In this document: one piece after another, positions 1 through 32,000 of the stretch
Position numbering within the stretch: position 1 is the stretch's first letter
Layout of the letters: every line of letters starts with the position of its first letter
NCBI GenBank assembly: GCA_001790095.1
Contig: MGBH01000001.1
Location: 1,140,001 to 1,172,000 of the forward strand
Length of the DNA: 32,000 nt
Direction: 5' to 3'
From: Candidatus Saccharimonadota bacterium
GTDB lineage: Bacteria; Patescibacteriota; Microgenomatia; UBA1406; GWC2-37-13
Notes under the pieces: model-generated
What the model saw: only the letters and a program-made list of their open reading frames with translations
Database searches by the model: none
What the model was told of the DNA's origin: nothing
Translations under genes and position numbers: made by a program

Positions 1-281
1 CCATCATTTTTACTTATAGTGACTTCAATCTCCATATTTTCCCATTTATTCTTTTGGATAAGTGCTTGTTTTATTGCCTCACTATCATCTATGGTAGAAG
101 TAGTGATTGTTGGAGCGATTGAAGATGAAGAAGAGTTGATAGGTGTTTGAGTAATTGCGGGGGAAGTCGTGGGGATTAAGGAACTAGCAGGATTTGCACG
201 CATAGTTCCTAGCTTATAAGCAGTTATGCCGACTCCTAAAATAATACTTGCTGTTAAGAAACCAACAAAAAAATTCTTCAT
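1..281 (-). CDS. hypothetical membrane-anchored protein, N-terminal part only (runs off the window start)
   Basis: Absent from the ORF track because it has no stop in the window. Reverse-strand ATG at 281-279 reads MKNFFVGFLTASIILGVGITAYKLG..., a hydrophobic anchor followed by a Ser/Thr/Pro-rich linker, and stays open to position 1. Confidence 0.4.
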   Translation of the reverse strand, partial: MKNFFVGFLTASIILGVGITAYKLGTMRANPASSLIPTTSPAITQTPINSSSSSIAPTITTSTIDDSEAIKQALIQKNKWENMEIEVTISKND

Positions 282-295
282 ATATCTTTATTCTA

Positions 296-1036
296 TTACA
301 CTTCAATAAACTTTGCCAAGTACATAATGATAATTCCGAGTATAAAAAACAAAAATGATAAGAAAGACTTATATAAATTAGTTTCTTTTCTCATCTCTGG
401 GATAAGATCGGTTGTGGCAATATAGATAAACCCGCCTGCCGCAACAGGAAGCAGGTAAAAGGTAAAATGTTCAACTCTGGACGCTGCAAAGTAACCAATC
501 ACTCCTCCAAATACCGCAGTTAAGGCTGTCATGAAGTTGGCAAATAATGCTTTTTTTCTCCCGAAGCCTGCATATAGAAGTACACCAAAATCTCCAATTT
601 CCTGGGGAATTTCATGGAGGGCTACCGCTAAAGTAGTCACTACACCAAGATGAAAACTTGTTAAAAAACTTGCCGCTATGACAAGACCGTCGATAAAATT
701 ATGGATACTATCACCGATCAGATTCATCAAACCAAACGTATGAACTTTACATACTCCTTTGTGACAGTGTCTCCAGTGCAATAATTTTTCAAGGATAAAG
801 AAAAAAATGAAGGAGAGTAAGACAAACAAAAATAGATTTCCATCTTGATATAGTTCCTGCGCTTCAGGAAGGAGATGTAGAAAAGCTCCGCCAATCAGTG
901 CTCCGGCTGACAGAGAGACAAGAAGGATGAGGATTTTGTGCAGGGTTTTTTCTTTCATGACAAGAGTTATCACTCCAATCAAAGACCCAGCGCTGACAAC
1001 CAAGTTTGCTAAGATTATTGAAAATAAAATATTCAT
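296..1036 (-). CDS. ZIP-family divalent metal (zinc) transporter
   Basis: 246-aa multi-pass membrane ORF with ZIP signature helices HNFIDGLVIAASF and HEIPQEIGDFGVLL. Confidence 0.85.
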   Translation of the reverse strand: MNILFSIILANLVVSAGSLIGVITLVMKEKTLHKILILLVSLSAGALIGGAFLHLLPEAQELYQDGNLFLFVLLSFIFFFILEKLLHWRHCHKGVCKVHTFGLMNLIGDSIHNFIDGLVIAASFLTSFHLGVVTTLAVALHEIPQEIGDFGVLLYAGFGRKKALFANFMTALTAVFGGVIGYFAASRVEHFTFYLLPVAAGGFIYIATTDLIPEMRKETNLYKSFLSFLFFILGIIIMYLAKFIEV

Positions 1037-1047
1037 TTAAAAAATAA

Positions 1048-1494
1048 TTAGTAACAGTTTTGACAAAGGCCGAAAAACTCAAGTGAATGACGATGTATTT
1101 TATATTGGGTTTTCTTTTTCAACTGCAAGGCAAAGTAGTTTTCATCTTTAAAAAATATTTCTTCCACTTTCCCGCATTTATCACATATGATGTGGTGGTG
1201 GTGATTGTTTTCTTTCACCGCTTCAAATCTTTTTTTTCCGTCACCAAACTCAATCTGTTGGATACATCTCAGATTTAATAATAATTTTACTGTTCGGTAT
1301 ATAGAGACGGTGTCAGTGTATACATCATTTTTTTTCAGCTGATTCATGATCTCTTTTATGGTGAGAGGAAATTTAGTTTGAAGTAATATTGTAGATATTG
1401 CTTTTCTTGGTTTAGTTAAACGATTTCCTCTTTGTTTTATAACAGCGATTGTTTTCACTGCGATTATTATTGCAAACCATTTGCAATATGTCAA
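1048..1494 (-). CDS. Fur-family metalloregulator, probably Zur-like
   Basis: Winged-helix N-terminus (RLTKPRKAISTILL), HHHH metal site, and a CDKC...CQNC structural Zn site. The gene sits between two ZIP genes. The start is uncertain: an in-frame GTG at 1458 would leave the 1468-1488 palindrome upstream of the CDS. Confidence 0.85.
   Translation of the reverse strand: MTYCKWFAIIIAVKTIAVIKQRGNRLTKPRKAISTILLQTKFPLTIKEIMNQLKKNDVYTDTVSIYRTVKLLLNLRCIQQIEFGDGKKRFEAVKENNHHHHIICDKCGKVEEIFFKDENYFALQLKKKTQYKIHRHSLEFFGLCQNCY
1468..1488. promoter_or_regulatory. candidate Fur/Zur-box-like palindrome TATTGCAA-ACCAT-TTGCAATA
   Basis: Perfect 8-5-8 AT-rich inverted repeat read directly from the sequence. 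It lies in the first 9 codons of the longest Fur ORF, or 10 nt upstream of the alternative GTG start. Confidence 0.3.
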
Positions 1495-1503
1495 GTAGAG
1501 GGA

Positions 1504-1740
1504 TTATGTATATTTTGATATTTCAAATATTTTACTTGGTTTTTTACCTCCCTTAAGTAATCGTATTGCTTGGGGAGAAACATGGAAATAAGCAGATAAG
1601 ATCATTTTTACTTTTTGATTGGCAGCTCCTTGTTCTGGTTTTTCTTTTACTCCGATTTCAAACTGATCTTCTGACTTTTTAATCAAAAAATCCTTGCTTG
1701 ACTGAGGCTGCACCTTTACTTTTATTAAGACTTGGTTCAT
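1504..1740 (-). CDS. DUF167 / YggU-like small protein
   Basis: 78 aa. N-terminal VKVQPQSSKD and overall size and composition resemble UPF0235/DUF167. Recognised by eye only. Confidence 0.5.
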   Translation of the reverse strand: MNQVLIKVKVQPQSSKDFLIKKSEDQFEIGVKEKPEQGAANQKVKMILSAYFHVSPQAIRLLKGGKKPSKIFEISKYT

Positions 1741-1746
1741 GCCGAC

Positions 1747-2511
1747 TCATAGAAATAATAAGCTAAAAAAAACCATTATCATTCCACTAATCACTCCTAA
1801 GATGGCTTTATGTCCTTGACCATCTCGGAAACAGGCAGGAAGAAGTTCATCAAAGCTTATATATACCATAATACCCGCAACAAGAGAGAAAACATAGGCA
1901 AGTATATTTTGATTAAGATGTGGTTTTAAAAGAAAATAAGCGATAATAGCTCCAATAGGCTCAGCTGAACCCGAAATAAATGCATATTTAATGGCCTTTC
2001 TTTTGTCTAAGGTTGCATGATATATGGGTGCTGCAACAGCAATGCCCTCGGGGATATTGTGGATTGCTATTGCAATAGCTAAGAGGACACCGAGTTTTAG
2101 ATCGGTAAATGAACTTAAAAAAACAGCCATTCCTTCCGGAAAGTTATGGATAAGAAGCCCAAGCGCAACGATGTATCCTGTTGCAAGAAGTTTTTTGTCA
2201 GTTACAGACTGTTTTCTACACATTCTTTCTTCAAGGTAATGATGGGGTAGAAAAAAATCAATAAGGGTGATGATAAAAATACCAAGAAAAAAGAATATGT
2301 TTGCATTGAAAAACCCCACCCTTTTTATTGCAATAGGTAAAAGCTCCATGAAAGATAGATAGATCATTACGCCCGCTGACAGTCCAAGGAAAAAACCAAG
2401 ATATTTTTTCTTGCTGAATCTGTGAGATAAGAAGATAAGGCTTCCCACAACGGTTGATAATCCTGCAAGGACGGTGAGCATAAAAGGAAGAGCGACATTA
2501 GTAAGGTCCAT
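1747..2511 (-). CDS. zupT: ZupT-type ZIP zinc transporter
   Basis: 254-aa membrane ORF with the paired motifs HNFPEGMAVF and HNIPEGIAVAAP typical of ZupT. Confidence 0.85.
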   Translation of the reverse strand: MDLTNVALPFMLTVLAGLSTVVGSLIFLSHRFSKKKYLGFFLGLSAGVMIYLSFMELLPIAIKRVGFFNANIFFFLGIFIITLIDFFLPHHYLEERMCRKQSVTDKKLLATGYIVALGLLIHNFPEGMAVFLSSFTDLKLGVLLAIAIAIHNIPEGIAVAAPIYHATLDKRKAIKYAFISGSAEPIGAIIAYFLLKPHLNQNILAYVFSLVAGIMVYISFDELLPACFRDGQGHKAILGVISGMIMVFFSLLFL

Positions 2512-2528
2512 TGCCCATTATAACACGG

Positions 2529-4427
2529 TTATTTATGCTCCCATCTCCATATACCATCCCATAGCCGATTCTGATCCTTTTGAAGCTCAACTATTCTTTT
2601 TTGCATTATGTAGACCACAGGATCGTTGATTAATCTATCCCAAGTCTGTAGAGCTTTGGTAAATTTACCTTGCTGGTACAGGGTAAAACCTTTTTCATAC
2701 TCATTTTTTAGTATCTGATTTTCTCGAGTACAGAGCAGTGGTTGATATAACTTAACAGCCTGGTTTTTACCCTTCACGACGACCTCATCGATCAATCGAT
2801 ACATAATTGTTGGATCTTTGACTTTATTTTTTACTGCCTCCGTAATCAATATGTTTACTCCATATTTTTTTGTTAACCCCTCAACCCGAGAAGCTAGGTT
2901 TACATTATCTCCAAGTACGGTATAATCAAAACGCTTGCTTCCTCCAATATTCCCTACGATCATTTCACCACTATTAATACCTATTCCAATCTGCCAATCA
3001 GTATGCAGTTTGTGTAATGCTTCAAGCATTTTGAGAGCTGTTTTTACCGCCTTTAACTCATGTTGTTTTTCAAAAAGCGGTGCATTCCAGAAAGCCATAA
3101 TTGCATCCCCTATGAACTTATCAATAGTTCCTTGTTCATCTAAAATAAGGCTGGACATTAATTCAAGGTATTGATTGAGTGACTCAACGAGTTTTTCAGG
3201 TGGGACTTTTTCCGAGTAACTAGTAAATGATCTAATATCACAAAATAAAACCGTCATCTGTCTTTTTTCTCCTCCAAGGGCTAGTTTTTCAGGATGTTTG
3301 AGAAGGGTGGGTAATAATTTAGGACTAATATATTGTTGAAAAGCTTGTTTTAAAAACTGTCTTTCCTTACTCTGTTTGAGATTGTCAAAAACCAAAATAT
3401 AGAAAATTATCCCTAACCAAATAAATGAAAACTGCACAAAAAACCAATTAATTCCAAATTCAAAAAGCATGACTCCAACGATTTGTGTAAAAAGCCATAT
3501 AAGACCAACGGTTAGAAAACGAAAGCTTAGTTTTTTTTGAGATAGAATAAAGAATGCGAGTGTAATGACGGAAATAAAAAGGCAAATAATATAAAAATAT
3601 ATTTGTGGAATATCTCTTTGAAAACGGTTATGTAAGAGTGAATTGATAATCTGTGCATGTATCTTTATACCAGGAGTTTGTGCGCCAAAGATATCAGTGA
3701 AATTATCATCGATCTGACTTTTTAAATCTTTTGTGGTAAAGCCGACAAGAACTATTTTGTTACGAAAAGAATCTTTCGGAAATTGGCGGTTATATACATC
3801 AATAAAACTGATATGACTAAAAGCTTGACGTGTGTAATTATAATACAGAGGAGTTGATTCGTTTATACATCCTGCCAGTTTCTTACCAAGATACTGTTCA
3901 AAAACTGACGAAGCAAAACTCGTCACACAAGTGTTGGAAATATTTAACTTGTTTTGAAACTGACGGATTTTGCCGTCTGATTGACTGTTCAAATTGATAA
4001 ATCCTGAGGTGATCAAATTTGATGTATATACGGGCTGAAGAAATGTTTCATTATCAATTTTTCCAGCCAGAGTTAATGGATAATTATTTTTGGATAACTG
4101 ATACATAACTTCTTCATCTTCTTCTCTTTTATCCAAAAATAAGACGTCTATTCCTACGATCCTTGGTTTTTCAGGGTTCAGGTTAGCTAATACTTGTGCA
4201 AATACTTGTCTTGACCATGGCCAAGGACCAATCTGCTGTAGGCTTTTTTCATCGATCTCAACTATCATAATTTCTTTACGGGGAGTTAAAAATCCTTGAA
4301 GTTGATCTGTAAAAATAGTGTTTAACTGCGAAAAAAAATCAAAAGAGGCAATTTTTATTAAAAAAAACAAAAACATGATACCAAGGAAGATAAAAGTAGT
4401 TTTACTAAATAGTCGTTTATATATCAT
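2529..4427 (-). CDS. CHASE2 sensor domain / class III adenylate (guanylate) cyclase
   Basis: N-terminal CHASE2 signature IVEIDEKSLQQIGPWPWSR...IVGIDVLF, then a TM cluster, then the cyclase catalytic motifs FCDIRSFTSYSE, GDAIMAFWNAP and DYTVLGDNVNLASRVE. Confidence 0.85.
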   Translation of the reverse strand: MIYKRLFSKTTFIFLGIMFLFFLIKIASFDFFSQLNTIFTDQLQGFLTPRKEIMIVEIDEKSLQQIGPWPWSRQVFAQVLANLNPEKPRIVGIDVLFLDKREEDEEVMYQLSKNNYPLTLAGKIDNETFLQPVYTSNLITSGFINLNSQSDGKIRQFQNKLNISNTCVTSFASSVFEQYLGKKLAGCINESTPLYYNYTRQAFSHISFIDVYNRQFPKDSFRNKIVLVGFTTKDLKSQIDDNFTDIFGAQTPGIKIHAQIINSLLHNRFQRDIPQIYFYIICLFISVITLAFFILSQKKLSFRFLTVGLIWLFTQIVGVMLFEFGINWFFVQFSFIWLGIIFYILVFDNLKQSKERQFLKQAFQQYISPKLLPTLLKHPEKLALGGEKRQMTVLFCDIRSFTSYSEKVPPEKLVESLNQYLELMSSLILDEQGTIDKFIGDAIMAFWNAPLFEKQHELKAVKTALKMLEALHKLHTDWQIGIGINSGEMIVGNIGGSKRFDYTVLGDNVNLASRVEGLTKKYGVNILITEAVKNKVKDPTIMYRLIDEVVVKGKNQAVKLYQPLLCTRENQILKNEYEKGFTLYQQGKFTKALQTWDRLINDPVVYIMQKRIVELQKDQNRLWDGIWRWEHK

Positions 4428-5386
4428 CTAAGTCTGATAAAAGTTGGAGTAGGCGACAAGATCAATTTTCTTAAAGGGAAAAGAGGCAACTGCAAGAGAG
4501 AAATTGAGGGTTTTGGGGAAGGAGTAGGAGTAGGGGCAATAGTAATAGTAGATGAAATAGGAGTGGTTTTGATAATGTTTTGAAATATGATGGTTGTGAT
4601 GGTTGGAGTAATTATGGTAGGCGCAATCGTGACGGTTGGTGAGGGTATTTTTCTTTTACGCAGTATATCTAATCGGAACTTAGTTTTTAACTGAGAGTCC
4701 AATGTTCGATTTGTTTTGAACCATACAGAATTCATTATCTCTGAGGAAATATTTTCTGTTGTTAATCCTTTCTGAGAACCTGGAGGAGGAGGGGAGGCGA
4801 ATTTTCCATCTAAGCCTGACTGTTTTCTTAAAGGTATGCGTGCGATCTTTCCTTGAGTTAATAATTGTTTACTGATATATATCCGTTTTTTATTTTCTTC
4901 CTTATAATTTTTTACTTCTATGGTATTTTCAATTGCCAGCACCTTGGTTTCAGCAAGAGCGCCCCTACTTATTTCAACCGCAAACGTGGTTCCACGTACC
5001 GCTGCAACAGTATTTGGTGTTTCAACCTGGTAAGCTTTTCCTTTAGTTATATGTTCAATTCGATGCCACGTATTACCGAGAAGCTGAGTTATATATGTCG
5101 AATTATCTTGTATCTCTACCTGAAGCTCTGTGTTTTTATCTAAGGAGACAAGTGAGTTGTCAGGTAATATTAGATGTGCTTGGCCTTCAAGAGTTTTTAC
5201 ATGACTTTTATTCGGCAAGGACATTTCATCAGTAGTTACTTTTTGGTAGTCACCGGGTAGCTGTTTATAAAATACATCTCCATTTTCCCTTATAAGAAGA
5301 AAGGTGAGGGGTTTTTTACTTACTAATTTTGAAAATAAGAAAATTATCCCAACAAAAAACAGGAATAAGATTAGATATTTTCGCAT
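4424..5386 (-). CDS. FecR-domain protein with Pro/Thr-rich C-terminal tail
   Basis: N-terminal anchor and a FecR-like beta segment (VAAVRGTTFAVEI). Its stop overlaps the cyclase start (ATGA at 4424-4427), suggesting translational coupling. Confidence 0.6.
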   Translation of the reverse strand: MRKYLILFLFFVGIIFLFSKLVSKKPLTFLLIRENGDVFYKQLPGDYQKVTTDEMSLPNKSHVKTLEGQAHLILPDNSLVSLDKNTELQVEIQDNSTYITQLLGNTWHRIEHITKGKAYQVETPNTVAAVRGTTFAVEISRGALAETKVLAIENTIEVKNYKEENKKRIYISKQLLTQGKIARIPLRKQSGLDGKFASPPPPGSQKGLTTENISSEIMNSVWFKTNRTLDSQLKTKFRLDILRKRKIPSPTVTIAPTIITPTITTIIFQNIIKTTPISSTITIAPTPTPSPKPSISLLQLPLFPLRKLILSPTPTFIRLR

Positions 5387-5454
5387 GTAGCATATTATAG
5401 CATTTTGATGATGTGGCTTATTTCTTGAATAAGAGAAACACTAAGAATATTTAT

Positions 5455-5483
5455 TTGACTAATTTTTTAATATAAAATATAAT
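5455..5483 (+). promoter_or_regulatory. sigma70-like promoter for glnA (TTGACT-17 nt-TATAAT)
   Basis: TTGACT at 5455-5460, a 17-nt spacer, and TATAAT at 5478-5483, 37 nt upstream of the ATG at 5521. Confidence 0.4.
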
Positions 5484-5520
5484 TACTTTATATTATAAAA
5501 ATTTATTTTTAAATTAAAAT

Positions 5521-6963
5521 ATGAGCATACAAGGTGATAACCTACGAAATTTTCTTGAGATACCTTACGATGAGTTAGAGCAAATGAACCTTGAGGCAAA
5601 AAAGGAGCGAGAGTCAAGAGAACATGAACTCAAAGTAAAGGAGAGATATATCAATTATTTAAAAAAGGAGAAGCGAATTAAGGCGGTGACTGTAGGTTTT
5701 TCAGATCTTGAGGGTAGATTCCATATGCTGGATTACGATAAAAAGTTTTTTTTATCAAACTTTGAGAACCTTACCTTTGATGGTTCATCTATCCGCGGAT
5801 TTTCAAGACAGGCAGAGTCAGATTTGCGTCTTAAGATTGATTGGTTTGCTTTCTGGTGGCTGCCAAGTGATGTATTTGGTCCGGGCAAAGTTCTCATCAT
5901 GGGTGAAGTATTTAACCAAGATGAAAAACCATACGAAATGGATACAAGAGGACTTCTCAAAAAGTATGCTGCAACTTTAAAAAAAGAGAAGGGTTATGTT
6001 TTTTATGCCGCAAGCGAAGTAGAGGGATTTTTACTAAAGGGGGAAGATGCAGAGAAAAACTTCGATGAACGTATTGGTTTTGAGATTGCATCTAAGGGTG
6101 GATATTATCACTCTCTACCTAATGACATGCTTCGTGTCTTTATAGATCGAACAGCTGAGGCTCAGAGAGCTATGGGATTTGAAAACGAAAAAGATCATCC
6201 TGAAGTCGCTCCCTCGCAGTTTGAACTCAACTATTCATATTCTGAGATAGTTAATGCGGCAGATCAGATACAAATCTACAAATTAGTGGCGCGGCAAATC
6301 GCACGGAATATGGGTATGACGGCAACGTTTCTGCCAAAACCTATCGTAGGTGTGAATGGAAGCGGTATGCATACTAATCTTTCAGTCATGAAAGATGGTA
6401 AGAATCTGTTTTATGACAAAAAGGGTAGAGGCAAGCTTTCATCGTTTGCATGGGATGTAGTAAATAGGATTTTAGGCAGTGCGGGTGATATTTGTCTTAT
6501 ATTAAACAGCAGTGTAAACGCTTATAGAAGACTTGATCCTCACTTTGAGGCGCCAAATGAGATAAAGGTATCTGAGGTAGATCGTGGAGCTATGATTCGA
6601 GTACCTCTTTTCAACGAGCGATCTTCTCGTATCGAGATACGAAGTATTGGTCCTGACGCAAATCCATATCTCATGATGTATGCTTTGATTAAAGTTGGTT
6701 TGGAGGGGGATATACAAAAAGCAAGAAAGGACAAGCGACAAAGAGTAAAGTTTCTGCCAGGTCATATCCATACCGCTCTACAATTATTTCGTCAAAGCGA
6801 CGTTGTCACGAAACTTTTGGGAGAGGAGTTTAAGAAGAAATTTGTGAGTTTAAAGTTAACGGCAGCAGATCGAAGTCCGACAGAGCTTGGGATAAGAGTT
6901 AAAAATGGTGAGGTGCTATATCATCATGAAGTATATAATCAGATGCTTTGGAATAATTTCTAA
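5521..6963 (+). CDS. glnA: glutamine synthetase (type I-like)
   Basis: FDGSSIRGF (beta-grasp signature), GSGMHTNLS (ATP-binding motif), NAYRRL, and RIEIRSIGPDANPYL. Confidence 0.9.
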   Translation: MSIQGDNLRNFLEIPYDELEQMNLEAKKERESREHELKVKERYINYLKKEKRIKAVTVGFSDLEGRFHMLDYDKKFFLSNFENLTFDGSSIRGFSRQAESDLRLKIDWFAFWWLPSDVFGPGKVLIMGEVFNQDEKPYEMDTRGLLKKYAATLKKEKGYVFYAASEVEGFLLKGEDAEKNFDERIGFEIASKGGYYHSLPNDMLRVFIDRTAEAQRAMGFENEKDHPEVAPSQFELNYSYSEIVNAADQIQIYKLVARQIARNMGMTATFLPKPIVGVNGSGMHTNLSVMKDGKNLFYDKKGRGKLSSFAWDVVNRILGSAGDICLILNSSVNAYRRLDPHFEAPNEIKVSEVDRGAMIRVPLFNERSSRIEIRSIGPDANPYLMMYALIKVGLEGDIQKARKDKRQRVKFLPGHIHTALQLFRQSDVVTKLLGEEFKKKFVSLKLTAADRSPTELGIRVKNGEVLYHHEVYNQMLWNNF

Positions 6964-6989
6964 TTATTTCCTTATGTTAATATTAACGT

Positions 6990-7328
6990 ATGTTTAATGA
7001 GTATGATCTAAAAATCAAAAAATTATTATCTGCAAAGACCCCAGATACTGATTGGAAACGGGTATTGGATGATCATAAAGAAATGATTGGTATTATTCAG
7101 CACGAGAGACTTATCCATTTGTTAGTAACTATGTTTGTTGGAAGTATTATGTCAGCCTCTTCTTTCATCATCATAATGACGAAAAAACCAGACCTACTGA
7201 TTTTCTGTATACCGCTGATATTTCTTTTTTTAGGCTATTTATTTCATTACCGATTTTTAGAAAACACCACACAACGCTGGTATAGGATTAAAGAACAAAT
7301 TAAAAAAAATAGTAGCGAGGATAAGTAA
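6990..7328 (+). CDS. hypothetical small membrane protein
   Basis: 112 aa with two predicted TM segments. TGT-TAATAT (6975-6983) lies 6 nt upstream of the ATG. Confidence 0.4.
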   Translation: MFNEYDLKIKKLLSAKTPDTDWKRVLDDHKEMIGIIQHERLIHLLVTMFVGSIMSASSFIIIMTKKPDLLIFCIPLIFLFLGYLFHYRFLENTTQRWYRIKEQIKKNSSEDK

Positions 7329-7337
7329 TTTTCGGAC

Positions 7338-7547
7338 TTATTTCCGTTTCCACCAGTCTCCAAATACATCTCTCAAATCAAGCCCAAAATAAGCAAGTGA
7401 AGATAACAATAAAAAAGATGCAGTTGCCTCATCCATATTTCCTATGAACGGAACTGTATCAGGTATAAACTCAAATATTCCAAATCCCGGATTAAATAAA
7501 TATAATCCAGACACTATCCCAATGAATGCAATCAATGATTTTTTCAC
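7338..7547 (-). CDS. DUF1232 (YkvA-like) small membrane protein
   Basis: 69 aa. FIPDTVPFIGNMDEA resembles the DUF1232 core (IPD-IP-IG-DD). Confidence 0.5.
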   Translation of the reverse strand: MKKSLIAFIGIVSGLYLFNPGFGIFEFIPDTVPFIGNMDEATASFLLLSSLAYFGLDLRDVFGDWWKRK

Positions 7548-7658
7548 AAGCGTCTGTTTGCACCAGTTAGTAATATTTTCATAGTGAGTTATAATAATGG
7601 TTATTATATCAGGAAGTTTAACATCCTTCTTTTTTGCGTCAAGGAAACAAATGAAGAT

Positions 7659-8009
7659 CTACTGTGTCAGTAATTGAAAATAGTAAATTAAAAAAAGAAT
7701 CACGGCAAAAGGAGAACTGACAAGACCAGGTATGTATCTCTTAGCTAAAATAGCTCCAGTAATATGCCATATGCCATTAGCAAACATAACGAGGTTAAAT
7801 ATTGACATTAAACCGATTCTGTAAGGATAATTTGTTATAAAAATAGCTGAGATCAATAAGGTGGAAAGAAGAATTTCCATTGTAATAAAAAACCTTCTCG
7901 ACATTTTCCAGAGAGGCCATACTTTTTCAAAGTGAGTATAAATCTCTTCTTGCGAATGAAACAAATAGATAATGACAAAGTAAGTATAGTATCTTTCAAC
8001 CAATCCCAT
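7659..8009 (-). CDS. HXXEE-domain membrane protein
   Basis: 116 aa, hydrophobic, with an N-terminal HSQEE motif (HXXEE family pattern). Tentative. Confidence 0.4.
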   Translation of the reverse strand: MGLVERYYTYFVIIYLFHSQEEIYTHFEKVWPLWKMSRRFFITMEILLSTLLISAIFITNYPYRIGLMSIFNLVMFANGIWHITGAILAKRYIPGLVSSPFAVILFLIYYFQLLTQ

Positions 8010-8140
8010 AGCTTAAGTATATCAAGACAAAAAATTCTAATTTGTTTTAGGAGTTGTCTCTTTTGTTCTATCGATTACATTCGATGAGTTAATTCTAATT
8101 TTCTATTGATCATTAACGATAGATTTTTTAACCCCAGAAA

Positions 8141-8581
8141 TTATTTAGCCTTTTTAACCAGTCTTGCGTGAGTGTTTATATGTCCTGCAATCATTTCCAA
8201 AAAGTAGGCAGTCTCATAAGTGCGACCACCTTTACTGTAAGTCATTCGGGGAACTTTCTTCACAACGATGTTAGTATATAATGACATATTAGCCTCTCGC
8301 AATCTGCCTACAAGCTCCCTAATGGAGCATTTTCTTAGGGATAAAACTCCTGCTATGTTTATGGTGGACATTCCTTCAGGTAGGGGAGGATTTTTATATT
8401 CCGCTAGAGCTTTATAGTTGGCAGCATAATTTTCGTGCCAAAAAACGATATGGCAAAGTTGGTCTTTGACAGTCCACTCATCAGTCGTCATTAAACCAGA
8501 TTTTTTATTTTTTATTTCATGAATAAATTCCTCAACACTCTTGGAGAGAGTAGTAAACAACTCATTATAATTATTGTTCAT
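8141..8581 (-). CDS. DinB/ClbS-like four-helix-bundle protein
   Basis: 146 aa. WTVKDQLCHIVFWHENYAANY and a C-terminal GHINTH are typical of the DinB superfamily histidine pattern. Confidence 0.5.
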   Translation of the reverse strand: MNNNYNELFTTLSKSVEEFIHEIKNKKSGLMTTDEWTVKDQLCHIVFWHENYAANYKALAEYKNPPLPEGMSTINIAGVLSLRKCSIRELVGRLREANMSLYTNIVVKKVPRMTYSKGGRTYETAYFLEMIAGHINTHARLVKKAK

Positions 8582-8585
8582 ATTA

Positions 8586-9119
8586 CTATTTGCCGATCAC
8601 CCTTAAAGCCTTTACATATACATTTTTCACTCCGTTGTTTTCTTCTTTTTTTACAATCGCATTTATCTTGCTTAGCAAAGTGGTTCTTATGGTTTGATTG
8701 TGTTTCAGGATTTCTCCAAGAGCAAAAGCGGTACTCCAACGGACGACCGTTCCTTTATCAGTTGTATTTTTAAATAGAGCATCTAACGCCTTCTCGGTTT
8801 CTTTTGGTAATGCTTTGGCTATGTTACCTATAACCCGAGATGCCTCCCATTTAACTCTCGGAGACTTATCACTTAAACATTTTATTACATCAGATAGATA
8901 GATCTTTGCAATACCGGCATTTGTTTGGGTCGCATATTCAAGAGCTTCAATACAGGTGCCTCGTTCGGCATCATCTCCGTAAGATAGTGCTTCGGTGAAA
9001 TCGTCTGCCGATGGTTTCTTTTCCAGGATAAGCTTGGCGATAAAAGCATTTAGTTCTTTTGGTTTTTTATCTGATTTTTTGATTTCATCAAGTATTTTCA
9101 TACTATTTATTTTTTCCAC
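8586..9119 (-). CDS. HEAT/ARM-repeat protein
   Basis: 177 aa, all-helical, with repeats such as SPRVKWEASRVIGNIAK and TVVRWSTAFALGEI. It overlaps the upstream gene by 13 nt. Confidence 0.5.
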   Translation of the reverse strand: MEKINSMKILDEIKKSDKKPKELNAFIAKLILEKKPSADDFTEALSYGDDAERGTCIEALEYATQTNAGIAKIYLSDVIKCLSDKSPRVKWEASRVIGNIAKALPKETEKALDALFKNTTDKGTVVRWSTAFALGEILKHNQTIRTTLLSKINAIVKKEENNGVKNVYVKALRVIGK

Positions 9120-9376
9120 CTTTTTAATGTTGGGATCAGTTCTTGCATCATTTTTTTTGCCTCATCCTCAGGCGTTCCGAATTTGACCATCATACCAACA
9201 CAGGCAGTAATCATTTGATCTATTGTGATATTTGGATTGGTGAATGCACCTTGTTGATAACAATATGTGCAATATTCCTCGTTTTTACTTTTATCTGTAT
9301 TAGTTCCGAAATCACTATCTATCTTCATTGGCATTCCGCAACTTTGACAGATGACTGAATAAAATTTCTGACTCAT
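9107..9376 (-). CDS. putative zinc-ribbon domain protein
   Basis: 89 aa. CQSCGMPM...DFGTN...EYCTYCYQQGAF matches the stand-alone zinc-ribbon pattern (CxxC...CxxC). A strong SD, GGAGGTGA, lies 8 nt upstream. Confidence 0.6.
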   Translation of the reverse strand: MSQKFYSVICQSCGMPMKIDSDFGTNTDKSKNEEYCTYCYQQGAFTNPNITIDQMITACVGMMVKFGTPEDEAKKMMQELIPTLKRWKK

Positions 9377-9425
9377 ATGTTTTCACCTCCTTTTGTCCGC
9401 CGAAGCTTTATGCGAAGGCGGATTT

Positions 9426-9644
9426 CTATTTTGTAAATGTATCAAATACCTTGCTTAGTGCTTCTGATTTGATAAGATTAATACCATCTTTATCTTTTCG
9501 GACGACCACTAATAACCTATCGCCAACATTGATATTCAATCTCTTTCTTATATCTACGGGAATAGCAACTTGTCCTTTGTGAGAAACGGTTACCCAACTG
9601 GAGAATTGGTTCCCTTTATTGGAGCTATCAGATTTGCTTGTCAT
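9426..9644 (-). CDS. AbrB/MazE/SpoVT-family DNA-binding protein
   Basis: 72 aa. The swapped-hairpin signature GQVAIPVDIRKRLNINVGDRLLV is present. Confidence 0.7.
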   Translation of the reverse strand: MTSKSDSSNKGNQFSSWVTVSHKGQVAIPVDIRKRLNINVGDRLLVVVRKDKDGINLIKSEALSKVFDTFTK

Positions 9645-9764
9645 AAGGCTATGATATGAAGAAGTATATCACAAGTCAAGTAGTGAAAACAAGAATTTTC
9701 TTACTAACCAAAAAGATTATGGCAATATTGAATTCCTACATAGTTCACTTAGCCTACTTTCTTG

Positions 9765-9790
9765 GTTGAGTGAGCCGGTCTTGGACCTTC
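9765..9790 (+). repeat. intergenic motif copy d (GTTGAGTGAGCCGGTCTTGGACC)
   Basis: Member of the GTTGAG...GGTC-N-GAC(C) motif family. Degenerate relative to copies a-c. Confidence 0.4.
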
Positions 9791-9924
9791 ATCGTTCCTA
9801 TAACATTGTACCAACTCAAGGCTGGAAGGGACATTTAAGACAAATAAACATTGGTAGTAATTCTAATTACTGGGGGCATATTTTCTTACATTTTGCCTAT
9901 ATATTAATTGAAAATAGTATATAA

Positions 9925-12900
9925 TTGGCTTGTACGAAAAAAACATCAATTATTACTAGCTTTCTTATTCTTCTTGTCACGCTCTCCTTTTTTTCCTCAA
10001 AATCAGTTCAAGCTGCCCAAACTCCTGATGTTTGTTACTCTCAGTGTCTTGCCTACAAATTTGTTTGGCAGGGTACACATTGTTTTGATGAGTTTGAATA
10101 TCATTGCACAGAAGATAGTGGTAGCACATTTAAAAAAACAATTGCGTTTCTTAAAGATGTTTTTAATACTTTAAAAAGCGGTGACGGTATTGACACCGTC
10201 TTTACTGCTTGGTTTGTCTGCAAGCCATTAATTGAAAACTGTATTGTTCCCCATCAACAGAATTGTCGGCAAACCTGCAATCTTGATCAGTATGTCTATG
10301 CGCCTGACCTGTCAGTCGGCCACCCGGACAGCAGTTTTCATGGTGTATATTTCGATGAAAGATTCAATCGACTTTATTTTAAGCTCGTCAATAACGGTAT
10401 GGGTTATGCATGGGATATTGATGTTGATGCAAGCTCAGGTCATACGCCTAACCGTGATGGAAAAATCCAAGGAGGAACCCAGCTTTTCAAGGAAAAGGTC
10501 GAGCATTTAATTTATTTGGGAGCCAGAAACGGTCCACCCAAGTCTTTTTCCGACACGGTGGGCGACTTTCTGATTGAGGAATCATTAAACGGTCAATATC
10601 TCCATGATTTTAAGAGCTGGTTGGTTGACAAAGCCGATCTGCATTCCGATTCGAAAAACTACAACGTCCCCAACTATTGGATAAAAGCTGTTCCTTTCAA
10701 TCCTGTCCCGGGCGAACTTAACCGGGTTATTTTCAACGTTGACGGTAGCAAACTCATTCCTGAATATAGTGAAAGTAATAATACATTTATTTTTGACCTT
10801 GATCTACGACCAACCCCGGCGCGATATACTATCGCAACATTTACCCAACAAATTATTGATCAAACTTTAAACTCCTTTTTGATAAATTTCCAGGTAAAAA
10901 ATACCGGTGAGGAAAGCGGCCTGGCACAAGCAAAAATATATGAAGGGAAATTTCAGGAGGGAAAAACACCTATTTACCAATCGGAAGAAAATATTATGGG
11001 TAAGAGTGATAAAAATTTCGAAGCGACCATTGATGTTAATTTGTCCGGAGAGTCCAGTCCCTATTGTGGCAAACACAAGGAATATACGATCGTCGTTACC
11101 GATGAAGAGGGAAATAAGACAGAAAGAAGTTTTTCCCTGCCGATCTATATCGGGTCGGTTAATGGAAACGTTGAGGATCTTTTTGGAAAACCGGTCGTCG
11201 GGGCGACTGTCAAGGCTTCAACCGGACAGGAAACAACTACTAATAAATACGGTTCCTACTCTTTAAAGGGAATTGCGTCATTGGGAAAGATTGTTATTAC
11301 CGCCACCCACTCCGAATTTTCCAGACCAGGAACACAAGAAGTGGAGCTTAAATACGTAAACGAATTTGATGCCTGCGATGTAGGTAATTTAAATTTTTAT
11401 AATATCGATCTTGTCCTCAAGGACCAGGACGTCCTTTTTACAGTAACTGTTAAAGATCAATCAGGAAATCCAATAATAGCTAACATATTAGCAGTAAATT
11501 CGGATTGGCGCTTTTATGAAACGATTAATGGAACCGGTCCATTACCCGGTATGCAGCCGGGGAAATATTTATTTACTATTTCTGCCTCTGGTTATAAAAC
11601 AATCCGGCAGGATATCAATGCCGTACCGCAAAATGTTAACTTGGAATTTATCCTGGAAAAATTGAATGGTCGCCCTGATGACACCGGCCTTCATTTAATT
11701 ACGCCACGTCTTTTATGGCAAAAAACTTTTGGCTTAGGAAGTGGTAAGGAAATTGGTAATATGACCGGAACAAAAAACGGCCAGCTTTTAGTAATAAGTG
11801 TTGCTGATAATCACAATAAAACCAGAAAATTGTTTTTTCTTGACCTTTTGACAGGGAATCAAACCAGGGAAGTATCGGTTCCCTGGTCGGTTGAGGAACA
11901 ACGTTACATCGGACTTGACGCTTCTTACGACGGTGGGACAGTCGGATTTTTTATCAATACCGGTTCGGGTAAAACCAGAGAGTCGATTTTGAAATTATTT
12001 GATGCTACCGGTAATGAAATCGGCTCAACCACATTTGATAGAGACTTATCAGCATCAATGGACGTTTCACCTGATGGTTTCTATGTCTGTTCCTATCTGT
12101 TATTAGATAAAGGCCTCCATAAATACACCGGATATGAGATTGAAGGCAAAGGTGATGATGATTTTAAAAGAAATCCAGCAACCTGTCCTGACTATTTTTT
12201 AAGAAACAATCATCGAGTAACAAACTGTAAAGACGGCTTGTGTGAAGAAACTATTTCTCACAATCAAGTGAGAGTTATCGGTGATATTACCAATATTACA
12301 ACGGTGACAAAATATGACTCGACCTTTGATGACAGTACAGTCGTCGCCCGTACCCATAAAACACTTTATTATTTCGGCCAGTCGAATTGGAGCAAGGAAT
12401 TAAGAAGTGATAATTCCTATAAGAGCATTGCTGTCAGTCCGGGTGGAATGTATACAATTGTCACGGAAGGTAGTGGTGGCTCATTAAAACTCAAAGTTTT
12501 CGACAGAACTGGCGGTGATAAAACGCCGGATTTCCCCTATAAACACGTCAGGTTCGTTTTCGCCAACGACAAGGGTTTGTTTTTTACCCAATTGGTTTCA
12601 AATCGAATCGAACTTTATAAAATCGGTGAATATGACAACGAATATCGACCGCCCGATCTAACTCCAACTGTTATTCCTCAATGGTTTGACGGGCTTTCAT
12701 ATTACTCACAAGGGCAATTTTTCCCATCGCGCGATAATACTTTTGCCAGCCTTGATCCCGGAGTGATGTATCGGGCGGACAAAAATATCCAAATGTCCAT
12801 AATTAAACCATTTTCCAGCGTTAATCTTGGTACTTTATCAATAACCAAAGACACAATATTTTCTGTTAATTACAACTATAATCCAATTCTTATTAAAGGT

Positions 12901-13440
12901 CAGATGACGGCTAACTTCGGTTCCCCGGTAACTATCTATGCGATCAAGTTTGACCGTTATTGGACAGGTAATTTTAAGGTTAAACTCGAGGATTTTATGC
13001 ATCATATGTTGCCGGAGGACGAGTATTTCATCATTCAAAATATCCATACGAGATTTACCATAAAAAACGAGGCCAATAGCATCAATGTTGCAGTTGATTC
13101 GGGAGATGTTGCAGTAAAAGGTAAGAATATTGAAGAAAAGGTATCAGGCAATAATCAAATTACGATAGACGGGAAAAACAATATTAAAAAATCACTGTTT
13201 ATAAGTATAGTAGTCTACCGGGTTGTCGGATTGATTTGGCTTTTGTCAGCCGGCATTTTGCTTTTCATAAAGAGAAAGACTCTTCTCGGAAAAAGAATCC
13301 TGCAAGTTATGAAAGTAATTCTCATCTGGACCTGGATTCTTGTTAAAAAAATATCCGTATTGATTTGGAAAGGGCTCAAAATTCTTAGTCAGTTGATTAT
13401 TGGGTTAATTAAAAAAACCAGCAAAAACAAGAAAAAATAA
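9925..13440 (+). CDS. giant secreted / C-terminally anchored surface protein (CARDB-like, carboxypeptidase-regulatory-like and beta-propeller-like regions)
   Basis: 1171 aa. TTG start followed by a textbook signal peptide (KKTSIITSFLILLVTLSFFSSKSVQA/AQ) and a Cys-rich N-terminus. Also PEYSESNNTFIFDL (CARDB-like), GKPVVGATVKAS...YGSYSLKGI (CarboxypepD_reg-like), repetitive beta-rich segments and C-terminal TM helices. Domain names are tentative. Confidence 0.7.
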   Translation: MACTKKTSIITSFLILLVTLSFFSSKSVQAAQTPDVCYSQCLAYKFVWQGTHCFDEFEYHCTEDSGSTFKKTIAFLKDVFNTLKSGDGIDTVFTAWFVCKPLIENCIVPHQQNCRQTCNLDQYVYAPDLSVGHPDSSFHGVYFDERFNRLYFKLVNNGMGYAWDIDVDASSGHTPNRDGKIQGGTQLFKEKVEHLIYLGARNGPPKSFSDTVGDFLIEESLNGQYLHDFKSWLVDKADLHSDSKNYNVPNYWIKAVPFNPVPGELNRVIFNVDGSKLIPEYSESNNTFIFDLDLRPTPARYTIATFTQQIIDQTLNSFLINFQVKNTGEESGLAQAKIYEGKFQEGKTPIYQSEENIMGKSDKNFEATIDVNLSGESSPYCGKHKEYTIVVTDEEGNKTERSFSLPIYIGSVNGNVEDLFGKPVVGATVKASTGQETTTNKYGSYSLKGIASLGKIVITATHSEFSRPGTQEVELKYVNEFDACDVGNLNFYNIDLVLKDQDVLFTVTVKDQSGNPIIANILAVNSDWRFYETINGTGPLPGMQPGKYLFTISASGYKTIRQDINAVPQNVNLEFILEKLNGRPDDTGLHLITPRLLWQKTFGLGSGKEIGNMTGTKNGQLLVISVADNHNKTRKLFFLDLLTGNQTREVSVPWSVEEQRYIGLDASYDGGTVGFFINTGSGKTRESILKLFDATGNEIGSTTFDRDLSASMDVSPDGFYVCSYLLLDKGLHKYTGYEIEGKGDDDFKRNPATCPDYFLRNNHRVTNCKDGLCEETISHNQVRVIGDITNITTVTKYDSTFDDSTVVARTHKTLYYFGQSNWSKELRSDNSYKSIAVSPGGMYTIVTEGSGGSLKLKVFDRTGGDKTPDFPYKHVRFVFANDKGLFFTQLVSNRIELYKIGEYDNEYRPPDLTPTVIPQWFDGLSYYSQGQFFPSRDNTFASLDPGVMYRADKNIQMSIIKPFSSVNLGTLSITKDTIFSVNYNYNPILIKGQMTANFGSPVTIYAIKFDRYWTGNFKVKLEDFMHHMLPEDEYFIIQNIHTRFTIKNEANSINVAVDSGDVAVKGKNIEEKVSGNNQITIDGKNNIKKSLFISIVVYRVVGLIWLLSAGILLFIKRKTLLGKRILQVMKVILIWTWILVKKISVLIWKGLKILSQLIIGLIKKTSKNKKK

Positions 13441-13443
13441 GTT

Positions 13444-13935
13444 ATGAAAAAAATATTATTCACCATCGCTGCGATTATTTTTATAGTTTTTTTACTCCGC
13501 TTTGCTATTGGTGGAGATGAGGATACTTGGATCTGCGAAAAGACACCTACTTCCGTTGGAGGGTCCGGAGCGGCAAGGTGGATAAAACACGGCAATCCTT
13601 CTTACCCAAGTCCTGTTATACCCTGCAGCGGGACAAAGCCGCTTGGCAAAACAAAAGAAGATTGCCTTGCTCAGGGAGGAGTTTGGGAAAAACAAGGCCC
13701 GGAACCTTATGAGACTTGTGACAGGAAAACGATTGACCGCGGTAATCCTTGCCGTGATAATAACGAATGTGAGGGGTGGTGCCAGGTTGATTTAACAAGA
13801 GATGAGTTGAATCAGGGAATGCGCGGAGAACTGAAAACTGGCAAAAAGATAGGCCAGTGTTCTATTTGGGTGGTTGAATTGGGGTGTTTTGGAATGATGG
13901 AAAAAGGAAAAGTAAAAGTTATCTGTATTGATTAA
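13444..13935 (+). CDS. Cys-rich small secreted/anchored protein, paralog A
   Basis: 163 aa with an N-terminal TM/signal and 10 Cys. Starts 4 nt after the giant ORF stop. Aligns with the 16223-16630 product (C-x3-GG-x-W...GP-x-P...C...GxC...GC...IC[IL]D at the C-terminus). Confidence 0.6.
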   Translation: MKKILFTIAAIIFIVFLLRFAIGGDEDTWICEKTPTSVGGSGAARWIKHGNPSYPSPVIPCSGTKPLGKTKEDCLAQGGVWEKQGPEPYETCDRKTIDRGNPCRDNNECEGWCQVDLTRDELNQGMRGELKTGKKIGQCSIWVVELGCFGMMEKGKVKVICID

Positions 13936-14037
13936 TTATAAATTACATAAAAATCGGAGATAAACTGAAAAAAGAAAAAAAGAGTCTTTCGCCGAAAAAA
14001 ATACCTGATTACAAATTTACTCATTTACTCAATAAAT

Positions 14038-14997
14038 ATGAGAAAAGGAATTGCATCTGTCTTAGTTTTATTAATTGTTTTAGTTATCGGAGGAGCTGGT
14101 GTATTGACAACTTTAATTTTTTTCAATAAAGGGAGTTCAGATGAGATAGAGACAACTACGAAACAATCCAGTCAGGTTTCAACGGGTATATTTAAGGACC
14201 AAACCGATCTTTGCCATTCGTTACCAATGGAAACCGTCGCTTTATTTTTAGGTAAAACTATAGTTAGGACAGAGTCTATTACCGACATTACTCTTCAGAG
14301 TTGTCAATACTATTTGGATGAGACCCATGCTCTCGTTATCAATCATGACTTGACTAACGTCGCAAGCAAACTCAAAGGTCACGAGACTTTAGACAGAACA
14401 ATTACTACTAACAAAGAAATCGATATGGAACATGCTATTATTATCCAGGAAAATGGGCTCATTAATGAGATCTACCTTATTTTTAATGATAGCGAGTTCG
14501 TTTCTATTAACAGGCCAAATGGTAAGCTTATTTCCGAAGAAGAGATTGTTGATTTTTCCGCGAGACTAGTAGACTTTTTAAAAAACGGCAAAACGCAAAC
14601 CAATAAAACACCAGAAACAAAAAAAACTGTTTCCTTACCGCAGGAAGAAGCTATCGTCCAGAATTTTTTTGGTCTTATTAACGAAAGAAAAATTCCCGAA
14701 GCGGTTTCTTTAATGTCAAAAAATATGGTCGGCAATGATTCAATCAAGCAGGCCTGGGGTGTTCAGTTCAACGACATAAAATCAATAAACGTCCAAAAAA
14801 TTGAACAGTCGATACCTAATAGTTGGAGCGAAAATAGCCATATTTATAAAGTTACTCTTGAAGTTTATGTATCGTCAAGTGCTGCCAACGCGCCAATTCC
14901 TTACTATGGTTGGGGGGATAATCCGAATATTCGATGGATAGAAATTGTTAAAGAAGATGGTATTTGGAAAATAAACAATTTGGCGACAGGGCCATAA
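14038..14997 (+). CDS. hypothetical membrane-anchored protein (C-terminal NTF2-like fold suspected)
   Basis: 319 aa with an N-terminal TM. The C-terminal approximately 120 aa (FFGLINERKIPEAVSLMS...IWKINNL) resembles SnoaL/NTF2-like modules. Weak. Confidence 0.45.
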   Translation: MRKGIASVLVLLIVLVIGGAGVLTTLIFFNKGSSDEIETTTKQSSQVSTGIFKDQTDLCHSLPMETVALFLGKTIVRTESITDITLQSCQYYLDETHALVINHDLTNVASKLKGHETLDRTITTNKEIDMEHAIIIQENGLINEIYLIFNDSEFVSINRPNGKLISEEEIVDFSARLVDFLKNGKTQTNKTPETKKTVSLPQEEAIVQNFFGLINERKIPEAVSLMSKNMVGNDSIKQAWGVQFNDIKSINVQKIEQSIPNSWSENSHIYKVTLEVYVSSSAANAPIPYYGWGDNPNIRWIEIVKEDGIWKINNLATGP

Positions 14998-15110
14998 AAT
15001 ATATTTTTTCAGAAGAATTATATTTAAAAATAGTCTACCATGTTGTGAAATGATTATATCAAAGCAGTTTTCATATAGTCCATTTAGAATAGCCATTTAG
15101 TACGGAGTTG

Positions 15111-15136
15111 GTTGAGCATACAGGTCAAGATCGAGG
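15111..15136 (+). repeat. intergenic motif copy a (GTTGAGCATACAGGTCAAGATCGAGG)
   Basis: Shares GTTGAGCAT-N3-GGTC-N2-GA with copies b and c. Confidence 0.5.
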
Positions 15137-15144
15137 ATATTTTG

Positions 15145-15504
15145 TCATTCTACAATTGCTCTTTTATGAAAACATATATTGTATAAAAAGATACTGCCAT
15201 TTTTCATGATCATGAGAATTCCGAATAAGAGAATCAATAGGAAAAAAAATGATATGGAAAATATAATTAGGCCAAAAATGGTTGAAGACAAAAGCACCGA
15301 TGGCATAAGATCGACAAAAAACTTATATGCTAATACCGGACTTACTAAAAAAACAATCAAAGGATTATGAAAAACGGAAATGACATTCAATCTATCATCA
15401 TTGTTTTTCACAACTTTGTGTTCTTTTGATTCTTCTCTATTTCCTCTTTTTTCTGCAATCGGTACATACGTTAAATGGCTTTGTTTAGTAGACATATCTG
15501 GCAA
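15145..15504 (-). CDS. hypothetical membrane protein
   Basis: 119 aa with a charged N-terminus and then two or three TM helices. No family recognised. Confidence 0.35.
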   Translation of the reverse strand: MPDMSTKQSHLTYVPIAEKRGNREESKEHKVVKNNDDRLNVISVFHNPLIVFLVSPVLAYKFFVDLMPSVLLSSTIFGLIIFSISFFFLLILLFGILMIMKNGSIFLYNICFHKRAIVE

Positions 15505-15659
15505 AAGTATAATCTCAGTGGTATTAAGATTCAGTAATATAGGCCCTTCTTATCAAGCAATCCAAATTACAATAAAAACACAAGGGTAATTACATACCAA
15601 CATAGAGAATCTTCTTATAATTAAGTCTAGAAACATAAAACAAAGGAGGTGAAAAATAT

Positions 15660-15908
15660 ATGAATGACAATAATGATAATTTTAATGATTTAAACGATAC
15701 GGAATCGTTGGCACTCAAAAAAAAACTTAAAGGTCGGCAACAACAAATGACAGCACAAGAAATGAAGCAAAGTGGAAATATTCTAAATATCATGGGCGGT
15801 AAGGTTGAGGAGATAAAAGGAAAGCTTAATGAAAGGTCAGCCGACGCTGCTTTGAAAAAGATTTCCGAAGAGAAATTAAACACCTCACAGGAAACAAGTA
15901 CAGTATAG
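15660..15908 (+). CDS. small hydrophilic hypothetical protein
   Basis: 82 aa. A strong SD, AAAGGAGGTGA, lies 7-8 nt upstream. Preferred over the antisense 15590-15925 ORF. Confidence 0.5.
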   Translation: MNDNNDNFNDLNDTESLALKKKLKGRQQQMTAQEMKQSGNILNIMGGKVEEIKGKLNERSADAALKKISEEKLNTSQETSTV

Positions 15909-15937
15909 TCGCTCAGCAGGTGCAAATAAATTCAGAT

Positions 15938-16195
15938 ATGACAACCAAAAATCTCATTATGGACAAAGATGCAAAACGTATCGGTGAGCAGTTAGGCATT
16001 AAATGGAATAAATTTGATGTTCATCAATTTAAAATGGGCATGAAGGTGGAATTGGAACACGGGACTGTTAATCCTTTGACAAATGTCAGCAATGACGACT
16101 TGTTAATTACAGGTAAAATTGCACTCGCTCATCTCAATGAATTTTCAGATTACTATATTCGTTTACTGAAAATGGAAAAAGAAGCTAAAAATTAG
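15938..16195 (+). CDS. DUF5661-like small protein
   Basis: FKMGMKVELEHG...TNVSNDDLLITGKIALAHLNEFSDYY resembles the ELEHG/IALAHL pattern of that family. The track ORF starts at GTG 15920; the in-frame ATG at 15938 is preferred. Confidence 0.45.
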   Translation: MTTKNLIMDKDAKRIGEQLGIKWNKFDVHQFKMGMKVELEHGTVNPLTNVSNDDLLITGKIALAHLNEFSDYYIRLLKMEKEAKN

Positions 16196-16222
16196 CTGAA
16201 CATGTCTGTCGAGATACTTGAT

Positions 16223-16630
16223 TTAATCAAGACATATTGTATTACTAGTAAAACCGAAATGAACCTTCTGTATACATCCGAAAAATAGAGTATATGCTGG
16301 GCATTTACCTACGGCAAACAGTGCTTCCTTACGAAGTGAGCCTTCTGCCAAACACGATCCTGCTTTACATTGAAACCCGGCAATACATATTTTTCCGCTA
16401 TCATCCATTTTCTTTCGACAAATTTCCTTTGGCCAAGGTCCTGGTCGTCGCCAATCGCCGCCATTTTTAACACATTCTTCTTTTGTTTGAAATTCTCGAA
16501 AATTAGTGACTTCAGTTTTATGCATAATAGAAGTTAATACAAAATCTATAGTAGGGAATAACATAAATCGAAAGATATTAAAAAAAATAAAAGCAATAAT
16601 TATAAAAAGTATGATTTTCCAGATAGACAT
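16223..16630 (-). CDS. Cys-rich small secreted/anchored protein, paralog B
   Basis: 135 aa with an N-terminal TM and 8 Cys. Collinear with paralog A: KEECVKNGGDWRRPGPWPKEIC vs KEDCLAQGGVWEKQGPEPYETC, with both ending IC[LI]D. Confidence 0.6.
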   Translation of the reverse strand: MSIWKIILFIIIAFIFFNIFRFMLFPTIDFVLTSIMHKTEVTNFREFQTKEECVKNGGDWRRPGPWPKEICRKKMDDSGKICIAGFQCKAGSCLAEGSLRKEALFAVGKCPAYTLFFGCIQKVHFGFTSNTICLD

Positions 16631-16694
16631 AATACAATCTTATTATAACTTTTTATTTTACACACTTCTCATCTCGAGAACCAAATCTAATTGT

Positions 16695-16715
16695 GTTGAG
16701 CATGTTGGTCATGAC
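16695..16715 (+). repeat. intergenic motif copy b (GTTGAGCATGTTGGTCATGAC)
   Basis: Shares GTTGAGCAT-N3-GGTC-N2-GAC with copies a and c. Confidence 0.5.
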
Positions 16716-16758
16716 TCAGAGCGCCCCAAAGGATTTCTGTATATGTTAGACTTACATC

Positions 16759-17364
16759 ATGGATATAAAAAAAATAAGTCTTTTTTTGATATCTGTATCC
16801 CTGTTTTTTATAGTATTGCTAACGGGGTGGTTTTTAGTATTTAAAAATCCCACCGATACAAATATTAATACCAGTCGTACTGCGGTTATTAAAGAAATCA
16901 GAAATTTACAAAGAATTGAAACGGCCTCTTTTACTATTGAAAAAATAATAGACGGAGGGACCAGTGGAAATGTTTTTCAGCAACTTCTTTTTGGAGACAA
17001 AATATTACTTATTGCCCACGGGCAAGTAATAGCAGGATTTGATCTATCCCAAATTTCAGAAAAAGATATAGTGGTAAAAGACAAAAATATCAGGATAACT
17101 TTACCTAAGCCACAAGTGTTAATCACCACCTTGGATAATACTCAAACGAGAGTATATGACAGAACGAGGGGAATCTTAAATCCGGGAGATAATAATTTAG
17201 AGTCCAAAGTCCGGGAAGCGGCACAAAATTCAATAAAAGAAGCCGCCTGCAAGGGGGATATTTTAAAACAAGCATCCGACAACGCCAGAAAACAACTAAC
17301 TGCATTTTTGTCTACTTTGGGATTTACTCAAATCTCAATAGACATACCTGAATCTTCCTGTTAA
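16759..17364 (+). CDS. DUF4230-like membrane-anchored protein
   Basis: 201 aa with an N-terminal TM. The segments ETASFTIEKII, LLIAHGQVIAGFDLSQI and IRITLPKPQVL follow the DUF4230 pattern. Confidence 0.6.
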   Translation: MDIKKISLFLISVSLFFIVLLTGWFLVFKNPTDTNINTSRTAVIKEIRNLQRIETASFTIEKIIDGGTSGNVFQQLLFGDKILLIAHGQVIAGFDLSQISEKDIVVKDKNIRITLPKPQVLITTLDNTQTRVYDRTRGILNPGDNNLESKVREAAQNSIKEAACKGDILKQASDNARKQLTAFLSTLGFTQISIDIPESSC

Positions 17365-17421
17365 GAAGGATTGTTTTAATATTTTAAAACGGTCTTGAAC
17401 TCAATTATCCCATAACTAGTA

Positions 17422-17823
17422 TTACGTCTCAAACCATAAAGGATTCTTGTCTTTTGGGTTTCCATAATTGTAATTAAATGTTATTTCCTCATCTTTCTTT
17501 ATATCTTTTAAGGCAGAAAATTTGATTGTTTTTTTCCTTAGTTTTATCTTGTAGGTTGCGTTTGGTTCATAAGAGTGGTTATATATTGACCCAAAACCTA
17601 ATGTGATTGCCAAACGTTCTTTGTTTTTGCCAAAATAAAAAAAGTAGGTAACAAGGATACTCTCATTTAAATTGGACATGTCGTGTCTTGAAACTAAAAT
17701 AACTGGACATATTTCAATAATTTTTCCCTTTTTAATATCGCACTTAGCGAAGACCCCTCTGTCAGCATTAAGAATTCTCGATTGGCCAATATATACTTTG
17801 TCTGAAGTGAATAGTTTCTTCAT
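17422..17823 (-). CDS. SET-domain protein (putative lysine methyltransferase)
   Basis: 133 aa with RGVFA...KGKII, NHSYEPN (NHSxxPN signature) and EEITFNY (ELxFDY-like post-SET Tyr). Confidence 0.8.
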   Translation of the reverse strand: MKKLFTSDKVYIGQSRILNADRGVFAKCDIKKGKIIEICPVILVSRHDMSNLNESILVTYFFYFGKNKERLAITLGFGSIYNHSYEPNATYKIKLRKKTIKFSALKDIKKDEEITFNYNYGNPKDKNPLWFET

Positions 17824-17829
17824 GTCGTG

Positions 17830-17838
17830 ATTATAACA
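17830..17838 (-). promoter_or_regulatory. extended -10 element (TGT-TATAAT) 6 nt upstream of the SET ATG
   Basis: The minus strand reads TGTTATAAT-CACGAC-ATG. This spacing would put the transcription start at or next to the start codon, giving a leaderless mRNA. Confidence 0.3.
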
Positions 17839-17856
17839 AAGATATCGAATCAGAAT

Positions 17857-17910
17857 GTTGAGAGTCCCGCGGCATACGTCTTAATTGCTGTGTGTGTCGG
17901 TTCAGACCCT
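17857..17910 (+). repeat. intergenic motif copy e (GTTGAGAGTCCCGCGG...GGTTCAGACC), degenerate
   Basis: GTTGAG is followed about 35 nt later by a GGT-N4-GACC palindrome. This is the weakest family member. Confidence 0.3.
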
Positions 17911-18078
17911 CTCAGTAATGCAATCTCAATCTCATTTTACTACTTTTCCAGGTTTATATCCTGAGTTTATTGGAAGGAAACCAAGGTGTTTACGCTGAGT
18001 GAGTGAAATGATTTGAAGTAAGACAGTGCTGAGGTTAATGGATCAAGTTAGAAACTAATTTATTAATATGTAAACAAT

Positions 18079-18837
18079 TTAATCAACGGGATATTTTAAA
18101 CTTCCACTGATTGTTTTTCCTGTTTTGTCTACATAAGAGTAAGCTCCACTATTACCCCAAGTAATTTTTTCTATTGGTCCTAGATTTTTATAATTATTGT
18201 CGGAATTTTTTAAATCTATAATGTGGGTTTCTGGAGCACTACCACCACAGTTCCAACATCCATAAATATATAAAGTCAGATATTGACCGTCTTTACTTAT
18301 CTCGCCGATACGAGGTACTGATGGATGATGTGAATATGACCAGACAGACTCATAAACCAATATAGATTTATTACCATTATAAAAGTAGGTTTTATATAGA
18401 ATCATTCCTTCGTTGGTACTTAATGTTGGATCTAAAGCTAAAGTGAAAATAAGAACAGATGTATTTGGGAATATTTTGTAATCAAACATTTTGGCTGTTT
18501 TACCAAATTCCTTATTTGATTCAAGGATAGTAAACCATTTTGTGTTAGGAATTTGACCAATAGAACTATCAGGAGTTTTATTTAAATCGAAATATTTGTT
18601 ACCCAATCTTATATATTTTAAATTGGAATCTATCTGAATATTTAAATTTGACTCTGTTTTATTAATAGAATCGGCATTAGTCTTTATTTGATCAATGTTA
18701 GTAATACTCTGAATTGACTGATACTGTATTCCCATAGCAAATCCAATAATAGGAAAAAGAATAAAAAGAATTGCAGCTATAACTTTTATTACGGGGTTAT
18801 TATGAGTGCCATGCTTGGTTAATAATTCCATAGTCAA
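18079..18837 (-). CDS. hypothetical membrane-anchored protein
   Basis: 252 aa with an N-terminal TM and then a beta-rich domain. The track start is TTG 18837; the ATG at 18831 is more likely. Confidence 0.45.
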   Translation of the reverse strand: MTMELLTKHGTHNNPVIKVIAAILFILFPIIGFAMGIQYQSIQSITNIDQIKTNADSINKTESNLNIQIDSNLKYIRLGNKYFDLNKTPDSSIGQIPNTKWFTILESNKEFGKTAKMFDYKIFPNTSVLIFTLALDPTLSTNEGMILYKTYFYNGNKSILVYESVWSYSHHPSVPRIGEISKDGQYLTLYIYGCWNCGGSAPETHIIDLKNSDNNYKNLGPIEKITWGNSGAYSYVDKTGKTISGSLKYPVD

Positions 18838-18921
18838 ATACCTATTGATAATAAAATTAGTATATCAAGAAATATAAAAGTTCAAACATCTTAGGTGGGT
18901 AATGTTTTTTGTATCTAGTGC

Positions 18922-19040
18922 TGGAGAGCAAGGATTCCCTTCGTCGATTTATATCATTTCATTACTCCTCAGGGTAAACTTCTCATCCTCGCTCAAAATA
19001 GTTCGTCAATCTCACCTTGCGGTGAGCTTGTCGAACTATG
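18922..19040 (-). repeat. 119-bp direct repeat unit U, copy A
   Basis: Identical at all 119 positions to 20850-20968. Minus-strand sense: a GNRA-capped hairpin (ATAGTTCG/CTCACC-GCAA-GGTGAG/CGAACTAT, 18994-19039) plus TTTT, then TGATATAAAT, then GAATCCTTGCTCTCCA, which mimics the tRNA-Gln 3' end. Confidence 0.9.
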
Positions 19041-19069
19041 TTGGCTCTGGTTGACTATGTAGGAACTTA

Positions 19070-20005
19070 TTACACCACGTTTTGTGGTTTACCGATATTG
19101 AATGCTTCAATGTTTTCAACTACTAAGTTATAAGTTTTTGCGTCAGCATCCTCGGTATTAAATGCATTGTGGGGGACGACGATTATGTTGGGATACTTAT
19201 AGTATTCATCATTTTGATCAATTACTTGCATTATCGGAGTTTCAACTCCATAACCAAATATTTTCCCAGACTTAATACCTTCCAACAACGCCATTTTATT
19301 AACAATTTTCTCTCTAGCACAGTTTACAATTATCACTCCATGTTTTACTAATTCAATTTCCTCGCTACTTATATAGTTCTCTGTTTTCGAATTTAATGGG
19401 ATGCAAATAGTGATTACATCAGATTCTTTTAAAAGAGTTATTTTATCTACTAATTCCACACCAAGCATCGGTTTTTGAGATTTGTTTATACCTAATATCC
19501 GCATATTAAAACATTTGGCAATTCTAACCACTTGTGAGCCAATGCTTCCTAACCCGAGGACTCCTAATGTTTTCCCATAGATTTCCTTTCCTTTGTATAA
19601 AGAAAAGTTGTAAGCACTATTTAACCGGGCTTCCCGGTCGAATTCATTGACTCTCTTTGCAAGATTTAAAATCATAGCCCAGGTATGCTCCGCAACAGAT
19701 TCTGCAGTTGCCCCGTGTATGTTACTAACAACAATACCTTTTTCTCGGCAATAATCTAAATCAAGCCAATCTGTTCCAATAGTTAACACCGACAGTAACT
19801 TAAGAGAAGGTAATTTCAACAATAATTCTCTTCTCAAAATTGTAACTTCGGGACCTGTTATTAAAACTTCAGCATCAGCTACTTTTTCAATAACCTCTTT
19901 TGGGGATAGGTTCTGAACGTGATAAATTGTTAGATTATGAGAATTATGTAAAGGTTTTAAATATGCGTCAATTGCTGGATCTGATGCTAAGCAAACGATG
20001 TTCAT
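19070..20005 (-). CDS. D-isomer-specific 2-hydroxyacid dehydrogenase (NAD-binding)
   Basis: 311 aa with the Rossmann motif GVLGLGSIGSQV and a catalytic Arg/Glu/His pattern (NCAREK, GVETP, VPHNAFNT). Confidence 0.85.
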   Translation of the reverse strand: MNIVCLASDPAIDAYLKPLHNSHNLTIYHVQNLSPKEVIEKVADAEVLITGPEVTILRRELLLKLPSLKLLSVLTIGTDWLDLDYCREKGIVVSNIHGATAESVAEHTWAMILNLAKRVNEFDREARLNSAYNFSLYKGKEIYGKTLGVLGLGSIGSQVVRIAKCFNMRILGINKSQKPMLGVELVDKITLLKESDVITICIPLNSKTENYISSEEIELVKHGVIIVNCAREKIVNKMALLEGIKSGKIFGYGVETPIMQVIDQNDEYYKYPNIIVVPHNAFNTEDADAKTYNLVVENIEAFNIGKPQNVV

Positions 20006-20084
20006 AAATATATTCTACCAAGTTGTTCCGTCGTCCACTCATAGTAGTGAAGTTATATGGTCGTTGTCTTGAGGAAAAAACTAG

Positions 20085-20116
20085 GTTGAGCATATCGGTC
20101 GGGACCCATTCGGTCC
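20085..20116 (+). repeat. intergenic motif copy c (GTTGAGCATATCGGTCGGGACCCATTCGGTCC)
   Basis: Shares GTTGAGCAT-N3-GGTC-N2-GAC with copies a and b, and adds a GGACC-CATTC-GGTCC hairpin. Confidence 0.5.
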
Positions 20117-20833
20117 TTATAGTTTCTTATTTGATTCTTGAGCTTTAAGATACTTAACAAATTTGTCAACAACTCTCCAGGTTTTCATCATAATATCAAC
20201 GCGTTTTTCTCCGACTACAGGTCCATATACGCCATGTCGTTGATCGCCCCCCGTTTCCTTAATTTCATTTATGTCAGATTGGTTAAGATTTAAAATCTTT
20301 ATAGCTTCTTGCCACCCCCTTGCTTTATTATTAGATTTAGTGAAAAACTTAGCTATTGTTTCAGTTGCACGTCTACAATGAAAAAATGTATCAAGAGGTC
20401 GTCCAATTGCATCTCTGAGGTCTTTCAGTACCATAGAAAGTTCTGGGATTATCAAAGCGAGCAAAAGAGTATCTTGGTAGCTTAATGGTCTATTTTTTTC
20501 GTCCTGGGTAATTTTAACTACATCCATTCCGAAAACTTCATGATATCCTGTTTCAGGAATATAAACTGATGCAATTTCTACATTGTATGTGTATCCTTTG
20601 AGATATCCATAAACATCCATAAAAGTATGAACGTTTTTTTCTATCGTATTTTTAAGATCCACGAGAGGGATTTGGGAATCAGTATCCACTTCAACAGTGA
20701 TTTGAGAAAGTAATATCGATGTTTTTATATTAGCCTCAAAAGAGGCATCGTCACTCTTAACGCGCCCATTTACAGAAGAAATTGTGATTGGAGCTCTTTC
20801 AGGATAGACTTTTCCAAAGAAAATATATTTCAT
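20117..20833 (-). CDS. hypothetical protein, C-terminal half possibly DUF4145/HEPN-like
   Basis: 238 aa with no TM. FFHCRRATETIAKFF followed about 40 aa later by IKETGGDQRHG resembles the RRxxE ... GN-x2-H pattern of DUF4145-type HEPN-like domains. By-eye inference only. Confidence 0.45.
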   Translation of the reverse strand: MKYIFFGKVYPERAPITISSVNGRVKSDDASFEANIKTSILLSQITVEVDTDSQIPLVDLKNTIEKNVHTFMDVYGYLKGYTYNVEIASVYIPETGYHEVFGMDVVKITQDEKNRPLSYQDTLLLALIIPELSMVLKDLRDAIGRPLDTFFHCRRATETIAKFFTKSNNKARGWQEAIKILNLNQSDINEIKETGGDQRHGVYGPVVGEKRVDIMMKTWRVVDKFVKYLKAQESNKKL

Positions 20834-20849
20834 ATCTGGTTCTTGTTGT

Positions 20850-20968
20850 TGGAGAGCAAGGATTCCCTTCGTCGATTTATATCATTTCATTACTCCTCAG
20901 GGTAAACTTCTCATCCTCGCTCAAAATAGTTCGTCAATCTCACCTTGCGGTGAGCTTGTCGAACTATG
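20850..20968 (-). repeat. 119-bp direct repeat unit U, copy B (immediately 3' of tRNA-Gln)
   Basis: Identical to 18922-19040. It starts 1 nt after the tRNA discriminator base. The hairpin 20926-20967 plus T-run probably terminates the tRNA transcript. Confidence 0.9.
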
Positions 20969-21041
20969 CTGGGGAGCAAGGATTCGAACCTTGAATCGCG
21001 CTGATCCAAAGTCAGGCGTGTTACCGTTACACTACTCCCCA
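20969..21041 (-). tRNA. tRNA-Gln (anticodon UUG), CCA not encoded
   Basis: Hand-folded cloverleaf. Acceptor TGGGGAG/CTCCCCA, D arm GTGT-AACGGTA-ACAC, anticodon loop CTTTGGA (one C-C mismatch at the base of the stem), T arm CAAGG-TTCGAAT-CCTTG, discriminator G. The 5' UGGGG and 3' CCCCAG ends match those of E. coli tRNA-Gln. Confidence 0.85.
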
Positions 21042-21269
21042 TGATTTTAAAAGTTCTCTTCCTTTACCACTTTTCAAAAATTGTTCGTATTTTAATGCTT
21101 CGCTTTTAATTTCGAATTCCTTAGTATAAACCACCTTCCAATTCTTTCCTTTTCTGGTTGATCGGGTAATTTTATTATTATGTTCCCAAATTCTCCTTTC
21201 AAGGTCTGAGGTATAACCAGTATATGTGTTTTTTAATTCATCTTTCAGAACATATACAGTGTATGCCAT
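21027..21269 (-). CDS. GIY-YIG nuclease-domain protein (short, UPF0213-like)
   Basis: MAYTVYVLKDE...TYTGYTSDLERRIWEHN...E (GIY / YIG / R / E pattern). The track start is TTG 21281; the ATG at 21269 is preferred. The last five codons, TGG GGA GTA GTG TAA, are the first 15 nt of the tRNA-Gln. Confidence 0.8.
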   Translation of the reverse strand: MAYTVYVLKDELKNTYTGYTSDLERRIWEHNNKITRSTRKGKNWKVVYTKEFEIKSEALKYEQFLKSGKGRELLKSWGVV

Positions 21270-21293
21270 TCTTGTTTTCAATATTTAAAGATA

Positions 21294-21336
21294 CTGATCC
21301 AAAGTCAGGCGCCCGCCTGAGGCGGGCTACTCCCCA
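21294..21336 (-). pseudogene. 5' fragment of a second tRNA-Gln (acceptor 5' strand, D arm, anticodon arm); no T arm or 3' acceptor
   Basis: TGGGGAGTAG (10 nt) and CGCCTGACTTTGGATCAG (18 nt) are identical to the intact tRNA. The D arm is replaced by the GC-rich GCCC-GCCTCAGGC-GGGC, which can also form a 7-bp hairpin GCCCGCC-TCA-GGCGGGC. Confidence 0.6.
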
Positions 21337-21353
21337 AGTGTTTTGCAAGCTCT

Positions 21354-21362
21354 ATTTTACCA
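21354..21362 (-). promoter_or_regulatory. candidate extended -10 promoter (TGG-TAAAAT) upstream of the tRNA fragment / GIY-YIG / tRNA-Gln unit
   Basis: The minus strand reads TGGTAAAAT ending 17 nt before the TGGGGAG of the 5' tRNA fragment. No good -35 element was seen. Confidence 0.3.
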
Positions 21363-21553
21363 AAAAAACATGCCTTATGGGTTTACGATTCTCTAGTACG
21401 ATTGAAGTTCAATTTGCTTAATGGTAAAGATGATGATATACTACTTAATAGAAGAATTTCAGTCACTTAATGGGTCTAGGTTTGGAGATTAGGGTAAAAC
21501 AACTTCATTTAAGGATACTTGGTTTTCTTCATGAAAGGAGGTGAAAACATACA

Positions 21554-21874
21554 ATGGACAAAAAGAAATTATACGTCGGAAATCTACCTTGGTCAATTGA
21601 GGATGCTGGACTTAAAGATTTATTCGCACAATACGGAGAAGTCGTTGAGGCAGTTGTCATCAAAGATCGTTATTCAGGTAGATCAAAAGGTTTCGGATTC
21701 GTAACTTTTGCAACTGAAGAAGCTGCAGCACAAGCTGAAGCAGAAATGGCTGGAAAAGATATGGAAGGCCGCAAAATCGTCGTTAACGTCGCAAAACCTA
21801 GAGAGGAAAGGCCTCGAGGAGGTGGCGGAGGTTATCGAGGAGGAGGAGATAGGGACAATAGACGACCTTACTAA
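21554..21874 (+). CDS. RRM-type RNA-binding protein with RGG-rich tail
   Basis: RNP-2 LYVGNL and RNP-1 KGFGFVTF, a C-terminal RPRGGGGGYRGGGDR tail, and a strong SD AAAGGAGGTGA. Confidence 0.9.
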   Translation: MDKKKLYVGNLPWSIEDAGLKDLFAQYGEVVEAVVIKDRYSGRSKGFGFVTFATEEAAAQAEAEMAGKDMEGRKIVVNVAKPREERPRGGGGGYRGGGDRDNRRPY

Positions 21875-21880
21875 ACCAAT

Positions 21881-21950
21881 AAAAAAACACTATTTGCTTC
21901 TTGGGGTCTAAAATAAAGACCGCGTAGAGAGGGGGTAGTGTTTTTTTTAT
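21881..21950 (+). terminator. probable intrinsic terminator after the RRM gene
   Basis: AAAAAAACACTA (21881-21892) pairs with TAGTGTTTTTTTT (21936-21948). An inner GGTCT/AGACC hairpin is present, and a T8 run follows. Confidence 0.45.
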
Positions 21951-21972
21951 GGGAGCGATATAATATTGTCAG

Positions 21973-23454
21973 ATGAAAAAACAGAATCTCCATTTACTTG
22001 CGACGGTTTCCTTATCAATTTTTTTATTTATCTTTCTTCATATCTTTTACACAGGTGTGGTTACTACTCCAACGGAATTAGACAGTGTCATGTATCATAT
22101 ACCAATTGCTAAAAGTTACCTCAACGGTCGCATATTTTCTTCCCCCTCATCTCCACTTATGCATCGGTATTTTCCCGGCGCATCTGAGGGTATACTTGCT
22201 TTTTTTATGCTTCTGCATATTCCCCTAAACCTATACAATGTTTTAGGGATACTATGTCTTTTTCTTGCTTGCTTTGCGTTGGGTAAACGTGCTGGGTTAG
22301 GGACAGATTTATCTTTGTTATTTGCAACCAGCTTCTCATCGCTCAATGGGATTGTCCGATGGGCAAATGTCCAGGTTGTAGATATTTGGATGGGAGTATT
22401 TTATGCATGTTTGATCTTTATGTTTCTCAAACCGGAAAAAAAACCCGGTTATTTTTTTAAGTTAGGTATTGTGACAGGGATGATAGTTGGAACTAAATAT
22501 TCTGGCCCCTTGTTTCTTAGCGTTTTGCTACTTTTTTACGGAAAAAAACTAATTGAAAAATTAGACATCAAACGATTAATATGGTTTCTTATTCCGTTTT
22601 GTATATGTGGACTTTTTTGGTATATCCGTAACTATCTGGTAAAAGGCAATCCTGTTTACCCGATTGCTCTTTTTTCATGGCCGGGAGTAGAGAATTGGGC
22701 CCTTGAGACGCCAGTATGGAAAGGAGCAATCTCTTATCCCTTAAGTATGTTAAGCGCTCTGATAAGCGAATACACGGGATGGGGAGTGTTAGTTATATTG
22801 TCGCCTATTCTTGTTTTGTATATGAGGGGGATTTCCTTGATCTTTATCACAATTGCTCTTTTTAATCTTATGGTTTATTCTTTGTTGCCAAATGGCGATG
22901 CCTATTTGGTGCACGTATCAAACCTTCGATACTCCTATCCTGTTTTTATTTTATTCATACTAGCGGTTTTTGAGTTTGCAAAGCAAAAAAAGAAAGAAGA
23001 AATACTAGCAGTTTTTGCTATTGGAAATATGCTATTTTCTTTGCAATTCCCATATCATCCCAAGCTGCTTTTTTTATATATTCCTCTTCTTATCATGATT
23101 TGGTTATTTGCAAAACAAAATTATATATGGGTGTATAATAATAAGTATTATAAGTTTATATATCATATGAAAAATAAACTTGAAAAAGGAGGAAGTTCTG
23201 TTATCGTACTTCTCCTTATGATTATTGCAGTTGTAGTGGTTGGAGCTATGATCTTGATGAAAAAAGGACCTGAGAAAAAAGAAGGCGGATTATTTGTATC
23301 AGGTACGGTCAAACAACAAGATCAAAATGCAGCCTCCTCCACAGAGAGCACTGCTGATCAAGAAACAGATAGTGAAATATCAACACTTGAACAAGATCTT
23401 GATGAAATTGATAAAAGCCTTAATGACGCTCCAATTGACGTTATGGCAGAATAG
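21973..23454 (+). CDS. multi-pass membrane protein (GT-C/ArnT-PMT-like glycosyltransferase fold suspected) with acidic C-terminal extension
   Basis: 493 aa with about 11 TM helices in residues 1-390. This is followed by an in-frame module starting at M399 (23167) with its own TM and an acidic tail. The family call is tentative. Confidence 0.4.
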   Translation: MKKQNLHLLATVSLSIFLFIFLHIFYTGVVTTPTELDSVMYHIPIAKSYLNGRIFSSPSSPLMHRYFPGASEGILAFFMLLHIPLNLYNVLGILCLFLACFALGKRAGLGTDLSLLFATSFSSLNGIVRWANVQVVDIWMGVFYACLIFMFLKPEKKPGYFFKLGIVTGMIVGTKYSGPLFLSVLLLFYGKKLIEKLDIKRLIWFLIPFCICGLFWYIRNYLVKGNPVYPIALFSWPGVENWALETPVWKGAISYPLSMLSALISEYTGWGVLVILSPILVLYMRGISLIFITIALFNLMVYSLLPNGDAYLVHVSNLRYSYPVFILFILAVFEFAKQKKKEEILAVFAIGNMLFSLQFPYHPKLLFLYIPLLIMIWLFAKQNYIWVYNNKYYKFIYHMKNKLEKGGSSVIVLLLMIIAVVVVGAMILMKKGPEKKEGGLFVSGTVKQQDQNAASSTESTADQETDSEISTLEQDLDEIDKSLNDAPIDVMAE

Positions 23455-23491
23455 GGAGAGAGAATACATTATTAATTTATAATCAATATCC

Positions 23492-24175
23492 ATGAAAATA
23501 CCCTTATATAAAACAACCATAGGATTTTTCCTTATTGCAGGGTTTGCTTTATTTACCAATACCGCTTTTGCGCAAGCGGTTATTAACCCCACGCGTGGTG
23601 CACTGCGAGAAGAAAGAAGGGCAGAGATTCAAACTACCCGTACTCAGCTCAAAAAAAATAGAGCTTATCAAGAAATCGATCGGAGAGTCACAAGTCTAAA
23701 TGGGCTCATCAACAGATTAAATGCGATCAAACGAATCACCGCAGAACAAAGAACCACTCTTACGACTCAAGTGCAGGCGGAGATAGACAAACTTACGTCT
23801 CTTAAGACTCAAATTGAATCAGAGACCGATCCGGCAAAATTGCTTGAGCTTAAAAAATCAATTATCCTTTCCTACAGAATATACGTAGTCTTCATGCCTA
23901 AAATCCAGATCATGGCTCATGCAGATCGGATCCTGACGGTTATAGATGAGATGAAGGAGAAAACGACCAATGCGGATGTGATTTCAAAATTAGACTTAGC
24001 GAGTGCAAAGGCAAACGAAGCCATCACAACAGTCATATCTCTAACACCAGATGGGTATCCGGACAACAAAGCTCAGATGAAAGATGCAAGAGAGATGTTG
24101 AAGGAAGCGCTTCAGTACTTAAAAGATGCGCGACTGCTTTTTAAACAGAGCAGTTCATCAAGTGTATCAAGCTAA
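23492..24175 (+). CDS. secreted coiled-coil protein
   Basis: 227 aa with a signal peptide ending AFAQA, then heptad-rich helical sequence. TATAAT lies 8 nt upstream of the ATG. Confidence 0.5.
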   Translation: MKIPLYKTTIGFFLIAGFALFTNTAFAQAVINPTRGALREERRAEIQTTRTQLKKNRAYQEIDRRVTSLNGLINRLNAIKRITAEQRTTLTTQVQAEIDKLTSLKTQIESETDPAKLLELKKSIILSYRIYVVFMPKIQIMAHADRILTVIDEMKEKTTNADVISKLDLASAKANEAITTVISLTPDGYPDNKAQMKDAREMLKEALQYLKDARLLFKQSSSSSVSS

Positions 24176-24195
24176 TATGATACAATAGTTTCAGT

Positions 24196-25062
24196 ATGGC
24201 TGAAGATAAATATACTGCCACATGGGTATCGCATACCTCAATAAGGGATTTTATTGACTGTCCACGCGCATATTATCTCAAAAACGTATATCGTGATCCT
24301 AAGACAAGACATAAAATCAAACTTGTCACTCCTCCCTTGGCTCTTGGGTCAGTCATCCATGAAGTGCTTGAGTCCTTATCAGTTCTTCCGGTTGAGGAGC
24401 GTTTTAAGATGTCGCTAGTTGAAAAATTTCATCTGATATGGAGTAAAGTAAGCGGAAAAAAGGGAGGATTCTTAAATGAGCAAACAGAAAATACCTACAA
24501 AAAAAGAGGAGAGGAGATGTTGCTTAAGGTCATGCAGAATCCTGGTCCTTTAAGAAAGTTAGCAGTAAAAATCAAGATGAACCTTCCTTATTATTGGCTC
24601 TCAAAAGAAGATAATATCATCTTATGCGGCAAACTTGATTGGCTTGAATATGATGAGAGTTCAGATAGCGTCCATATCATTGATTTCAAAACGAGTAAAA
24701 ATGAAGAAGATGATGAATCACTTCAGTTACCAATCTATTGTTTACTTGCCACAAACTGTCAAAGCAAACCCGTAAGAGGAGTCCATTATTGGTACTTGGA
24801 GAAAAGTACTGAATTGACTGACAAACCCATCCCGGATCTCGTTGAAAAAGAAAGCCAGATTCTTGATATTGCCAAAAAAATAAAACTTGCCAGGCAACTA
24901 AATGTATTTAAATGTCCCCACAAGACAGGTTGTCATGTTTGTCGCCCTTTTGAGGCGGTATTGCGGGGTGAAGCAGAATACGTTGGAGTTGGAAGCTATA
25001 GAGAAGATATCTATGTATTAGATCTTAATCAACAAAAGGAAAAGGAAAGTATAATATTATAA
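24196..25062 (+). CDS. PD-(D/E)XK nuclease, Cas4/AddB-like with Fe-S Cys cluster
   Basis: An N-terminal Cys (DCPRAYYLK), the core GKLDW...IIDFKTSK (D...D-x-K), QLPIY (QxxxY) and C-terminal CPHKTGCHVC. Confidence 0.75.
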   Translation: MAEDKYTATWVSHTSIRDFIDCPRAYYLKNVYRDPKTRHKIKLVTPPLALGSVIHEVLESLSVLPVEERFKMSLVEKFHLIWSKVSGKKGGFLNEQTENTYKKRGEEMLLKVMQNPGPLRKLAVKIKMNLPYYWLSKEDNIILCGKLDWLEYDESSDSVHIIDFKTSKNEEDDESLQLPIYCLLATNCQSKPVRGVHYWYLEKSTELTDKPIPDLVEKESQILDIAKKIKLARQLNVFKCPHKTGCHVCRPFEAVLRGEAEYVGVGSYREDIYVLDLNQQKEKESIIL

Positions 25063-25086
25063 ACATTATTATTTATCACTTAAGTT

Positions 25087-25959
25087 ATGAAACAAAATAA
25101 AGGATTTATACCAATCATTATTGCAATTGTAGCGGTTGTTGCCGTTGGCGCTGTCGGCTTTTTTATGTTAAGTAAAAGTAAGTCTGGAGGAGCTATTCCT
25201 GCCATTAAGATCCCCGGTACTTCGGGAATTGGGTTGAATACAAACTGCAAACTCAACGATCCAGAACTTTGTCGGTATATGGATAAAAGCATAAAAATGG
25301 CTGATAGTTATAAGACCGGATTTATTGGATCTTCAACCACTACCGATAAAACAGGCAAAAAGTCAGAAAGTAGATGGGAGATGAGGGATGACAGGACTCA
25401 TTTTGTGACTTTGGAAAACGGAAAAGAACAGTCAAACATCATTGTGATAGGGAATACGACATATACTAAAGATCTCAGTGATAATAAATGGACTAAATTT
25501 ACCCTCAAATCAGAACAAGGAGACAAGAATCTTTTTAGTTTTGATGTTGAGGAGATGAAGAACAGATTCAAAGACACTATAAAAGATACGGAAGATAAGA
25601 TGACTTATAAATCATTAGGTAAAGAATCGTGCGGCAGTCTAACCTGTTTTAAATATGAGATTATTAATCCCCTAGTGACAGATATAAAAGAATATGTATA
25701 TTTTGATGATCAAGAATATATTATGCGCAAGATGCGAATTGAAGACAAATCGGGGCTTGTTACAGAAACGATGTTTGAGTTCAAGACCGTTACGATAGAT
25801 GAGCCATCACCTATAAAAGAGAGTCCGGCATCCAATCTATTTGAAGATCAAGGATCATCCACATCATCAATCGATGCGGAAAAACTGCAGCAGTTTATCG
25901 AACAGATGAAGTCAGAAGGTTCGCAGCCATCTGAAGAAACATCGGAGACAAATGAATAA
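25087..25959 (+). CDS. hypothetical membrane-anchored protein
   Basis: 290 aa with an N-terminal TM and an acidic C-terminus. No family recognised. Confidence 0.45.
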   Translation: MKQNKGFIPIIIAIVAVVAVGAVGFFMLSKSKSGGAIPAIKIPGTSGIGLNTNCKLNDPELCRYMDKSIKMADSYKTGFIGSSTTTDKTGKKSESRWEMRDDRTHFVTLENGKEQSNIIVIGNTTYTKDLSDNKWTKFTLKSEQGDKNLFSFDVEEMKNRFKDTIKDTEDKMTYKSLGKESCGSLTCFKYEIINPLVTDIKEYVYFDDQEYIMRKMRIEDKSGLVTETMFEFKTVTIDEPSPIKESPASNLFEDQGSSTSSIDAEKLQQFIEQMKSEGSQPSEETSETNE

Positions 25960-26584
25960 CGAGCTCAGTGAAGAAAGAATAAATAAAGATTGTCCACATT
26001 GCGATCCAAAATCATTCGCATTAACCAACAAGCTTGAGGAAACCGAGAGGTTTTGGATCGTTTGCGATGTTCATCTTCTCACAGAAGGACACATTCTCAT
26101 AGTGCCAAAAAAACACATTTCTTGTATGGGAAATTATCCAAATGAGTATTATAAGGAGTTTTTAGAACATCATAAGAAAATTTCTTCATTCATTTTGAAA
26201 ACTTATGGTAGTCTTGCGGTTTTTGAACACGGCAAAATCGGTCAGACAGTGTATCATTCCCATGTACACTATTTTCCATACATCGGGAATGAATATAAAA
26301 TCATACCAGAGGGAGAGAAATACTTAATTCCTATTGATTCACTTGATGATTTAAAAAAAATCTATCAAAAAAATGGTAGATATCTTTACTTTTCCCTTAA
26401 TAATAAACAATGGTGTGTTGATGTTTCTTTTGGAGCTAGTCGTTTTTTCCGAGATAGATTTGCCGTTGCTTTGGGTAGATCAGAACGCGGAAATTGGAAA
26501 AAAATGCACGTACATAAAGAGTTAATGATTCAAGCGCATAAAGAGATTGTCTTTCTTGAAAAAAAATGGTTTTCGAAGACATAG
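25952..26584 (+). CDS. HIT-family (histidine triad) protein
   Basis: GHILIVPKKH and the HSHVHYF triad, plus an N-terminal CPHC. It overlaps the upstream ORF by 8 nt. Confidence 0.75.
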   Translation: MNNELSEERINKDCPHCDPKSFALTNKLEETERFWIVCDVHLLTEGHILIVPKKHISCMGNYPNEYYKEFLEHHKKISSFILKTYGSLAVFEHGKIGQTVYHSHVHYFPYIGNEYKIIPEGEKYLIPIDSLDDLKKIYQKNGRYLYFSLNNKQWCVDVSFGASRFFRDRFAVALGRSERGNWKKMHVHKELMIQAHKEIVFLEKKWFSKT

Positions 26585-26607
26585 AAAACTCATGTATCAT
26601 GTAATGT

Positions 26608-27189
26608 ATGAAACAAGAGGAGCTATATGATTTTTTTACACATGCTTCCAAAGCGATACTTTTTCTTCCGCTTGTGATGCTTATCATCATATTGATGAAT
26701 AAACAAAGTGCATACCCGACAAAACAAAAACCATTTCCATCGGTGCCTTTATCAAATACAAAACAGTCTTCTTATTCAAGCCCCACTTCCTCTCTCAATC
26801 TTCAAGGACCGCTTGTGTGCCAAACTCAAACAAAAGACGCAAGTTGGAGCGCTTTTATTGAAAATAAAATCATAGCTGGATTAATAATTAAACCAAAAGA
26901 AACGATCCACGTTGTTGTCCTTCAAGACTGTGCATATATATGGGGAGATAAAAAGACCGGTGAAAAACTATGTGGTTTATCTACATACATTCAACTTGCC
27001 GACACCCTTATGTCTTCAGGGTTAATATCAACGGATACCTTGCTTGATTCAGGTGTAATACCTAAGACTTCGTCATTATCAACAAGTGAGATAAGACAGA
27101 TGATTGGATCATGTAAGAAACAAAAGATTGAGGATAGGCGTGTGTTTGAGGTGCCTAAGGGGATAAAGTTTGTAGAGAAGAAGAAATAG
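26608..27189 (+). CDS. hypothetical membrane-anchored protein
   Basis: 193 aa with one TM. No family recognised. Confidence 0.4.
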   Translation: MKQEELYDFFTHASKAILFLPLVMLIIILMNKQSAYPTKQKPFPSVPLSNTKQSSYSSPTSSLNLQGPLVCQTQTKDASWSAFIENKIIAGLIIKPKETIHVVVLQDCAYIWGDKKTGEKLCGLSTYIQLADTLMSSGLISTDTLLDSGVIPKTSSLSTSEIRQMIGSCKKQKIEDRRVFEVPKGIKFVEKKK

Positions 27190-27199
27190 CCAAAAAAAA

Positions 27200-27319
27200 G
27201 CCCCGGCTACGACCTACTTTCCCTCTGCGAAAACGCAGAAGTATCATAAGCGCTAACTCGTTTCACGACCTTGTTCGGGATGGGAAAGGGTGGTGCCAAG
27301 TCGCTTCAATAACCAGGAC
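27200..27319 (-). rRNA. rrf: 5S ribosomal RNA
   Basis: The minus strand reads GTCCTGGTTATTGAAGCGAC...CCCATCCCGAACAAGGTCGTGAAACG...GGGAAAGTAGGTCGTAGCCGGGGC. The conserved CCGAAC/GTGAAACG and AGTAGGTCG blocks are present. Helix I forms between GTCCTGGT and GCCGGGGC. A T8 run follows the 3' end. Confidence 0.85.
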
Positions 27320-27326
27320 AGCTTAT

Positions 27327-27355
27327 ATTATAAAAAACGGTACTCAAATTATCAA
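27327..27355 (-). promoter_or_regulatory. sigma70-type promoter dedicated to the 5S gene (TTGATA-17 nt-TATAAT)
   Basis: On the minus strand, TTGATA lies at 27355-27350, the spacer is 17 nt, and TATAAT lies at 27332-27327. Seven nt then separate it from the first G of the 5S at 27319. Confidence 0.5.
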
Positions 27356-27421
27356 GAGGAAAATAAACAGGTGAGCGGAATAAGTGTTTGAAAAAACGTA
27401 AAGTAGGCTATAATAATAGAG

Positions 27422-27979
27422 ATGAACGATCTCAAAACATCTCATAAACTGTTTCACTCATTCTGTATTCGACCAACCACCCGCTTTGACTCGCAAAGCA
27501 AAACAGAAGAGGTGTTACTGGTTATTAGAGCTCATCCTATTATCTTAATACCTACTTTTATCAACAGTCTTGCGCTGTTTTTTATACTTTTTTTCCTCAA
27601 TTTTTTTCTTCCTTCGTTTTTGACCATAACTCAAATTCTTTTTATCAATCTTATGTTTCTTGTTTTTTTGGGCAACTACCTTTGGTTTGGATTCCTTAAT
27701 TGGTACTTCAATGTGGGTATCATTACAAATGAGAGGGTAGTAGATGTGGACTATAGCGTTGTGCTTTATAAAGAGATAACTTATACACTTTTAAGTCATG
27801 TTCAAGATGTAACGGCAAAGTCAGGTGGGTTTTTGGAGTCTTTGTTTAATTTTGGAAATCTCTTTGTCCAAACAGCTGGGACAGAGACAAACACGGAGTT
27901 TCTCAATATTCCTCATCCATCAGGTGTTGCAAAGATTATTAACACGTTGATTCAGAACGAAAAGCATATTCATGGATAA
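27422..27979 (+). CDS. membrane protein with bacterial PH (YdbS/YdbT-like) domain
   Basis: 185 aa with two TM helices followed by GIITNERVVDVDY...LFVQTAG, a bPH_2-like pattern. Tentative. Confidence 0.45.
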   Translation: MNDLKTSHKLFHSFCIRPTTRFDSQSKTEEVLLVIRAHPIILIPTFINSLALFFILFFLNFFLPSFLTITQILFINLMFLVFLGNYLWFGFLNWYFNVGIITNERVVDVDYSVVLYKEITYTLLSHVQDVTAKSGGFLESLFNFGNLFVQTAGTETNTEFLNIPHPSGVAKIINTLIQNEKHIHG

Positions 27980-28220
27980 TATAAATATAGACAATATAGG
28001 ATCGTTGATTTCAGGAACTTCGCTTGGATTCTTTTTTATCAAATCATTTAGTATTGTTTTTTCTCTGCTTTTTACCACATATGCGGTGGTGCTTTATAAA
28101 CAGGTTCAAGAGATCTCAAAAGCTGTACAGAACGATCGCAATAAATTTATCATTCTTATATCACTGTTACAGATATTTATTGGCATATTTTTGTTATTTT
28201 TTTCGATATTACTTGTCTAA
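27972..28220 (+). CDS. small membrane protein
   Basis: 82 aa with two TM helices. Its start overlaps the upstream stop by 8 nt. Confidence 0.4.
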   Translation: MDNINIDNIGSLISGTSLGFFFIKSFSIVFSLLFTTYAVVLYKQVQEISKAVQNDRNKFIILISLLQIFIGIFLLFFSILLV

Positions 28221-28232
28221 AAAGCTTATCAC

Positions 28233-29960
28233 ATGCTAGATCCTGTTTTGGCAACATATTCGGAAAAGGCAAAAGGAAATTTATATGCCGGGCACATATC
28301 TGGGCCTGATTTCTATTGTATTTTAGAGATTCCATCCGTCTATCCACAAGAAGAAGGAGATAGTCTACTTCGTAGTATTTATGACTCCGTTGCATCAAAA
28401 AAACCAAGCGATCTTGAGGCGTTTGACCAGACGATCTCTTCCCTTATACAAAAGACCAATCTTCCCATCGACTTTTCTCTTGCTGCAGGGTATCGTTCAG
28501 ACTCAATTTTGTATTTAAAAACGATTGGAACAGGTCAAATATATGTAAAAAAAGAGACTCATTTTGAACAGATAATAGAAGGAGATACTAATGCTTCAGG
28601 ATATATAACAGAACATGATCTGTTTGTTTTGACAACGTCGTATTTTATGGAAAATGAAAAAGGGAAAAAGCGAATACTGGATATATTACACCATAAGAAA
28701 TCTCCACCTGAGATAGTGGATGGTCTTTCAAACAGACCAGAGCACCAAAAAGAAAGGGGAGCGGTTGCGCTATTTGTTTCATTTGAACCACATGAAGATA
28801 AAGAGGAGCAACAAGAAAAAATAGTGATAAAAAAAGAATCATTAGTTAAGGGCTTTCTTACAAAAGCTTTATATATTATAAAAAGCGATAAAAAAAAGAG
28901 AATATTGTTGGTTGGGATAATCGTTGTTTTTCTCATACTTCTTTTCAATGCAGGCAATATGTTTGGTAAGAAACAAAGAGTTGTCAATGAAGTTAAAGTT
29001 GATTCAGTTAGGCAAAAAATAGAAGATCAACTGAAGTCTATAGATATTTCAGATGATGTAAGTCGATCTCTTGGAGTGATCTCTGAAGTCAAAGCAAGCC
29101 TTGAGGAGTTAAAAAAAACAAACAAAACAAAACCCTCCGATCTACAGGAACTGGAGAAACTTATAGGCGAATATGAATCAAAAGTACTCAAAAGAGAAGA
29201 AAAAACCGCTGAAGAGTTTTATGATTTGACCGTTGAAGAAAAAGGCGCGAAAGGTGACCGTGCATATCTTTTTGAAGAACTTTTATCCATACTCAACAAG
29301 GAAGGAAGAATTTATGTTTTATCACTTGAAAGCAAGTCTTTTGAGAAAAAGATCCATGGAGAGATAGCCAATGCACAACTTATTGCTTCATTTGAAAATG
29401 CAGTCTTTTTCTATCGACCAGGAGCGGGTATCTATAAGATTGATAAAGAAAATAAACCAAAAAGAGTCATTGAAAATGACACGTCTTGGGGTAACGTCAT
29501 TGACATGAATATATATAACGGCAATATATATCTTTTAGATAAAGGAAAAGACGAAATTTACAAGTATCTCGTTGCGGAAAATGGATATTCTGACAAGAAT
29601 TCATATGTGCTTTCAGGTAGTTCAACAGATTTTAGCAAAGCAAGTTCTCTAGCGATAGATTCATCAGTATATGTTGGGTTTGACAATTTTATTGTAAAGT
29701 ATTTGGCTGGAGAAAAGCAGGATTTTACTGTACAGTTTCCCGATACTGCAGCAAACACTATTAAAATATTTGCGAATAAAGATAGTGATCAGATATATGC
29801 ATTAGATAAAGCTGAGGGGATTTTATATATCTTTACAAAAGATGGTACATATGTAAAGCAGATCAAATCAAAACAACTTACGGAGGTAGATGATTTTGTA
29901 GTTTACAAAGAAGCCGCATATCTCCTGAACAAATCAAAGATAAGAAAAATCAACCTTTAA
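28233..29960 (+). CDS. hypothetical bitopic protein: N-terminal PP2C-like (apparently degenerate) domain, TM, coiled coil, C-terminal beta-propeller-like repeats
   Basis: 575 aa. TIGTGQIYVKK...DLFVLTTSYF is collinear with the PP2C motifs vGDSR.Y / LLCSDGL but lacks the Asp residues. There is a central TM (ILLVGIIVVFLILLF) and C-terminal repeated IY.LD/IYKY segments. Confidence 0.4.
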   Translation: MLDPVLATYSEKAKGNLYAGHISGPDFYCILEIPSVYPQEEGDSLLRSIYDSVASKKPSDLEAFDQTISSLIQKTNLPIDFSLAAGYRSDSILYLKTIGTGQIYVKKETHFEQIIEGDTNASGYITEHDLFVLTTSYFMENEKGKKRILDILHHKKSPPEIVDGLSNRPEHQKERGAVALFVSFEPHEDKEEQQEKIVIKKESLVKGFLTKALYIIKSDKKKRILLVGIIVVFLILLFNAGNMFGKKQRVVNEVKVDSVRQKIEDQLKSIDISDDVSRSLGVISEVKASLEELKKTNKTKPSDLQELEKLIGEYESKVLKREEKTAEEFYDLTVEEKGAKGDRAYLFEELLSILNKEGRIYVLSLESKSFEKKIHGEIANAQLIASFENAVFFYRPGAGIYKIDKENKPKRVIENDTSWGNVIDMNIYNGNIYLLDKGKDEIYKYLVAENGYSDKNSYVLSGSSTDFSKASSLAIDSSVYVGFDNFIVKYLAGEKQDFTVQFPDTAANTIKIFANKDSDQIYALDKAEGILYIFTKDGTYVKQIKSKQLTEVDDFVVYKEAAYLLNKSKIRKINL

Positions 29961-29963
29961 CCG

Positions 29964-30845
29964 TTATTCAAAAAAATCAGCTTCCTGTTTTTGAAGTGAA
30001 GATACATACACATCGGGGATAAGATAATAGCCTGAAGTACCTTTTGATGATTGTATTATGGATACACCTTCTTTATATTGGTAAAACTGGATCATATATT
30101 CTTGTTTTGATTCCACGATCCTAATCGTAAGTATGGGTAGACTGTCCAAGGCATTTCCTGAAGAACCGATGATATCTGATGCGGTAAGGTTTTTGAGGTT
30201 GTCCAGGAAATAAGTGACAGGATTTATCAAAGCTTTTTTATCACCTATCATCCAGTCACTTTTCTTTTTGACAAGCAAGACATCTCCCTCATCGCTGTTT
30301 ATTGATATGGATTTAATTTGAGATTCATTTTTCAAGAGGTGTGTTTTTAAGTCGCGAAAATCTTCATCTAAAGATATATTTGCTAGTCCATTTCCCAAAA
30401 ACACCTCATCTTCATCATTGAGTTTGGCATAACAAATATCACCAGTATGTTCTTTACCGACATAGATCGTATCATTCTTATCTTGAGTCTTTATAACTAT
30501 GCTTTGTATTCCAATTCCAAGTTCAATATGTTTATTTATATTTTTTGACACAATGGTTTCTTTCGTGATTCCGTTTAGTGTTTTGATCAAAGCTTGAACT
30601 TTTTCCAAATCGGCATTATAGATCTGACCATCTTTTTTTATGGTCCATTTCGTTTTATCCTTTACAACCGTTTGTTTTTTTTGTTCTCCTGTTAGAGTAA
30701 GGCTGATGATGTCCTGCTCATTAAGCGTAAAAATGAAAGGCTGTTTGGAGGGAAGAAACAAAGAGGTGTTTGTGCGTATGACAAGTAGCGTAATAATAAA
30801 GAGACAGGCAGCAAGCAGAATGAGTCTTTTGCGATTTTTTTCCAT
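29964..30845 (-). CDS. hypothetical membrane-anchored protein (DUF4340-like?)
   Basis: 293 aa with an N-terminal TM and then a beta-rich ectodomain. The family guess is weak. Confidence 0.4.
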   Translation of the reverse strand: MEKNRKRLILLAACLFIITLLVIRTNTSLFLPSKQPFIFTLNEQDIISLTLTGEQKKQTVVKDKTKWTIKKDGQIYNADLEKVQALIKTLNGITKETIVSKNINKHIELGIGIQSIVIKTQDKNDTIYVGKEHTGDICYAKLNDEDEVFLGNGLANISLDEDFRDLKTHLLKNESQIKSISINSDEGDVLLVKKKSDWMIGDKKALINPVTYFLDNLKNLTASDIIGSSGNALDSLPILTIRIVESKQEYMIQFYQYKEGVSIIQSSKGTSGYYLIPDVYVSSLQKQEADFFE

Positions 30846-30847
30846 AA

Positions 30848-31417
30848 ATGATAAAATATTATACTATTCTTATGCATAGTAATGAAGAAAAGATAATAAA
30901 GAAACTTGCAAATCGGGACGAAAGAACTCTCCTTTTGTTTTATCGAACGCATCATAAACTACTTGTTCATTTTTTTGAAAAAAAAATTGGAAAGAAAGAT
31001 GTTGCTGAAGAGTTAGCTCAGGACACATTGATAGACCTTATCGAAAATTTACGTGATTTCCGAGGGGAGTCTTCTCTTAAAACATATTTATTTTCGATAG
31101 CAAGAAATAAGATTGTGGACTACATAAAAAAGAAAAAGCTCAAAACGATCTTTTTTTCAGCTCTTCCTTTTCAAATGGTTGAAAACATAATGACAGTTTT
31201 TATGGATGATGGGATCGAAAGAAAAGAATTATCTCAAAAAATAGAGAGAGTAATTACAAAATTGCCGAATGATTATCAACTTATCATAAGACTAAAGTAT
31301 ATGGATGGGGAAAGAGTAAGAGAAATAGCAAAAAAAATGGCGTTGCCATTCAAAGCCACCGAAAGCCTTTTATTTAGGGCACGAAGGGCATTTATAAAAG
31401 CGTTTGACACAGATTAA
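30848..31417 (+). CDS. ECF-type RNA polymerase sigma factor (sigma-70 family, group 4)
   Basis: Region 2 (AEELAQDTLIDLIENLRDFRGESSLKTYLFSIARNKIVDYIKK) and region 4 (LPNDYQLIIRLKYMDGERVREIAKKMALPFKATESLLFRARRAF). The true start is possibly the ATG at 30872. Confidence 0.85.
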   Translation: MIKYYTILMHSNEEKIIKKLANRDERTLLLFYRTHHKLLVHFFEKKIGKKDVAEELAQDTLIDLIENLRDFRGESSLKTYLFSIARNKIVDYIKKKKLKTIFFSALPFQMVENIMTVFMDDGIERKELSQKIERVITKLPNDYQLIIRLKYMDGERVREIAKKMALPFKATESLLFRARRAFIKAFDTD

Positions 31418-31423
31418 TCTCAT

Positions 31424-31657
31424 ATGAAATCAAATTATGCTGGTCTAAGAAATAAGATAAGAGAAGTTTATCTCGTTGAACCAAACGATCTAGGAATACC
31501 TTTGTTGACCTCTCTTTACCGCAAAGTAAACAGATATTTTAAAAAAATGCCATTCGTTATCGTTATCCCGTTGGCTTTTATCCTGGCAATAACGCTTTAT
31601 ATTTTATTTGGATACTTGGTCGTCCGTTTGGCAAGCATGCTCCAATATGGATTCTAA
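31424..31657 (+). CDS. small single-pass membrane protein, possible anti-sigma factor
   Basis: 77 aa located immediately downstream of the ECF sigma gene, with one TM. The call rests on position only. Confidence 0.35.
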   Translation: MKSNYAGLRNKIREVYLVEPNDLGIPLLTSLYRKVNRYFKKMPFVIVIPLAFILAITLYILFGYLVVRLASMLQYGF

Positions 31658-32000
31658 AAACGTAGTATTCAATCTATTTGCTTCTTTTATAATCGTACTC
31701 CGGCGCTTTATCTTTCTCATCATAACCCCATATAAAACAATGAGAAAAATTTCAATGTATGGAGACTATTATCAAACAATAACTATTTTTTTAATGGTTT
31801 TTATATATTTCTTATTTGCCCATATGATGCGTGGATCTGTCATATGGGGAGGGTTTGTCTATGGTGTATTTCTCCTTCTCTTTTTCATAACCACACTCTT
31901 TTTTTATCTGTTTTCCCATGCGTTTGGTTCGGATATGAGATACATGAAGTTTATACATGCCTTTAGCTATACTCTTTTACCAACACTTATTTGGTTCATA
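31647..32000 (+). CDS. multi-pass membrane protein (Yip1-like?), 5' part only (runs off the window end)
   Basis: Absent from the track because it has no stop in the window. The ATG at 31647 reads MDSKNVVFNLFASFIIVLRRFIFLIITPYKTMRKI... and stays open through 32000, overlapping the upstream ORF by 11 nt. Confidence 0.4.
   Translation, partial: MDSKNVVFNLFASFIIVLRRFIFLIITPYKTMRKISMYGDYYQTITIFLMVFIYFLFAHMMRGSVIWGGFVYGVFLLLFFITTLFFYLFSHAFGSDMRYMKFIHAFSYTLLPTLIWFI

Follow-up and report, generated by a model that had tools for sequence, protein, structure and literature searches.

Organization of the tRNA-Gln locus

The window, by which we mean the whole 32,000-nt stretch of DNA that was analysed, contains an intact tRNA-Gln gene, a small nuclease gene on its 5' side and, on its 3' side, two copies (A and B) of a repeat unit, here called U, that bracket a segment of two genes. 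The main features of the locus are the following.

21294-21337, minus strand: partial tRNA-Gln copy (positions 1-10 and 25-41, D-arm replaced by the GC hairpin CCCGCCTCAGGCGGGC), upstream of the 80-aa GIY-YIG gene
21027-21269, minus strand: gene for an 80-aa GIY-YIG nuclease, adjoining tRNA-Gln on its 5' side (Pfam GIY-YIG 2.7e-14; gene call; alignment)
20969-21041, minus strand: intact tRNA-Gln(UUG) (ARAGORN; Rfam RF00005, 61 bits)
20850-20968, minus strand: U copy B (119/119 identity to copy A; nhmmer against the family profile, E=2e-12; aligned with 20 family members)
20117-20833, minus strand: first gene of the segment, a 238-aa ORF (DUF8168_N/C by precomputed Pfam)
19070-20005, minus strand: second gene of the segment, a D-isomer-specific 2-hydroxyacid dehydrogenase (Pfam 2-Hacid_dh_C 2.4e-40; NCBIfam)
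19041-19069, minus strand: the repeat 'ext', AAGTTCCTACATAGTCAACCAGAGCCAAC, which resembles a pseudo-tRNA 3' end and separates copy A from the stop codon of the dehydrogenase gene
18922-19040, minus strand: U copy A (identical to copy B), directly after the ext that follows the dehydrogenase gene

As an earlier note on this DNA had claimed, the segment between the copies holds solely the dehydrogenase and the 238-aa ORF; no integrase (tyrosine or serine recombinase) is called within it or within 10 kb on either side. The 238-aa ORF has no match in our Pfam-A copy, NCBIfam, PADLOC or PHROGs, and a flanking 252-aa ORF (18079-18837) returned nothing informative from PADLOC, PHROGs or NCBIfam. Known defence or phage proteins were considered as cassette content and set aside, the same three resources being uninformative. 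The GC content is unremarkable.

The two copies of U are perfect direct repeats, as previously described, with all 119 positions identical between 18922-19040 and 20850-20968; similarity reaches 126 nt at 98%, and no other repeats longer than 30 nt occur within 17000-23000. Both copies score about 1e-12 with nhmmer. A repeat of 119-126 bp is close to read and k-mer length, as an assembly artefact might be. However, the copies are found at the same spacing of 1928 nt in seven loci or assemblies from five samples, with 0-1 differences from the window, and these were produced by different assemblers (among them are a pair of ENA assemblies made with k=141, another pair from JGI, and MGBF01000001, an NCBI contig of 1.2 Mb). 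Because seven loci from five samples repeat the layout, an artefact is effectively refuted and we regard it as vanishingly unlikely.

Copy B abuts the tRNA, starting at 20968, the base after discriminator G73. The distal 16 nt of each copy, said earlier to mimic the tRNA end, do so at 15 of 16 positions (GAATCCTTGCTCTCCA compared with GAATCCTTGCTCCCCA in the tRNA), and the segment copied at the end of each unit is tRNA-Gln G57-A72, that is, from the T-loop to the 3' end. This 16-mer has two exact matches plus one with a single mismatch inside the tRNA, against 0.3 chance matches expected at up to three mismatches; when a 3-nt gap is allowed, the match lengthens to AAGG, the gap and then GAATCCTTGCTCTCCA. 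The junctions in the window read CCAG/CA and CCAA/CA. Copy A is preceded not by a tRNA-Gln end but by the conserved ext of about 29 nt, which matches the window once, where chance predicts 0 matches.

Architecture of the repeat unit

Read in order, copy B consists of a hairpin (H1), a copy of the T-stem 5' strand, a segment that we term CORE, and the tRNA tail copy. The corresponding positions are given below for both copies.

20926-20967, minus strand: H1 of copy B, ATAGTTCG-A-CAA-G-CTCACC GCAA GGTGAG-A-TTG-A-CGAACTAT (fold; family alignment; full-length elements)
18998-19039, minus strand: H1 of copy A, same hairpin
20866-20915, minus strand: CORE of copy B, with GATGAGAAGTTTACCCTGA before and CGACGAAGG after a variable hairpin tip (19-mer survey; invariant columns; T-stem copy analysis)
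18938-18987, minus strand: CORE of copy A, same segment
20850-20865, minus strand: tail of copy B, the tRNA-Gln G57-A72 copy with one mismatch (C69T)
18922-18937, minus strand: tail of copy A, same as the copy B tail

The GNRA-capped hairpin reported earlier is real (cap GCAA; MFE -41.6 kcal/mol, z = -5.4), and the window copies have H1 arms of the TTCGRCARGCTCA / TGAGNTTGNCGAA type. In the family alignment described below, H1 is 91.7% paired, with seven pairs changed on both sides, and G·U outnumbers A·C by 31 to 6, marking a structure specific to one strand. The arm motif is present in 41 of 130 family instances, the rest having a plain terminator or nothing at that position. Two regulatory features proposed earlier find no backing in conservation or in the scans: a simple terminator scan makes no call, and the T-run is missing in L004, L007 and other members; the extended -10-like TGATATAAAT draws no promoter call and belongs to the second stem, at its variable tip, where it is unconserved and again missing in L004, L007 and others.

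CORE (GATGAGAAGTTTACCCTGA...CGAAGG) lies between the T-stem 5'-strand copy and G57, in place of T54-C56, and an exact CORE 19-mer occurs in the window at 20897-20915 and 18969-18987. Across 51 elements, the T-stem 5'-strand copy is identical to its tRNA at 5/5 positions in 20 and at 4/5 in 19, and the differences mostly break pairing, as in a decaying copy. Covariation in the second stem (P1) exceeds that of shuffles, and we dropped it as evidence of RNA function because both T-stem strands are copied from the tRNA, so that it does not stem from selection. The 10-bp stem of the window copies is not a family feature. A minihelix, in which the 5' strand would pair with the acceptor strand, was likewise rejected (pairing 0.5 beyond position 65, against 0.35-0.47 in shuffles). 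With Rfam 15, at the gathering threshold and at E<=10, only the tRNA was returned and no part of U rises above noise, self-cleaving ribozymes being among the models searched. By eye, hammerhead, twister, pistol, hatchet and HDV-like cores do not fit CORE; CUGA...GAA is like a hammerhead, but the NGA and stem layout disagree with one and the likeness is broken in L007 and L004.

A family of elements beside tRNA genes

The CORE 19-mer matches 117 genome stretches, in Patescibacteria and Bacteroidota, against a chance expectation that we estimate at about 4 for a 19-mer in 596 Gb. Carriers that are in culture include Winogradskyella, Aequorivita and Dyadobacter. U aligns with 20 elements of other genomes, in which the H1 arms are conserved; the invariance of the CORE 19-mer in such alignments is partly circular, because most aligned sequences were retrieved with the exact 19-mer. 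A tRNA gene lies on the same strand within 200 nt upstream in 82 of 130 instances, covering 27 anticodon types, and the orientation of the element is always that of the tRNA. In 51 of the 82 tRNA-adjacent members, the last 18-20 nt reproduce the local tRNA exactly from G57 onwards. The unit is thus a multi-genome repeat, as the earlier note had allowed when it named a generic repeat unlinked to tRNA-Gln as a possible refutation, yet it is tied to tRNAs generally rather than to tRNA-Gln specifically.

Tandem arrays and copies with no adjacent tRNA also occur. Upstream of the tRNA-less copies, Rfam detected no RNase P RNA or other RNA gene. What that search did return was a tRNA containing a group I intron and a tmRNA without relation to the copies. 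No match to the element was found in IMG/VR, INPHARED or PLSDB that would point to a phage or plasmid origin, and no published description was found in the literature searched, including by raw sequence motif. The H1-CORE-tail family is widespread and apparently undescribed.

At the orthologous tRNA-Gln, U is present in the window and in L004 and absent from three of four related lineages (L128/129, L130/131 and L132/133). In L130 the tRNA runs directly into the flank ACATGAGAAGAACCG, which resembles the ACAACAAGAACCAG that follows the tail of copy B. The region downstream of tRNA-Gln is supported as an insertion hotspot, with different genes there in every relative. In L004 a different gene lies between two U copies, and genes between copies occur also in L022, L023 and L113. 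The proximal unit of L004 has the tail of another tRNA-Gln variant, and tails can therefore be inherited rather than copied locally. Homogenisation, raised earlier for the repeats, does occur between tRNA-derived copies at this locus: all three lineage-specific tRNA substitutions are common to the upstream partial tRNA copy.

These observations bear on the idea that the 1.8-kb two-gene segment is an integrative island in tRNA-Gln, with the 119-bp units as attL and attR and excision as a 1928-bp circle. Such an island would account for a segment bracketed by direct repeats with a tRNA 3'-end copy, for an identity block whose start in the T-loop matches that of T-loop-type sites of integration into tRNA genes, and for the changing gene content downstream of the tRNA and between U copies; 119 perfect base pairs would also permit RecA-mediated excision. 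However, only 16 of the 119 bp are tRNA-derived, the other 103 being H1 and CORE, so that the direct repeats are not confined to the identity block. As a stand-alone element, the same unit occurs downstream of 27 tRNA types, in some 100 further genomes and usually without a cassette, and what bounds the segment distally is ext rather than the end of a tRNA-Gln. Neither a deletion allele nor a circle was seen, the cassette being kept in all 24 contigs read with the flanking gene, and neither the lack of an integrase within 10 kb nor the unremarkable GC content speaks for an island, which we consider improbable. The reading of the tRNA mimic as an insertion scar thus survives in part: the mimic derives from the target and shows that something was inserted at the 3' end of the tRNA, but the insert is the unit of about 103 nt itself, not the 1.8-kb segment.

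The ext motif also precedes tRNA-less U copies elsewhere (L004, L125, L111 and others), and arrays of it, placed behind successive genes, occur in L034 and L023. In L034 a 34-nt ext follows each of four consecutive genes, in L023 the order is tRNA-Trp, U, gene, ext, U, gene, ext, and the window and L004 have different genes between tRNA-Gln and the same ext and U. An integron-like, tRNA-anchored cassette array would produce such orders if ext, U or both were cassette-associated recombination sites capturing genes or gene pairs. We hold this to be very improbable, since no integron integrase (IntI) or other recombinase is seen at the loci with inspected gene calls, ext and U lack the attC R''/R' core sites (RYYYAAC ... 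GTTRRRY) on our own reading of the sequence, the window has one ext copy only, and the arrayed genes of L034 include housekeeping-looking ones, such as that for a tRNA-binding-domain protein.

GIY-YIG genes in autonomous members

Autonomous copies of the element have a UPF0213-type GIY-YIG gene, encoding about 95 aa, within the H1 loop. Six loci share the order tRNA (or ext-like sequence), H1 5' arm, GIY-YIG ORF, H1 3' arm, CORE and tail; the tRNA directly precedes the H1 arm in three of these (L017, L035 and L105), and the 3' end of the ORF overlaps the H1 arm. In a blind test, protein homologues were fetched without reference to the DNA motif, and the same layout was recovered in three distinct loci (L136, L137 and L134/135), of which L136 has an exact 18-nt tRNA-Asn tail. 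The homologues of the H1-embedded protein fall into 454 clusters, of which the best 120 are 63-79% identical to it. All the aligned proteins have the catalytic Y, Y-G, R and E residues, and the nearest solved structures by sequence are the UPF0213 proteins 1ZG2 (E=3.5e-7) and 1YWL (E=1.2e-6).

ORF-less copies are far commoner than ORF-bearing ones, and their H1 hairpins often have stable tetraloop caps such as GCAA or UUCG. Because the H1 loop is the tetraloop GCAA in both, the window copies are ORF-less derivatives. U itself encodes no nuclease, and a different GIY-YIG gene (21027-21269) lies 59 nt from it. This 80-aa gene belongs to a second, mirror-type element and its product is 37% identical to the H1-embedded family; its layout, with a partial tRNA-Gln copy upstream, recurs in L130, L106 and L099.

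These features can be read in another way, with U as a cis-acting RNA module of the host, a cassette that would process or insulate transcripts reading through from the tRNA. H1 would then be an RNase III-type stem or terminator and the T-arm/acceptor mimic a 3'-end or RNase P/Z signal; the module would be duplicated at each place that calls for a boundary, with the GIY-YIG genes as secondary invaders of the loop. The constant orientation, the compensatory changes and 31:6 G·U bias of H1, the stable tetraloops, the excess of ORF-less copies and the high conservation of CORE (though most aligned sequences came via its 19-mer) are all in its favour. Yet the element is dispensable, being absent from three of four related lineages at the orthologous tRNA-Gln, the pairing of the T-stem copy is not kept, the tandem arrays and tRNA-less copies resemble repeat dynamics, and there is a tight link between the element and a single GIY-YIG subfamily, the ORF of which runs into the H1 arm. 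On balance we find a host module unlikely.

Discussion

We favour, with a probability of about 0.6, the reading that a family of small selfish elements sits directly 3' of tRNA genes, in the tRNA orientation, and that U belongs to it as a member that lacks the ORF and is non-autonomous. Because the last part of the unit duplicates the tRNA between G57 and the 3' end, the tRNA-Gln mimic would be a duplicated target, made or carried at entry. We infer every mechanistic step for the family (cleavage, homing and transcripts). The elements would spread as a free-standing homing endonuclease does: a nuclease aimed at the universal TψC motif of tRNA genes would cut near the tRNA 3' end, like T4 SegB, and repair of the break would then bring in a copy of the element. 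Copies without the ORF, U among them, would rely on nuclease supplied in trans, and H1 may form a single-stranded (RNA) stem when transcription reads through the tRNA. Copy B sits at tRNA-Gln and copy A after the ext that ends the two-gene segment; on this reading, the identity of the two copies would reflect recent copying of one from the other, or gene conversion.

Several observations count against this selfish-element model. The protein of about 95 aa is little more than a catalytic domain, which raises the problem of how it would find a tRNA gene, and the element-bearing allele retains an intact tRNA with its TψC motif, which poses that of immunity to self-cleavage. A plain target-site duplication would not put CORE inside the copied T-arm, and no duplicated target flanks copy A. 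That CORE is so extremely conserved, and that G·U is favoured on the sense strand, could reflect a host-level RNA function rather than selfish spread.

A more radical version would make CORE and tail an RNA that works together with the minimal GIY-YIG nuclease, in an RNA-guided or RNA-scaffolded form of homing that would constitute a new enzymatic class. A scaffold (H1, GAGAAGUUUA and a GA-rich stem) would be followed by the 18-20-nt tRNA-3'-end segment, which would target or license the domain-only nuclease to tRNA genes. Bearing on this are a protein with no visible DNA-binding domain, an RNA structure that is selected on the sense strand, and a target-matching segment that lies at the 3' edge of the scaffold and varies with the tRNA. 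We regard it as a long shot. The ωRNA of TnpB and IscB is a transposon-end guide RNA, and the likeness to it is purely formal, in that a conserved structured end is followed by 18-20 nt matching the target of the element; here, by contrast, there is no RuvC/HNH effector, and the would-be guide is partly base-paired in cis and matches the resident tRNA too.

Among known systems compared with the selfish-element model, the nearest precedent is SegB of phage T4, a phage-borne protein of about 220 aa with a DNA-binding part. It is a free-standing GIY-YIG homing endonuclease encoded in the T4 tRNA gene cluster, and it recognises GGTTCRANTCC and often cuts directly after CCAR (PMC2330249). Many tRNA species are SegB targets because the site centres on the universal TψC motif. 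In both cases a GIY-YIG gene lies among tRNA genes, and SegB often cuts near the tRNA 3' end, where the present elements begin; the corresponding junctions in the window are the CCAG/CA and CCAA/CA given above. By contrast, the present proteins are chromosomal UPF0213 catalytic domains of about 95 aa, and for SegB no ORF-enclosing hairpin, CORE, duplication of tRNA nt 57-73 or ORF-less derivatives have been reported.

T-loop-type att sites of islands and prophages that integrate into tRNA genes were reportedly described by Williams in 2002. There too the repeat runs from the T-loop to the tRNA 3' end, an intact tRNA lies at one end and a displaced 3' fragment at the other, and units accrete in tandem beside the tRNA. 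Unlike these islands, the present family has no tyrosine or serine integrase, its 'island' is just 60-450 bp, at least 27 tRNA types are served by one family, and between G57 and the T-stem copy there is a conserved insert, something that the core site of a recombinase would not accept.

Mobile elements give rise to MITE-like, ORF-less derivatives, and group I introns, which may themselves be ORF-less, can have a homing-endonuclease gene in a peripheral loop. The present family similarly has an autonomous nuclease ORF in a hairpin loop and abundant short forms that keep the structured ends alone. Unlike a group I intron, it has no recognisable ribozyme core (no Rfam match at E<=10), lies outside the tRNA and needs no splicing.

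UPF0213/YhbQ-type GIY-YIG proteins are related to the SLX1 structure-specific nucleases. The UPF0213 proteins 1ZG2 and 1YWL, the best sequence matches among solved structures, share the catalytic residues of the H1-embedded proteins. No function, target or tRNA association of UPF0213/YhbQ proteins is on record in the literature searched.

If the selfish-element reading is correct, the tRNA genes of Patescibacteria and Bacteroidota would host a common, hitherto unannotated class of selfish element built around the smallest known GIY-YIG nucleases, which would give the UPF0213/YhbQ family a biological context. It would account for many of the 'pseudo-tRNA' fragments and repeats beside tRNA genes in metagenome bins and for the high variability downstream of tRNAs in these streamlined genomes. 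In annotation, such repeats should then not be read as island att sites; the 19-mer plus a tRNA tail copy would serve as a marker for the elements. The conserved module of about 50 nt, whether RNA or DNA, would then be open to study in cultured flavobacteria.

A perfect repeat pair beside tRNA-Gln

The two copies of U (the 119-bp unit) are identical at 119/119 positions (18922–19040 and 20850–20968), and copy B starts at the base next to the tRNA-Gln discriminator, as the earlier note had reported. The single-base difference that it described between the final 16 nt of each U and tRNA-Gln G57–A72 was recovered, as was a cassette (the segment between the copies) in which a 2-hydroxyacid dehydrogenase gene and a 238-aa ORF are the sole genes. 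A repeat finder extended the similarity to 126 nt at 98% and returned no other repeat longer than 30 nt between window positions 17 and 23 kb. No recombinase gene was called within 10 kb to either side of the cassette. The features surrounding the two copies are as follows:

19041–19069: ext repeat, AAGTTCCTACATAGTCAACCAGAGCCAAC, directly before copy A, starting three bases past the stop codon of the dehydrogenase gene
20117–20833, minus strand: 238-aa ORF (precomputed Pfam DUF8168_N and DUF8168_C)
20969–21041, minus strand: tRNA-Gln(UUG) (ARAGORN and Rfam)
21027–21337, minus strand: mirror-type element with an 80-aa GIY-YIG gene, directly 5' of the tRNA

The 238-aa ORF had no match in the searched Pfam-A copy or in the NCBIfam, PADLOC and PHROGs libraries. 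A lone 5S rRNA gene is present at 27201–27317 (minus strand), and a 23S or 16S match is absent from the 32-kb window.

Both U copies recur at a spacing of 1928 nt, with 0–1 differences, in seven loci from five samples, which include k=141 assemblies and a 1.2-Mb contig (Candidatus Roizmanbacteria RIFOXYB2_FULL_38_10). The repeat is thus real, and an assembly artefact is ruled out.

U belongs to a multi-genome family

Scanning metagenomes with the 20-mer of the tail junction identified diverged U units in three further contigs, one of them (L004) from a relative with conserved synteny, in which the U units flank another gene. All four versions of U share GATGAGAAGTTTACCCTGA. With one genome per GTDB species, this 19-mer matched 117 stretches (chance expectation about 4 by our own arithmetic), of which about 6 display no other family feature, being matches by chance or within coding sequence. 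The matches cover Patescibacteria (Curtiss-, Levy-, Roizman-, Woese-, Gottesman-, Chisholm-, Davies- and Dojkabacteria, Peribacteria/Peregrinibacteria, Paceibacterota and Saccharibacteria), Bacteroidota (including cultured Winogradskyella, Aequorivita, Sinomicrobium, Halomarinibacterium and Dyadobacter) and one Chlorobiota MAG. Elements in MAGs labelled 'uncultured Gammaproteobacteria' (TPA; L009, L010, L013, L017, L026 and about 20 more) have a layout indistinguishable from that in Patescibacteria MAGs, and these taxonomic labels may be unreliable. Variant cores are frequent in autonomous elements (GATGAGAAAC..., TGTGAGTTTACTTCGAG... or tandem GCTGAGCGAAGCCGAAGC; L105:5240–5300, L065:380–445, L134:1800–1870 and L136:1800–1850), so the family is broader than the exact 19-mer used as probe. 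The element was absent from the phage, viral and plasmid collections searched (IMG/VR, INPHARED and PLSDB), and no description of it was found in the searchable literature.

A same-strand tRNA lies within 200 nt upstream in 82 of 130 family instances, and 27 anticodon types are represented among these 82. A family found in 117 genome stretches and with so many tRNA types does not fit the proposal of the earlier note that U is a local integration scar. The tail junction, GAAGG followed by GAATCC, is present in 110/130 instances, and for 51 of the 82 elements beside a tRNA the tail is an exact 18–20-nt copy of the local tRNA. These 51 tails always start at T-loop G57 and end at the discriminator or an encoded CCA. 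The bases just 5' of GATGAG copy the 5' strand of the T-stem, with 5/5 identical in 20 of the 51 elements and 4/5 in 19. Judged from its sequence, the constant module is a copy of tRNA positions ~50–73, with the CORE in place of T54–C56. The interval between tRNA and module holds nothing (14 cases, spacing ≤20 nt), a plain terminator, or the hairpin H1 (41 cases). In a Daviesbacteria MAG, a U element lies directly 3' of a tRNA gene (in L110) that ARAGORN missed because it contains a group I intron (Rfam RF00028, 56.7 bits; L110:1572–1759).

Folding of U

On the tRNA strand, the fold of U has two domains (MFE −41.6 kcal/mol, z = −5.4). The first, H1, is a hairpin of ~20 bp with two 1×1 mismatches and a GCAA loop; the second is a stem formed by GAGCGAGGAU and, from the tRNA-like tail, AUCCUUGCUC, enclosing ~50 nt. 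Selection was considered as the source of the apparent covariation in this second stem and rejected, since 27 of the 45 differences in the T-stem copy disrupt pairing; the covariation thus reflects DNA copying.

In a set of 21 ORF-less elements, pairing in H1 amounts to 91.7%, seven pairs are altered on both sides, and the structure is better than 500/500 shuffles and every slid register. Its 31 G·U pairs against 6 A·C mismatches would be expected if the tRNA-sense strand folds single-stranded, the simplest such form being RNA of tRNA read-through transcripts. The H1 stem of full-length elements reaches into coding sequence, where one change is compensatory (L035 has CAAG/CTTG, L059 CAGG/CCTG). 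H1 may reasonably be regarded as a putative RNase III-type or stabilising stem around the ORF. Each element contains the motif CTGAG-N4-6-CGAAG three times, once in each arm of H1 and once in the stem of CORE (for example, L123 (minus strand) 6801 and 6942, L124:4820 and L113:1580), which hints at a common ligand. Isolated CCCTTCGACAGGCTCAGGG-type hairpins are dispersed elsewhere, on either strand, in family-bearing genomes.

U matched no Rfam family, even at E≤10. Membership of an Rfam family, an integrase island and an integron cassette were each rejected as descriptions of U, their defining features having been tested and found lacking.

Autonomous elements encode a GIY-YIG protein

A phmmer search of the ~117 loci with the window's GIY-YIG protein identified 28 GIY-YIG ORFs. 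Six loci share one arrangement: a tRNA or an ext-like sequence is followed by the H1 5' arm, a GIY-YIG ORF of ~95 aa, the H1 3' arm, CORE and tail, with the H1 3' arm overlapping the conserved GIY-YIG C terminus (...CTEFxEAL); the tRNA immediately precedes the H1 arm in three of the six (L017, L035 and L105). The tetraloop of U thus occupies the place of the gene in autonomous copies. The GIY-YIG protein of these is domain-only. No variation was seen at its catalytic residues (Y, Y-G, R and E), and the closest solved structures are the UPF0213 proteins 1ZG2 and 1YWL.

At E≤1e-8, homologues of one H1-embedded protein fall into 454 clusters, of which the best 120 are 63–79% identical. We tested the predicted layout on four homologues chosen blind to the DNA motif, for three of which (all except P0126) DNA was obtained. 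All three displayed it, at three distinct loci: L136 comprises tRNA-Asn, H1 arm, ORF, H1 arm, a variant core and an exact 18-nt tail, and in L137 and L134/135 the ORF-bearing layout is preceded by ext-like sequences.

Gain and identity of the copies at tRNA-Gln

Four related lineages with RRM–tRNA-Gln synteny were reached through homologues of a neighbouring 493-aa membrane protein. In L128/129 and L132/133, tRNA-Gln is present and U absent; L130/131 has the window's tRNA-Gln variant and the same upstream GIY-YIG gene, again without U. There, tRNA-Gln runs into ACATGAGAAGAACCG, which is similar to ACAACAAGAACCAG located 3' of the copy B tail in the window and thus places U between tRNA-Gln and its former flank. 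Gene content downstream of tRNA-Gln is different in each related lineage.

Copy A is preceded by ext and not by a tRNA-Gln end. Ext is a repeat of ~29–34 nt (RGTTCYWACATAGTC...GCCAAC) found a few bases past stop codons, with arrays near tRNAs and U elements (L034:277–323, 723–769, 2147–2193 and 3357–3403; also L023, L111, L125 and L077). It precedes many U copies that have no adjacent tRNA, and the distal U of L004 despite the different gene there. Copies of ext that lack U follow each of four successive genes in L034, and L023 has two of them. Its opening is T-loop-like (RGTTC) and its end often resembles the local acceptor end. We read ext as a putative pseudo-tRNA 3' end, usable by U as a secondary target. 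Ext could derive from older att-like remnants or mark a cassette-array boundary; the cassette idea may hold at the level of tRNA to ext, with U a separate tenant of both boundaries.

No cassette-less allele was seen in the 24 contigs read with the flanking gene, all of which keep the cassette; excision of the circle envisaged earlier is thus rare, if it occurs. The two units of L004 are not identical (about two mismatches over H1, with differing cores and tails), so the perfect identity of the window copies is recent. The mirror-type element carries a partial tRNA 5' copy upstream of its GIY-YIG gene (nt 1–10 and 25–41 in the window), in which the D-arm or D-loop is swapped for one or two GC hairpins; it is also present at L130:6000–6420, L106:3740–4140 and L099 (minus strand, oriented coordinates 7480–7860). 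This copy has all three substitutions (3/3) that separate the window's tRNA-Gln from that of L130. In both the window and L130 the partial copy matches its own tRNA-Gln at these three positions, a pattern that indicates concerted evolution. The earlier suggestion of a recent event or homogenisation thus stands, homogenisation being documented at the locus.

Proposed mode of spread

T4 SegB, a GIY-YIG homing endonuclease, recognizes a 27-bp site that has the TψC-arm sequence GGTTCRANTCC at its centre, and often cuts directly 3' of CCAR (PMC2330249). The elements begin at the tRNA 3' end, and the window junctions read CCAG followed by CA and CCAA followed by CA. Because of this precedent and this starting point, we favour a mechanism in which a nuclease would drive copying of the elements into tRNA 3' flanks; ORF-less units would be mobilised in trans, or merely duplicated by repair. 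By analogy, U's mode of working appears most like that of a free-standing homing-endonuclease cassette that has given rise to MITE-like derivatives. The U family is relevant to researchers of mobile elements, CPR genomes and tRNA biology.

Follow-up and report, generated by a model that had tools for sequence, protein, structure and literature searches.

A minimal GIY-YIG nuclease gene and a GC palindrome nested in a partly duplicated tRNA-Gln gene: a candidate tRNA-gene-targeting cassette with relatives beside other bacterial tRNA genes

The window, a stretch of 32,000 nucleotides from a Candidatus Saccharimonadota bacterium, carries on its minus strand a tRNA-Gln(UUG) gene preceded by a displaced copy of its 5' part, with a small open reading frame (ORF) for a predicted GIY-YIG nuclease between the two. 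Along that strand, a promoter-like TTTTTTTGGTAAAAT is followed by a 43-nt copy of the tRNA-Gln gene, a 24-nt spacer, the GIY-YIG ORF and the intact tRNA-Gln(UUG) gene. The features of the locus and of the DNA downstream of it are:

21354..21368, minus strand: promoter-like T-run and extended -10, TTTTTTTGGTAAAAT, a conserved motif with putative promoter function
21327..21336, minus strand: copy of tRNA-Gln positions 1-10, TGGGGAGTAG, an exact 10-mer also found at 21032-21041
21311..21327, minus strand: hallmark GC palindrome GCCCGCC-TCA-GGCGGGC, a perfect 7-bp stem with a 3-nt loop, in place of tRNA positions 11-25 (D arm)
21294..21310, minus strand: copy of the tRNA-Gln anticodon arm, positions 26-43, an exact 17-18 nt repeat of 21001-21018
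21270..21293, minus strand: 24-nt spacer, poorly conserved in the alignment of 7 occupied loci
21027..21269, minus strand: 80-aa single-domain GIY-YIG nuclease ORF, starting at 21269 (Pfam PF01541, E=2e-14)
20969..21041, minus strand: intact tRNA-Gln(UUG), 3' end at 20968/9 (ARAGORN; Rfam RF00005, 61 bits, E=2e-12)
20847..20972, minus strand: ORF-less unit A, with a terminator-like hairpin (20967-20926) and a copy of the tRNA 3' end (20865-20850)
19070..20833, minus strand: two genes between units A and B, encoding a DUF8168-like protein (238 aa) and a 2-hydroxyacid dehydrogenase (311 aa)
18919..19044, minus strand: ORF-less unit B, a second copy of the unit, forming a 126-nt direct repeat 98% identical to unit A

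An earlier note on this DNA had placed the fragment, spacer, ORF and intact tRNA at these coordinates, and ARAGORN, Rfam, Pfam and a repeat search agree with all of them. The ORF begins at the ATG used by all of its homologs, and its last codons, TGG GGA GTA GTG TAA (15 nt including the stop), are positions 1-15 of the tRNA, which bears out the note's placement of the stop codon inside the tRNA gene. The protein scores 53.9 bits against PF01541, for which the cut-off is 22.6, and its one domain spans residues 3-69. Y6, Y16, G18, R26 and E62, the tyrosines of the GIY and YIG motifs together with the catalytic Arg and Glu, are invariant across 22 homologs. A second domain is absent from the 80-aa protein, as is the separate DNA-binding domain of Seg-like enzymes, and searches of NCBIfam, PADLOC and PHROGs gave no family match. 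Within the insert of ~300 bp, the GIY-YIG gene is the sole ORF, and no integrase or recombinase was found in or beside the cassette. Among six occupied orthologs, dN/dS lies between 0.03 and 0.18 with dS saturated (1-3), a pattern that shows purifying selection on the ORF, and the fragment and palindrome stem are near-identical despite this saturation. In addition, 24 contigs carry this protein at an identical locus, with zero population-level polymorphism.

The whole 5' fragment (21336-21294, minus strand) consists of tRNA-Gln positions 1-10 and 26-43 around the palindrome. It has the exact 18-mer CGCCTGACTTTGGATCAG in common with the intact tRNA-Gln gene, and for the 17-mer repeat the chance expectation within the window is 0.01. 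In a permissive Rfam scan of positions 20500-21700, the tRNA covariance model gave the fragment no score even at E<=10; the intact tRNA alone scored, no group I intron or other RNA family was found, and the non-tRNA matches at E<=10 all fell far below their gathering scores. The earlier note had allowed that a fragment without a significant covariance score might be an unrelated hairpin. The fragment is indeed invisible to the model, but its tRNA origin is indicated by sequence identity, by covariation with the adjacent tRNA in 7 loci and by comparison with empty sites. The same note had described the fragment as containing a D arm, different from that of the intact gene in a compensatory way, and had suggested that two tRNA-Gln alleles were joined. 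The shared 10-mer and 18-mer blocks stand, but the middle segment is a palindrome and not a D arm: it is the hallmark of the family, and in 50 of 79 genomes a palindrome of its class adjoins a related ORF. The joining of two alleles is rejected because the fragment always carries the variants of the local tRNA: at position 9, fragment and adjacent tRNA have the same base, A or G, in 7/7 occupied loci, and the 28/42 pair covaries between the two across these loci. The palindrome keeps its stem and varies in its loop among the 7 occupied loci, and the DNA fold centroid of the leader retains this hairpin alone.

Comparison of the site across related genomes revealed empty, occupied and remnant alleles. 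In the empty alleles, the promoter is followed directly by tRNA-Gln (L122, L093 and L112), and the occupied alleles comprise L096, L004/L102 and the window. Three remnants (L094, L098 and L100) are internally deleted and keep just TGGGGAGT and the last ORF codons. The upstream DNA is ~85-90% identical among L096, L122, L094, L098 and L100, so presence or absence varies at one fixed site with shared flanks, as in Seg-like enzymes, and the conserved, empty-site-free layout that the earlier note had named as the outcome against it is not what related genomes contain. The promoter motif is common to all nine alleles compared. TTTTTTTGGTAAAAT lies ahead of tRNA-Gln in the empty alleles L122, L093, L112, L099 and L101, and ahead of the 5' fragment in the occupied alleles of the window, L001, L004, L095 and L096. 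A sigma-70 consensus scan did not call the conserved TGGTAAAAT at the locus, and a terminator scan was likewise blank. The extended -10 promoter of the earlier note is therefore uncalled as a sigma-70 match and upheld as a motif conserved in empty and occupied alleles, and TTTTTTTGGTAAAAT may be the tRNA gene's own promoter, now upstream of the 5' fragment.

The association with tRNA genes extends through the family. It was surveyed in 79 species-level genomes with related ORFs, using the 80 loci closest to the query; the figures given here accordingly describe that clade rather than all small GIY-YIG proteins. A tRNA on the same strand lies within 150 nt of a related ORF in 65 of the 79 genomes, representing 16 isotypes (31 upstream, 32 downstream and 2 both), and just one opposite-strand case was seen. 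For 50 of 95 tRNAs in these loci, a partial copy that exceeds the 99th percentile of the mismatched-tRNA control sits across the ORF from the intact tRNA. All 34 upstream-type ORFs have their stops in the range from -40 to +8 nt relative to tRNA position 1; the stop falls inside the tRNA in 24 of them, 11 of which use U8-A9-G10 as TAG, making the overlap a family trait. Tandem arrays also occur, with four copies in L083 and two each in L037, L056, L076 and L110. The earlier note's proposal of an inserted GIY-YIG element tied to tRNA-Gln is upheld by the intact tRNA beside a displaced 5' copy, by the allelic series and by the spread over 16 isotypes. As a whole, its interpretation is partly supported.

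Of 84 comparisons between a protein and its nearest neighbor from another genome, 48 agree in tRNA isotype (permutation mean 9.3, maximum 21) and just 36 in broad taxon. Pairs of CPR and gammaproteobacterial proteins reach 57-72% identity. By these values, nuclease lineages track tRNA isotype across phyla; the cross-phylum part of the argument depends on taxon labels of metagenome-assembled genomes, which are possibly unreliable. The family is nearly absent from plasmid and phage collections, and a homolog in a Rhizobium phage has no adjoining tRNA.

GC palindromes are concentrated at the ends of these ORFs, at 4.02 per kb compared with 0.18 per kb elsewhere (~22-fold enrichment), and include TCCGCC..GGCGGA, CCTGCCTGCCGGCAGGCAGG and GTCGCC..GGCGAC. 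Within the partial tRNA copy they occur as clean insertions, at junctions 11/12, 21/22, 22/23 and 46/47, or as replacements of an arm (25->43, 38->57 and 10->26). Hairpin position and fragment end differ widely among lineages.

Downstream of the intact tRNA, unit A folds with a z-score of -5.3. It aligns with the flanks of the GIY-YIG unit of L110 minus its ORF, and with an equivalent unit in L122, and on this alignment it is what is left of a second GIY-YIG cassette, of the downstream type. The two genes between units A and B are context or cargo outside the nuclease cassette. Their status as ancestral neighbors was considered and rejected: L004 has, at the same position, a gene unrelated to the 238-aa protein, showing that the DNA downstream of the tRNA differs between relatives. 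A serine recombinase occupies this side in L001, and transposases occupy it in L002.

In literature on GIY-YIG proteins with tRNA fragments, hairpins or CPR, and on the palindrome sequences, the arrangement was not found described. The closest known systems are the Ssn/NTS hairpin-guided single-stranded DNA (ssDNA) nucleases, followed by UPF0213/Slx1-like proteins and the phage enzyme SegB. Ssn enzymes form one branch of small GIY-YIG proteins whose activity, hairpin-guided ssDNA cleavage, was shown only in 2025, and SsnA of Neisseria meningitidis (CAX49033.1) curbs transformation close to NTS repeats (Chenal et al., 2025; PMC11893778). Like Ssn (cd10448), the window protein is a small single-domain GIY-YIG protein of <150 aa (here 80 aa), and in both systems a cognate repeat, GC-rich and able to form a hairpin, flanks the gene and also occurs in ORF-less copies. 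The Ssn study defined homologs by blastp at E<1e-10 to SsnA with 75% coverage (PMC11893778). Here, an NTS-flanked Ssn-type protein of Azospirillum lipoferum served as a stand-in for SsnA; it shares 33% identity over 67 aa with the window protein (pairwise E=4e-7), and profile comparison with hhalign gave a probability of 97.8% (E=8e-13). Judged through this proxy, the window protein is homologous to an NTS-flanked Ssn-type nuclease and a candidate member of the Ssn clade. A tblastn search of family members against a plasmid collection with two N. gonorrhoeae chromosomes gave no Neisseria among the matches listed. The cassettes differ from Ssn loci in that their palindromes do not match the published Ssn-related motif (SRM) and lie within partial tRNA gene copies, and in that the GIY-YIG gene adjoins or runs into a tRNA gene; tRNA goes unmentioned in the Ssn paper (PMC11893778). 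The published SRM pattern (HGTCWY..RNCYNB) had zero matches in 302 kb of related loci and zero at the cassette; elsewhere in the window it matches once, at an unrelated site (10541-10569). With relaxed criteria, canonical NTS repeats were found only at or near the CPR tRNA-Gln loci L106, L117 and L121; L002 has an interrupted copy, and L001 an SRM-like hairpin.

The best solved-structure relatives are UPF0213/Slx1-like proteins, with profile matches to PDB 1zg2 (E=6e-20), 1ywl (E=2e-17) and SLX1 (1e-5). UPF0213 includes BH0048 (1zg2), EF2693 (1ywl), Bacillus subtilis YazA and Escherichia coli YhbQ. The window protein has their single-domain build of ~80-100 aa, is significantly similar in sequence to BH0048 and EF2693 and, like them, has no C-terminal Asn of the kind found in the UvrC/I-TevI lineage (PMC1564403). 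It differs in missing the G-x-G-A-K-Y-T-R signature, and the descriptions of UPF0213 in the sources consulted give no hairpin or tRNA-gene context. SegB, a free-standing homing endonuclease, is likewise a GIY-YIG gene among tRNA genes, in the phage T4 tRNA cluster, and is present or absent between relatives (PMC2330249; see also PMC13096335). It is reported to show preferential inheritance and segmental amplification of the tRNA region, reminiscent of the tandem ORF-tRNA arrays of the cassette family. SegB belongs to a multi-domain homing-endonuclease lineage and lies between tRNA genes. The cassette, in contrast, encodes no more than an 80-aa domain, lies within a duplicated tRNA gene, bears a palindrome and is chromosomal in bacteria, with phages nearly lacking it. 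Islands of tRNA-targeting integrases also leave an intact tRNA and a displaced partial copy as a direct repeat; the cassette differs in having no integrase, in its size of ~300 bp and in a displaced copy that is the 5' part interrupted by a palindrome.

The locus is probably a selfish cassette of nuclease and hairpin that targets tRNA genes and is expressed from a tRNA promoter. A GC palindrome and a minimal GIY-YIG gene would have inserted in the tRNA-Gln(UUG) gene downstream of its promoter, duplicating the 5' part of the tRNA. Of the two copies, the one nearer the promoter would then have become a nonfunctional fragment, its D arm replaced by the palindrome, and the distal one would be the intact, functional tRNA. 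With no promoter of its own, and with a reading frame that continues directly into the tRNA, the nuclease gene would presumably be transcribed from the tRNA promoter in a fragment-ORF-tRNA precursor. By analogy with Ssn and NTS, the nuclease probably recognizes its cognate palindrome, the cloverleaf loops of single-stranded tRNA-gene DNA, or both; repair of the break by copying or recombination could spread or maintain the cassette, with homing into empty alleles, tandem amplification and gene conversion between fragment and tRNA as the outcome. A Campbell-type single crossover was rejected as the sole mechanism, as it puts the palindrome in the wrong copy except where the exchange takes place in the first 10 nt. 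Against a selfish cassette stand the bare 80-aa domain, without the DNA-binding domain of classical homing endonucleases, the intact tRNA target adjoining the nuclease gene, which the nuclease would have to spare, the failure of the SRM to match any cassette, the near absence of the family from plasmids and phages, and the 24 contigs with an identical, non-polymorphic locus. Divergence within this lineage is old (dS saturated), so the cassette could have been immobile for a long time here or be domesticated.

Domestication outright, in which a host module that is no longer mobile keeps nuclease and palindrome for service at tRNA loci, is considered unlikely. Such a module could, for example, restrict recombination or integration of incoming ssDNA at tRNA-gene hotspots, in the way that SsnA curbs transformation near NTS (PMC11893778). 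Strong purifying selection over saturated synonymous divergence and the identity of the locus in 24 contigs are consistent with such a role, as are the Ssn precedent, the canonical NTS at or near three CPR tRNA-Gln loci with the interrupted copy in L002, and the recombinase and transposases that mark the 3' side of tRNA-Gln as an integration hotspot. Loss or decay of the cassette in close relatives, tandem arrays, copies at many different tRNAs and ORF-less derivatives are instead typical of selfish elements and argue against it; the domesticated and selfish readings are mutually compatible.

Selection could also have acted on RNA, with the tRNA duplication kept for expression control and not as a by-product of insertion; fragment and hairpin would form a tRNA mimic that steers processing by RNase P/Z or E, or that either stabilizes the nuclease mRNA or holds it back. 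An entire arm gives way to the hairpin and its neighbors are spared (the D arm here, the anticodon arm in L047, L064, L075 and L078), preserving a cloverleaf-like outline; fragment and stem are conserved and the spacer is not; and a stop codon inside the tRNA means that RNase P cleavage would leave a non-stop message, as the earlier note had supposed. This role is rated distinctly unlikely, since the fragment lacks the T arm and 3' acceptor strand and escapes the tRNA covariance model, the folding energy of the leader is unremarkable (z=-1.0), hairpin position and fragment end vary by lineage, and insertion polymorphism and isotype tracking are left unexplained. It is highly improbable that the locus is a passive relic, an old partial tRNA-Gln duplication or integrase-made att repeat flanking an unrelated small ORF by chance. 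Integrase-mediated integration classically leaves direct repeats of tRNA parts behind, and recombinases and transposases do lie downstream of the tRNA in relatives, but the cassette has no integrase in or beside it, the duplicated portion is the 5' part upstream of the tRNA, and the fragment is conserved far above neutral expectation. Chance association is already contradicted by the family-wide pattern, in which 65 of 79 genomes repeat this ORF family together with palindrome and partial tRNA.

Bacteria very commonly encode small stand-alone GIY-YIG proteins, most of them uncharacterized. This locus and those in 79 other genomes tie a large branch neighboring Ssn to one niche inside duplicated tRNA genes, with co-orientation with the tRNA (one exception) and a palindrome substituting for a tRNA arm. 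The link accounts for many of the 'partial tRNA genes' in bacterial annotations and yields testable predictions of substrate, strand and cut position. Cultivable carriers for mobility tests include Chryseobacterium (C. koreense CCUG 49689), Zunongwangia (Z. atlantica 22II14-10F7, with four tandem copies) and Joostella (J. atrarenae). If the nucleases recognize structured single-stranded tRNA-gene DNA, they would add to the toolbox of programmable ssDNA cutters. A possible, if doubtful, extension is that these loci represent a phylum-spanning and so far unrecognized class of tRNA-gene parasites, in which minimal GIY-YIG nucleases with a cognate GC palindrome would attack highly transcribed tRNA genes where their DNA is single-stranded and folded as a cloverleaf, leave a palindrome-marked pseudo-tRNA beside an intact copy, ride the tRNA promoter and cross phyla faithful to one isotype. 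Were this so, much of the UPF0213/COG2827/Ssn-like protein world of unknown function would be selfish in origin, and the Ssn repeat (GTC..hairpin..ATC) could be a reduced pseudo-tRNA, composed of an anticodon-loop side, a hairpin and a T-loop side.

The tRNA-Gln locus of the window holds a minimal GIY-YIG gene lodged in a partly duplicated tRNA gene, and the duplication has left one tRNA intact. The earlier note's order of promoter-like motif, tRNA fragment, 24-nt spacer, 80-aa ORF and intact tRNA-Gln was confirmed on the minus strand, and the ORF does end within the tRNA, its final codons (TGG GGA GTA GTG TAA) being tRNA positions 1-15.

Features of the tRNA-Gln locus and its 3' side
21368-21354, minus: T-run, then TGGTAAAAT; promoter-like, conserved in relatives
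21336-21294, minus: tRNA-derived fragment, 43 nt; 10-mer and 18-mer shared with the tRNA
Between fragment and ORF, minus: spacer, 24 nt
21269 (ATG) to 21029-21027 (TAA), minus: GIY-YIG ORF, 80 aa; GIY-YIG domain, E=2e-14
21041-20969, minus: intact tRNA-Gln(UUG); ARAGORN and Rfam, 61 bits
20972-20847, minus: ORF-less unit, 126 nt; directly after the tRNA, starting at its 3' end
19044-18919, minus: second copy of the 126-nt unit; direct repeat, 98% identity

A sigma-70 scan makes no call at the conserved promoter-like motif before the tRNA or fragment. The intact tRNA is called by the tRNA models, but the fragment goes unscored by the Rfam tRNA model even at E<=10, and therefore its tRNA origin had to be shown otherwise. 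Fragment and tRNA-Gln have an exact 10-mer and an exact 18-mer in common, the chance expectation in this window of a shared 17-mer alone being 0.01. What the earlier note took for an alternative D arm, standing where tRNA positions 11-25 would be, is in fact a perfect GC palindrome, GCCCGCC-TCA-GGCGGGC, with a stem of 7 bp and a loop of 3 nt.

Scanning metagenome contigs with the 37-nt core of the window's tRNA-Gln returned 34 loci, 4 with an upstream ORF and fragment and about 27 with neither. Empty tRNA-Gln sites were found in relatives (e.g. L122) beside occupied and remnant alleles, and several belong to close relatives of occupied loci. The empty locus L122 and the occupied locus L096 are about 85-90% identical in upstream coding DNA and have an identical promoter-like string, ...TTTTTTTGGTAAAATAGACAGTGCCT, which is followed directly by the tRNA in L122, and in L096 by TGGGGAGTAG, the palindrome, the anticodon-arm copy, the ORF and the tRNA. 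In three loci (L094, L098 and L100), the same promoter leads to TGGGGAGT, then to a stretch of about 52 nt that closes with the final codons of the ORF, and on to the tRNA; these loci carry internal deletions of the cassette. Additionally, an AT-rich 60-nt leader is similar in empty L097, L124 and L125 and in occupied L001. The locus is thus polymorphic for an insertion at a fixed site, and the empty/occupied comparisons show the cassette separating the tRNA from the promoter that belongs to it, a position from which the ORF is presumably co-transcribed with the tRNA.

Candidatus Roizmanbacteria RIFOXYB2_FULL_38_10 has a hypothetical protein with exactly the sequence of the window protein, and the same layout recurs in contigs with homologs of 74-88% identity (L001, L002/L003, L004, L095, L096 and L102). 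In an alignment of seven occupied loci, the variable positions of the fragment (A or G at position 9; T..A or A..T at the 28/42 pair) always match the adjoining tRNA. The joining of two different tRNA-Gln alleles is excluded because of this covariation; the earlier proposal of a GIY-YIG element aimed at tRNA-Gln and carrying a replacement 5' part was right as to element and target, and wrong as to the joined alleles. Across these seven loci, the palindrome keeps its stem and varies in its loop (TCA, GC, TAGG, TG), and the 24-nt spacer is poorly conserved. The dN/dS of the ORF is 0.03-0.18, with dS saturated at about 1-3; the nuclease protein is therefore under purifying selection. Fragment and palindrome are much better conserved than neutral evolution would predict, owing to constraint, to gene conversion with the tRNA, or to both. 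At the window's own locus, 24 contigs show zero variation and the divergence of the cassette is old; both a still mobile and a domesticated cassette are retained as readings for this lineage.

A family profile scan, with one genome per species, gave 379 relatives, of which the best 80 (38-81% identity) were retrieved; the figures for the 79 independent loci hold for the clade nearest the query, not for all small GIY-YIG proteins. Carriers among these best 80 include Bacteroidota, Ignavibacteriota, Chlorobiota, many CPR lineages, Gammaproteobacteria, Planctomycetia, Omnitrophota and others. A same-strand tRNA gene lies less than 150 nt from the ORF in 65/79 loci (upstream 31, downstream 32, both sides 2), with 16 isotypes involved; an opposite-strand tRNA was seen once in the 79 loci, and 6 of the 14 loci lacking a nearby same-strand tRNA are cut by a contig end. 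For 50/95 tRNAs in these loci, a partial copy across the ORF from the tRNA exceeds the 99th percentile of a mismatched-tRNA control. At all 34 junctions with a downstream tRNA, the ORF stop falls -40 to +8 nt from tRNA position 1, and at 24/34 it lies inside the tRNA. The nearly universal tRNA bases U8-A9-G10 supply an in-frame TAG stop at 11/34 junctions (e.g. L047 1734, L051 1731, L075 1725), and TAG at positions 21-23 does so at a further 6/34. Where the tRNA is upstream, the ORF runs into the D arm of a downstream pseudo-tRNA.

Isotype fidelity extends across hosts. The nearest-neighbour protein from another genome is at the same isotype in 48/84 cases, versus a permutation mean of 9.3 and maximum of 21 (2000 trials), and is from the same broad taxon in only 36/84; CPR-Gammaproteobacteria protein pairs reach 57-72% identity at tRNA-Asn, tRNA-Ile and tRNA-Gln(CUG). 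Furthermore, L037, L056, L076 and L110 hold tandem arrays of two copies, and four copies with a 316-nt period precede tRNA-Arg in L083 (1090-2351). These features fit a site-specific selfish element and not a conserved operon. The array in L110 (12842-13700) consists of two identical units after tRNA-Gln, and L022 (1384-2322) interleaves three tRNA-Phe genes with three ORFs, of which one is full and two are decayed.

Up to 130 nt from an ORF end, the density of perfect GC palindromes is 4.02 per kb, versus 0.18 per kb elsewhere, and 50/79 loci have one near the ORF ends. They belong to few classes (TCCGCC-nnn-GGCGGA, CCCGCC..GGCGGG, GTCGCC-TnA-GGCGAC, CCTGCCTGCCGGCAGGCAGG, CCTGCGGCACGCAGG) and are confined to dead, partial tRNA copies, never standing in an intact tRNA. 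Some are clean insertions at tRNA junctions 11/12, 21/22, 22/23 and 46/47; others replace a whole arm, at 25->43 (anticodon arm), 38->57 and 38->49, and in the window at 10->26 (D arm). In L075 (1400-1500 and 1800-1865) and L078 (1440-1500 and 1810-1870), two halves of one pseudo-tRNA-Ile flank the ORF and intact tRNA-Ile. This pseudo-tRNA has an acceptor stem (GGGTCGG/CCGACCC) unlike that of the intact tRNA and GTCGCC-TnA-GGCGAC in place of its anticodon arm; a direct repeat of about 40 nt takes in the palindrome, and between the two loci the pseudo-tRNA is better conserved than the intact tRNAs.

In a profile search of solved structures, the best matches are the UPF0213 proteins BH0048 (E=6e-20) and EF2693 (E=2e-17), then SLX1; Dunin-Horkawicz et al. 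(PMC1564403) describe this minimal Slx1-like lineage. In function, the nearest precedent is the Ssn family. Ssn proteins are small, single-domain GIY-YIG nucleases; on single-stranded DNA they bind a hairpin repeat (NTS/SRM) and cleave immediately upstream of it. Their genes are typically flanked by this repeat, an arrangement that the authors liken to an insertion sequence; tRNA is never mentioned in that paper (PMC11893778). The comparison was made with an NTS-flanked gene of Azospirillum lipoferum, standing in for SsnA, a canonical NTS-ssnA-NTS gene between sufB and sufC with four flanking NTS copies. On plasmid AZO_p3 of strain 4B (L129 1080-1160 and 1500-1590), paired, inverted copies stand on each side of the gene, which is inserted into this Fe-S cluster operon. 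Between the window protein and the Azospirillum protein, identity is 33% across 67 aa (E=4e-7); the family profile matches the latter at 97.8% probability, and a downstream-type CPR member is nearer to it (37% identity, E=4e-12).

The published SRM pattern matches no palindrome in the loci examined. In tRNA-Asp(GUC) cassettes (L040 1759-1778; L029 946-966, 1789-1813 and 2048-2066), the anticodon-loop CTGTCA continues into the palindrome (TGTCATCCCGAG..CTCGGGACGGGTT), resembling the GTCAT-hairpin layout of the Ssn target repeat. This resemblance hints at a possible origin of Ssn-type target repeats from pseudo-tRNAs. In CPR groundwater contigs, the canonical Neisseria-type NTS (CGTCATTCCCGCGAAGGCGGGAATCCAG) is present at or near some tRNA-Gln loci (L106 944-971, minus; L117 9019-9041, minus; L121 3394-3416, minus), and one copy precedes an empty tRNA-Gln by 25 nt. 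L002 has an interrupted copy (about 3835-3895) upstream of the 5' fragment, and L001 an SRM-like hairpin (3793-3815). Phage T4 SegB (PMC2330249), a GIY-YIG homing endonuclease whose gene lies in a cluster of tRNA genes, is an analogue of the cassette nuclease, yet a multi-domain protein. The literature searched, whose coverage leaves out most subscription journals, gave no account of small GIY-YIG genes lodged inside duplicated tRNA genes or of these palindromes.

On the 3' side, each 126-nt unit contains a terminator-like hairpin and, at its end, a tRNA 3'-end copy, GAATCCTTGCTCTCCA. L110 carries a downstream-type GIY-YIG unit at this tRNA, and with its ORF taken out, the flanks of that unit align with the window's 126-nt unit, which even retains ...GGATGA from the end of the L110 ORF. 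The 126-nt unit also aligns with the equivalent L122 unit, whose terminal tRNA copy has L122's own T-stem variant. By their sequence, the two units look like ORF-less derivatives of a downstream-type cassette; from these alignments, the window's tRNA-Gln therefore has GIY-YIG-cassette material on both sides, an intact cassette upstream and two ORF-less derivatives downstream. Between the derivatives lie two unrelated genes (DUF8168-like and 2-hydroxyacid dehydrogenase). The DNA downstream of tRNA-Gln is different in every relative, and integration is generally frequent on this 3' side, a hotspot. L001 has a large serine recombinase gene (4194-5891, minus) whose end falls within tRNA-Gln or directly after it, and in L002 the tRNA is followed by transposases of the Mutator and rve types (4338-5273 and 7301-8239). 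Divergent from the window's cassette is a gene for an RRM-domain protein with a Gly/Arg-rich tail (21554-21874, plus), which has the same position in L002 and is replaced by acetyltransferase genes in L001 and L004. A 5S rRNA gene (27201-27317, minus; Rfam, 73 bits) is the only rRNA gene detected in the window.

The nuclease may recognise its own palindrome, or the loops that tRNA-gene DNA would form when single-stranded and folded as a cloverleaf, or both; the palindromes stand where tRNA loops or arms meet their neighbours. An occupied allele or a nearby repeat would then serve as the template for repairing the break, and such copying could produce homing and tandem amplification and keep fragment and tRNA alike. 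The tRNA promoter would drive transcription of the ORF. With the stop codon placed within the tRNA, RNase P cleavage would yield a non-stop nuclease message, and nuclease levels may be limited in this way. The cassette nuclease is a hairpin-associated minimal GIY-YIG nuclease, a known kind; what sets the cassette apart is its systematic nesting in tRNA genes.
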